IMG/VR virus record: IMGVR_UViG_2651869785_000017
Direction: 5' to 3' (one strand)
DNA length: 4,859 nt
Source of the DNA: a virus
Taxonomy: Duplodnaviria; Heunggongvirae; Uroviricota; Caudoviricetes
In this document: positions 1 to 4,859 of the stretch, piece by piece
How the letters are laid out: each line of letters starts with the position of its first letter
Position numbering within the stretch: the first letter of the stretch is position 1
Notes under the pieces: model-generated
Database searches by the model: none
What the model was told of the DNA's origin: nothing
Seen by the model: only the letters and a program-made list of their open reading frames with translations
Program-made: the position numbers and the translations under genes

Positions 1-78
1 TATTGCGCAGAGTGATTACTGTCGGATATTATTCGCCAGCTGAAATATTACTTCACGTTTTGTTGTTTATTCCTTGCC

Positions 79-107
79 GCCCGCGTCTCCCAGCGCGGGC
101 TTTTTTT
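79..107 (+). terminator. Rho-independent terminator (plus-strand orientation)
   Basis: Perfect 7-bp GC-rich stem GCCCGCG (79-85) / CGCGGGC (94-100) with an 8-nt loop, followed directly by T7 (101-107). No U-run on the other strand, so it acts on a plus-strand transcript entering from the left edge. Confidence 0.6.
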
Positions 108-119
108 GTCCATAAGAAA

Positions 120-138
120 GCCCCTCCGGAGAGGGGCT
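120..138 (-). terminator. Candidate terminator hairpin (minus-strand orientation)
   Basis: Perfect 7-bp stem GCCCCTC (120-126) / GAGGGGC (131-137) with tetraloop CGGA. On the minus strand it is followed by UUUCUUAUGG, a weak U tract. Back-to-back with the 79-107 terminator. Confidence 0.35.
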
Positions 139-349
139 GGAGAGTGGCGCTATGTGCCATTGCATGGTGCCGGGTGCCTCCCGGTGAGTTCAGTATCAGC
201 ACCTGAACCCGCACAGAAAGGATAAGGGTCGGTGACAAAACACCAGTTGCTGATTGCCCCTCCGCACAGGGGGATTCACCATGCCAGTTTCTTTTAACAA
301 ACTCCCCGCAAACCAGACAACAGTCAACCGCCTGAATTGTGAGACATTT

Positions 350-373
350 AAAAAAAAGCCCGCAAAAGCGAGC
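350..373 (-). terminator. Rho-independent terminator downstream of the tRNA cluster
   Basis: Minus-strand transcript reads GCUCGC-UUUU-GCGGGC (6-bp stem with one G-U wobble) followed by U8 (plus-strand A run 350-357). It lies 16 nt past the 3' end of the last tRNA. Confidence 0.55.
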
Positions 374-388
374 CAGGGAAAATAAGTG

Positions 389-465
389 TGGCGCGTTCTA
401 CTGTATTCGAACCAGTGACCGATTGCTTAGAAGGCAATTGCTCTGTCCGGCTGAGCTAACAACGC
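389..465 (-). tRNA. tRNA-Arg (anticodon UCU), argO-like, slightly imperfect
   Basis: Hand-folded cloverleaf from the reverse complement: acceptor GCGTTGT/AGAACGC (6 of 7 pairs, G6:G67 mismatch), D stem GCTC/GAGC with GG in the D loop, anticodon stem ATTGC/GCAAT, loop CTTCTAA (anticodon TCT), T arm ACTGG-TTCGAAT-ACAGT (G53:A61 mismatch), discriminator G, CCA encoded. Not run through tRNAscan-SE. Confidence 0.65.
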
Positions 466-481
466 AGGATACAGATAATGA

Positions 482-555
482 ACCGCCTTCGGGGACCCGA
501 ACTCCGCGCAACCAGCTTCGAAGGCTGGCGCTCTTTCCTGATGAGCTAATGGCGG
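482..555 (-). tRNA. tRNA-Arg-like (anticodon UCG as folded by hand), argN-like; possibly degenerate
   Basis: Reverse complement folds as acceptor CCGCCAT/AAGGCGG (6 of 7, A6:A67 mismatch), D stem GCTC/GAGC with loop ATCAGGAAA, anticodon stem CCAGC/GCTGG (perfect), loop CTTCGAA (anticodon TCG), T arm CGGAG-TTCGGGT-CCCCG (one mismatch). The 3' end is followed by TCA, not an encoded CCA. It sits 7 nt after the tRNA-Ile gene. Confidence 0.5.
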
Positions 556-562
556 TATGTAA

Positions 563-638
563 TGGTGGCCCTTGCTGGATTTGAACCAGCGACCTGGCGA
601 TTATGAGTCGCTCGCTCTCACCACTGAGCTAAAGGGCC
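563..638 (-). tRNA. tRNA-Ile (anticodon CAU, lysidine type; ileX/ileZ-like), formally Met/Ile ambiguous
   Basis: Reverse complement GGCCCTTTAGCTCAGTGGTGAGAGCGAGCGACTCATAATCGCCAGGTCGCTGGTTCAAATCCAGCAAGGGCCACCA: acceptor 7 of 7, D stem GCTC/GAGC, anticodon loop CTCATAA, T arm GCTGG-TTCAAAT-CCAGC, CCA encoded. Closely resembles my recollection of E. coli ileX (tRNA-Ile2) and not elongator tRNA-Met. Confidence 0.85.
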
Positions 639-666
639 GAGCCAAAAAATAATAATCAGATGAAAA

Positions 667-1380
667 TCAATAATCAAGCCCTTGCCTGGATACATATCTG
701 TCTGGCGGGAAGCCATAATAGCGGTGAAATACAGAAATAAAGTAGGACCTGCTTGAATAACCGCATTTTTCTGCTATAGCCTGTCCATATCCATGCCGGG
801 AACATAACATATTTACAGCAACACGCATCCGCTCTTCCAGCAACAAGCGACTGAACATGCCCCCTTCATTTTTCAGTTTTGTCTTTAACAAACTCTCACT
901 CATATGCAACTGTAGAGCAATCGCACCAAGCGTCCAGCTTGCTGATATATCTGTCTGAATTATCGCCCTGACTTTGGCACTTATGCTGGATAAACATCCA
1001 CTTAAAAACAATGACATCCGTTCATCTGTTTCAAACAGAGACAGGCAGGCCATCATAAGAAACATATCCGTGGCCTCTCCGGAAAATCCCTGGCTGGTAA
1101 TTAAAGCCGCAGCCAACGCAGGATTGTTGGGTTCCAGCAACAGGTAAAGCGGAATGTCAGTCAGACGAGTCCTCGTCAGCTTATGCTGACTTTCCAGATA
1201 TTGACTTACGACGGATTCGCTTATATCGACAATTTTAACTTTGCCATAATGCATAAGGAAAAGCTCCCTGATGCATTTGGTGGCCAGAACAACTGAGCCT
1301 GGCTTAAGTGACAACGTATCCTTTTCAAGAAAAATATTAATTGGGGAGCAAACCATGATAACTGAACAGACAACAGCCAT
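667..1380 (-). CDS. AraC/XylS-family transcriptional regulator (237 aa as drawn)
   Basis: The C-terminal ~100 aa (approx. 667-970) carry the AraC-type double HTH signature (WTLGAIALQLHMSESLLKTKLK...RMRVAVNMLCSRHGYGQAIAEKCGYSSRSYFISVFHRYYGFPPDRY). The N-terminal part is short for the family. Start is ambiguous: ATG at 1380 has no clear SD, whereas the in-frame ATG at 1254 (MHYGKV..., 195 aa) has a GGGAG SD 9 nt upstream. Confidence 0.85.
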   Translation of the reverse strand: MAVVCSVIMVCSPINIFLEKDTLSLKPGSVVLATKCIRELFLMHYGKVKIVDISESVVSQYLESQHKLTRTRLTDIPLYLLLEPNNPALAAALITSQGFSGEATDMFLMMACLSLFETDERMSLFLSGCLSSISAKVRAIIQTDISASWTLGAIALQLHMSESLLKTKLKNEGGMFSRLLLEERMRVAVNMLCSRHGYGQAIAEKCGYSSRSYFISVFHRYYGFPPDRYVSRQGLDY

Positions 1381-1415
1381 TATAATTTTACTTTCATTAG
1401 CAATTGGTTAGCTCA

Positions 1416-1446
1416 ATTATAGCCCCAAAAGGTAAATTATCATCAA
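1416..1446 (-). promoter_or_regulatory. Candidate sigma70 promoter for the AraC-like gene
   Basis: Minus-strand TTGATG (-35, complement of 1441-1446) and TATAAT (-10, complement of 1416-1421) with a 19-bp spacer, which is longer than optimal. A C7/G7 homopolymer (1475-1481) lies just upstream. Confidence 0.3.
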
Positions 1447-1502
1447 CACATAAGCAAAGGACTGACAGGTGTCGCCCCCCCACCAGCCGCCCATTCACCA
1501 CA

Positions 1503-1528
1503 AATAAAAAGCCTTCAGGACTGAAGGC
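1503..1528 (-). terminator. Rho-independent terminator after the small winged-helix ORF
   Basis: Hairpin GCCTTCAG..CTGAAGGC (1511-1528), overlapping the ORF stop codon, followed on the minus strand by UUUUUAUU (plus-strand 1503-1510). Confidence 0.5.
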
Positions 1529-1712
1529 GTCTGTAACAACCGCACTGATAGTCTGCCAGACCCGCCATAACAAGCTGGGTCAGTATTAACTGGCAGCGTT
1601 CGCGTGAAAGGTAAGTATTCTGCGCAATCTCCCCGACTGTCGCCGGTTCGGTAACGCTTAATTCATCAAACACAACTCTGGCGGTTTCTGTCATATCCTG
1701 CTGTTTCAGCAT
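1515..1712 (-). CDS. Small hypothetical protein (65 aa), possible winged-helix DNA-binding protein (PapI/FaeA-like pattern)
   Basis: Intact ORF with its own downstream terminator and a weak AAGGG SD-like element about 9 nt upstream of the ATG. The segment GEIAQNTYLSRERCQLILTQLVMAGL resembles the recognition-helix region of small wHTH regulators. Composition matches the phage backbone, not the AT-rich cassette. Homology is from memory only. Confidence 0.45.
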   Translation of the reverse strand: MLKQQDMTETARVVFDELSVTEPATVGEIAQNTYLSRERCQLILTQLVMAGLADYQCGCYRRLQS

Positions 1713-1836
1713 GTCTTTTTACCCTTTCCGGTTAACGTGACATACCAATAACTCTTGTCTAAAAAGCCAGCAAGATAAAAAGCCAGTATTCACGACCACC
1801 AGCGTGTTTACTGTACTGCACCAAGTTTACAGGTAC

Positions 1837-1861
1837 AAAAAACCCGCTCAGTGGCGGGTTT
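1837..1861 (-). terminator. Terminator-like hairpin in the divergent intergenic region (stronger on the minus strand)
   Basis: Stem CCCGC (1843-1847) / GCGGG (1854-1858) with loop TCAGTG, flanked by A6 on the left and TTT on the right. The minus-strand transcript gets hairpin plus U6; the plus-strand transcript gets hairpin plus UUUAAGUUGUG. Confidence 0.45.
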
Positions 1862-1931
1862 AAGTTGTGTGGCGAAGTAACCACTCTTAACACAATACAA
1901 TACTTTTTGCGTACGCGTTAGTGTTTTGATA

Positions 1932-1966
1932 GAATTTTCAGCCACATAAAAATTCATTCTTATAAT
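1932..1966 (+). promoter_or_regulatory. Candidate promoter/operator region for the cassette
   Basis: Consensus TATAAT at 1961-1966, 12 bp upstream of the gene-1 ATG, but with no good -35 and no strong SD. A 7-bp inverted repeat GAATTTT (1932-1938) / AAAATTC (1949-1955) with a 10-bp spacer sits where a -35 would be, suggesting an operator or activator-dependent promoter. Confidence 0.25.
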
Positions 1967-1978
1967 TCGGGATATATA

Positions 1979-3154
1979 ATGGATATAACTTGTTTAGAAT
2001 GTGGCAATGTTCTTGACGACCCAACTGTAGCTTGCGATAAATGCGGTGCCACGCCTCATGTTGTAGTGCTGGGCAAACAATCGTACTTTCCTATTGGTGC
2101 TGTAACAGCAAATCTTGAAAAAAATGATTCAAGAGCATTTGATTATCGATTAGGTGAAGTTTGGGATCTAAAAAATGAAGTCACATCTGAATTCATAACC
2201 AGAATTGAGAAAAAATTTAGCCGAAAAAACAAATTTCATAACTTCCTAGACTCAGATCACAACCCTTCATCCATTCCTACGATCCTAAAAAAATACATTA
2301 ATAAAAATAATGAATTCATTGATTTATCTAGAGCTATAATAGAGAAGCTTAAACATAATGCTAATAACGAATCGAGAGTTGCCCAACTTCAGGGGGGGAG
2401 CGTTGTTTTCATCCACTATAAGTCTACCGAACCAGAGGATTTGGGGAAACTTCTAATCGTAATGGTTGATAAACAAAGCGCCTATGACTTTGATTCGGAT
2501 AAGTTGACCCCAACAAGATTAAATCCAATTAATACCGATGCCTTACGGCAGGCTGCGATGTTCGATTTAACTTTATTCGAAGCCAGTTATCCAGAAAACA
2601 AGGGTGACTCATATGTACATTTCTTGCAAGGTAAATCTAAAAGCGATTTTTTCAAAGACTCATTAGGTTGCCGACATGATTCGGACAATAAAAGAAGCAT
2701 TCAGCAATTATTCAGTGCTATAGATATTTTTGCTAGTAAAAACTCACTCGGTCGTGTACTGCGTGATACTATTGACAATGAAGTTAAATCCTTACTGGAA
2801 AAAAAATCAAAAGATAAACACGGAAATAAGTCCGTTAAGATAGAGGATATTTCAAAAATAATTGACTCATGCCTGACTGATTCACACAAATGTAAGGGAA
2901 CGTTTGTCGATTTTGTTAATCTTAATGGTTTCCAGATTGACCCTCAATTTGAACCAACTCCTAAAGCAGCTGAAAGCGCGCTTACAATTGAAGTGGCAGA
3001 TAACGACAATAATTTTAAGTTGAAAATAATGCGTGGAGCTATTGGAGACGAAAAGTCAAATAAGCCTGTAATTCTCACTGACAACAAATGCGAAATTGTG
3101 ATAAAATTGAGTCAGGCAAATTATGATGAACTCAAAAGATATAGAGACAGCTAA
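1979..3154 (+). CDS. Zn-ribbon + NdpA/YejK-like (NA37 family) nucleoid-associated-protein homolog, 391 aa; cassette gene 1
   Basis: Hand-verified translation. Residues 5-22 form a CxxC-x10-CxxC zinc ribbon (CLECGNVLDDPTVACDKC). Residues ~138-228 (GGSVVFIHYKS...LLIVMVDKQ...DLTLFEASYPENKGDSYVHFLQGKSKSDFFKDSLG) align by eye with the conserved core of E. coli YejK (GGFVLFCHY...[23 protein letters not shown]). Strongly AT-rich and K/N/I-rich, unlike the flanking DNA. Confidence 0.8.
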   Translation: MDITCLECGNVLDDPTVACDKCGATPHVVVLGKQSYFPIGAVTANLEKNDSRAFDYRLGEVWDLKNEVTSEFITRIEKKFSRKNKFHNFLDSDHNPSSIPTILKKYINKNNEFIDLSRAIIEKLKHNANNESRVAQLQGGSVVFIHYKSTEPEDLGKLLIVMVDKQSAYDFDSDKLTPTRLNPINTDALRQAAMFDLTLFEASYPENKGDSYVHFLQGKSKSDFFKDSLGCRHDSDNKRSIQQLFSAIDIFASKNSLGRVLRDTIDNEVKSLLEKKSKDKHGNKSVKIEDISKIIDSCLTDSHKCKGTFVDFVNLNGFQIDPQFEPTPKAAESALTIEVADNDNNFKLKIMRGAIGDEKSNKPVILTDNKCEIVIKLSQANYDELKRYRDS

Positions 3155-3156
3155 TA

Positions 3157-4371
3157 ATGACAATTGCTGATGACTTATCAAGATTAGCGCAGATTATTAA
3201 CGGAGCCTCAAGCAGAGTTGAGGGCTACTACACTGTCATAAGTCTTGAAGAAAGCATTGTTATTGTAAATAGTTCTGAAATAATTAGACTGTTACAATCT
3301 ATAGGTTATAAAAAGGCAACAACCTGCATCGAAAATAATGAAATTTGGCTAGATCGCCAAGCTTCATCTTGGGATGACGCTATAATTTATGAGAATGTTG
3401 AGTCTTTTTGGTCTAGAGTAAACACCCAAAACGCTCTTCCGAAAAATTATATCATCGGAACGCCGTTAATACTCCCTACTTCTAAGAATGAAAGCATCGA
3501 AAAAATCCATATTTTCTTTATGTGGAAAGATATCCTTTCATTAATTGCTGATCATCATAACAGTGACTGCTCTGTCTTATTTTTCACCAATGAAGACAAA
3601 AGTTATACAGTCGAACTCACGCATTTTTTACAATATAGCGAGATTAATCGCTTATCGAACTCGTCTCTTAAATATGAAATTATAAAGGAGCTTCTCGACA
3701 CAATAAAAATCAATGATTTACACAAAAGCGAGCGCAAGCTCGTTATACGCTCAGCCATAAACGAAGTATTTAAAGCAAATGGTACGTTCAATTTCTTTGA
3801 CTTGCTTAACTCTACTGAACTCGTCAGGAAAAAATATGATGAACTATATGAGATTTACACAAAGAGGTTTTCTGTAAATAAAATTCTTAACGAACTCGAT
3901 GAGAAAAATCTTGAGTTCACGAGTAAAATTAACGAATTCATATCATCTAATCAGACAAAAGCATTGACTATTCCCGGTGCATTAATAGCTGCTGGTGGCT
4001 TAGTGAAGGCTAATGAAACAACCGAAGCAATATTGATTATCGCAGGACTTTGGATGATAAAAAAAGTCAATTACATTTCTATTGAGATATTCAATGAAAC
4101 ATTCGACAACTTACGTTCTCGAGTGGAGTCCGCTTTCGATAAGTATTTAAAGTTTGAAGAAAATAAAGAAATCAAAGATAATGCAGATAGTATTAAGAGT
4201 AGCATTACAGGTTTGATTGATAAAGCTAAAAAAAGGATGAGAACTGTTAAATATCTCGCATCAGCCATGTTTTATGGAGGCCTTATTTACGTTGGATATA
4301 AACAGTTCCCAGTCTTTTTTGAAAAATCGGCAGTAAATCTATTTTATTTTTTATGCCATACTATAAGCTAA
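3157..4371 (+). CDS. Hypothetical membrane-anchored protein, 404 aa; cassette gene 2
   Basis: ATG lies 2 nt after the gene-1 stop (TAATAATG), so likely translationally coupled. A ~270-aa N-terminal soluble region has no recognisable catalytic motif (no Walker A, HExxH or obvious nuclease motif). Hydrophobic segments at approx. 3964-4020 (ALTIPGALIAAGGLV), 4030-4070 (AILIIAGLWMI) and 4255-4300 (YLASAMFYGGLIYVGY). Same AT-rich composition as gene 1. Confidence 0.75.
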   Translation: MTIADDLSRLAQIINGASSRVEGYYTVISLEESIVIVNSSEIIRLLQSIGYKKATTCIENNEIWLDRQASSWDDAIIYENVESFWSRVNTQNALPKNYIIGTPLILPTSKNESIEKIHIFFMWKDILSLIADHHNSDCSVLFFTNEDKSYTVELTHFLQYSEINRLSNSSLKYEIIKELLDTIKINDLHKSERKLVIRSAINEVFKANGTFNFFDLLNSTELVRKKYDELYEIYTKRFSVNKILNELDEKNLEFTSKINEFISSNQTKALTIPGALIAAGGLVKANETTEAILIIAGLWMIKKVNYISIEIFNETFDNLRSRVESAFDKYLKFEENKEIKDNADSIKSSITGLIDKAKKRMRTVKYLASAMFYGGLIYVGYKQFPVFFEKSAVNLFYFLCHTIS

Positions 4372-4707
4372 CATTGCTAAACAGCCGTCAACAAACCCCA
4401 TTGCAGTTTGCAGTTCCTTCCTAATTGTGCCATCAGAGCATTTTCTCTTCTTCGCAATAGTACGTAATGAGATACCGATAACAAAGTGGGCGATGATGAG
4501 CTCATATTCCTCTGGTTTATACCTTCTCAACCGAGCCACACAACTGTCTATCATGATGCCTTCGTCATCATCACACTGAATCCGTGACTTTTTGCCATGA
4601 GGTAAAAGTCCCTTGAAACCAGCCGCTATCGGCTGCCAGTCCACTCCGCTATTGTCTGAAGCAGCCCAAGCTCCCCAACGATCCATTACTTCATACATAT
4701 CACGCAT
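4351..4707 (-). CDS. Phage antitermination protein Q (Phage_antitermQ family, QuuD-like), 118 aa
   Basis: Translation MRDMYEVMDRWGAWAASDNSGVDWQPIAAGFKGLLPHGKKSRIQCDDDEG...CSDGTIRKEL matches my recollection of the DLP12 QuuD/Q-family pattern (MRD...ERWGAWAA...IAAGFKGL...SR.QC.DDD...CSDG). ATG at 4707 has a GGAG SD 7 nt upstream; the ORF track's extra 5 codons start at an in-frame TTG at 4722. Confidence 0.85.
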   Translation of the reverse strand: MRDMYEVMDRWGAWAASDNSGVDWQPIAAGFKGLLPHGKKSRIQCDDDEGIMIDSCVARLRRYKPEEYELIIAHFVIGISLRTIAKKRKCSDGTIRKELQTAMGFVDGCLAMLAYSMA

Positions 4708-4724
4708 CAACTTTCTCCACAAAA

Positions 4725-4859
4725 TCAGGCCAGCACACCAATTGCCAGCGCACGATCGATAAAACGAAATATCAACTCCAGCTGGGAGCCATACTTCTCT
4801 TCAAATGCCACGGTATCCGCATGCAGCTCGTCGTGATGCTTTCTGCACAAAGGCAACAC
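4725..4859 (-). CDS. C-terminal fragment of a lambdoid nin-region protein (possibly DUF1364/YbcO-like); gene runs off the window edge
   Basis: Open frame to the window edge ending ...LPLCRKHHDELHADTVAFEEKYGSQLELIFRFIDRALAIGVLA with stop at 4725-4727, 17 nt upstream of the Q start codon. The C..HDE motif and its position just before Q resemble YbcO-type proteins; family assignment is from memory only. Confidence 0.45.
   Translation of the reverse strand: MLPLCRKHHDELHADTVAFEEKYGSQLELIFRFIDRALAIGVLA

Follow-up and report, generated by a model that had tools for sequence, protein, structure and literature searches.

Gene content of the window

The stretch of DNA analysed here (the window; 4,859 nucleotides) comes from a lambdoid prophage that lacks stx and represents its late-regulatory region; the features are listed in Table 1. 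Matches to the whole window at 99.2-99.6% were present in E. coli O104:H4 and related strains, and positions 380-4350 were 100% identical in ten genomes. The direction of phage transcription, as set by the gene for the antiterminator Q, is that of the minus strand. The order in the near-identical genome locus is Q, the two-gene DS-1 cassette, the small winged-helix (wHTH) gene, the AraC-like gene, the tRNA genes, STnc100, esterase, holin and lysozyme, and in the matching genome the lysozyme gene is followed by that for terminase. The Rfam matches and annotation of the window, together with the near-identical genome locus, revealed no stx gene in this prophage. The AraC-like regulator found its best NCBIfam match in YdeO, with a score (108 bits) that lies under the cut-off of that family.

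Table 1. Features of the 4,859-nucleotide window, with the evidence for each assignment
Feature	Position	Strand	Evidence
STnc100 RNA match	108-313	-	Rfam
Intrinsic-terminator-like hairpin and T run, end of tRNA operon	349-374	-	Scan; conserved in 8/9 loci
tRNA-Arg (anticodon UCU), argO orthologue	389-465	-	ARAGORN, cmscan 53.4 bits
tRNA-Arg (anticodon UCG), argN orthologue	479-556	-	ARAGORN 480-556, cmscan 43.4 bits
Predicted tRNA-Ile2 (anticodon CAU), ileZ orthologue	563-638	-	ARAGORN ('Met'(cat)), Rfam 72.5 bits, RefSeq tRNA-Ile
tRNA-operon promoter-like site, TTGATT-17 nt-TATTAT	649-677	-	Consensus scan; position equivalent to 933W pT
AraC/YdeO-like regulator, directly upstream of the tRNAs	667-1380	-	Pfam HTH_AraC and HTH_18
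65-aa winged-helix (wHTH) gene	1515-1712	-	
Conserved 140 bp upstream of DS-1, moves with the cassette	1839-1978		Shared block starts at 1839 in all cassette-only records
DS-1 gene 1, YejK/NA37-like nucleoid-associated anti-phage protein	1979-3154	+	Pfam PF04245 E=1.2e-23
DS-1 gene 2, anti-phage protein, no Pfam domain	3157-4371	+	NCBIfam NF053869 (DS1_2) 375 bits, cut-off 315; WP_000150292.1
Antiterminator Q	4351-4722	-	Pfam PF06530 E=3.2e-47; RefSeq annotation
DUF968 gene fragment	4725-4859	-	

Identity of the three tRNA genes

ARAGORN reported exactly three tRNA genes in the window, all on the minus strand and contained within positions 389-638, and each scored above the gathering score of 29 bits of the Rfam family RF00005 (Table 1). 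The two methods agreed on the anticodons CAU, UCG and UCU, as these had been read in a first-pass annotation of the same DNA. Although ARAGORN labelled the CAU gene as a methionine tRNA, an identical sequence is labelled tRNA-Ile in RefSeq. This gene was identical at 76 of 76 positions to the gene annotated as ileZ in phage 933W, and at 68 of 76 positions to K-12 ileX, with the pairs C4-G69 and C5-G68 retained. TilS recognises CAU tRNA-Ile2 by these two acceptor-stem pairs, and the window tRNA carries both of them together with the CAU anticodon. To judge by these features, the CAU gene belongs to the Ile2 type, and its product would be expected to read AUA once C34 has been converted to lysidine by the host TilS.

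The K-12 genes ileX and ileY (Ile2, CAU) and argU (Arg, UCU) decode the same codons as their counterparts in the window, which differ from them in being prophage-borne extra copies. We know of no counterpart in K-12 of the Arg tRNA with the anticodon UCG.

Relation of the tRNA operon to ileZ-argN-argO of phage 933W

The GenBank record of phage 933W (NC_000924.1) annotates a promoter, pT, followed by ileZ, argN and argO, with terminators on both sides. Alignment of the trio region of the window with pT-ileZ-argN-argO of 933W gave a mean column identity of 90%. The trio is encoded on the same strand as Q and the late genes. Its Ile(CAU) gene is followed by Arg(UCG) and then by Arg(UCU), an order also found in eight other loci, and gene order in the near-identical genome locus places the trio between Q and the late genes for esterase and lysis. 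The promoter-like site of the window overlaps the stop codon of the AraC-like gene, and pT of 933W is annotated at the same distance from ileZ as this site. The -10 hexamer TATTAT, which ends 10 nt before the 5' end of the tRNA, was kept in all nine loci compared, and the -35 region occurred in these loci in two forms, according to whether the upstream gene encoded an AraC-like regulator or a DNA methyltransferase. The terminator-like hairpin that closes the window operon was located at 357-374, and the equivalent site is annotated in 933W as a terminator upstream of stx. Both the promoter-like and the terminator-like sites of the window, as predicted by scanning, therefore occupy positions annotated in 933W.

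The two operons thus share their anticodons and gene order, an identical ileZ, the spacing of TATTAT and a terminator after argO, and the likeness to the ileZ-argN-argO cluster downstream of Q in Stx phages that the first-pass annotation had noted is borne out as orthology. They differ in several respects. The window contains no stxAB, and STnc100 begins 43 bp beyond the terminator, whereas in 933W the two are kept apart by stxAB, with STnc100 downstream of stxB. DS-1 and two regulator genes intervene between Q and the window trio. The -35 hexamer of the trio is TTGATT and not TTGCAG as in 933W, its argN and argO carry extra mismatches, and its argN ends in UCA.

At least 80% of the 266 bp of the trio was matched in 2578 of the 5426 complete genomes of E. 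coli, in up to 13 places per genome. The gene names and the name pT follow the 933W GenBank annotation and two papers that mention tRNA structure; literature searches on ileZ/argN/argO, and on the 933W tRNA genes together with rare codons, retrieved nothing relevant. On these comparisons, the trio is best identified as the known and widespread ileZ-argN-argO operon, common to Stx and non-Stx lambdoid prophages of E. coli.

Sequence changes in the two Arg tRNAs

The ileZ gene of the window is intact, and its sequence was identical in nine of the ten loci compared. Both Arg tRNA genes, on the other hand, carry changes in their stems. The substitutions C61A and C67G in argO result in the uncompensated mismatches G53.A61 and G6.G67, scored by cmscan as two non-standard pairs, and G53-C61 is a nearly universal pair in tRNAs. 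The argO score was 53.4 bits in the window as compared to 68.1 bits in 933W and 70.1 bits in the Stx2k phage, both without non-standard pairs, and the calculated energy of the cloverleaf was -16.7 kcal/mol in the window as against -22.0 kcal/mol. In argN, the mismatches A6.A67 and A52.C62 were seen (43.4 bits with two non-standard pairs, compared to 54.8 bits and none in 933W), and the encoded 3' end is UCA instead of CCA, because of which ARAGORN and RefSeq set the 5' end one base upstream, at 556. Both are minority alleles: no more than 93 of 2379 argO records, and no more than 132 of 1233 argN records, contained the exact window sequence. In strain 13081 the T-stem of argO contains a compensated swap, indicating that the structure is normally under selection.

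These findings raise the possibility that argN and argO are decaying relics in this lineage, with ileZ alone still functional. The uncompensated mismatches, the UCA end, scores that lie 11-15 bits below those of 933W, the rarity of both alleles, the selection evident on structure elsewhere and the constancy of ileZ all point in this direction, as does the annotation of trio copies as pseudo-tRNA in a published study of stx2i. Yet all three tRNAs of the window passed the Rfam threshold and ARAGORN in spite of the mismatches, and they are tRNAs in the RefSeq annotation. We had considered the argN mismatches as decay confined to this lineage, and rejected this in part, as the same two mismatches, A6.A67 and A52.C62, were present in O157:H7 and in one commensal strain and may therefore be tolerated; the UCA end was restricted, among the loci compared, to window-type copies. 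The CCA-adding enzyme could repair such an end. We regard the relic reading as quite possible, though somewhat short of an even chance. From their predicted structures, both Arg tRNAs of this lineage look impaired, and the changes do not fit strong selection for serving the neighbouring cassette.

The cassette and the anti-phage system DS-1

The cassette lies on the strand opposite to that of the phage genes, and the 3' end of its second gene overlaps the 3' end of the convergent Q gene by 21 bp. The product of gene 1 scored 451 bits against the NCBIfam model NF053868, DS1_1_antiphage (cut-off 330), and the DNA of the gene was 100% identical to loci annotated as WP_000355468.1. The conserved block upstream of gene 1 contains a promoter-like site on the plus strand at 1926-1953, detected by a promoter scan, and a hairpin read from the sequence at 1843-1858 marks the boundary of the cassette unit.

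The supplement to DefensePredictor lists DS-1 as WP_000355468.1 together with WP_000150292.1 (PMC13092281). In that study, each of the validated systems was introduced into E. coli MG1655 on a low-copy plasmid together with its native promoter, and defence was reported (PMC13092281). By these matches, the two proteins of the cassette are those of published DS-1; we detected no difference at the protein level, and only the flanking prophage context varied between genomes. PADLOC gave no match on the cassette, its 2023 models being older than DS-1. To our knowledge, MG1655 has neither an Arg tRNA with the anticodon UCG nor the phage trio, so the reported DS-1 defence comes close to the expression experiment with and without the tRNA cluster that had been suggested in the first-pass annotation.

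Codon usage of the cassette

The first-pass annotation had noted, from codons read by hand, that the first 85 codons of gene 1 use only AGA or CGA for arginine and ATA for two of four isoleucines. This reading was exact (Arg AGA, CGA, AGA, CGA; Ile ATA, ATT, ATA, ATT), as were its distance of about 1.3 kb between the tRNAs and gene 1 (1341 bp) and its mention of several AGG and ATA codons in the AraC-like gene (5 of 13 Arg and 5 of 15 Ile codons, respectively). Over its full length, gene 1 contains 15 Arg codons (8 AGA, 3 CGA, 3 CGT and 1 CGG) and uses ATA for 9 of 28 isoleucines, and gene 2 contains 14 Arg codons (5 AGA, 3 AGG, 1 CGA, 4 CGC and 1 CGT) with ATA at 15 of 47 isoleucines. The cassette was the heaviest user of the cognate codons in the window.

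We compared these values with those of 135 annotated K-12 genes, a sample and not the whole genome, which came from four regions and took in the AT-rich clusters rfb, waa and hsd/mcr, and with an expectation from base composition calculated from third-position frequencies at four-fold sites (Table 2).

Table 2. Use of the codons cognate to the tRNA trio in the cassette and in K-12 genes
Gene set	ATA/Ile	AGA/Arg	CGA/Arg	ATA+AGA+CGA per 1000 codons
DS-1 cassette (G+C 0.35, GC3 0.32)	0.32	0.45	0.14	51.7
K-12 core genes (GC3 >=0.50)	0.04	0.02	0.05	5.9
K-12 genes with G+C <=0.37 (n=12)	0.33	0.35	0.13	52.2
Expected from cassette base composition	0.35	0.34	0.16	

Relative to the core genes of this sample, the cassette used the three codons about nine times as often (51.7 versus 5.9 per 1000; Fisher p ~1e-14 for ATA and for AGA), and the view that the cognate codons are far more frequent in the cassette and the AraC-like gene than in host core genes was upheld. 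The core genes themselves used ATA, AGA and CGA far below the expectation from their own composition. In comparison with K-12 genes matched for G+C, however, the cassette displayed no excess of any of the three codons (p=1 for ATA, p=0.30 for AGA and p=1 for CGA). The comparison with AT-rich genes thus yielded no enrichment, the very outcome that the first-pass annotation had itself named as refuting its proposal. The codon match follows from the AT-richness of the cassette (35% G+C).

A specific enrichment of AGA was considered separately. Its share of Arg codons in the cassette exceeded that in K-12 genes matched for GC3 (0.45 versus 0.22-0.24; nominal p=0.01-0.02), but the difference vanished on matching for overall G+C (p=0.30), and we rejected it. 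AGA use was also within the range from gene to gene, since 3 and 8 of 25 AT-rich K-12 genes equalled or exceeded the two cassette genes.

In the core sample of K-12 genes, no codons were rarer than AGG, AGA, CGA and ATA. As the trio decodes these very codons, any AT-rich gene that is unadapted to the host will appear matched to it. The stxA2 gene of 933W, for example, uses ATA for 15 of 20 isoleucines and AGA for 6 of 24 arginines (72 per 1000), and exceeds DS-1 in this respect. Of the 95 codons of the cassette that core genes use rarely, 41-45 are read by the trio, with CTA, TCA, ACA and CCT left uncovered, so that the statement that it decodes 'exactly' the rare codons of the cassette went too far. 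The trio is suited to the gaps of the host tRNA pool, and not to a given neighbour.

Distribution of the cassette and the tRNA genes

Of 5426 E. coli genomes, 106 carried the cassette, from window position 1839 to at least 4350, at an identity of at least 99.8%. The trio adjoined it in only 20 of the 107 records that bear the cassette. In seven records the small wHTH gene was kept and the AraC-like gene and the tRNAs were missing, and in the remaining ones the cassette ran directly into the holin and lysozyme genes. No tRNA gene was detected in 16.5 kb at three cassette-only loci of E. coli. At least five cassette-bearing chromosomes had, among the matches listed, no second match to window positions 380-4350, and these carrier chromosomes are therefore, within the sensitivity of megablast, without a detectable trio. 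Conversely, O157:H7, strain 13081 and the Stx2k phage have the AraC-like gene and the trio but not the cassette. The cassette and the trio assort independently.

We also looked at relatives of the cassette outside E. coli. Scanning one genome per species with the gene 1 protein yielded no confirmed relative, and homologues were instead taken from protein matches and the contigs encoding them. Homologues of gene 1 were found in Salmonella, Raoultella, Enterobacter and P. aeruginosa (96%, 92%, 54% and 38% identity, respectively), with a second gene placed behind each of them in the same way (eight loci), and no tRNA gene occurred within 8 kb of the homologue pair in any of the eight loci. The homologue pairs at the four loci measured had a G+C content of 0.34-0.38, with ATA making up 0.29-0.50 of Ile codons and AGA 0.31-0.46 of Arg codons, and the flanks of the Pseudomonas locus had a G+C content of 64%. 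The occurrence of AT-rich homologues without tRNA genes nearby indicates that low G+C is a property of this family, and not an adaptation to the tRNAs.

Discussion

We consider it likely that the tRNA trio is an incidental neighbour of DS-1, and that the codon match is compositional and the adjacency a result of the mixing of prophage modules. The tRNA operon is a small self-contained unit made up of the promoter-like site, the Ile2(CAU), Arg(UCG) and Arg(UCU) genes and the terminator. Its products would act in trans, adding decoders of AUA (with lysidine at position 34 provided by the host TilS), of CGA/CGG and of AGA/AGG. DS-1 is a separate mobile module travelling with Q, and lies beside the trio here because this lineage combines a module of Q and DS-1 with a module of the regulator and the tRNA genes. 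We infer from the arrangement of the sequence elements that the operon would be expressed from its promoter-like site, and that the tRNAs would be modified and decode as outlined. On the evidence of distribution and of the published assays in MG1655, any help of the trio to the translation of DS-1 would be general and not required; a general benefit in trans to AT-rich cargo, DS-1 included, is possible. Several points speak against the incidental reading: the cassette uses the cognate codons at roughly nine times the core rate, its use of AGA is nominally raised when genes are matched for GC3 only, and the trio, having a promoter-like site of its own, could be active in the lysogen, the state in which DS-1 has to be produced.

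According to the classical view, the trio serves mainly lytic growth and toxin production, raising translation of the late genes and of stx after induction, and is irrelevant in the lysogen. The trio lay between Q and the late genes at every locus examined, stxA2 is rich in ATA and AGA, and in the late genes of the matching prophage ATA, AGA and AGG each had a share of about 0.09, compared to 0.04, 0.02 and 0.01 in core genes. The enrichment in late genes is modest, however (4.5 ATA and 5.9 AGA per 1000), and this prophage is without stx. In addition, the separate promoter and the flanking terminators suggest that expression may be independent of Q. We would give the classical view perhaps a one-in-three standing, that is, a possibility against which we lean.

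That the trio is in fact driven by its own promoter in lysogens before induction, and brings a measurable gain in AT-rich cargo made in that state, such as the DS-1 proteins and the AraC-like regulator, strikes us as unlikely. In such a case the intact ileZ would be the most important of the three genes, since ATA, with 24 occurrences in the cassette, is the cognate codon used most often.

The first-pass annotation had gone further, suggesting that the tRNAs support translation of the cassette and of the AraC-like gene; in its strong form, the trio would be kept beside these genes because their translation depends on it, the two forming a co-adapted pair. The heavy use of ATA, AGA and CGA by the cassette relative to core genes, the AGG and ATA codons of the AraC-like gene, and the position of the trio, close by and behind its own promoter-like site, would agree with this. 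Nevertheless, the codon use of the cassette is that of GC-matched K-12 genes and that expected from its composition, the trio is adjacent in a minority of cassette records and undetected in some carrier chromosomes, the homologues of four other genera share this codon use and have no tRNA gene nearby, DS-1 defence was reported in MG1655, which is free of the trio by textbook knowledge, and both Arg tRNAs have uncompensated mismatches. A specific tie is supported neither by codon use once G+C is matched nor by the independent distribution, and we find co-adaptation very improbable. Still less credible is the idea that the phage tRNAs are spare copies that resist anticodon nucleases of the host or of competitors, such as cleavers of tRNA-Arg, and that codon supply is not their purpose: the grounds for it are indirect, in that Arg tRNAs make up two of the three, K-12 by textbook knowledge has no UCG isoacceptor, and position 37 of the anticodon loop is G in 933W and A in the other copies, but the anticodons match the four rarest host codons and codon supply is the simpler explanation.

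The trio is an operon already known, and the cassette a defence system already published. A match between the codons of a neighbouring gene and the tRNAs of a phage is uninformative unless it rises above what an AT-rich composition produces, and a match in ATA, AGA and CGA is uninformative by itself because these are among the rarest codons of the host. Rare-codon helper plasmids bearing argU, ileY or ileX, leuW and other tRNA genes provide extra tRNAs for AGA/AGG and AUA, and raise the yield of AT-rich foreign genes. The idea is the same as that put forward for the trio in the first-pass annotation, but such plasmids are engineered and multicopy, whereas the window trio is single-copy and DS-1 is reported to work in MG1655. 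If that proposal were true, prophage tRNAs would help lysogens to express foreign defence systems, a modest point, though useful for phage-host biology. Should the trio raise the output of AT-rich cargo, prophage tRNAs would serve the immunity and regulation of the lysogen, beyond lytic growth and toxin yield.

Arrangement of DS-1 and Q

The DS-1 anti-phage gene pair runs convergently to the antiterminator gene Q, and the two overlap at their 3' ends by 21 bp. The order of Q, DS-1 in the reverse orientation, and then usually holin and lysozyme, was recurrent in E. coli, Salmonella, Raoultella and Enterobacter (loci L004-L006, L018-L021 and L024-L025 of the genomes compared), and was kept even where protein identity was 54%. 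The late promoter acted on by Q must therefore be positioned beyond the DS-1 cassette.

Features of the window (coordinates in nucleotides)
Feature	Position	Strand	Details
STnc100 sRNA	108-313	-	Rfam match, full-length, 143 bits
Interval from tRNA terminator to STnc100 start	314-356		43 bp
argO, Arg(UCU) tRNA	389-465	-	uncompensated stem mismatches G6.G67 and G53.A61
argN, Arg(UCG) tRNA	479-556	-	uncompensated stem mismatches A6.A67 and A52.C62; encoded end UCA, not CCA
Winged-helix and AraC/YdeO-like module	667-1712	-	directly upstream of the tRNAs
Hairpin CCCGC-TCAGTG-GCGGG	1839-1865		G+C-rich; A run on one side, T run on the other
Two Cys-x-x-Cys pairs of DS-1 gene 1	1979-2060		residues 1-27; CLEC and CDKC
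Overlap of DS-1 and Q	4351-4371		21 bp

A hairpin coincides exactly with the edge of the DNA block that moves together with the cassette, and resembles a strong terminator when read on the (-) strand. It was not called by the terminator scan of the window, perhaps because A-T pairs that extend the stem leave too few T residues downstream. Judged by its sequence, the hairpin could be a late-operon terminator or a two-way insulator.

Layout of the prophage around the tRNAs

An STnc100 element is found just past the tRNA terminator. In the Stx2 phage 933W, the corresponding element scores 208 bits, lies directly downstream of stxB and adjoins AsxR, for which there was no match within the window. 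The placement of STnc100 just past the tRNA terminator here, and just past stxB in 933W, therefore makes this prophage look like an stx-less version of the 933W-type layout.

On the other side of the tRNAs, the AraC/YdeO-like gene is paired with a small winged-helix gene; the two also lie immediately upstream of the tRNAs, as a module, in several cassette-less prophages, O157:H7 included (L002, L013 and L015). By analogy, this module resembles PatE, PsrA and PsrB, which are prophage-encoded regulators of acid resistance and secretion (PMC10877973).

The doubly mutated argO allele is a minority form, accounting for no more than 93 of 2379 records. The argO-like gene of strain 13081 (L015) carries a compensated swap of a T-stem pair, C50-G64 to G50-C64, and its T-loop and D-loop each have one further change. 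At the level of sequence, the compensated swap is direct evidence that selection acts on the tRNA fold in other lineages.

DS-1 gene 1 and carriage of the pair

Both Cys-x-x-Cys pairs of DS-1 gene 1 precede its NA37 domain (Pfam, residues 64-376), which suggests a small, zinc-ribbon-like N-terminal extension outside the Pfam match.

Homologues of the DS-1 pair were also present in P. aeruginosa (L022 and L023, 8001-10422), at 38% G+C within DNA of 64% G+C, where the genes beside them (Zot and integrase) are characteristic of a filamentous, Pf-like prophage. These neighbours indicate that prophages of widely differing types carry DS-1.

Follow-up and report, generated by a model that had tools for sequence, protein, structure and literature searches.

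Probable decay of the argN and argO tRNA genes in the ileZ-argN-argO operon of a non-Stx lambdoid prophage

Introduction

The stretch of DNA analysed here (hereafter the window) comprises 4,859 nucleotides of a Caudoviricetes virus, IMG/VR record IMGVR_UViG_2651869785_000017, and carries three adjacent tRNA genes. Two of these, argN and argO, are probably redundant accessory tRNA genes that undergo mutational decay under relaxed selection; both the reduced or lost function and relaxed selection as its cause are what we infer from the nature and the distribution of the changes described below. The argN copy of the window is probably dead or nearly so and the argO copy is probably hypomorphic. 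As read from its sequence the third gene, ileZ, is functional and the sole intact gene of the trio in this lineage. Decay of the window copies is at an early or intermediate stage at most.

By its layout the cluster is the ileZ-argN-argO operon of lambdoid (Stx-type) phages, first annotated in phage 933W. Phages 933W, VT2-Sakai, Min27, Stx2-II and Stx2-86 have been described to carry three tRNA genes each (PMC4631060), and the cluster also belongs to the many lambdoid prophages of STEC. The literature on ileZ, argN and argO and on prophage tRNA expression yielded nothing specific, only generic statements on the three tRNAs of Stx2 phages and on codon compensation. Here we explore which changes the Arg tRNA genes of the window have suffered, whether these are derived and what they are likely to cost.

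Materials and methods

Candidate tRNA genes were scored by means of cmscan with the Rfam tRNA model RF00005, which has a gathering score of 29 bits. Features of phage 933W were taken from its GenBank annotation. Prophage copies of the operon were gathered from IMG/VR with ileZ and the 5' part of argN as anchors, and their tRNAs were called with ARAGORN. Nucleotide diversity was computed on 57 aligned three-tRNA loci. Folding energies were determined with ViennaRNA. Annotation by PGAP, of which the tRNA calls are made by tRNAscan-SE, was taken from the chromosome of E. coli FORC_069.

Results

Operon and prophage setting

Gene order, promoter and terminator (Table 1) agree with those of the annotated genes of 933W and Stx2a_WGPS2, which identifies the cluster as ileZ-argN-argO. 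In 933W the putative tRNA promoter pT ends 10 nt before ileZ and a rho-independent terminator is annotated after argO. Window and 933W share all three genes, their order, their place in the late region downstream of Q, the position of pT and the terminator hairpin, with identities of 76/76 for ileZ, 69/77 for argN and 74/77 for argO. The promoter consensus scan returned 3 sites in the window where 2.3 are expected by chance.

Table 1. Features of the window. Positions refer to the complete 4,859-nt stretch.
Feature	Position	Strand	Evidence and remarks
STnc100-family sRNA	108-313	minus	RF02076, 143 bits; own terminator at 138-119; directly downstream of the tRNA terminator
Intrinsic-terminator-like hairpin, GGCTCGC-TTTT-GCGGGCT plus T-run	357-374	minus	directly 3' of argO; homologue of the 933W terminator after argO
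tRNA-Arg(UCU), argO	389-465	minus	ARAGORN Arg(tct); Rfam 53.4 bits; CCA encoded
tRNA-Arg(UCG), argN, degenerate allele	479-555	minus	Rfam 43.4 bits; ARAGORN coordinates 480-556
tRNA-Ile(CAU), ileZ	563-638	minus	ARAGORN Met/Ile(cat); PGAP tRNA-Ile; tRNA-Ile2-type; Rfam 72.5 bits
Promoter-like site, TTGATT-17-TATTAT	649-677	minus	consensus scan, weak match; just 5' of ileZ; position of pT in 933W
AraC-family HTH regulator, 237 aa	667-1380	minus	immediately 5' of ileZ
Two cargo ORFs	1979-4371	plus	between Q and the tRNAs
Q antiterminator	4351-4722	minus	lambdoid late region

The window prophage is non-Stx and the trio sits between the late antiterminator Q and nanS-p/lysis genes. Instead of stx, as in 933W, the trio is followed by the STnc100-family sRNA and a SASA/NanS-p esterase, and the gene upstream is an AraC-family regulator rather than a DNA methylase. 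The AraC-family gene is common to prophages of O157:H7, O145, O111 and O121 at about 94-98% identity; in Stx2a phage WGPS2 a DNA methylase gene takes its place. The wider context was derived from the chromosome of E. coli FORC_069, which is 99.7% identical to the window. Its prophage has the SASA/NanS-p esterase, lysis genes and a complete morphogenesis module on the downstream side, and on the upstream side replication and regulatory genes, repressor, excisionase and integrase, beside yecN. The gene set thus includes integrase, excisionase, repressor, Q, lysis, terminase, portal, capsid and tail genes, with a single small ORF frameshifted. The preliminary description of the window had named a degrading prophage as one of two possibilities, but this counterpart with its full gene set is not visibly degrading.

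Codon usage of the prophage per 1000 codons is 7.9 for ATA, 6.3 for AGA, 4.6 for AGG and 5.1 for CGA. These values exceed what is typical of E. coli, with the largest excess for AGR and the smallest for CGA.

One of the plus-strand cargo ORFs encodes a NA37/YejK-like nucleoid-associated protein of 391 aa (Pfam PF04245, E 1e-23). A Pfam search with the 404-aa protein of the other gave no match, and neither ORF had a match in a PADLOC search for defence systems. Both are ATA-rich, and PGAP splits the NA37/YejK-like ORF in FORC_069. Together they could represent a moron or form a candidate defence pair. The STnc100 family is also found just 3' of stx2B in an Stx2a phage (IMG/VR locus L122, 1417-1632) and after the tRNAs in an O157 prophage (L123), a position that we take to be the one where prophage anti-sRNAs, among them AsxR and AgvB, have been reported.

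Structural defects of the tRNA genes

All three genes score above the gathering score of the tRNA model (E 8.7e-10 for argO and 4.9e-7 for argN) and are real tRNA-like genes, not chance matches. The two mismatches that had been described for argO, G6:G67 in the acceptor stem and G53:A61 in the T-stem, are confirmed by the non-canonical marks of cmscan and by manual numbering. The argO allele equals the family consensus with two changes, C61A (window position 404), which results in G53:A61, and C67G (position 398), which results in G6:G67; both are transversions that abolish a G-C pair. Its T-loop, UUCGAAU, has all invariant residues U54, U55, C56, R57 and A58. Three of its 77 positions differ from the 933W allele, two of these differences being pair-breaking.

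The defects described for argN hold as well: an A6:A67 acceptor mismatch, one T-stem mismatch (A52:C62) and UCA in place of CCA (window 481-479), the latter preceded by discriminator U73. To these we add the T-loop, UUCGGGU, which has G58 where A58 is near-invariant and which had been missed. Compared with clean alleles, argN has G52A (window 503; A52:C62), A58G (497), U63C (492), U67A (488; A6:A67) and C74U (481; CCA to UCA), U63C being neutral as it results in the pair G51-C63. Eight of 77 positions differ from the 933W allele, five of which touch a pair, A58 or CCA, the neutral U63C among them.

A fully paired acceptor stem of 7 bp together with a fully paired T-stem of 5 bp, including G53-C61, is found in neither argO nor argN. 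Alternative pairings that would rescue G53:A61 of argO or A52:C62 of argN were looked for and none was found. Both genes keep their anticodon loops, D-arms, A20, C35 and G18G19. The identity set of E. coli ArgRS consists of A20, C35, U36 or G36, and A73 or G73. A20, in D-loops with GGA, C35 and the required position 36 are present in both genes, the anticodons being UCU and UCG. The discriminator of argO is a purine, G73; that of argN, U73, is not, but it occurs in every argN allele examined and is a family trait that falls outside the decay. As far as is known, all native tRNA genes of E. coli have a genome-encoded 3' CCA.

PGAP annotates both argN and argO of FORC_069 as tRNA genes and sets no pseudo flag. 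The argN register reported by ARAGORN and PGAP, one base upstream with an A-1:U73 pair, was rejected as an artefact: without CCA, U73 is free to pair with the A upstream, and alleles that bear CCA are all called in the normal register.

The neighbouring ileZ gene, which had been described as perfect, is intact and identical to that of 933W, but the uppermost pair of its anticodon stem is an A27:C43 mismatch. Since the mismatch is present in 175 of 175 copies examined, it is a family trait. The ileZ of O157:H7 strain Gim1-1 (L123, 3225-3300) carries G1A, resulting in an A1:C72 mismatch and a score of 66.3 versus 72.5 bits. Decay thus appears in some lineages to have reached even this gene, the most strongly conserved of the three.

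The defects are lineage-specific

In 933W, Stx2a_WGPS2 and the O104:H4 Stx2a phage phiON-2011 both Arg tRNAs have perfect cloverleaves and an encoded CCA. In the nearest relative, a prophage of O157:H7 that shares the AraC gene and is 97.5% identical in its flanks, argO is clean and argN encodes CCA. Judged by this comparison the window defects are derived and lineage-specific, not family traits. Conservation of the same mismatches in reference phage tRNAs, which the preliminary description had named as an observation that would speak against decay, is not what 933W and the Stx2a phages show.

The cluster is widespread, with matches in 3061 of 5426 complete E. coli genomes, at up to 13 places per genome, and in 289 phage records, mostly of Stx2 phages. 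Among the sampled copies, which are phylogenetically non-independent and in which STEC genomes are over-represented, the same three-gene architecture was found in 61 of 120 IMG/VR loci; argO is clean in 118 of 138 copies and of the window type in six, and the 121 copies of argN fall into 43 alleles, 67 copies being clean.

The exact argO allele of the window occurs in 23 of the 5426 complete E. coli genomes, some of which are labelled O104:H4. Other stem variation in argO consists of G-U wobble or compensatory changes, such as C50-G64 to G50-C64 in seven copies, which indicates that the cloverleaf is normally under selection and that the argO of the window is an outlier.

For argN a stepwise series can be arranged in which haplotypes with zero, one, two, three and four defects are all found (Table 2). 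Some descendants add A50:C64 or U10:C25. The polarity of the series is supported by Serratia and Yersinia, where the homologous tRNA body has G52, A58, U63 and U67. Pair-breaking variants of argN are confined to two sublineages. The exact argN allele of the window was found in 28 complete E. coli genomes, and its A52/G58/A67 family (at most 3 mismatches from the window) is the best match in about 829 of the 1231 complete genomes that bear argN, which belong to several serotypes and are STEC-heavy.

Table 2. Series of argN haplotypes in IMG/VR copies.
Residues 52/57/58/63/67/74	Copies	Step
GGACUC	4	starting state
GGGCUC	9	A58G
AGGCUC	2	G52A
AGGCAC	31	U67A
AGGCAU	6	C74U, the state of the window

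Predicted cost of the mutations

With the Rfam tRNA model clean argO scores like host tRNAs, at 70.1 bits where argU has 72.1 and argQVYZ 67.1, whereas the argO of the window reaches 53.4 bits. Clean argN of an Stx2a phage scores 55.9 bits versus 43.4 for the window copy. The defects therefore lower the covariance-model score by 12-17 bits. Nearest-neighbour energies predict tRNA folds poorly, the cloverleaf not being the preferred prediction for the intact ileZ either, and are only indicative here. The energy of the cloverleaf changes from -22.0 to -15.6 kcal/mol in argO; in argN, where clean alleles give -28.3 or -30.7 kcal/mol, it is -20.0 kcal/mol. The predicted loss of stability is 6-10 kcal/mol. 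With the same reservation, the predicted minimum-energy fold of the argN family allele has a hairpin between residues 54-58 and 63-67 (UUCGG/CCGAA), is 7 kcal/mol better than the cloverleaf and would use up the T-loop. In describing the Arg tRNAs as possibly decaying the preliminary description is supported, given changes that are derived, that are missing from 933W, other Stx2a phages and most prophage copies, and that come with these losses of score and stability.

Constraint across the operon and the middle slot

Constraint across copies decreases in the order ileZ, argO, argN. Nucleotide diversity is 0.002 in ileZ, a value partly fixed by the search anchor, 0.014 in argO, 0.070 in argN, 0.17 in the argN-argO spacer and about 0.3 in the flanks. 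In IMG/VR 110 of 119 copies of ileZ are identical. The gradient fits the gain that each gene would bring to host decoding: AUA and AGA/AGG rely on scarce host tRNAs, and CGA is already read by abundant ICG tRNAs.

The middle slot is the least constrained of the three. At 31 loci ARAGORN calls only ileZ and argO, and most of these hold an unrecognisable relic of argN- or Lys-type in the gap, in which acceptor and T-arm survive but the anticodon arm has been exchanged or lost. By comparison of these remains, the slot decays by several independent routes. Examples are relics of about 100 nt (L012, L005 and L018 among others) that consist of the argN acceptor and part of the T-arm, the anticodon arm being replaced (…GAGCAGACGACACGATAACAGGGTTGTTGG…) or deleted; the form with the replaced arm is itself conserved in about 25 IMG/VR loci.

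The argN body, with acceptor CCGCCA and the same D-arm, also occurs with other anticodons in IMG/VR (L006 7270-7502, L028, L128 and L131, for instance). It is found as Arg(UCU) in L028, Serratia and Yersinia. At about 19 loci it reads Lys(UUU), has an unusual C33 in the loop CCUUUAA and precedes Thr(UGU)-Gly(UCC). These variants look like anticodon switching on one scaffold. A trio of E. coli type with a defective argN and an argO with scrambled 3' acceptor is present in L132 (906-1155), a contig labelled uncultured Collinsella sp.; this cluster on a contig from a Gram-positive MAG is probably a binning contaminant.

State of argN is related to the presence of the toxin genes. All ten copies beside stx2A are clean, and 37 of 78 copies without stx are defective (Fisher p = 0.004, with relatedness ignored). 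A tie between the argN allele family and the AraC-regulator module was considered and rejected as the link is only partial, 21 defective copies lying in loci without the AraC gene.

Discussion

The explanation that we favour, decay of redundant accessory tRNAs, can be worded as a series of steps. The operon would supply decoders for AUA, CGA/CGG and AGA/AGG, codons that are commoner in the prophage than in the host. Selection on these would be relaxed because the host already decodes them, with argU and argW for AGR and ICG tRNAs for CGA, and it may be relaxed further by the additional phage copies in many carrier genomes. In most genomes with the argO of the window, argO-like sequences occur at two or three other places, strain H3 being an exception with this copy alone. 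argO would then have gained its two pair-breaking transversions, and argN would have been damaged by A58G, followed by G52A, U67A and finally C74U, which destroys the encoded CCA. The mutant transcripts would fold poorly into the cloverleaf, with argN preferring the hairpin that consumes the T-loop, and such misfolded transcripts would be handled poorly by RNase P, TrmA/TruB, CCA maturation and EF-Tu, leaving tRNA quality control to remove them. The T-loop recognised by RNase P, TrmA, TruB, the CCA-adding enzyme and EF-Tu is built by G53-C61 together with the reverse-Hoogsteen pair U54-A58. RNase P RNA pairs with C74, and where CCA is not encoded the 3' end has to be trimmed by exonucleases and CCA has to be added. 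Unstable tRNA precursors are polyadenylated and subsequently degraded.

Several observations count against decay: both Arg genes pass the score thresholds, both are called by ARAGORN and annotated by PGAP as ordinary tRNA genes, both keep their anticodon loops, D-arms, A20, C35 and G18G19, and the A52/G58/A67 family of argN is widespread. The wide persistence of this family could mean that the allele is tolerated or even useful. The term pseudo-tRNA that had been proposed as one possibility for both genes applies in part. Comparison reveals derived and uncompensated loss of structure, as in a pseudogene, but both genes remain above detection thresholds and carry no pseudo flag.

The strongest competing explanation, which we consider rather unlikely, is that argN and argO are functional although atypical, their mismatches being tolerated and the transcripts being processed and charged with Arg, with CCA added post-transcriptionally to argN, such that they decode AGR and CGA/CGG. 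It draws on scores above threshold and the missing pseudo flag, on the ArgRS elements A20, C35 and U/G36 in both sequences, on the intact promoter-like site and terminator, on the persistence of the argN allele family in hundreds of genomes and on the enrichment of the prophage in AGA, AGG and ATA codons. Functional phage tRNAs such as those of T4 can have mismatches and lack an encoded CCA, since E. coli trims ends and adds CCA; T4 relies on RNase BN of the host and on the CCA-adding enzyme to mature its tRNAs without CCA. However, what has changed are the best-conserved tertiary positions, G53-C61 and A58; each gene has in addition a 6:67 acceptor mismatch, and none of the changes is compensated. 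Later changes in the argN family are again pair-breaking (A50:C64, U10:C25), and with C74U the CCA is destroyed. Clean alleles are kept wherever stx2 adjoins, and the loss in score of 12-17 bits also argues against unimpaired genes.

A new, tRNA-like role is highly improbable in our view. The genes could serve as RNase P/RNase E processing punctuation of late transcripts, they could be decoys or resistant variants directed against tRNA-cleaving defence or colicin nucleases, or the argN hairpin could have been selected. The latter would be in accordance with the covariation A58-U63 to G58-C63 in the 54-58:63-67 hairpin, which beats 500 of 500 shuffles, and with this hairpin being the predicted minimum-energy fold. 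A single haplotype series, however, with U63C first (30 copies have A58/C63) and then A58G, explains the pattern at 58 and 63, and the covariation tool itself warns that related sequences often beat shuffles. We therefore rejected a selected T-region hairpin, the stepwise series lacking any G58/U63 state. The cloverleaf of argN shows no two-sided changes either, as its stems barely vary. A conflict over the anticodon loop would be expected to produce what the middle slot shows, different anticodons on one body (Arg-UCG, Arg-UCU and Lys-UUU with C33), but such nucleases act on the anticodon loop, whereas the window alleles are changed in the T-arm and acceptor stem, and nothing in the window ties the Arg genes to defence or counter-defence. 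It is equally far-fetched, though conceivable, that the middle slot is a fast-evolving cassette shaped by conflict with tRNA-targeting nucleases and that argN and argO of the window do not serve as decoders but are kept as tRNA-like decoys or processing elements.

Sequencing or assembly errors as the source of the mismatches can be practically dismissed, since complete genomes that were assembled independently have the same alleles, 23 of them for argO and 28 for argN, as do separate contigs in IMG/VR.

Among the tRNA genes of the host, argO resembles the argU type in its anticodon loop CUUCUAA, the layout of a D-arm with A20 and discriminator G73. To our knowledge K-12 has no tRNA with a UCG anticodon, which leaves argN without a host counterpart. 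The window copies share with prophage tRNA pseudogenes and relics the uncompensated loss of stem pairs, the loss of an invariant T-loop nucleotide and the loss of an encoded CCA. Relics in the argN slot of sister prophages escape tRNA finders, whereas the window copies are recognisable, score above thresholds and have intact anticodon arms.

The cluster has been known since the 933W genome, and decay of prophage cargo at the level of alleles is an ordinary, expected process. Nevertheless, pipelines call argN and argO ordinary tRNAs although they are probably hypomorphic or dead, so counts of extra rare-codon tRNAs in STEC/EAEC genomes would be inflated. The clearly unequal constraint, with ileZ above argO and argO above argN, fits what each gene adds to the decoding capacity of the host. 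Stx2 phages keep clean copies and resident non-Stx prophages often do not, which hints that these tRNAs may matter mainly in productive phage growth or toxin expression.

Follow-up and report, generated by a model that had tools for sequence, protein, structure and literature searches.

A probable psrB allele, encoding a YdeO-like AraC/XylS regulator, beside tRNA-Ile2 in a lambdoid prophage of Escherichia coli

The DNA analysed here, referred to below as the window, is a stretch of 4859 bp that matches E. coli lambdoid prophages over its full length, at 99.2-99.6% in 20 complete genomes. O104:H4 strains are among these, and in O104:H4 str. 2009EL-2071 the prophage around the matching locus carries terminase, lysis, Q, replication and repressor genes. 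The genes and other features of the window are listed in Table 1. An initial annotation had described a gene for an AraC-family regulator, oriented with the antiterminator gene Q and with the tRNA genes; we found its open reading frame to be intact, and this gene (psr), Q and the three tRNA genes all lie in one orientation, on the minus strand. The same annotation had placed psr 29 bp upstream of tRNA-Ile: the two do adjoin, but 28 nt (639-666) separate the psr stop codon from the first tRNA. This tRNA, with anticodon CAT, is reported as Met(CAT) by ARAGORN and as tRNA-Ile (ileZ, cat) by RefSeq and the Sakai annotation. Within its lambdoid prophage, psr is an accessory gene carried between Q and the lysis genes.

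Table 1. Features of the 4859-bp window, with position, strand and the evidence on which each assignment is based
Feature	Position	Strand	Evidence
DUF968 gene, 3' end	4725-4859	-	
Antiterminator Q	4351-4722	-	PF06530, E 3e-47
DS-1 two-gene cassette	1979-3154 and 3157-4371	+	NCBIfam DS1_1, 451 bits (cutoff 330), and DS1_2, 375 bits (cutoff 315); anti-phage equivalogs
65-aa ORF	1515-1712	-	phrog_331; weak TrmB-like winged helix match
Terminator-like hairpin between 65-aa ORF and psr promoter	1511-1528	-	hairpin scan
Predicted sigma-70 promoter of psr	1416-1443	-	ATGATA, 16 nt, TATAAT; 10/12 matches
psrB-type gene, 237-aa AraC/XylS regulator	667-1380	-	ORF, ATG start
tRNA-Ile2, anticodon CAT, ileZ	563-638	-	tRNA scan and annotation
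tRNA-Arg (TCG), argN	480-556	-	tRNA scan and annotation
tRNA-Arg (TCT), argO	389-465	-	tRNA scan and annotation
Intrinsic-terminator-like hairpin and T-run, end of psr-tRNA unit	357-374	-	hairpin scan
psr-tRNA block, 1124 bp: promoter, psr, three tRNAs, terminator	355-1478	-	present or absent together
Match to sRNA family STnc100	108-313	-	143 bits

On one side of the psr-tRNA block, the match to STnc100 is full length and lies upstream of a SASA/NanS-type esterase gene; the element is also found in Sakai prophage Sp4, at the O157 OK1 locus and in phage phiSTEC1575-Stx2k. A 154-nt sRNA of EDL933, EvrS, maps to the interval that separates z1789 (psrA) from the esterase gene (PMC11774850), and EvrS and the STnc100 match may be the same element. 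We considered whether STnc100 might be a late-promoter leader of the lambda-6S type and dropped the idea, as its Rfam model has no match to lambda pR'-tR' and the element follows stx2B in the Stx2k phage. On the other side, the DS-1 cassette (1979-4371) is convergent with Q and overlaps the stop-codon end of Q by 21 bp. It is present at 99% identity or more in 106 complete E. coli genomes, with a Q gene abutting it every time, and its DS1_1 match is to the equivalog of a nucleoid-associated anti-phage protein. The slot just past the Q stop codon (window 4351-4406; L010 1137-2952) holds a different, oppositely oriented two-gene cassette in R13 and a CAAX protease gene in Sp4; this position looks like a hotspot for cargo. 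In relatives free of the cassette, homology to the window picks up again at about position 1931.

The 237-aa product of psr has a double helix-turn-helix in a C-terminal region of about 100 aa, which Pfam models detect at residues 155-230 (HTH_AraC, 50.3 bits against a cutoff of 26.6; HTH_18, 39.8 bits against 33.6). Both scores exceed the gathering thresholds and place the protein in the AraC/XylS family. Its plan is that of an N-terminal domain resembling YdeO and GadW (residues ~1-130) followed by the double helix-turn-helix (~134-233), for which the DNA-binding domain of GadX (3mkl) is the closest solved one (E 7e-19 over residues 134-233). Family phrog_1450 matches residues 1-236 (E 1.5e-98). 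Among NCBIfam models, that for YdeO (NF007407) gives the best match, covering residues 1-229 at 108.5 bits and falling below the equivalog cutoff of 348; the GadX model (NF007432) comes second with 87 bits, over the C-terminal half only, against an equivalog cutoff of 500. Given the distance of the YdeO score from its cutoff, the window protein is a paralogue of YdeO and not YdeO itself. By BLASTP, it is 31% identical to YdeO and 29% to AppY; identity to the AraC-type protein of Sakai Sp1, presumably PatE, is 37%. AlphaFold2, run on a 12-sequence alignment, returned a poor model (pLDDT 62.8, pTM 0.40), for which the top full-length matches in Foldseek were Rns, CsvR and ToxT, at a TM of only ~0.3; this ranking is consistent with the two-domain plan of AraC virulence regulators, and no more.

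A closer identity is given by O157:H7, whose strains carry two copies of psr. We found that the window protein agrees with the second O157:H7 copy (strain OK1) at 234 of 237 residues (98.7%; 708 of 714 nt), the three substitutions being A103V, H196Y and I202V, of which H196Y and I202V lie in the C-terminal DNA-binding part. Against Sakai ECs_1087, extended to the upstream ATG, agreement is at 215 of 237 residues (90.7%). The gene ecs1087 has been named psrA (PMC13502914). The two O157 copies are 91% identical to each other, in agreement with the published 90% between PsrA and PsrB (PMC10877973), so that the second copy is taken to be z2104/PsrB by elimination, without a locus tag match. The window protein thus has about 90% or more identity to PsrA or PsrB of O157:H7 and is carried on a lambdoid prophage, as are members of the Psr (prophage-encoded secretion regulator) group. 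We regard it as very likely, on these sequence comparisons, that the window gene is an intact psrB allele of this group of YdeO-like AraC/XylS activators, whose carriers are lambdoid prophages of pathogenic E. coli. The initial annotation had suspected kinship with prophage AraC-like regulators that rewire host stress or virulence regulons and had proposed classification by BLASTP and HMM searches; these lead to the Psr group, to a PsrB allele within it and so to near-identity with a published regulator. The finding is real, and the gene and its class of function are already known.

psr lies within a discrete 1.1-kb unit that has its own promoter-like site. The predicted promoter, read from 1443 to 1416, lies about 35 nt before ATG 1380 and would give a leader of about 30 nt. 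We compared this site in the window with its counterparts at the O104:H4 locus, at psrA and psrB of O157 and in phage phiSTEC1575-Stx2k. All have the same -10 hexamer, and phiSTEC1575-Stx2k alone departs in the -35 hexamer, by one substitution. The whole stretch from the 65-aa ORF through the promoter-like site to the start codon is highly conserved in the same set of loci, and the hairpin at 1511-1528 keeps its stem in phiSTEC1575-Stx2k, with a changed loop. Between psr and the tRNAs, our scan found no convincing terminator, the single candidate being a weak 5-bp hairpin (688-675) within the last part of psr itself, at its 3' end. Sister prophage L002 lacks the block 355-1478 and has 76 unrelated bases in its place, with breakpoints at 354/355 and 1478/1479; prophages of this type keep the same Q, cassette and small ORF. 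As the block is replaced whole, the promoter and terminator disappear along with psr and the three tRNAs. In one IMG/VR contig (L038 987-4028), the 1124-bp block occurs twice in tandem, at 95% and 98% DNA identity to that of the window, and the two Psr proteins encoded there, 90% and 100% identical to the window protein, are one PsrA-like and one PsrB-like, side by side. With regard to the features expected of a phage moron, an autonomous accessory transcription unit with a promoter and terminator of its own, loss and duplication as a block are seen, and the promoter and terminator are conserved predictions from consensus.

Of the 80 viral-contig psr loci, 75 have the 65-aa ORF ahead of the gene, and this ORF is still present in the psr-less L002. 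Its counterpart in Sakai Sp4, ECs_1086 (L003 18344-18583), has a 1-bp deletion and an altered C-terminus; because this is the prophage in which the studied psrA is functional, the 65-aa ORF seems dispensable for psrA function. A relationship to SafA, which has the same length and whose gene precedes ydeO in K-12, was rejected, as the two show no similarity.

The invariable coupling of psr to tRNA-Ile2 in a small transferable unit is the least ordinary thing that we observed. We surveyed 80 IMG/VR contigs that encode Psr at 90-100% identity, and in all 79 loci with room downstream a tRNA with a CAT anticodon follows 26-29 nt after the psr stop codon, across at least four upstream types of Q or antiterminator. 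Sakai Sp4, O157 OK1 and the Stx2k phage all share one order of small ORF, psr and ileZ-arg tRNAs. The setting of the gene, which the initial annotation had placed outside the canonical lambdoid late region, is not new: Sakai psrA and OK1 psrB, the two O157:H7 loci examined, occupy the same place, by ileZ-argN-argO downstream of Q. The tRNAs that come after ileZ vary (Arg-Arg; Arg alone; Lys-Thr with or without Gly; Thr-Gly with or without Val), and the psr-ileZ junction is fixed throughout, as seen in L013, L022, L042, L075, L078 and other IMG/VR loci, a pattern which suggests breakpoints of recombination within or just after the tRNA-Ile gene. The linkage does not hold in reverse. Classical Stx2a phages have ileZ without psr, and we found no remnant of psr upstream of their ileZ, where the tRNA and 2-4 nt are all that is common.

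Codon usage bears on what this coupling might mean. Of the 15 Ile codons in psr, 5 are AUA, and of its 13 Arg codons, 6 are AGA or AGG; such a share of rare codons is unusually high for E. coli, and it is these codons that ileZ and argO decode. Rare-codon use is similar in the AT-rich cassette genes and is thus not specific to psr. It is possible, though we think it unlikely, that psr and tRNA-Ile2 form an obligatory expression unit, in which one transcript from 1416-1443 would yield both the regulator mRNA and the rare-codon tRNAs, and translation of psr may need the latter. If this is true, the block would be a self-sufficient package of regulator and decoders, and this would account for the constant presence of ileZ 26-29 nt after psr, across at least four Q types and several sets of following tRNAs. 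The coupling might reflect co-transcription together with codon dependence; it might equally reflect simple co-inheritance.

The function of the Psr group is known from published work. PsrA and PsrB are AraC/XylS regulators confined to prophages, and both raise the expression of GadE and YhiF, by which type III secretion is repressed; deletion of psrA alters secretion in uninduced lysogens. Promoter binding has been reported for PsrB at hdeA (-132 to -45) and at gadE, along with better survival both in the mouse stomach and at low pH, and PatE has much the same effects (all from PMC10877973, PMC8565820). AppY, PsrB and PatE have been classed together as AraC regulators of prophage origin that feed into the AR2 acid-resistance system (PMC10057817). 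In a mutant of HnrS, a prophage sRNA that counteracts Hha/H-NS silencing, psrA and gadE are both down (PMC13502914).

By its 98.7% identity to O157:H7 PsrB, the window allele may be assigned the same function, and the following scheme is modelled on the work on PsrA, PsrB and PatE. In a lysogen, Psr would be made from its own promoter, under the H-NS/Hha-type silencing that acts on AT-rich foreign DNA. It would bind the gadE and hdeA promoter regions and so raise GadE-dependent glutamate acid resistance; in LEE-positive hosts, it would also lower type III secretion through GadE and YhiF. Transcripts of psr would read through into ileZ-argN-argO. Psr probably acts through the amount made and not through a ligand, and we know of no ligand for the Psr/YdeO-like subfamily. 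O104:H4 strains are not known to carry the LEE, and in hosts of this kind the acid-resistance arm alone would apply.

This assignment presupposes that the 237-aa protein is the real product. The Sakai annotation of ECs_1087 and many database entries use a start that gives 195 aa, corresponding to ATG 1254 in the window, and the initial annotation had called the start ambiguous between 1380 and 1254, with a strong Shine-Dalgarno sequence at the latter, adding that the sensor domain might be minimal or truncated. The alternative ATG is indeed there, with GGGAG 9 nt before it, whereas ATG 1380 has a weak Shine-Dalgarno sequence. Conservation, however, favours ATG 1380. We aligned 13 sequences (the window protein, PsrA, homologues 38-77% identical, a lambda-like phage homologue, YdeO, AppY, GadW, GadX and EnvY), and M1 and C5 are invariant in all of them; the N-terminal motif MxVxCSVI is common to YdeO (MSLVCSVI), AppY (MDYVCSVV) and GadW (MTHVCSVI). 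In homologues at 56-63% identity, the position of Met43 is occupied by Thr or Ala, so that these proteins cannot start there. The GGGAG corresponds to codons Arg38-Glu39 and reads GGGCG in PsrA, and the matches to the YdeO model and to phrog_1450 both begin at residue 1. The weak Shine-Dalgarno sequence is thus the sole counterpoint to a conserved 237-aa form. Residues 1-42 align to the N-termini of YdeO, AppY, GadW and PatE-like homologues, and the alignment with these runs from end to end with no frameshift and no truncation, which speaks against the frameshifted or truncated pseudogene that the initial annotation had named as a refutation. The N-terminal domain of about 130 aa appears from this alignment to be of the usual size for the YdeO/AppY/GadW/PatE subfamily (237-253 aa) and not truncated, and the 195-aa annotation probably leaves out 42 conserved residues. 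At least 1000 public contigs moreover encode exactly this 237-aa protein, and the frame is open in every locus examined. It is therefore highly improbable that the true product has 195 aa and a truncated N-terminal domain, or that the gene is a decaying pseudogene.

Two further readings concern what the intact regulator is for, and they turn on its surroundings. The position of psr on the late strand, between Q and the lysis genes, would suit a phage late-gene product that acts mainly in lytic growth, on phage or lysis-timing genes, and not a regulator of lysogenic conversion. The psr gene of phiSTEC1575-Stx2k stands between Q and stx2, where a late transcript starting beside Q would cross it. 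In lambda-like phages (L006 4001-4732; H87-H102), the slot from Q to the holin gene is taken by distant AraC homologues (39% identity, full length), and the Q-to-lysis slot thus carries YdeO-like regulators beyond the Psr group. We nevertheless hold this reading to be very unlikely. psr has its own conserved promoter-like site with a terminator ahead of it, which suggests expression in the lysogen and fits the phenotype of the psrA deletion in uninduced cells, and PsrB binds host promoters (PMC10877973, PMC8565820). The unit can be lost while the rest of the late region stays, and a close copy is found in only 1 of 50,697 phage records as against 726 of 5426 complete E. coli genomes. In addition to transcription from this site, psr in the window may also be read by the Q-modified late transcript. 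There is no room for a late promoter between Q and the cassette, and a search for pR' on the minus strand from 1990 to 1713, that is, from the cassette to the 65-aa ORF, found no sigma-70-like site with 8 or more of 12 matches. Terminator-like hairpins lie on this strand at 1803-1782 (from the scan) and at about 1860-1838 (by eye, absent from the scan list). The other reading, put forward in the initial annotation, is that psr regulates the cassette next door. AraC-type proteins often control neighbouring genes, the oppositely oriented DS-1 cassette starts about 600 bp upstream of psr, past the 65-aa ORF, and the region upstream of the cassette is AT-rich (38.7% GC). Against this, psr and the cassette are adjacent in only 20 genomes, from 106 with the cassette and 726 with psr; the cassette is found in 5 of the 80 viral-contig psr loci and missing from 75, L002-type prophages have it without psr, and other prophages hold other cargo in the same slot. 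The 65-aa ORF and three terminator-like hairpins (two from the scan and one by eye) also lie in between. psr and the cassette thus assort independently, which argues against a dedicated regulatory pair and is compatible with incidental binding; we consider it extremely improbable that psr is the dedicated regulator of the DS-1 cassette.

A psrB allele belongs to a family that has already been studied experimentally, in which carriage of the prophage is tied to acid resistance and also, where the host is LEE-positive, to the regulation of type III secretion. To this can be added that the annotation of ECs_1087 and many other entries probably lacks conserved N-terminal sequence, that the same psr allele is present in O104:H4-type prophages, and that psr and tRNA-Ile2 move together as a fixed unit. 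The understanding of the family is not altered by any of these three points.

Among named systems, the most distant are Rns, CsvR and ToxT, which are the best full-length structural matches (TM ~0.3) and match in sequence over residues 110-230; they differ in having only ~20% identity and in binding fatty acids in a larger N-terminal domain. YdeO, AppY, GadW and GadX of K-12 have the same two-domain plan in 242-274 aa, with 26-34% identity over the full length of the alignment, share the MxVxCSVI N-terminus and converge on gadE and the acid fitness island. In contrast to psr, their genes are chromosomal or lie on DLP12, are under EvgA or other host control and have no linked tRNA, and the scores of the window protein are far below the YdeO and GadX equivalog cutoffs (108 vs 348; 87 vs 500). 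PatE (z0321, OI-8/CP-933H), which we take to be Sakai ECs_0287, is a full-length homologue with the same N-terminal motif and, like PsrB, a prophage-borne activator of gadE and hdeAB; its identity is 37%, however, and its gene has another prophage position, beside an IS remnant at the prophage end and without adjoining tRNAs.

The two O157:H7 regulators are the closest relatives. PsrA (z1789/ECs1087, CP-933N/Sp4) is 90.7% identical (215/237), with 22 substitutions, and its locus has the order Q, cargo, small ORF, psr, ileZ-argN-argO, STnc100 and esterase, colinear with window 1-1915 at 93% DNA identity. ECs_1087 is annotated in Sakai Sp4 as an AraC-family regulator 28 bp upstream of ileZ-argN-argO, and the second O157 copy, in OK1, has flanks as at ECs_1087. 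The PsrA locus differs in its 195-aa start annotation, in the 1-bp deletion in the small upstream ORF and in its cargo after Q, a CAAX protease gene and not DS-1. PsrB (z2104, OI-57/CP-933O, O157:H7 EDL933), the name z2104 being given to the O157 copy by elimination, has the same length as the window protein and is 98.7% identical (234/237), differing at A103V, H196Y and I202V. At its locus, too, the 65-aa ORF precedes the gene, tRNA-Ile follows after 28 nt and the promoter-like site is the same, whereas the window has another type of Q, DS-1 upstream, three tRNAs where the PsrB locus has two, and a host lineage that is O104:H4-like.

Follow-up and report, generated by a model that had tools for sequence, protein, structure and literature searches.

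Operons that encode a YejK-like nucleoid-associated protein (NAP) defend by abortive infection, and in the PANGU systems this protein comes off the chromosome once the phage has degraded it, and then activates an effector (Li et al., April 2026, bioRxiv 10.64898/2026.04.06.716658). Type II PANGU, assigned to Cluster 2, combines the NAP Pag2A with the effector Pag2B, in which an acidic DNA-mimic (DMK) domain at the N-terminus is combined with a transmembrane (TM) domain at the C-terminus; defence needs both genes, and neither gene is toxic by itself (bioRxiv 10.64898/2026.04.06.716658). Pag2A leaves the nucleoid upon T4 infection, its binding to the acidic domain of Pag2B has been measured at 19 nM, and the system displays growth arrest at high multiplicity of infection (MOI) and falling phage titres, a pattern characteristic of abortive infection. 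The Pag2A/Pag2B system PANGU-Ecu is active against T4 but does not block T1 or T5, which are named in the same preprint as host-DNA-degrading phages (bioRxiv 10.64898/2026.04.06.716658).

DS-1 (working id D390) was cloned by DeWeirdt, Mahoney & Laub in their DefensePredictor study (bioRxiv 10.1101/2025.01.08.631726, January 2025; Science 2026, PMC13092281). The pair WP_000355468.1 and WP_000150292.1 is listed in Table S6 of that study as D390 = DS-1, defensive TRUE and replicated; it was derived from another E. coli strain (NZ_RRVY01000002.1) than the locus described below, and was assayed under its native promoter on a low-copy plasmid, with replication (PMC13092281). Plating was reduced more than 10^7-fold for Bas1, ~500-fold for Bas26, ~50-fold for Bas3 and T3, and ~10-fold for T5 and T7 (-log EOP of 7.6, 2.7, 1.7, 1.7, 1.0 and 0.9, respectively; Table S7, PMC13092281). 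Bas1 formed one plaque, at the undiluted spot, smaller plaques were seen with most affected phages, and no effect on T4 is recorded (PMC13092281). The mutational experiments in Fig. 5 of the study do not include DS-1 (PMC13092281); the published experimental work on it consists of plaque assays, and no mechanism has been published. The text of the PANGU preprint contains neither 'DS-1' nor 'DefensePredictor' (bioRxiv 10.64898/2026.04.06.716658).

Identity of the cassette and its place in the prophage

The window, i.e. the whole stretch of 4,859 nt analysed here (IMG/VR record IMGVR_UViG_2651869785_000017, Caudoviricetes), carries a cassette of two plus-strand genes, in which the TAA stop of gene A is followed after 2 nt by the ATG of gene B. 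The ORF positions (Table 1) agree in this respect with the preliminary description of the sequence. Genes A and B are the only long open frames of the cassette; the remaining four frames contain 37-85 stop codons, the longest open stretch being 83 codons. The cassette had also been described as far more AT-rich than its flanks, which is reflected in a GC content of 34.9% for 1979-4371 versus 46.9% for the flanks (z = -11.9).

The product of gene A agrees with the WP_000355468.1 sequence of Table S8 (PMC13092281) at 391/391 residues, the product of gene B matches 399/399 printed residues of WP_000150292.1, and a RefSeq record on which both proteins are annotated matches the cassette DNA at 100% identity. 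Recent RefSeq product names are 'nucleoid-associated anti-phage protein' and 'anti-phage protein'. Both proteins scored above the curated cut-offs of equivalog-type NCBIfam models, namely NF053868.1 (DS1_1_antiphage; 451.4 bits versus a cut-off of 330, model positions 3-369 of 369) and NF053869.1 (DS1_2_antiphage; 375.2 bits versus a cut-off of 315, model positions 1-337 of 337). From these comparisons the cassette can be identified with near-certainty as DS-1, an anti-phage system of two genes that lambdoid prophages carry as an antisense moron directly downstream of their Q gene. Nothing detectable differs from the DS-1 of DeWeirdt et al. in protein sequences, gene order or spacing, and the prophage backbone around the cassette differs between strains. 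The system is already known and not new, defence having been shown by experiment in 2025-26.

The preliminary description, made by a reader without tools, had thus singled out a validated defence system with only the sequence to go on: its guess at a defence module was correct, the identical pair having been published as protecting E. coli, and so was its portrayal of a prophage moron beside Q that combines a nucleic-acid-binding with a putative membrane protein. It was mistaken in calling the module undescribed, given the equivalog models and the anti-phage product names. The PADLOC models (PADLOC-DB 2.0.0, 2023) gave no hit at E <= 1 for either protein, which is not evidence against defence because DS-1 post-dates that library.

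The cassette is flanked by the prophage Q gene on one side and late-region genes on the other, and runs antisense to them. Q and gene B are convergent with a 21-nt overlap of their 3' ends, and a Q gene is present under the cassette end in all 107 cassette-carrying E. coli records. Of the earlier placement exactly between Q and the tRNAs, the antisense orientation and the abutment on Q hold, but a winged-helix ORF and an AraC-like gene separate the cassette from the tRNAs. The block that travels with the cassette is bounded on its left by an intrinsic-terminator-like hairpin (minus-strand RNA fold of -13.8 kcal/mol, z -2.7). A 99.4% block common to a DLP12-like prophage begins at 1839, and the block common to L009 extends to 4743 and includes the region upstream of DS-1A. 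Position 1863, previously given as the start of the cassette genes, is the first base past the hairpin, and gene A begins at 1979; the intervening 1863-1978 is therefore upstream or promoter DNA. It contains a candidate sigma-70 promoter (TTGATA-16-AAAAAT, 9/12 matches) at 1926-1953, and GGGA is found 6 nt ahead of the DS-1A ATG. The promoter call is tentative and weak, because the sigma-70 scan was not enriched over shuffles (13 sites versus 10.2 +/- 3.5). The late promoter pR'/qut for this Q allele was not located by the promoter scan of the minus strand.

Table 1. Features of the window, with positions counted from its first nucleotide.
Feature	Position	Strand	Evidence and remarks
Three tRNAs	389-638	-	
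AraC-like gene	667-1380	-	Between tRNAs and cassette
Winged-helix ORF, 65 aa	1515-1712	-	Between tRNAs and cassette
Intrinsic-terminator-like hairpin	1833-1862	-	Stem 1842-1847/1854-1859, then TTTTTTG on the minus strand
Upstream region of DS-1A	1863-1978	+	Very AT-rich: 28% GC in 1912-1978
DS-1A (gene A)	1979-3154	+	ATG start, 391 aa
N-terminal zinc ribbon of DS-1A, CxxC...CxxC (Cys5, Cys8, Cys19, Cys22)	1991-2044	+	Weak Pfam zinc-ribbon hits; low model confidence
DS-1B (gene B)	3157-4371	+	ATG start, 404 aa
DS-1B N-terminal alpha/beta domain, residues 1-218	3157-3810	+	AF2 pLDDT about 85-94
DS-1B residues 220-308: long conserved helix (KYDELYEIYTKRFSVNK..SKINE), then Gly/Ala-rich hydrophobic helical hairpin (ALTIPGALIAAGGLV / AILIIAGLWMI)	3814-4080	+	AF2 helices, hydropathy
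DS-1B residues 310-403: coiled-coil-like helix (310-362), then C-terminal hydrophobic helices (363-403)	4084-4365	+	AF2 secondary structure, hydropathy
Antiterminator Q gene	4351-4722 (4351-4707 in RefSeq, start 4707)	-	Pfam Phage_antitermQ, E 3e-47

Architecture and distribution of DS-1A and DS-1B

DS-1A is a member of the YejK/NA37 family. The Pfam NA37 profile, to which the preliminary description had pointed, matches with E 1.2e-23, and E. coli YejK (NdpA, PDB 9be2) is the sole significant PDB fold match of the AF2 model (pLDDT 83.6), with E 1.8e-15 for the fold and E 1.2e-9 for the sequence. While fold and Pfam family are common to both proteins, their identity is only ~19%, and DS-1A reaches 81 bits on the YejK equivalog model, the cut-off of which is 341. 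Unlike YejK, which is encoded by a standalone housekeeping gene, DS-1A carries an added zinc ribbon, is operon-linked to an effector and is prophage-borne; it is presumed to be a DNA-bound sensor. The cysteines of the zinc ribbon are kept in the enterobacterial clade and in a few other homologues (e.g. P0140, P0161), and Pseudomonas-type homologues lack the entire zinc-ribbon segment. The conserved basic residues of DS-1A include K79/K83/K85, R190 and K219/K221/K226.

For DS-1B no Pfam match was obtained, and no PDB sequence match even at E <= 10. The N-terminal domain is mildly acidic (net charge -8, 13% D+E), and its net charge is negative in all 40 DS-1B homologues (mean -8.4). This domain is a candidate docking surface for DS-1A and is not obviously a DNA mimic. 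Residues 220-308 constitute the most conserved stretch of the family, with most invariant columns in residues 227-278, and the C-terminal tail varies in length among homologues. Hydrophobic helices are confined to the C-terminal third (271-308 and 363-403). They are short and borderline as transmembrane spans, as is the highest Kyte-Doolittle 19-residue mean (1.56 for residues 291-309).

The two genes co-occur elsewhere, a point that the preliminary description had proposed for checking: they were found in A-then-B order, overlapping or <=18 nt apart, in 14/14 intact related loci, among which DS-1B identity to the window falls as low as 27% (tblastn best segment). These loci sit in mobile elements or defence islands, and homologues lie beside Abi-type genes in defence islands and satellites. 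Non-pathogens and marine bacteria also have the gene pair in their satellites and defence islands, and pathogens such as O104:H4 account for many of the carrier strains. No INPHARED phage record contains the cassette, and only the flanks match. In related phages the slot next to Q holds other cargoes, i.e. a 148-aa ORF, a 343+179-aa pair and a 308-aa ORF, for which no family match was found in Pfam, NCBIfam or PADLOC; these could be new anti-phage genes. Virulence morons, stx among them, occupy the slot in other lambdoid phages.

Comparison of DS-1 with PANGU and RexAB

PANGU in the broad sense comprises a YejK-like nucleoid-associated protein and a non-NAP operon partner encoded <40 bp from the NAP gene; DS-1A is such a protein, and the gene of its partner lies 2 nt away. 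Type II PANGU is, like DS-1, an E. coli two-gene anti-phage operon in which a YejK-like NAP gene stands closely ahead of the gene for a protein with a soluble acidic N-domain and C-terminal hydrophobic helices. DS-1B is likened here to Pag2B by described layout, with a soluble part (1-218) followed by the hydrophobic helices, its acidity being modest and the TM calls borderline. The two systems differ in that the N-domain of DS-1B is only mildly acidic. They further differ in phage range: T4 is affected by PANGU-Ecu and T1 and T5 are not, while T1-like phages, T5 and T7/T3 are affected by DS-1, for which no effect on T4 is recorded, so that the ranges look nearly complementary. Differences in expression level (native promoter versus IPTG induction) could contribute to this difference in range.

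Type I PANGU, composed of the NAP Pag1A and the GRel toxSAS Pag1B, has the same class of YejK-like sensor and the same bicistronic logic as DS-1. Its mechanism has been worked out as release from the degraded nucleoid, followed by binding to the DNA-mimic domain of the effector. The Type I effector is, however, a cytoplasmic alarmone synthetase and not a membrane protein, and DS-1B has no toxSYNTH domain.

Lambda RexA/RexB offers a further analogy, the one drawn in the preliminary description, being a prophage pair of a cytoplasmic DNA-event sensor and a membrane effector that is expressed in the lysogen, but it is located in the immunity region and DS-1 in the Q-late region. Membership of DS-1 in RexAB was rejected, as no RexA/RexB similarity was found in PADLOC (assuming that PADLOC-DB 2.0.0 includes RexAB models), Pfam or NCBIfam. 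Judged by analogy, Type II PANGU is the closer published precedent for the logic of a sensor combined with a membrane effector.

A candidate mechanism and its alternatives

By analogy, we lean towards the view that DS-1 works like the PANGU systems. In the sequence of events that we infer, DS-1A, as a YejK-like nucleoid-associated protein, would be bound non-specifically to chromosomal DNA of the uninfected lysogen, and would come free as the incoming phage broke down or displaced the host chromosome. Free DS-1A would then bind the mildly acidic N-terminal domain of DS-1B, upon which the module of conserved helix and hydrophobic hairpin would be activated in the inner membrane. The resulting membrane damage would cause the infected cell to die or arrest before phage release, i.e. 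abortive infection. The YejK fold of DS-1A, the layout of DS-1B, the conserved pairing and the DNA-degrading nature of target phages are consistent with this scheme; phages restricted by DS-1 include T1-like, T5 and T7/T3 types, and T7 and T3 degrade host DNA. Against it stand the near-complementary phage ranges, the mild acidity of the N-domain and the borderline TM helices. It is also possible, though we regard it as doubtful, that DS-1 is not a Type II PANGU system but arose independently, with a YejK-like sensor joined to an unrelated membrane effector and with another trigger. As a separate matter of the same doubtful standing, the antisense slot between Q and the hairpin may be an unrecognised defence hotspot.

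DS-1A might instead recognise a phage component directly (incoming linear DNA, a DNA end or a specific protein), possibly via its zinc ribbon, and not the loss of the host chromosome, and activate DS-1B with a still abortive outcome. We consider this unlikely. The range of DS-1 is narrow and uneven (Bas1 >10^7-fold versus ~50-fold for the related Bas3, and no recorded effect on T4) and therefore looks more like the result of a specific trigger than of generic genome degradation; it differs, moreover, from that of PANGU-Ecu, and the enterobacterial clade has an extra N-terminal zinc ribbon that is absent from YejK. However, the ribbon cannot be the core sensor, because clear homologues of the Pseudomonas type keep the same partner gene without it, and in all NAP-based systems that have been characterised, what is sensed is relocation from the nucleoid.

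The complete loss of Bas1 plating, with its one plaque at the undiluted spot, and the fact that the prophage encodes a presumed DNA-binding protein together with a putative membrane protein would also suit a non-abortive exclusion of the superinfection-exclusion type, and prophages often carry exclusion genes. DS-1B would in that case anchor DS-1A at the inner membrane, and the complex would block entering or replicating phage DNA in a surviving cell. We hold this to be quite improbable, given that the related Type II PANGU shows growth arrest at high MOI with falling titres, that the smaller plaques of most affected phages fit a post-entry effect, and that homologues reside in defence islands and in satellites beside Abi-type genes.

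That the pair mainly serves phage or host otherwise in its native prophage (nucleoid or prophage regulation, virulence), the plaque phenotype being a plasmid artefact, is scarcely credible: YejK-family proteins are ordinary chromosome proteins, stx-type morons occupy the same slot in other lambdoid phages and many carriers are pathogens such as O104:H4, but replicated defence was obtained with a low-copy plasmid and the native promoter, and non-pathogens and marine bacteria have the pair as well, in satellites and defence islands. A role in virulence or fitness, which the preliminary description had left as an equal alternative, was rejected, no virulence-related family having been matched in the Pfam, PADLOC and NCBIfam searches.

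The PANGU preprint offers a directly testable mechanism for DS-1, and neither source text links the two systems, DS-1 being the earlier of the two. A defence screen of the several unannotated cargoes in the Q-adjacent antisense slot would be worthwhile. The difference in phage range suggests that the signals to which NAP-based sensors respond may extend beyond T4-type genome degradation.

Identity and published activity of the cassette

The cassette consists of two plus-strand genes, A and B, with 2 nt between the stop of the first and the start of the second. Region 1979-4371 contains no other long open frames, the other four frames carrying 37-85 stops. The GC content of the cassette, 0.349, compares with 0.469 for the flanking DNA (z about -12), and all surrounding genes lie on the minus strand. 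ORF calls and base composition thus bear out the AT-rich, antisense pair of the preliminary description; its left boundary, position 1863, is not a gene start but the first base past a terminator-like hairpin (stem 1842-1859).

Gene A matched the profile proposed for checking, Pfam NA37 (YejK nucleoid-associated protein family; E 1.2e-23), with additional weak zinc-ribbon matches at residues 3-24. Gene B had no Pfam match, and a check against PADLOC-DB 2023 matched neither product. Decisive for the identity of the cassette were the scores on two equivalog models of NCBIfam release 20, both matched end to end: 451 bits for gene A on NF053868.1 ('DS1_1_antiphage, nucleoid-associated anti-phage protein'; cut-off 330) and 375 bits for gene B on NF053869.1 ('DS1_2_antiphage'; cut-off 315). 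The name DS-1 stems from DeWeirdt, Mahoney and Laub, 'DefensePredictor' (bioRxiv January 2025; Science 2026; PMC13092281), where transcription unit D390 (WP_000150292.1 and WP_000355468.1) is listed as defensive (TRUE) and named DS-1 in Table S6, and Table S8 gives the sequences with the HHpred call 'YejK / NA37, residues 42-382'. Gene A is identical to the Table S8 sequence (391/391 residues), as is gene B across the 399 residues printed. RefSeq records with both accessions match the cassette DNA at 100% identity and now label the two products 'nucleoid-associated anti-phage protein' and 'anti-phage protein'. The cassette is thus almost certainly DS-1. The defence function guessed from sequence was correct; the module is not undescribed, DS-1 being an already described, experimentally validated anti-phage system (PMC13092281) annotated in RefSeq.

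Seven D390 rows in Table S7 report restriction as -log EOP: Bas1, 7.6 (a single plaque, on the undiluted spot); Bas26, 2.7; Bas3, 1.7; T3, 1.7; T5, 1.0; T7, 0.92; and SECphi27, about 0. Plaques were smaller for all of these except Bas1 and T5; T4, RB69 and lambda have no D390 row. In the main text, the 'YejK nucleoid-associated domain' figures solely as a domain newly linked to defence, and the mutational analyses there do not include DS-1 (PMC13092281). What is established for DS-1 is thus its anti-phage function, not its mechanism.

Features of the window, segments of DS-1B, neighbours of distant DS-1 homologues and cargoes of the Q-adjacent slot
Feature	Position	Strand	Basis or remark
Gene A (DS-1A), 391 aa	1979-3154	+	ORF call
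Gene B (DS-1B), 404 aa	3157-4371	+	ORF call
DUF968 gene fragment	4725-4859	-	ORF call/Pfam
Antiterminator Q gene	4351-4722	-	Pfam Phage_antitermQ, E 3e-47
Terminator-like hairpins (two), T-runs	1862-1833 and 1803-1782	-	fold
Winged-helix ORF, 65 aa	1515-1712	-	weak TrmB/MarR-like Pfam matches; phrog_331, E 6e-37
AraC-like gene (WP_000301785.1)	667-1380	-	phrog_1450 match; best NCBIfam YdeO
Three tRNAs	389-638	-	ARAGORN
tRNA with CAT anticodon	563-638	-	ARAGORN: Met; RefSeq in related prophages: tRNA-Ile
sRNA STnc100	108-313	-	Rfam RF02076, full-length, 143 bits (gathering score 47)
DS-1B alpha/beta domain	residues 1-218		AF2 model
DS-1B long, very conserved helix	residues 220-269		AF2 model, conservation
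DS-1B Gly/Ala-rich hydrophobic hairpin	residues 271-308		AF2 model, hydropathy
DS-1B coiled-coil-like helix	residues 310-362		AF2 model
DS-1B terminal hydrophobic helices	residues 363-403		AF2 model, hydropathy
BstA_C-domain gene	L005 7423-8334		beside homologue, Serratia
AAA_21 ATPase and AbiEii	L007 8617-12594		beside homologue, Pseudoteredinibacter
P4-like D5_N primase island	L004 2073-3842		beside homologue, Pectobacterium
Empty slot, AR_0013	L002 3333-3547		homology to window 89-1911 and 4601-4859
148-aa ORF, NQ3	L003 3304-3750	opposite to Q	slot cargo
343-aa and 179-aa overlapping pair, Stx2a phage WGPS2	L022 2630-4193	opposite to Q	slot cargo
308-aa ORF, mEp460_4F5	L023 2642-3568	opposite to Q	slot cargo

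Conservation of the gene pair

Relatives of DS-1B form 69 clusters, mostly from Enterobacterales and some from marine gammaproteobacteria; those of DS-1A form at least 110. Sixteen loci with DS-1B relatives were examined, two of them uninformative (one cut by a contig end, one decayed, Photorhabdus). A DS-1A-family gene lies immediately upstream on the same strand in 14/14 remaining loci, of which L007 and L016, both Pseudoteredinibacter, may be a single locus. Across this set, the lowest DS-1B identity to the window is 27% (tblastn best segment). Because the pair is kept in every intact locus, the objection that the two genes might not co-occur in other genomes fails. The surroundings of the homologues are mobile or defensive, with integrases among the neighbours. 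A complete pair, its B product 38% identical to that of the window, also occurs on a 2.6-kb contig (JAATEZ010000277.1) binned as a Lactobacillales MAG; as all other matches are from Gammaproteobacteria, the contig was probably misassigned in binning rather than showing the pair in another phylum.

Protein anatomy and candidate mechanism

The AF2 model of DS-1A (pLDDT 83.6) has a single significant fold match in the PDB, E. coli YejK 9be2 (E 1.8e-15), and its invariant and near-invariant residues include the basic motifs EKKFxRKNKFH and GKSKSDFFK. Among homologues, the enterobacterial clade and a few others (e.g. P0140, P0161) have the zinc ribbon; the Pseudomonas-type clade lacks it, which marks it as an accessory feature. 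DS-1B was modelled with a pLDDT of 84.8.

PANGU systems are bicistronic anti-phage operons based on YejK-like proteins (preprint April 2026, 10.64898/2026.04.06.716658). In Type I, the nucleoid-associated protein (NAP) binds long DNA non-specifically, is freed when phage nucleases degrade the chromosome, and then activates a toxSAS effector by binding its acidic DNA-mimic domain; with a DNA-binding-dead NAP the pair is toxic without phage. In Type II, from uropathogenic E. coli, the partner of the NAP combines an N-terminal acidic domain with a C-terminal transmembrane domain. Defence requires both genes, neither gene on its own being toxic, and growth of the cultures stops at high MOI; the NAP, which leaves the nucleoid upon T4 infection, bound the acidic domain at 19 nM (10.64898/2026.04.06.716658). 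The terms 'DS-1' and 'DefensePredictor' are absent from the preprint text.

Because DS-1 resembles Type II PANGU, with its effector Pag2B, in layout, we consider a PANGU-like mechanism the most likely, at somewhat better than even chances: DS-1A would serve as a chromosome-bound sentinel and DS-1B as a membrane effector that aborts infection. T7 and T3 degrade host DNA, and the phages restricted by DS-1 include such host-DNA-degrading types; T1 and T5 are likewise named as phages that degrade host DNA (10.64898/2026.04.06.716658). However, the N-domain of DS-1B is not strikingly acidic, and the phage range is roughly opposite to that of the Type II system PANGU-Ecu, which blocks T4 but not T1 or T5 (10.64898/2026.04.06.716658). 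Direct sensing of a phage component by DS-1 is conceivable, if unlikely, and non-abortive exclusion at the membrane is less likely again. A non-defence role of the cassette is highly improbable.

Prophage setting and the variable slot beside Q

The cassette was present in 106/5,426 complete E. coli genomes, all copies being at least 99% identical and ending under a Q gene, whereas the whole window is common to only 20, O104:H4 strains included. The NCCP 13905 copy belongs to a lambdoid prophage that seems complete, with Q on one side of it and the tRNA-esterase-lysis region on the other. WP2-W18-ESBL-08 shares window 1839-4743 at 99.4%, a block made up of Q, DS-1 and the 140 nt upstream of DS-1 as far as the hairpin; it lies within a DLP12-like prophage and directly adjoins a lambda-type holin. 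As this block is kept across different prophage backbones, Q and DS-1 move together. DS-1 was absent from the deposited phage genomes searched. On a 316-kb Klebsiella pneumoniae plasmid (NZ_CP093857.1, 86032-87243), a DS-1B 85% identical adjoins an antiterminator Q gene, which suggests that the linkage extends beyond E. coli prophages.

Gene B and Q are convergent, their 3' ends overlapping by 21 nt (4351-4371). The cassette's own 140 nt of upstream DNA are AT-rich and hold one candidate sigma-70 promoter (1926-1953), consistent with lysogen expression independent of phage late transcription. As the cassette is antisense to the early-right operon reading through Q, we infer that on prophage induction it would be crossed by transcription from the opposite direction. 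No late promoter/qut belonging to this Q allele could be placed on the minus strand of the window. Read in the direction of Q, the two hairpins follow the cassette; they may be tR'-type terminators of the late leader.

Further along, the winged-helix ORF is kept beside the slot in many lambdoid prophages; O157 genomes carry it under the label 'TrmB family transcriptional regulator'. The AraC-like gene scored 108 bits on YdeO, well short of the cut-off (348), with GadX and HilD as the next matches, and may encode a prophage-borne AraC-like regulator of acid resistance/virulence (PatE, Psr, AppY class). The CAT-anticodon tRNA and two tRNA-Arg form an ileZ-argN-argO-type cluster, as labelled in WGPS2, and the STnc100 match lies just downstream of it in the direction of late transcription.

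The slot itself (window ~1892-4600), between Q and the downstream hairpin or small winged-helix gene, holds variable cargo among related elements, always antisense to Q in DS-1, NQ3, WGPS2 and mEp460. The alternative cargoes had no match in Pfam, NCBIfam or PADLOC. These unannotated cargoes of the Q-adjacent slot are candidates for further defence genes.

Follow-up and report, generated by a model that had tools for sequence, protein, structure and literature searches.

Genomic setting of the locus

The window, which is the whole stretch of 4,859 nt that was analysed, is part of a lambdoid prophage. It carries two adjacent genes, DS-1A and DS-1B (Table 1), as antisense cargo between the gene for the Q antiterminator and the lysis genes. 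The gene order of the prophage runs from the head and terminase genes through the lysis genes, three tRNAs, an AraC-like regulator and a 65-aa winged-helix gene to DS-1, which lies on the opposite strand, and then to Q; beyond Q it continues with DUF968, KilA-N, RusA and so on. The GC content is 0.35 across positions 1838-4392 and 0.47 on either flank, in agreement with the suggestion of a preliminary description of this DNA that DS-1A is a horizontally acquired, AT-rich gene.

The ends of the cassette can be placed by comparing contexts. In strain A39 the cassette is found directly between Q and a lambda-type holin gene, and identity with this independent prophage context begins at about position 1838 and runs into DS-1A. 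The comparison assigns the stretch from about 1838 to 4392 to the cassette; the right end falls inside the last ~13 codons of Q, and the 3' end of Q and DS-1B share 21 nt. A hairpin lies at the left end, and the DNA between it and DS-1A, which travels with the cassette, is presumed to hold the native promoter. A promoter-like site in this DNA is listed in Table 1; overall, the promoter scan performs no better than chance (14 sites for 11.4 expected), and the assignment is therefore tentative. Strain 8178 has a different antisense two-gene cassette in the same slot, which matches the PADLOC candidate PDC-M53A/B. On this account Q and the lysis genes appear to flank a hotspot for cargo, probably defence cargo.

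Table 1. Features of the DS-1 cassette in the window (positions count from the first nucleotide)
Feature	Position	Strand	Description
DS-1 upstream DNA	1838..1978	.	Travels with the cassette; presumed native promoter region
Hairpin at left cassette end	1838-1862		AAAACCCGC-tcagt-GGCGGGTTT
Promoter-like site	1926-1953	+	TTGATA-16-AAAAAT, 9/12 matches
DS-1A	1979..3154	+	ATG start, 391 aa; YejK/NA37 family (ORF, NF053868, RefSeq identity)
Cys4 zinc-ribbon-like motif	1985..2056	+	DS-1A residues 3-26; Cys codons at 1991, 2000, 2033 and 2042
NA37/YejK two-domain fold (predicted)	2078..3124	+	DS-1A residues about 34-382
DS-1B	3157..4371	+	404 aa; NF053869, identity to WP_000150292.1, conserved adjacency
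DS-1B N-terminal soluble part	3157..3954	+	Residues 1-266; alpha/beta domain and helices (AF2 secondary structure), net charge -9
DS-1B C-terminal helical part, predicted membrane region	3955..4368	+	Hydrophobic residues ~268-283, 289-303 and 364-385

Identity of the gene pair

The open reading frame at 1979-3154 was correctly delimited in the preliminary description (plus strand, ATG start, 391 aa), and it is DS-1A, with which the two-gene, prophage-borne anti-phage system DS-1 begins. Comparison with RefSeq coding sequences gives 100% identity to WP_000355468.1 over all 391 aa, and the product of the following frame (3157-4371) is likewise 100% identical to WP_000150292.1 over 404 aa. Both proteins are recognised by NCBIfam equivalog models. 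NF053868 (DS1_1_antiphage, "nucleoid-associated anti-phage protein") matches DS-1A at 451.4 bits against a cut-off of 330, aligning model positions 3-369 of 369 with residues 10-377 of the protein, and NF053869 (DS1_2_antiphage) matches DS-1B at 375.2 bits against a cut-off of 315. Newer RefSeq records of identical loci name the pair "nucleoid-associated anti-phage protein" and "anti-phage protein".

The same two accessions make up the working entry D390, which is DS-1 in Table S6 of DeWeirdt, Mahoney and Laub (Science 2026; PMC13092281), where it is marked as defensive and as replicated; the DS-1A sequence is printed in Table S8 of that paper. The published system and the pair in the window show no difference at the sequence level, the proteins being identical and the two-gene unit measuring 2,393 bp in both. 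The discovery has thus already been made, as this exact gene pair is validated as DS-1 and annotated by NCBI: it is experimentally validated, named (2025-26) and modelled in a database. The novelty implied in the preliminary description does not hold, since the family is in substance already characterised through NF053868 and the published phenotype. PADLOC v2 (2023) has no model for DS-1A or DS-1B, because DS-1 postdates it.

The NA37/YejK fold of DS-1A

The similarity to YejK-type nucleoid-associated proteins, proposed earlier from short motifs, is borne out both by sequence and by fold. Pfam NA37 (PF04245, IPR007358) matches DS-1A over residues 64-376 at 84.5 bits (cut-off 24.6, E 1.2e-23), and the same model matches 34/34 aligned homologues. 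The sole solved structure matched by sequence is that of E. coli YejK (PDB 9be2; phmmer E 1.2e-9), and in this alignment the motifs GGxVxFxHY, DLT, YxxFLxG and DFFxDxLG, which had been listed as the conserved core, pair with their counterparts in YejK. An AF2 model of DS-1A, built from a 34-sequence alignment, has a mean pLDDT of 85.7 and a pTM of 0.77. Searched with Foldseek against PDB chains, this model finds YejK (9be2) as its sole significant match (E 2.5e-14, 363 columns, 19% identity) and no other structure. A comparison of the DS-1A family profile with YejK by hhalign gives a probability of 98% (E 1.4e-13). DS-1A is therefore predicted to have the two-domain fold of YejK.

The start of this fold lies much nearer the N-terminus than was first supposed. 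The preliminary description placed about 135 aa before the NA37 core, but four lines of evidence put the boundary near residue 34: HHpred places NA37 at residues 42-382 (PMC13092281), the PHROG family model covers residues 36-390, the first long strand of the AF2 model spans residues 34-48, and Met1 of MG1655 YejK, aligned with the family, falls at about residue 27-36 of DS-1A. With NA37 beginning near residue 34, the extension of DS-1A over YejK amounts to ~33 aa and is essentially the Cys4 segment alone. The two proteins differ in length by 56 aa, the remainder being accounted for by small insertions.

Orthology with YejK itself was considered and rejected: the YejK equivalog model NF001557 gives only 81.4 bits against a cut-off of 341. 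Judged by sequence, DS-1A is a paralogue and not YejK. The genetic settings differ as well, as E. coli YejK (NdpA, 9be2) is a core gene with a divergent neighbour, whereas DS-1A is found on a prophage together with a partner gene. Apart from the Cys4 extension and the small insertions, several residues of the pore also differ. In YejK, the DNA-binding residues R173, R176, K177, R276, R280 and K284 were established by mutagenesis (Schumacher et al., 2024; PMC11229321). R176 corresponds to K219 of DS-1A, a position occupied by Lys or Arg in 32/34 homologues. K177 corresponds to a Ser that is invariant in the DS-1A family, and R173 falls in a three-residue insert absent from DS-1A. The counterparts of R276, R280 and K284 are Pro, Glu and Thr, respectively, in a C-terminal domain where, at 20% identity, the alignment is unreliable. 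Because the pore residues of YejK are only partly kept, DS-1A is a putative DNA binder.

The N-terminal cysteine motif

Cys5, Cys8, Cys19 and Cys22 of DS-1A, four of the eight cysteines in the protein, form a CxxC-x10-CxxC motif. The preliminary description identified this segment as a zinc ribbon. The motif itself is far from chance, as its probability within the first 45 residues is 2.5e-5 (200,000 shuffles of DS-1A), but Pfam Zn_Ribbon_1, at 13.4 bits, stays well short of its cut-off of 25. Zn_Ribbon_1, Zn_ribbon_3 and DZR give weak, recurrent matches in 7-10/34 members (best E 6.7e-4), none of them at gathering level; zinc-ribbon models this short seldom reach their cut-off. HHpred on the N-terminus returns NinF/Zn_Beta_Ribbon with a probability of 86 (PMC13092281). 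The AF2 model places short strands in the segment, where the pLDDT is just 55-68. The assignment as a putative zinc ribbon is based on the motif and on its conservation.

All four cysteines are retained in 16/34 aligned homologues. In the DS-1A subfamily, 14 of 37 full-length representatives carry a Cys4 motif at the N-terminus (CxxC...CxxC or the variant CxxC...CxC), and the other 23 have an acidic, Cys-free tail in its place. In a rough neighbour-joining tree the ribbon-bearing members form three clades interleaved with ribbon-less ones, and more distant NA37 proteins begin directly with the first strand. A ribbon found in only 14/37 representatives is accessory, and one that is absent from about two-thirds of the family is not the core of the mechanism; the weight that the preliminary description laid on it was accordingly too great. 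The putative ribbon is a real motif, under selection where present, yet accessory. What the family conserves as a unit is the NA37 protein together with its partner. Since the partner stays constant while the ribbon comes and goes, the family offers a clean natural experiment on what the ribbon adds.

The partner protein DS-1B

Just 2 nt lie between the stop codon of DS-1A and the start codon of DS-1B (TAA-TA-ATG). In all 21 loci that offer enough DNA, the DS-1A homologue is followed directly by a homologue of DS-1B, and this holds both with and without a ribbon. DS-1B is an obligate partner and the presumed membrane effector of the system. Its N-terminal part is acidic across the family, with net charges from -1 to -14 in 31/31 homologues, and the most conserved block (residues 226-284) closes this part of the protein. 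In the C-terminal part, AF2 predicts long helices at residues 271-284, 288-331, 337-383 and 385-403. The Kyte-Doolittle profile peaks at 1.56 (19-residue window from residue 291), and just one segment exceeds the classical hydropathy threshold. A fold search with the DS-1B model returns generic helical bundles only.

Distribution of the family

DS-1 is a small and largely gammaproteobacterial family. With each of 185,579 species sampled by a single genome, a scan finds 22 loci, nearly all of them in Gammaproteobacteria; the exceptions are Vogesella, a betaproteobacterium, and one MAG contig labelled "Lactobacillales", probably through mis-binning. When 1.84 billion representatives are searched exhaustively with a profile, 619 NA37-type matches emerge, 54 of them with E <=1e-30, and a profile search with the DS-1B alignment returns nothing beyond the family already found. 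Within E. coli, the cassette is present in 106/5,426 complete genomes, where it is >=99.8% identical and abuts the Q gene in all 106. The distant DS-1 loci adjoin integrases, a VapE-like primase, UmuC or Rhs genes. These distant homologues lie in unrelated islands and not in lambdoid late regions.

Neither the DS-1 cassette nor a DS-1B homologue is found in deposited phage genomes by DNA and protein searches, which retrieve only NA37 genes of Pseudomonas phages. These, in the temperate phages F116, H66 and PseuP_222/224, resemble DS-1A in residing on mobile elements, as does NdpA2 of PAPI-1; the genes of the temperate phages are only ~20% identical to DS-1A and lack a DS-1B homologue. NdpA2 is described as a regulator of integrative-element transfer and not as a defence gene (PMC8565334). 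The mobile context of DS-1 has been counted in favour of a defence role, with respect to the prophage itself, the integrases and VapE-like primase at distant loci, and PDC-M53 in the same slot.

Protection against phages

The phenotype of DS-1 is known from published work, in which the pair was cloned on a low-copy plasmid with its native promoter in E. coli MG1655, a host without the prophage, and the result was replicated (PMC13092281). Protection is strongest against Bas1, whose plating is reduced 10^7.6-fold (-log10 EOP 7.6), with no plaques counted. Lower values are listed for Bas26 (2.7, with small plaques), Bas3 (1.7), T3 (1.7), T5 (1.0) and T7 (0.9), and for SECphi27 the EOP is unchanged and only the plaques are smaller (Table S7, PMC13092281). 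The restricted phages are thus T1-like (Bas1, Bas3), T5-like (T5, Bas26) and T7-like (T3, T7), and rows for T4, RB69 and lambda are absent from the D390 entries of that table (PMC13092281). "A YejK nucleoid-associated domain" is counted there among the domains newly implicated in defence; for DS-1 the paper gives the phenotype and this domain call and reports no mutants or mechanism, Fig. 5 dealing with other systems and the legend of Fig. 3C defining the TM and CC labels of the systems shown there (PMC13092281).

A proposed mechanism resembling type II PANGU

A preprint of April 2026 describes PANGU, systems made up of a YejK-like protein (PagA) and an effector (PagB), in which the YejK-like protein senses phage-induced damage to the chromosome (bioRxiv 10.64898/2026.04.06.716658). 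In type I, the chromosome degradation induced by T4 frees Pag1A from the nucleoid, and the freed protein activates a toxSAS enzyme by binding to its DNA-mimicking domain. In type II, the effector Pag2B is a membrane protein whose acidic N-terminal domain mimics DNA and whose C-terminal region is TM. Both genes of an E. coli type II example (PANGU-Ecu) are needed, and its cultures arrest and do not collapse, a growth arrest that fits abortive infection. Pag2A-GFP departs from the nucleoid upon T4 infection, and Pag2A binds the N-domain of Pag2B with a KD of 19 nM (all bioRxiv 10.64898/2026.04.06.716658).

The type II criteria of the preprint are a YejK-like protein of >=300 aa and operon gaps of <40 bp (bioRxiv 10.64898/2026.04.06.716658); DS-1A has 391 aa with an NA37 match, and its operon gap is 2 nt. 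Compared by description only, type II PANGU and DS-1 are both two-gene anti-phage operons with a YejK-like gene just upstream of a partner that has an acidic N-terminal part and a C-terminal membrane region, which in DS-1B is a predicted one. The soluble N-part of DS-1B, which is acidic, and its hydrophobic C-terminal helices resemble what is described for Pag2B, and this counts for a mechanism of the PANGU type. There are also differences. The tested type II PANGU system protects against T4, whereas Table S7 contains no T4 row for DS-1, and the preprint describes type II PANGU as present across phyla, whereas the DS-1B family is small and, Vogesella and the "Lactobacillales" contig apart, gammaproteobacterial. 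As the word "zinc" is never used in the preprint, a ribbon is not discussed there. Set on the other side of the balance are the partial conservation of the pore residues, the single DS-1B segment that passes the hydropathy threshold, and the generic fold matches of DS-1B.

The reading that we favour, with a probability of about 0.6, is that DS-1 works by the type II PANGU model, with a nucleoid sensor, a membrane effector, abortive infection and an optional ribbon. DS-1A would keep the clamp fold of YejK and reside on chromosomal DNA in uninfected cells. Degradation or remodelling of the nucleoid by the phage would release it, and the released protein would bind the acidic N-terminal domain of DS-1B. 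DS-1B would then compromise the membrane, so that the infected cell no longer supports phage growth. The ribbon would be an optional add-on to the sensor, outside the conserved core. The earlier proposal that a nucleoid-binding fold has been repurposed as a sensor agrees with the published work on both DS-1 defence and PANGU sensors.

Alternative explanations

A possible but doubtful alternative is that the phage DNA is captured directly. DS-1B would sit in the membrane, and DS-1A, as a DNA clamp, would load at the free ends of phage DNA that enters in linear, unmodified form; replication or expression would be blocked and the cell would survive, and the ribbon would help to recognise ends or to hold DS-1A on DS-1B. 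T1-like, T5-like and T7-like phages have linear, unmodified genomes, and the DNA of T4 is modified. The spectrum of DS-1, which takes in those three groups and has no D390 row for T4 or lambda, would be in keeping with this, as would the reduction of Bas1 by 7.6 logs to zero counted plaques. Similarly, for YejK, a ring-shaped clamp whose pore measures 30 Å, a loading step has been proposed (PMC11229321). However, the related PANGU systems show the behaviour of abortive infection, with a sensor that is initially on the nucleoid. Moreover, the known system that pairs a membrane protein with a DNA binder, Kiwa (KwaA in the membrane, KwaB on DNA), is like DS-1 by analogy only: gene order and folds are unrelated, and the Foldseek search of PDB chains with the DS-1A model reveals no similarity to the KwaB fold.

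It is less likely that the ribbon is the true trigger, binding a phage protein or nucleic acid directly while NA37 serves as a scaffold only. The four cysteines are strictly retained wherever the motif exists, among proteins that are 35-56% identical, and so regular a motif is hardly accidental. Nevertheless, the 23/37 representatives without a ribbon still keep the DS-1B partner, which would be difficult to reconcile with a trigger located in the ribbon. The patchy spread over the rough tree and the low model confidence for the segment also speak against it, as do the limits of the family models: that of PHROG (36-390) omits the motif, and that of NCBIfam (10-377) covers only its second half.

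Least probable is that DS-1A is a housekeeping protein of the prophage that silences or organises its DNA or controls its induction, with protection as a side effect of expression from a plasmid: the NA37 paralogues on mobile elements and in temperate Pseudomonas phages, the regulatory role described for NdpA2 (PMC8565334) and the position of DS-1A beside the late-gene regulator Q would suit such a role, but protection was replicated from the native promoter on a low-copy plasmid in a strain without the prophage, silencing leaves the strictly conserved, presumed membrane partner unexplained, another candidate defence cassette occupies the same slot, and the distant homologues lie outside lambdoid late regions.

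Implications for the family

The locus illustrates that a true defence gene can be picked out from raw sequence. It is conceivable, though on balance improbable, that where it occurs the ribbon is a lineage-specific input module that alters the response of the sensor, for instance to the free ends of linear, unmodified phage DNA or to a phage protein. If true, such a module would explain why DS-1 acts on T1-, T5- and T7-like phages and not on T4, in contrast to the published type II PANGU system, which is active against T4. DS-1 itself is a compact, natively expressed E. coli case of a putative YejK-type sensor with a presumed membrane partner.

Genes Flanking the Cassette

The tRNA and protein genes tabulated here to the left of the two-gene anti-phage cassette DS-1 lie on the opposite strand. 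Two of the three tRNAs are arginine tRNAs, while the one with a CAT anticodon is assigned to Met by ARAGORN but to Ile in the RefSeq annotation. Lambdoid prophages of the Stx type carry a comparable group of tRNA genes (ileZ-argN-argO) on the downstream side of Q. The AraC-family regulator is YdeO/GadX-like, yet it scores far under the NCBIfam cut-offs (108 bits vs. 348), and may tie the prophage to acid-resistance regulation of the host. The winged-helix-like gene, placed between this regulator and DS-1, is absent from the independent prophage context of DS-1 in strain A39, and therefore lies outside the cassette.

Features flanking DS-1 and the corresponding slot in strain 8178
Feature	Location	Strand	Remarks
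tRNA-Arg (tct), tRNA-Arg (tcg), tRNA with CAT anticodon	window 389-638	-	ARAGORN, RefSeq
AraC-family regulator, 237 aa	window 667-1380	-	prophage-borne; phrog_1450 match
Winged-helix-like protein, 65 aa	window 1515-1712	-	phrog_331; weak TrmB/MarR-type matches
Hairpin AAAACCCGC-tcagt-GGCGGGTTT	window 1838-1862	both	left end of cassette-linked DNA
Different two-gene cassette, E. coli strain 8178	L025 (related-prophage locus) 2472-3960	antisense	between Q and holin, same slot

Limits and Spread of DS-1

The hairpin reads as a terminator on either strand. At the other end, DS-1B and the Q antiterminator gene are convergent and overlap by 21 nt. In this region (window 4351-4392, compared with L025 3900-4090), homology with the related prophage picks up only from ~4392, and the last ~13 codons of Q are therefore part of the variable cargo segment. 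Weak hits to PF03477, the ATP-cone domain, occur in 7 of the 34 aligned DS-1A homologues; the best of them (E 1.3e-3) falls well short of significance.

Among complete E. coli genomes the cassette occurs in 107 records, one of them a plasmid. Identity is 99.8% or higher for every copy, suggesting that the cassette spread recently. A DS-1 gene pair with 48% identity is found on a 2.6 kb contig (JAATEZ010000277.1) of a 'Lactobacillales' MAG, a Gram-positive bin; rather than a genuine cross-phylum occurrence, this contig is probably gammaproteobacterial and mis-binned.

The cassette of strain 8178 matches a PADLOC candidate system (PDC-M53A, E 1.1e-30; PDC-M53B, E 1.7e-54), and its presence in this slot suggests that the region between Q and the holin gene is a hotspot for defence cargo in this prophage family.

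Follow-up and report, generated by a model that had tools for sequence, protein, structure and literature searches.

The two closest precedents for a tract of this kind, pglX and glpK, come from Actinobacteria, which lack MutS/MutL. In E. coli, MutS/MutL removes most ±1 slippage intermediates and holds ±1 slippage at 7-nt G runs far below the range typical of contingency loci (1e-2 to 1e-5), by several orders of magnitude, and slipped-strand gating is regarded as rare in this mismatch-repair-proficient species. The pglX gene of Streptomyces coelicolor contains a G8 tract that switches in both directions at 1e-2 to 1e-4, and the change from G8 to G7 truncates the protein and abolishes defence (PMC4365076). 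In Mycobacterium tuberculosis, a run of seven C in glpK (7C) undergoes reversible frameshifts linked to drug tolerance; variants of this run accumulate under selection, and rapid reversion within the same tract has been shown experimentally (10.1101/717272). In E. coli itself, mutation accumulation work from the Foster laboratory has identified runs of 5–9 nt as the dominant sites of small indels; examples include G:C runs of 7 and 8 bp within tRNA genes, and an A:T run of 9 bp (PMC8510543).

The locus compared here with these systems lies in a window of 4,859 nucleotides (the whole stretch of DNA analysed) from IMG/VR virus record IMGVR_UViG_2651869785_000017, and consists of a homopolymer of seven G (2392–2398, + strand) in the first gene of a two-gene operon. 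A preliminary description of this DNA had suggested that slippage at this run could switch a costly system reversibly on and off. The evidence presented below favours another reading: the G7 run is probably an ordinary homopolymer hotspot for loss of function in a recently validated defence gene, and not an evolved switch.

Gene 1 (1979–3154, + strand; 391 aa) is the only long open reading frame over the tract. Its product has an N-terminal CxxC...CxxC zinc-ribbon-like motif, and residues 64–376 match the Pfam NA37 domain (PF04245) at 84.5 bits (cut-off 24.6). It passes the NCBIfam model NF053868 (DS1_1_antiphage; 451.4 bits, cut-off 330). YejK itself was considered as an identity for gene 1 and ruled out, the score against the YejK equivalog model NF001557 being only 81.4 bits for a cut-off of 341. 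Judged from these profile scores, gene 1 encodes not YejK itself but a divergent paralogue with the NA37 domain, to which a zinc-ribbon-like N-terminal part has been added. Gene 2 (3157–4371, + strand; 404 aa) passes NCBIfam NF053869 (DS1_2_antiphage; 375.2 bits, cut-off 315), and a Pfam search found no domain in its product. Its ATG lies 2 nt past the stop codon of gene 1, so translational coupling and polarity are plausible. In a genome that is 100% identical to the window over positions 1900–4400, the two genes correspond to the RefSeq products WP_000355468.1 (gene 1) and WP_000150292.1 (gene 2), which are the proteins cloned as D390, or DS-1, in the DefensePredictor study, where the supplement gives TRUE for this system in its ‘replicated’ column (PMC13092281). 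The genes studied here thus encode the very proteins tested, both above the NCBIfam equivalog cut-offs, and by this match of sequences genes 1 and 2 are identified as the DS-1 anti-phage system of DefensePredictor. They are referred to below as DS-1A, a nucleoid-associated NA37-domain anti-phage protein, and DS-1B. In the passages of the main text that concern it, the YejK nucleoid-associated domain is newly linked to defence, with nothing further there on DS-1, and a search of that paper by terms turned up neither a DS-1 mechanism nor homopolymer tracts (PMC13092281). PADLOC-DB 2.0.0 (2023) has a model for neither DS-1A nor DS-1B.

The operon is carried by a lambdoid prophage, between Q and the late region. 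The gene for the Q antiterminator (4722–4354; Pfam Phage_antitermQ) is convergent with the operon, and past the operon the window holds a gene for a 65-aa protein, an AraC-family gene, three tRNAs and a gene for a SASA-family esterase. In most other carriers the operon lies directly between Q and the holin gene. The placement beside Q and the gene pair are kept across several genera, at loci where DS-1A is 54–96% identical to the protein of the window. The INPHARED phage collection yielded no closely matching DNA.

The G7 run, read directly from the sequence, comprises the third base of CAG (2390–2392) and the two following codons of the series CAG GGG GGG AGC, which encode residues Q138, G139, G140 and S141 of DS-1A. 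Gene 1 is AT-rich (36% GC), as had been described, with a G content of 18.7%. From mononucleotide composition, 0.0095 G7 runs are expected in this gene, and a run of at least seven G appeared in gene 1 in only 0.4% of 20,000 shuffles of synonymous codons that preserved both proteins and the codon pool of the operon (P ~0.004). Over the whole window, two G7/C7 runs are observed, against 0.07 expected from dinucleotide shuffles. Because the run is rare in the mononucleotide, synonymous-codon and dinucleotide tests alike, the G7 tract is real and exceeds what local composition predicts. An event with a frequency of 0.4% per gene is still unremarkable at the scale of a genome scan. Of the 30 glycine codons in the operon, only three are GGG, the least used, and the tract takes up two of them. 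The second G7/C7 run of the window is a C7 at 1475–1481.

The tract lies inside an open reading frame, and a change in its length alters the product. When the tract was edited in silico, the insertion of one G (G8) or the loss of two (G5) led to a TAA stop at 2419–2421 (+ strand), with a product ending in ...QGGERCFHPL, and the loss of one G (G6) led to a TAA stop at 2454–2456 (+ strand), with a product ending in ...QGGALFSSTISLPNQRIWGNF. The products are 147 aa long for G8, 146 aa for G5 and 158 aa for G6, close to the truncation after about 140 aa that had been predicted for a ±1 change, and they occur in public collections. In an exact look-up among about 15 billion proteins, counted by contig, the G6 product was found in 28 contigs, the G8 product in 27 and the G5 product in 34; the wild-type product was present in at least 1000 contigs, and the products expected from G9 and from the in-frame G4 and G10 were found in none. 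Contigs are not independent events, clonal expansion and sequencing error both confound their use as a measure of standing variation, and the wild type is known only as at least 1000, so frequencies drawn from these counts are rough. The G8 product is called as a gene in 10 loci, and the G6 product is annotated as a CDS in the complete genome of strain UTAK-10. These features recall pglX of the Pgl (BREX-type) system, in which a poly-G tract likewise lies in an anti-phage open reading frame and a change of one G truncates the protein, and also glpK, in which a coding 7-nt G:C run has ±1 alleles in natural isolates.

A heptamer of this form could also act at the level of translation: G GGG GGG is in the correct register to be read as X XXY YYZ, and a programmed −1 frameshift there would yield a 147-aa isoform beside full-length DS-1A. 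All-G heptamers, however, are poor shifters in E. coli. The 80 nt downstream of the tract (2399–2478) have a folding energy of −14.9 kcal/mol (z = −0.77), a stability reached by 43 of 200 shuffled sequences; nearly all homologues, moreover, lack the heptamer. With no stable downstream structure and no conservation of the heptamer, a programmed −1 frameshift signal was rejected, and such an origin of a short DS-1A product is extremely improbable.

Conservation of the tract was assessed by aligning the codons corresponding to Q138-G139-G140 from 29 homologous loci, representing about 27 distinct alleles. A scan of contigs gave only homologues of up to 56% identity, and closer alleles were added one by one. 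The Salmonella allele, with 96% amino-acid identity to the protein of the window, has CAG GGA GGG, and the Raoultella allele (92%) has CAG GGG GGG. Two alleles at 90% identity have CAG GGT GGA and CAA GGT GGC, an allele at 88% has CAG GGT GGA, those at 84% and 81% have GGT GGT, and one at 75% has GGA GGA; all 11 distinct alleles between 54 and 90% identity use GGT, GGA or GGC, and the longest G run in the loci at or below 57% is four. Only two distinct alleles, those of E. coli and Raoultella, thus have G7, as opposed to about 24 others that encode GG, and non-repetitive codons are by far the more common way of encoding this dipeptide. The dipeptide itself, which had been described as a conserved GG of the NA37 core, occurs in 29 of the 39 homologues that were aligned; it is common without being invariant, and one subgroup has EN or NN in its place.

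The distribution of the tract shows no retention among orthologues beyond neutral expectation. Third-position divergence between the window and the Raoultella allele is 26%, which gives a chance of about 0.41 that all three third positions would be kept; for Salmonella the divergence is 11%, and one of the three third positions has changed. The presence of G7 in Raoultella and its loss in Salmonella both fit neutrality. In this lack of conservation among orthologues, DS-1A differs from pglX; its tract is also one base shorter than that of pglX.

Natural variation in the length of the tract was scored in 107 RefSeq records of complete E. coli sequences (106 genomes) in which the operon is at least 99% identical, with explicit queries for G5, G6, G7 and G8. 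The tract is G7 in 105 of the 107, G6 in one (UTAK-10), G5 in one (UID2309220009) and G8 in none. A pattern scan open to every tract length found 25 G7, one G6 and two GGGAGGG in IMG/VR, and 10 G7 and one G8 among metagenome contigs. Overall, G7 is found in 140 of 144 E. coli-type loci, or 97% (105/107 complete genomes, 25/26 IMG/VR loci and 10/11 metagenome contigs), the rest being two G6, one G8 and one doubtful G5. The tract is, thus, nearly invariant in all three collections, and its lengths do not form a spread in which ON and OFF states are both common; the protein look-up had no G9, G4 or G10 products. This concentration of 97% of loci at a single length is a further difference from pglX.

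The few variants could themselves be errors of sequencing or assembly, homopolymer miscalls in a tract that is effectively invariant. Neither complete genome with another tract length is clean: in UTAK-10 (G6), gene 1 carries a further frameshift (+T at 2970), and UID2309220009 (G5) also has a G6-to-G5 deletion in rzpD, 1.9 kb away, which frameshifts that gene. Such a pattern suggests that these assemblies contain errors or come from a mutator background. Miscalls are also suggested by the strong deletion bias of variants in A runs, as would be produced by long-read errors, and by the near-adjacent accessions MDF9334109 (gene 1 with G5) and MDF9334111 (gene 2 with an A7-to-A6 change), which suggest one assembly with several homopolymer deletions. 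The G8 allele behaves differently. It is an insertion, and in the best 10 G8 loci, which come from different sources, it is the sole indel, the rest of the operon, including gene 2, being intact in 10 of 10. At least five SNP haplotypes of the operon carry it, as do several prophage backbones; several contigs share one haplotype, and some of the contig names (NODE_, k127, k141) suggest short-read metagenome assemblers. Assemblies with G8 include GCA_028736835.1 and GCA_046369785.1. Since G8 is the only indel on at least five haplotypes and several backbones, it is real and recurrent. G6 is found on at least two haplotypes. An artefactual origin of the length variants as a whole is accordingly quite improbable, and the tract is a genuine substrate for slippage, as the preliminary description had proposed.

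The other mononucleotide runs of the operon provide an internal comparison, which was made with 61-nt queries in the complete genomes. The run most often frameshifted is an A8 in gene 1 (2799–2806, + strand): it is A7 or A9 in 8 of the 107 complete genomes, as compared with 2 of 107 off-length at G7, and its frameshift products were found in 470 contigs (A7 373, A9 97), as compared with 89 for the G7 run at 2392. The A7 and A9 variants are each present on at least two haplotypes, and the A7 allele is the long-standing RefSeq protein WP_001588485.1, found in unrelated genomes, which also speaks against miscalls as a general explanation. Two A7 runs of gene 1 vary as well: for that at 2118–2124 (+ strand), 58 contigs encode the A6 product and six the A8 product, and for that at 2287–2293 (+ strand) 14 contigs encode the A6 product and none the A8 product, with A6 at this second run in FORC_069. 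In gene 2, the A6 product of the A7 run at 4059–4065 (+ strand) occurs in 53 contigs and that of the A7 run at 4228–4234 (+ strand) in eight, with no contig encoding the A8 product for either run. Frameshift products of the A6 runs at 3829 and 3500 were found in 17 and nine contigs, respectively. Frameshift alleles are, thus, present at every tested run of at least 6 nt in either gene, with much the highest count at the longest run. The G7 run is no more variable than gene 1 repeats of comparable length: the A8 run is frameshifted about four times as often, and because all the tested runs also have frameshifts, the G tract is not special. At G7, +1 and −1 alleles are balanced (27 and 28 contigs), whereas the A runs are biased towards deletion.

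Other lesions of the operon include T5, CC, an IS1 insertion after position 2441 and an ISKpn26 insertion, and the operon is disrupted in at least 16 of the 107 complete genomes. This pattern is the signature of generic homopolymer-driven erosion. It resembles that of the run hotspots of E. coli, in that frameshifts occur at all the DS-1 runs of at least 6 nt that were tested and are most numerous at the longest, with the difference that the published values are laboratory rates and the DS-1 counts represent standing variation in public assemblies (PMC8510543).

In a genuine contingency locus, G7 would be maintained, and reversible ±1 slippage would turn DS-1 off, to relieve autoimmunity or a cost, and back on when phages attack. 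Several observations would be expected from such a locus and count against simple erosion: the codon choice is improbable, with two of the only three GGG codons of the operon in the tract; G8 has arisen independently at least five times, and G6 also recurs, in operons that are otherwise intact, and a young or reversible OFF state would look the same; the balance of +1 and −1 alleles is unlike that of the A runs; and prophage-borne anti-phage genes belong to a class with known contingency loci, defence genes being a classic target of phase variation, with pglX G8 (PMC4365076) and glpK 7C (10.1101/717272) as precedents. Against it, the closest allele (Salmonella) and all alleles at or below 90% identity are without the tract; the tract has the ON length at 97% of loci, without a spread of lengths or in-frame ±3 variants; the A8 run of the same gene varies more, and the other tested runs vary too; and the complete genome with G6 has a second frameshift that is not reversible. 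For glpK, reversion has been demonstrated, and in DS-1A other runs vary more than G7. The precedents are from hosts without MutS/MutL, and the host of DS-1 has this repair, which is a further difference from pglX. A contingency locus maintained in this form is unlikely. That G7, perhaps together with A8, serves as a low-frequency switch of DS-1 that is reversible and in use, so that every lysogen population would hold a minority of OFF cells (G8 or G6) able to revert, is also unlikely. The switching proposed in the preliminary description is not supported, because the tract is almost invariant in length, homologues usually encode the same dipeptide with non-repetitive codons, and A8 is frameshifted more often.

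The preferred reading, that of a loss-of-function hotspot, can be set out as a sequence of steps. Synonymous drift, from GGT or GGA to GGG GGG beside CAG, would have created G7 in one recent lineage of DS-1A, which is carried by lambdoid prophages of E. coli; a G7 allele is present in Raoultella as well. Replication slippage (slipped-strand mispairing) at G7, as at any mononucleotide run of 7–8 nt, would then produce alleles with one G more or less, presumably at a rate typical of a mismatch-repair-proficient enterobacterium. The resulting frameshifts end translation at 2419–2421 or 2454–2456 and leave fragments of 147 or 158 aa that retain, besides the zinc-ribbon-like N-terminus, just the first quarter of the NA37 domain. 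As most of this domain is missing, DS-1 is presumably inactive in such cells, and polarity or lost coupling may also affect gene 2. Loss-of-function alleles of this kind recur and are seen at a few per cent, and the same holds for frameshifts in the A8, A7 and A6 runs and for the IS insertions. Probably, then, a dispensable prophage-borne defence cassette is being eroded by generic mutation, and the tract is not a dedicated switch selected for frequent, reversible change.

Were a switch to be confirmed, DS-1 would be a prophage-borne defence system of E. coli gated by slipped-strand mutation, and no earlier description of a slipped-strand contingency locus would exist for a defence system newly discovered in this species. 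With erosion, the consequences are practical. Among complete E. coli genomes that carry DS-1, at least about 15% have a disrupted copy, in most cases through frameshifts in homopolymers (more often A8 than G7) or through IS insertions, and surveys of defence systems by presence or absence therefore overestimate functional DS-1. Long-read assemblies and gene callers will split DS-1A at G7 and A8, and both runs should be checked before the gene is called a pseudogene.

The commonest frameshift site of the DS-1 operon is a run of eight A residues in gene 1 (DS-1A), at window positions 2799–2806. Its length is altered, to A7 or A9, in eight of the 107 complete E. coli genomes. The A7 variant yields a truncated product of 287 aa, present in 373 contigs, and the A9 variant a truncated product of 279 aa, present in 97 contigs; each of these products occurs in at least two haplotypes. 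The operon is also interrupted by insertion sequences, with an IS1 inside gene 1 of isolate AF5 (locus L003, 2611–3305; window position about 2441) and ISKpn26 (IS5-like) inserted in the DS-1 operon of strain JB2 (NZ_CP182203.1). Homopolymer frameshifts and IS insertions combined, DS-1 is disrupted in at least 16 of the 107 complete genomes.

UTAK-10 is the only complete genome in which the seven-G tract of gene 1 (G7, 2392–2398) is shortened to G6, and it also carries an additional T at window position 2970, which does not lie within any run. Its gene 1 therefore contains two frameshifts, and it has been annotated as two ‘nucleoid-associated protein’ CDSs. In UID2309220009 (NZ_CM142667.1), two G-run deletions are found 1.9 kb or less apart, at positions 689 and 2548 in the comparison of its locus (L081) with locus L001: rzpD, annotated as frameshifted, has passed from G6 to G5, and DS-1A from G7 to G5. 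This pairing suggests either homopolymer miscalls in long-read sequencing or a mutator strain, and the 34 contigs that carry the G5 product may for the most part be artefacts.

Many lambdoid prophages carry the DS-1 pair (1979–4371) at one and the same site, flanked by the Q antiterminator gene on one side and the holin/lysis genes on the other; the pair is oriented in the opposite direction to both. This arrangement was found in Escherichia, Salmonella, Raoultella, Enterobacter, Klebsiella and Serratia (loci L030–L041), and the site just downstream of Q resembles a moron or defence hotspot. In two homologous loci the surroundings differ, with a primase-like D5_N gene in one and an integrase in the other. 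Gene 2 (+ strand, stop codon at 4369–4371) and the Q gene (− strand, stop codon at 4351–4353) are convergent, their 3’ ends overlapping by about 20 nt (4351–4371).

In this version of the prophage, DS-1 is separated from the tRNAs by an AraC-family regulator (667–1380, − strand; HTH_AraC/HTH_18) and a 65-aa protein (1515–1712, − strand) with a weak TrmB-like winged-helix match, in the place occupied by a holin in most other carriers. The tRNA at 563–638 was identified as tRNA Met (anticodon CAT) by ARAGORN but is tRNA-Ile in RefSeq. The three tRNAs downstream of Q (Ile/Arg/Arg) resemble the ileZ-argN-argO set found in lambdoid phages of the Stx type.

The second 7-nt G:C run of the window (1475–1481; C7 on the + strand, G7 on the − strand) is intergenic. 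It lies downstream of a terminator-like hairpin (about 1500–1528, − strand) located after the 65-aa gene; the AraC-family gene (− strand) starts some 95 nt downstream of the run, at 1380. A megablast search with a 61-nt query around this run gave no match, the low-complexity filter or the 28-nt word being suspected; the run was C7 in all seven of the related loci compared.

DS-1A begins with a zinc-ribbon-like CxxC-x(10)-CxxC motif (CLEC...CDKC; residues 5–23, window 1991–2047), located before the NA37 domain and not found in the Pseudomonas-type homologues of the alignment. The HHpred table of the DefensePredictor study includes a weak NinF/Zn_Beta_Ribbon match at this N-terminal motif (PMC13092281). 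DS-1B has no Pfam domain, and its last 130 or so residues (C-terminal quarter, window 3950–4371) contain hydrophobic stretches, such as ALTIPGALIAAGGLV, AILIIAGLWMI and ASAMFYGGLIYVGY. Judging from their sequence, these stretches look like transmembrane segments, a resemblance hinting that DS-1B may be a membrane-acting effector.

Follow-up and report, generated by a model that had tools for sequence, protein, structure and literature searches.

A defence cassette between the Q antiterminator gene and its probable late promoter in a lambdoid Escherichia coli prophage

Introduction

In the textbook layout of lambdoid phages, the late promoter PR' lies within about 100 bp downstream of the antiterminator gene Q. 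Where, then, is this promoter located when the DNA behind Q is occupied by genes of the opposite strand? This question is raised by the locus studied here, a stretch of 4,859 nucleotides of viral DNA (IMGVR_UViG_2651869785_000017; referred to as the window throughout), in which a two-gene cassette converges on Q and overlaps its end. The initial annotation of this DNA had expected PR'/qut directly downstream of Q and offered two alternatives: either late transcription starts within the 3' end of the second cassette gene and runs antisense through the cassette, or PR' has been displaced to the other side. The Q subfamily found here is common in Shiga-toxin and other enterobacterial prophages, and in such phages promoter strength and Q specificity govern the expression of toxin and lysis genes. 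A previous study of pR' regions (Zhang et al. 2018) gives no promoter location for this type of Q (PMC6266700). Our comparison indicates that the window probably represents the late-regulatory region of a lambdoid E. coli prophage, with Q and its cognate PR' split by a 2.45-kb cargo.

Results

Organization of the locus

The window is 99.98% identical to a prophage of E. coli G1/2 (L002). According to the ORF list and the annotation, all prophage genes in the window are on the minus strand and the cassette genes on the plus strand. Read from right to left, the end of a DUF968 gene is followed by Q, a winged-helix ORF, an AraC-family regulator and three tRNAs, with the two plus-strand genes sitting between Q and the small winged-helix ORF. 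In the E. coli G1/2 prophage, an esterase gene and then the holin, lysozyme and spanin genes follow beyond the left end of the window, while ordinary early genes lie to its right. The genes and their arrangement are:

389-638, minus strand: tRNA-Met(CAT)/Ile2-type, tRNA-Arg(TCG) and tRNA-Arg(TCT), in the late unit downstream of the predicted PR'
667-1380, minus strand: AraC-family regulator, in the same late unit
1515-1712, minus strand: small winged-helix ORF, in the same late unit
389-1712, minus strand: whole in-window set of genes downstream of the predicted PR'
1979-3154, plus strand: cassette gene 1, DS-1 protein 1, YejK/NA37-like nucleoid-associated anti-phage protein (NF053868)
3157-4371, plus strand: cassette gene 2, DS-1 protein 2, with hydrophobic C-terminal segments (NF053869)
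4351-4371, both strands: tail-to-tail overlap of Q and gene 2, 21 bp or 7 codons, each stop codon being supplied by the other module
4351-4707, minus strand: Q antiterminator, 118 aa from the ATG at 4707 (Pfam PF06530 and PGAP annotation in L002)
4725 onwards, minus strand: DUF968 gene, end only

The assignment of Q is based on a match to Pfam PF06530 with 159.8 bits (cut-off 26, E 3e-47), and the phage 21 Q structures 6P18 and 6JNX give a distant match (E 1e-3). An upstream TTG at 4722 is probably not used as an alternative start.

Identity of the cassette

Gene 1 matches NCBIfam NF053868 with 451 bits (cut-off 330) and Pfam NA37 with 84.5 bits (cut-off 24.6), and carries an N-terminal CxxC...CxxC motif. 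Gene 2 matches NCBIfam NF053869 with 375 bits (cut-off 315); searches of Pfam and PADLOC gave no match for this gene. One clear hydrophobic segment is found at residues 291-309 of its product, with weaker ones near 269-285 and 370-385, and the product is probably a membrane effector. PADLOC left the cassette of the window blank, and the identification was made by NCBIfam. As both equivalog cut-offs are passed, the family matches identify the cassette as the two-gene anti-phage system DS-1 (type II PANGU-like). The DefensePredictor report describes DS-1 as experimentally validated (PMC13092281), and this and a second report describe phage protection for DS-1 and PANGU (PMC13092281; bioRxiv 10.64898/2026.04.06.716658).

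Origin of the overlap between Q and gene 2

The convergent overlap of 21 bp is real. The Q stop is the complement of 4351-4353 and the gene 2 stop lies at 4369-4371, and the NCBI annotation of E. coli G1/2 contains the same overlap as the ORF list (L002 9641-10855 on the plus strand, 10835-11191 on the minus strand). The DNA just downstream of Q is opposite-strand coding sequence, as the initial annotation had noted. The idea that the overlap might be an assembly or annotation artefact can practically be dismissed, because the same DNA is present in 106 of 5426 complete E. coli genomes: these independently assembled genomes contain the cassette with this junction at ≥99% identity, the identical junction recurs in two viral contigs (L068 and L112), and both reading frames are intact.

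The origin of the overlapping codons is a different matter. The last residues of gene 2 had been regarded as Q-derived, with the right junction of the insertion at 4340-4350. In alignments of Q alleles, however, the proteins agree through G-F-x-D/E-G-x-L-x-M-L and then diverge completely; the conserved core stops at Leu113 (4369-4371), and the tails beyond it comprise 0-12 residues that vary with the cargo type. The window sequence GCAATGTTA (Ala-Met-Leu113, 4369-4377) aligns with GCAATGTTG in the loci L001 and L022, and nothing aligns beyond this point. The insert-free locus L084, whose Q is 62% identical, matches window positions 4372-4449 and, 33 bp further, window positions 1861-1921; here the Q stop is followed by 5 nt and then by CTAACGCGCACGC, and Q and the block described below are only these 5 nt apart. 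On the left side, the similarity to loci with other cargo stops between 1927 and 1952, and that to L084 at 1921. Because the allele similarity and the L084 matches end at these positions, the cargo segment would comprise about 1922-4371, with the following ends:

1922-1978, plus strand: left end of the cargo, the cassette's own upstream region, 24.5% G+C
1926-1953, plus strand: candidate cassette promoter TTGATA-16-AAAAAT from the promoter scan, back to back with the predicted PR'
4369-4372, no strand: right junction of the cargo, where the similarity of CLAML-sharing Q alleles ends and from where L084 matches rightwards

The earlier junction was thus placed about 20-30 bp too far left. A right junction at 4380-4393, suggested by the blastn ends of L004, L005 and L007, was overruled by the alignment of CLAML alleles and the insert-free L084. 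The difference in G+C content between the cassette (34-36%) and the Q core (46.5%) agrees with the seam at 4369-4372.

By the Q-allele alignments and L084, positions 4351-4368 are cassette-side DNA encoding the gene 2 residues LCHTIS as well as the Q residues AYSMA and the Q stop, and the direction of derivation is reversed. Only the stop codon of gene 2 lies in Q-core sequence, its TAA (4369-4371) being the complement of the Leu113 codon TTA. The cargo would have replaced all sequence after the last conserved Q codon; Q would then read five extra codons into the cargo, and gene 2 would stop on the complement of the Leu113 codon. Tail-to-tail overlaps of 4-25 bp with Q occur in roughly a quarter of the related loci, and most of the non-overlapping ones have a short gap with a bidirectional terminator hairpin between Q and the cargo. 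Judged from these alignments, the 21-bp overlap is an ordinary recombination seam, which would not clash with late transcription.

A candidate PR' block left of the cassette

Just downstream of Q, where PR'/qut had been expected, the window contains no copy of a PR'-like block or of the Q-specific motif. Such a block is found instead on the far side of the cassette, where a conserved minus-strand segment (1925-1837) comprises a palindrome, a -10 hexamer, a predicted start, a leader and a hairpin terminator:

1905-1920, minus strand: candidate Q-binding element TAACGCGTACGCAAAA at -35 to -20, co-varying with the Q allele and present as a single copy in the window
1909-1916, minus strand: palindrome GCGTACGC inside the candidate Q-binding element
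1892-1897, minus strand: predicted PR' -10 hexamer TATTGT, at the same position as TATCAT before the mapped start in strain Sakai
1885, minus strand: predicted PR' start, the A of TTAAG-A-GTGG, from homology to L008 1546
1869-1884, minus strand: conserved leader GTGGTTACTTCGCCAC, +2 to +17, able to form a 5-bp hairpin and near-invariant in all Q classes
1837-1860, minus strand: intrinsic terminator, +26 to +49, tR' candidate and first terminator after the predicted PR'

We infer promoter activity, Q binding and termination for this block; its start is transferred by homology from the PR' of the Sakai prophage Sp5. Window positions 1832-1892 are 80.6% identical over 62 nt to positions 1539-1599 of the Sakai Sp5 sequence L008 (E 1e-8), and the same leader and hairpin directly follow Q933W in the Sakai Stx2 prophage. 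For StxS, the PR' transcript of Sp5, a start mapped by dRNA-seq and a 3' end mapped by Term-seq lie 258 nt apart, and RNase E cuts between GU and AUU at +173 (PMC7547250). The start was fixed in L008 from these internal constraints, the 258-nt length and the GU/AUU cut at +173; the only fit to all three mapped facts has the start at 1546, the 3' end at 1803 (the last T) and GTATT at 1717-1721. Position 1546 aligns with window position 1885, and because it corresponds to the mapped Sp5 PR' start, the start for the Q allele of the window is predicted at 1885. The correspondence covers only the first part of the transcript. The abundant PR' RNA of Sp5 ends at a second terminator at +258, and the homologous first hairpin is not the mapped tR' (PMC7547250). 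In the window, only roughly the first 54 nt of this transcript are represented, and no equivalent was found of the StxS-type 3' portion (the rpoS/stx1B seed and the end at +258).

The candidate terminator consists of a 7-bp G+C-rich stem (AACCCGC/GCGGGTT, 1860-1841) and a T6 run (1842-1837), so that transcription from PR' to this site is predicted to give an RNA of about 49 nt; its predicted fold comprises two hairpins (z = -3.35). Further terminator-like sites were found by the scan at 1803-1782, 1528-1511, 374-357 and 138-119. The -35 region of the predicted promoter is poor (CTAACG, 3/6), and the generic promoter scan of the window did not list this candidate. The inner leader hairpin (+2 to +17) varies little: G-C is changed to A-U twice, compensatory changes are few, and the fourth pair is broken in 13 sequences, for which a shifted register is possible. 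An outer pairing of -5 to -1 (TTAAG) with +22 to +26 (CTTAA) shows five compensatory and seven mismatched cases and, if present in the RNA, would imply a start further upstream than 1885. A conserved -10-like pause hexamer could not be assigned in the leader with confidence: TACTTC at +7 to +12 is without the final T of the Sp5 TACATT, and to regard AAGAGT at -3 to +3 as a pause element is only a guess. An Rfam search gave no family covering the leader. On the opposite strand, a sub-threshold hit to STnc130 at 1747-1869 (28 bits, gathering score 55) was taken as chance.

Conservation of the block and co-variation with Q

Next, we considered how the block is distributed among related loci. A scan of one genome per species gave 33 loci from about 20 genera of Enterobacterales with a window-type Q (71-91% identity). 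In 28 of these 33, the block is kept 630-2660 bp downstream of Q and on the same strand as Q. The interval contains one to three opposite-strand ORFs that abut or overlap the Q stop; in two loci, at most one short same-strand ORF overlaps the end of Q in addition. The TAnnnT at -12 to -7 is kept in every aligned locus, a hairpin with a T-run is found at the terminator position in most of them, and TAACGCGTACGCAAAA is nearly invariant (28/30 window-type Q loci in the genome-scan alignment). In five E. coli loci with related Q genes and different cargo, the common block extends from near 1925 through the hairpin. In L005 and L006, nothing but this block is conserved between the cargo and the holin gene, and the hairpin precedes that gene by about 150 bp.

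Searching viral contigs for the leader added 120 loci, among them 77 non-identical ones with a recognisable Q. Among the loci of this set with a window-type Q, the candidate Q-binding element is kept in all cargo types but one (TAATGC in L107/L117). The segment from -35 to -20 tracks the Q allele class in 77/77 non-identical loci, at distances from 10 bp to 3 kb. Four Q classes have different motifs at this position, all of which are palindromes:

Window-type Q: motif TAACGCGTACGC, 1.1-3.0 kb from Q; 43 bp in L084
L006-type Q: motif GCGCGGTCCGC, 34-45 bp or 0.9-2.3 kb from Q
Q933W-type Q: motif TTTACGATCGTAAA, 22 bp or 0.5-0.8 kb from Q
L001-type Q: motif TGTTATAACA or TGGAATTCCA, 799 bp or 10 bp from Q

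This co-variation of the -35 to -20 palindrome with Q is the pattern expected of a binding element and its cognate Q. The locus L001 provides an instructive case. It is 98% identical to the window over 96-1897 and becomes similar again from 4665, so that the leader and the N-terminal half of Q are common to both. Besides the cargo, the swapped unit would therefore comprise the Q-binding motif and, from Q itself, the C-terminal half with the helix-turn-helix.

Transcription of the locus and alternative readings

Taken as PR', the block suggests a simple scheme. In a lysogen, PR' would yield only the short RNA of roughly 49 nt, and the cassette would be expressed in the opposite direction from its own promoter, for which TTGATA-16-AAAAAT is the candidate. 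After induction, Q would act in trans on PR' left of the cargo, and the Q-modified polymerase would ignore the hairpin and the terminators behind it, go on to transcribe the regulator genes, the tRNAs and the lysis genes, and never enter the cassette. The predicted start lies 2466 nt from the Q stop, far outside the textbook distance of up to about 100 bp; since Q acts in trans, this distance is a feature of the layout and not of the mechanism. The initial annotation had concluded that cassette and late-gene expression would be mutually antagonistic either way. Such antagonism is not implied, because PR' transcripts would begin to the left of the cassette and head in the direction away from it. 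The hairpin at 1837-1861 had been suggested as a tR'-like terminator; a minus-strand terminator is indeed predicted there, within the PR' leader, but it would act on a transcript starting about 25 nt upstream rather than on one that has crossed the cassette.

The homology and the co-variation of the block at 1837-1925 thus speak for one of the two alternatives offered at the outset: PR' is likely to be displaced to the left of the cassette rather than missing. For a minus-strand start directly after Q, at about 4250-4350 within the 3' end of gene 2, with antisense transcription through the cassette and the hairpin at 1837-1861 as tR', one could refer to Sp5 and the insert-free relatives, in which PR' starts 10-45 bp after Q. 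The AT-rich cassette also contains chance promoter-like matches on the minus strand, for example at 4081-4054. The number of such matches, however, is at the level of chance (15 found, 11.8 +/- 3.2 expected in shuffled sequence), the DNA after 4369 is cargo-specific and different in every cargo type, the motif beyond the cargo never changes among loci whose Q alleles are 82-100% identical, and both the leader and the Q-specific motif occur only once in the window. A late start in gene 2 is therefore highly improbable. Somewhat less remote, but still unlikely, is that the block represents a terminator of the early-right operon together with a structured element, the real late promoter lying further downstream, for example before the lysis genes. 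This would fit the weak -35 region missed by the generic scan, the strong terminator, which would also stop transcripts from Q, and the outer pairing of -5 to -1 with +22 to +26, which would need an RNA starting upstream. Yet dRNA-seq found a primary 5' end at the homologous Sp5 position (PMC7547250), a plain terminator offers no reason why its upstream segment should co-vary with the DNA-binding half of Q, and the short distance of about 150 bp to the holin gene in L005 and L006 contains no other element that is conserved across loci.

A further reading is compatible with a PR' left of the cassette and concerns the overlap itself, which could be regulatory. Antisense control of Q from paQ is established in phage lambda, and likewise cassette transcripts running antisense into Q might damp leaky Q expression in the lysogen, and N-modified early transcripts that continue beyond Q in antisense direction to DS-1 might lower DS-1 expression after induction; only such read-through of the early operon past Q could run antisense across the cassette. 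The terminator scan found no intrinsic terminator between Q and gene 2 on either strand, nor one on the plus strand for about 2 kb beyond the gene 2 stop. Where the cargo meets Q, ten relatives carry a G+C-rich hairpin with an A-run on one side and a T-run on the other, whereas the window has none, and the arrangement is unchanged in the 106 E. coli genomes. Because such a bidirectional terminator is lacking in the window, mutual interference between the cassette and Q is possible. On the other hand, the proposal is purely inferential, an untranslated antisense RNA is a typical target of Rho and may end quickly, and several types of cargo show such overlaps, which may be neutral and simply reflect where recombination took place. 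A regulatory role of the overlap thus appears conceivable but rather doubtful.

Exchange of cargo between Q and PR'

The order of Q, a convergent variable cargo and the predicted PR' is typical of the family to which the window's Q belongs. Between the two elements we encountered more than 14 unrelated types of cargo, almost always pointing towards Q. They include DS-1/PANGU, a TIR protein, a D12 methyltransferase pair, PDC-M53, a pair of NA37 and RelA/SpoT genes (type I PANGU-like) and a pair with a sub-threshold KwaB-like match (Kiwa-like), and several modules gave no match in Pfam or PADLOC. That the interval from Q to the predicted PR' serves as an exchange slot is well supported by these comparisons. 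The flanks of this slot would be the last conserved codon of Q and the Q-binding palindrome. We further propose, more tentatively, that it is a dedicated slot for defence systems with fixed flanks, insulated from late transcription and possibly providing an antisense brake on Q; where the bidirectional terminator is lost, as in the window, transcription of the cargo may brake Q in this way. Literature keyword searches, which were not exhaustive, found no description of a cargo hot spot between Q and PR'.

Discussion

The locus illustrates that opposite-strand genes right after Q are no proof of a lost late promoter or of late transcription through the cargo. Repeated replacement of the cargo between a regulator gene and its DNA target can leave the functional coupling of the two intact. 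For the Q subfamily of the window, the analysis offers a testable position of PR' and a candidate Q-binding palindrome. In addition, the slot is a predictable place to seek new anti-phage systems.

Overall, the layout of the window recurs as a variant of the known Q/PR' module, with a second role as a slot for defence cargo. Among its closest known counterparts is the Q933W/PR'/tR' module of Stx prophages (Sakai Sp5, 933W). Its Q belongs to PF06530 as well (46% identity) and has the same N-terminal half, homology extends from -7 to +54 and covers the first hairpin, and the same tRNA trio lies downstream. The logic would also be shared, namely a constitutive PR' that is terminated early until Q is made. 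The two differ in that the Sp5 start lies 22 nt after the Q stop and the predicted start of the window 2466 nt after it, with the defence cassette in between. The Q-specific motif is TTTACGATCGTAAA in Sp5 and GCGTACGC in the window, and the StxS 3' part with the second terminator at +258 is found in Sp5 only.

With phage 21, the window shares the Q fold family with its sigma-region-4-like helix-turn-helix (6P18, 6JNX; PMC6606751), although the two Q proteins show only distant sequence similarity (E 1e-3). In phage 21, the binding element lies between -35 and -10, comparable to the candidate element of the window, and Q acts on a polymerase paused near the promoter (PMC6606751). The phage 21 element, however, consists of directly repeated TGAGCA (PMC6606751), unlike the palindromic candidate elements in the Q family of the window.

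The cassette itself resembles DS-1 and type II PANGU, with a YejK-like gene followed by a partner with C-terminal hydrophobic segments. The accessible text of both reports does not place the system in a slot between Q and PR', in which it is found in the window (PMC13092281; bioRxiv 10.64898/2026.04.06.716658).

Cargo sites are known from other prophages. P2 and P4 prophages reportedly possess hot spots of this kind (Rousset et al. 2022), and further examples are the morons of lambdoid phages, such as stx and bor, and the toxin cassettes of APSE downstream of Q. The slot of the window resembles all of these in that accessory or defence genes can be exchanged for one another at a fixed site, and in that these genes are low in G+C and bring their own promoter. 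Classical morons of the late region such as stx, however, lie downstream of PR' and are co-transcribed with the late genes, whereas the cargo in loci of the window type would precede PR' and separate the gene of the regulator from the DNA on which it acts.

Cargo modules between Q and the predicted late promoter

The slot between the late antiterminator gene Q and the predicted late promoter PR′ is filled by different modules in related phages and prophages, with at least 14 unrelated cargo modules across the compared loci. This cargo includes a pair of NA37 and RelA/SpoT genes, a TIR protein, a D12 methyltransferase pair and PDC-M53, and one further gene pair shows a sub-threshold KwaB-like match. 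The loci with these varied modules are L027 and L032; L016; L006; L031; L005; L007, L010, L017 and L004. For several two-gene slot modules, searches with Pfam and PADLOC gave no match; these modules are candidates for undescribed defence systems.

In most relatives, a G+C-rich hairpin with a flanking A-run and T-run lies between Q and the convergent cargo; it is found just past the Q stop in L004, L006, L007, L010, L014, L017, L021, L027, L036 and L040. This element looks like a bidirectional terminator. It is absent from the window and from a few other loci in which the two genes overlap. The NCBIfam DS-1 protein 2 profile covers gene 2 of the window's cassette (3157-4371, plus strand) only to residue 378 of 404, and the closest homologue, from comparison locus L033 (42% identity), loses similarity after the motif GGLIY. 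On the basis of these two end points, the final ~26 residues (379-404) may also represent a non-conserved run-on.

Genes of the late transcription unit

To the left of PR′, three features were identified:

108-313, minus strand, STnc100 small RNA match (Rfam, full-length, 143 bits; gathering score 47)
667-1380, minus strand, AraC-family regulator (top NCBIfam similarity to YdeO and GadX, both far under the cut-offs)
1515-1712, minus strand, winged-helix ORF of 65 aa

The regulator and the winged-helix ORF lie within the late transcription unit, with PR′ on one side and the tRNAs on the other, and in other prophages their place is taken by a DNA methyltransferase. The STnc100 match is located downstream of the tRNA trio, the place of the stx genes in Stx phages.

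Variation of the predicted promoter region and comparison with other phages

In the predicted PR′ leader and just ahead of it (minus strand), TTAAG (-5 to -1, 1886-1890) and CTTAA (+22 to +26, 1860-1864) change jointly in some loci, giving the variants TTAGG/CCTAA and ATAAG/CTTAT, although the left arm falls before the predicted start. A hairpin may also be possible in the stretch between them (+2 to +17, 1869-1884), where two of the changes are compensatory.

Phage phiSTEC1575-Stx2k (L003) encodes a Q of 250 aa from a different, non-PF06530 family and carries the terminator hairpin twice, at 3656-3687 and about 2980-3010, on either side of a 426-bp ORF. Its similarity to the window ends exactly at the hairpin (window 1860), indicating that the promoter half of the block was replaced together with Q. 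A search with the window's Q also matched its counterpart in APSE-3 (EU794053), a phage of an aphid symbiont, at 50% identity. APSE phages are known for variable toxin cassettes near the Q region.

Comparing the window (1909-1916, minus strand) with L001, L006, L008 and viral-contig loci, we found palindromes as candidate Q-binding elements in all four Q allele classes: GCGTACGC, GCGGTCCGC, TTTACGATCGTAAA and TGTTATAACA/TGGAATTCCA. In contrast, the element of phage 21 is a direct repeat, which suggests, at the level of sequence, that the binding geometry in these Q subfamilies differs from that of phage 21.
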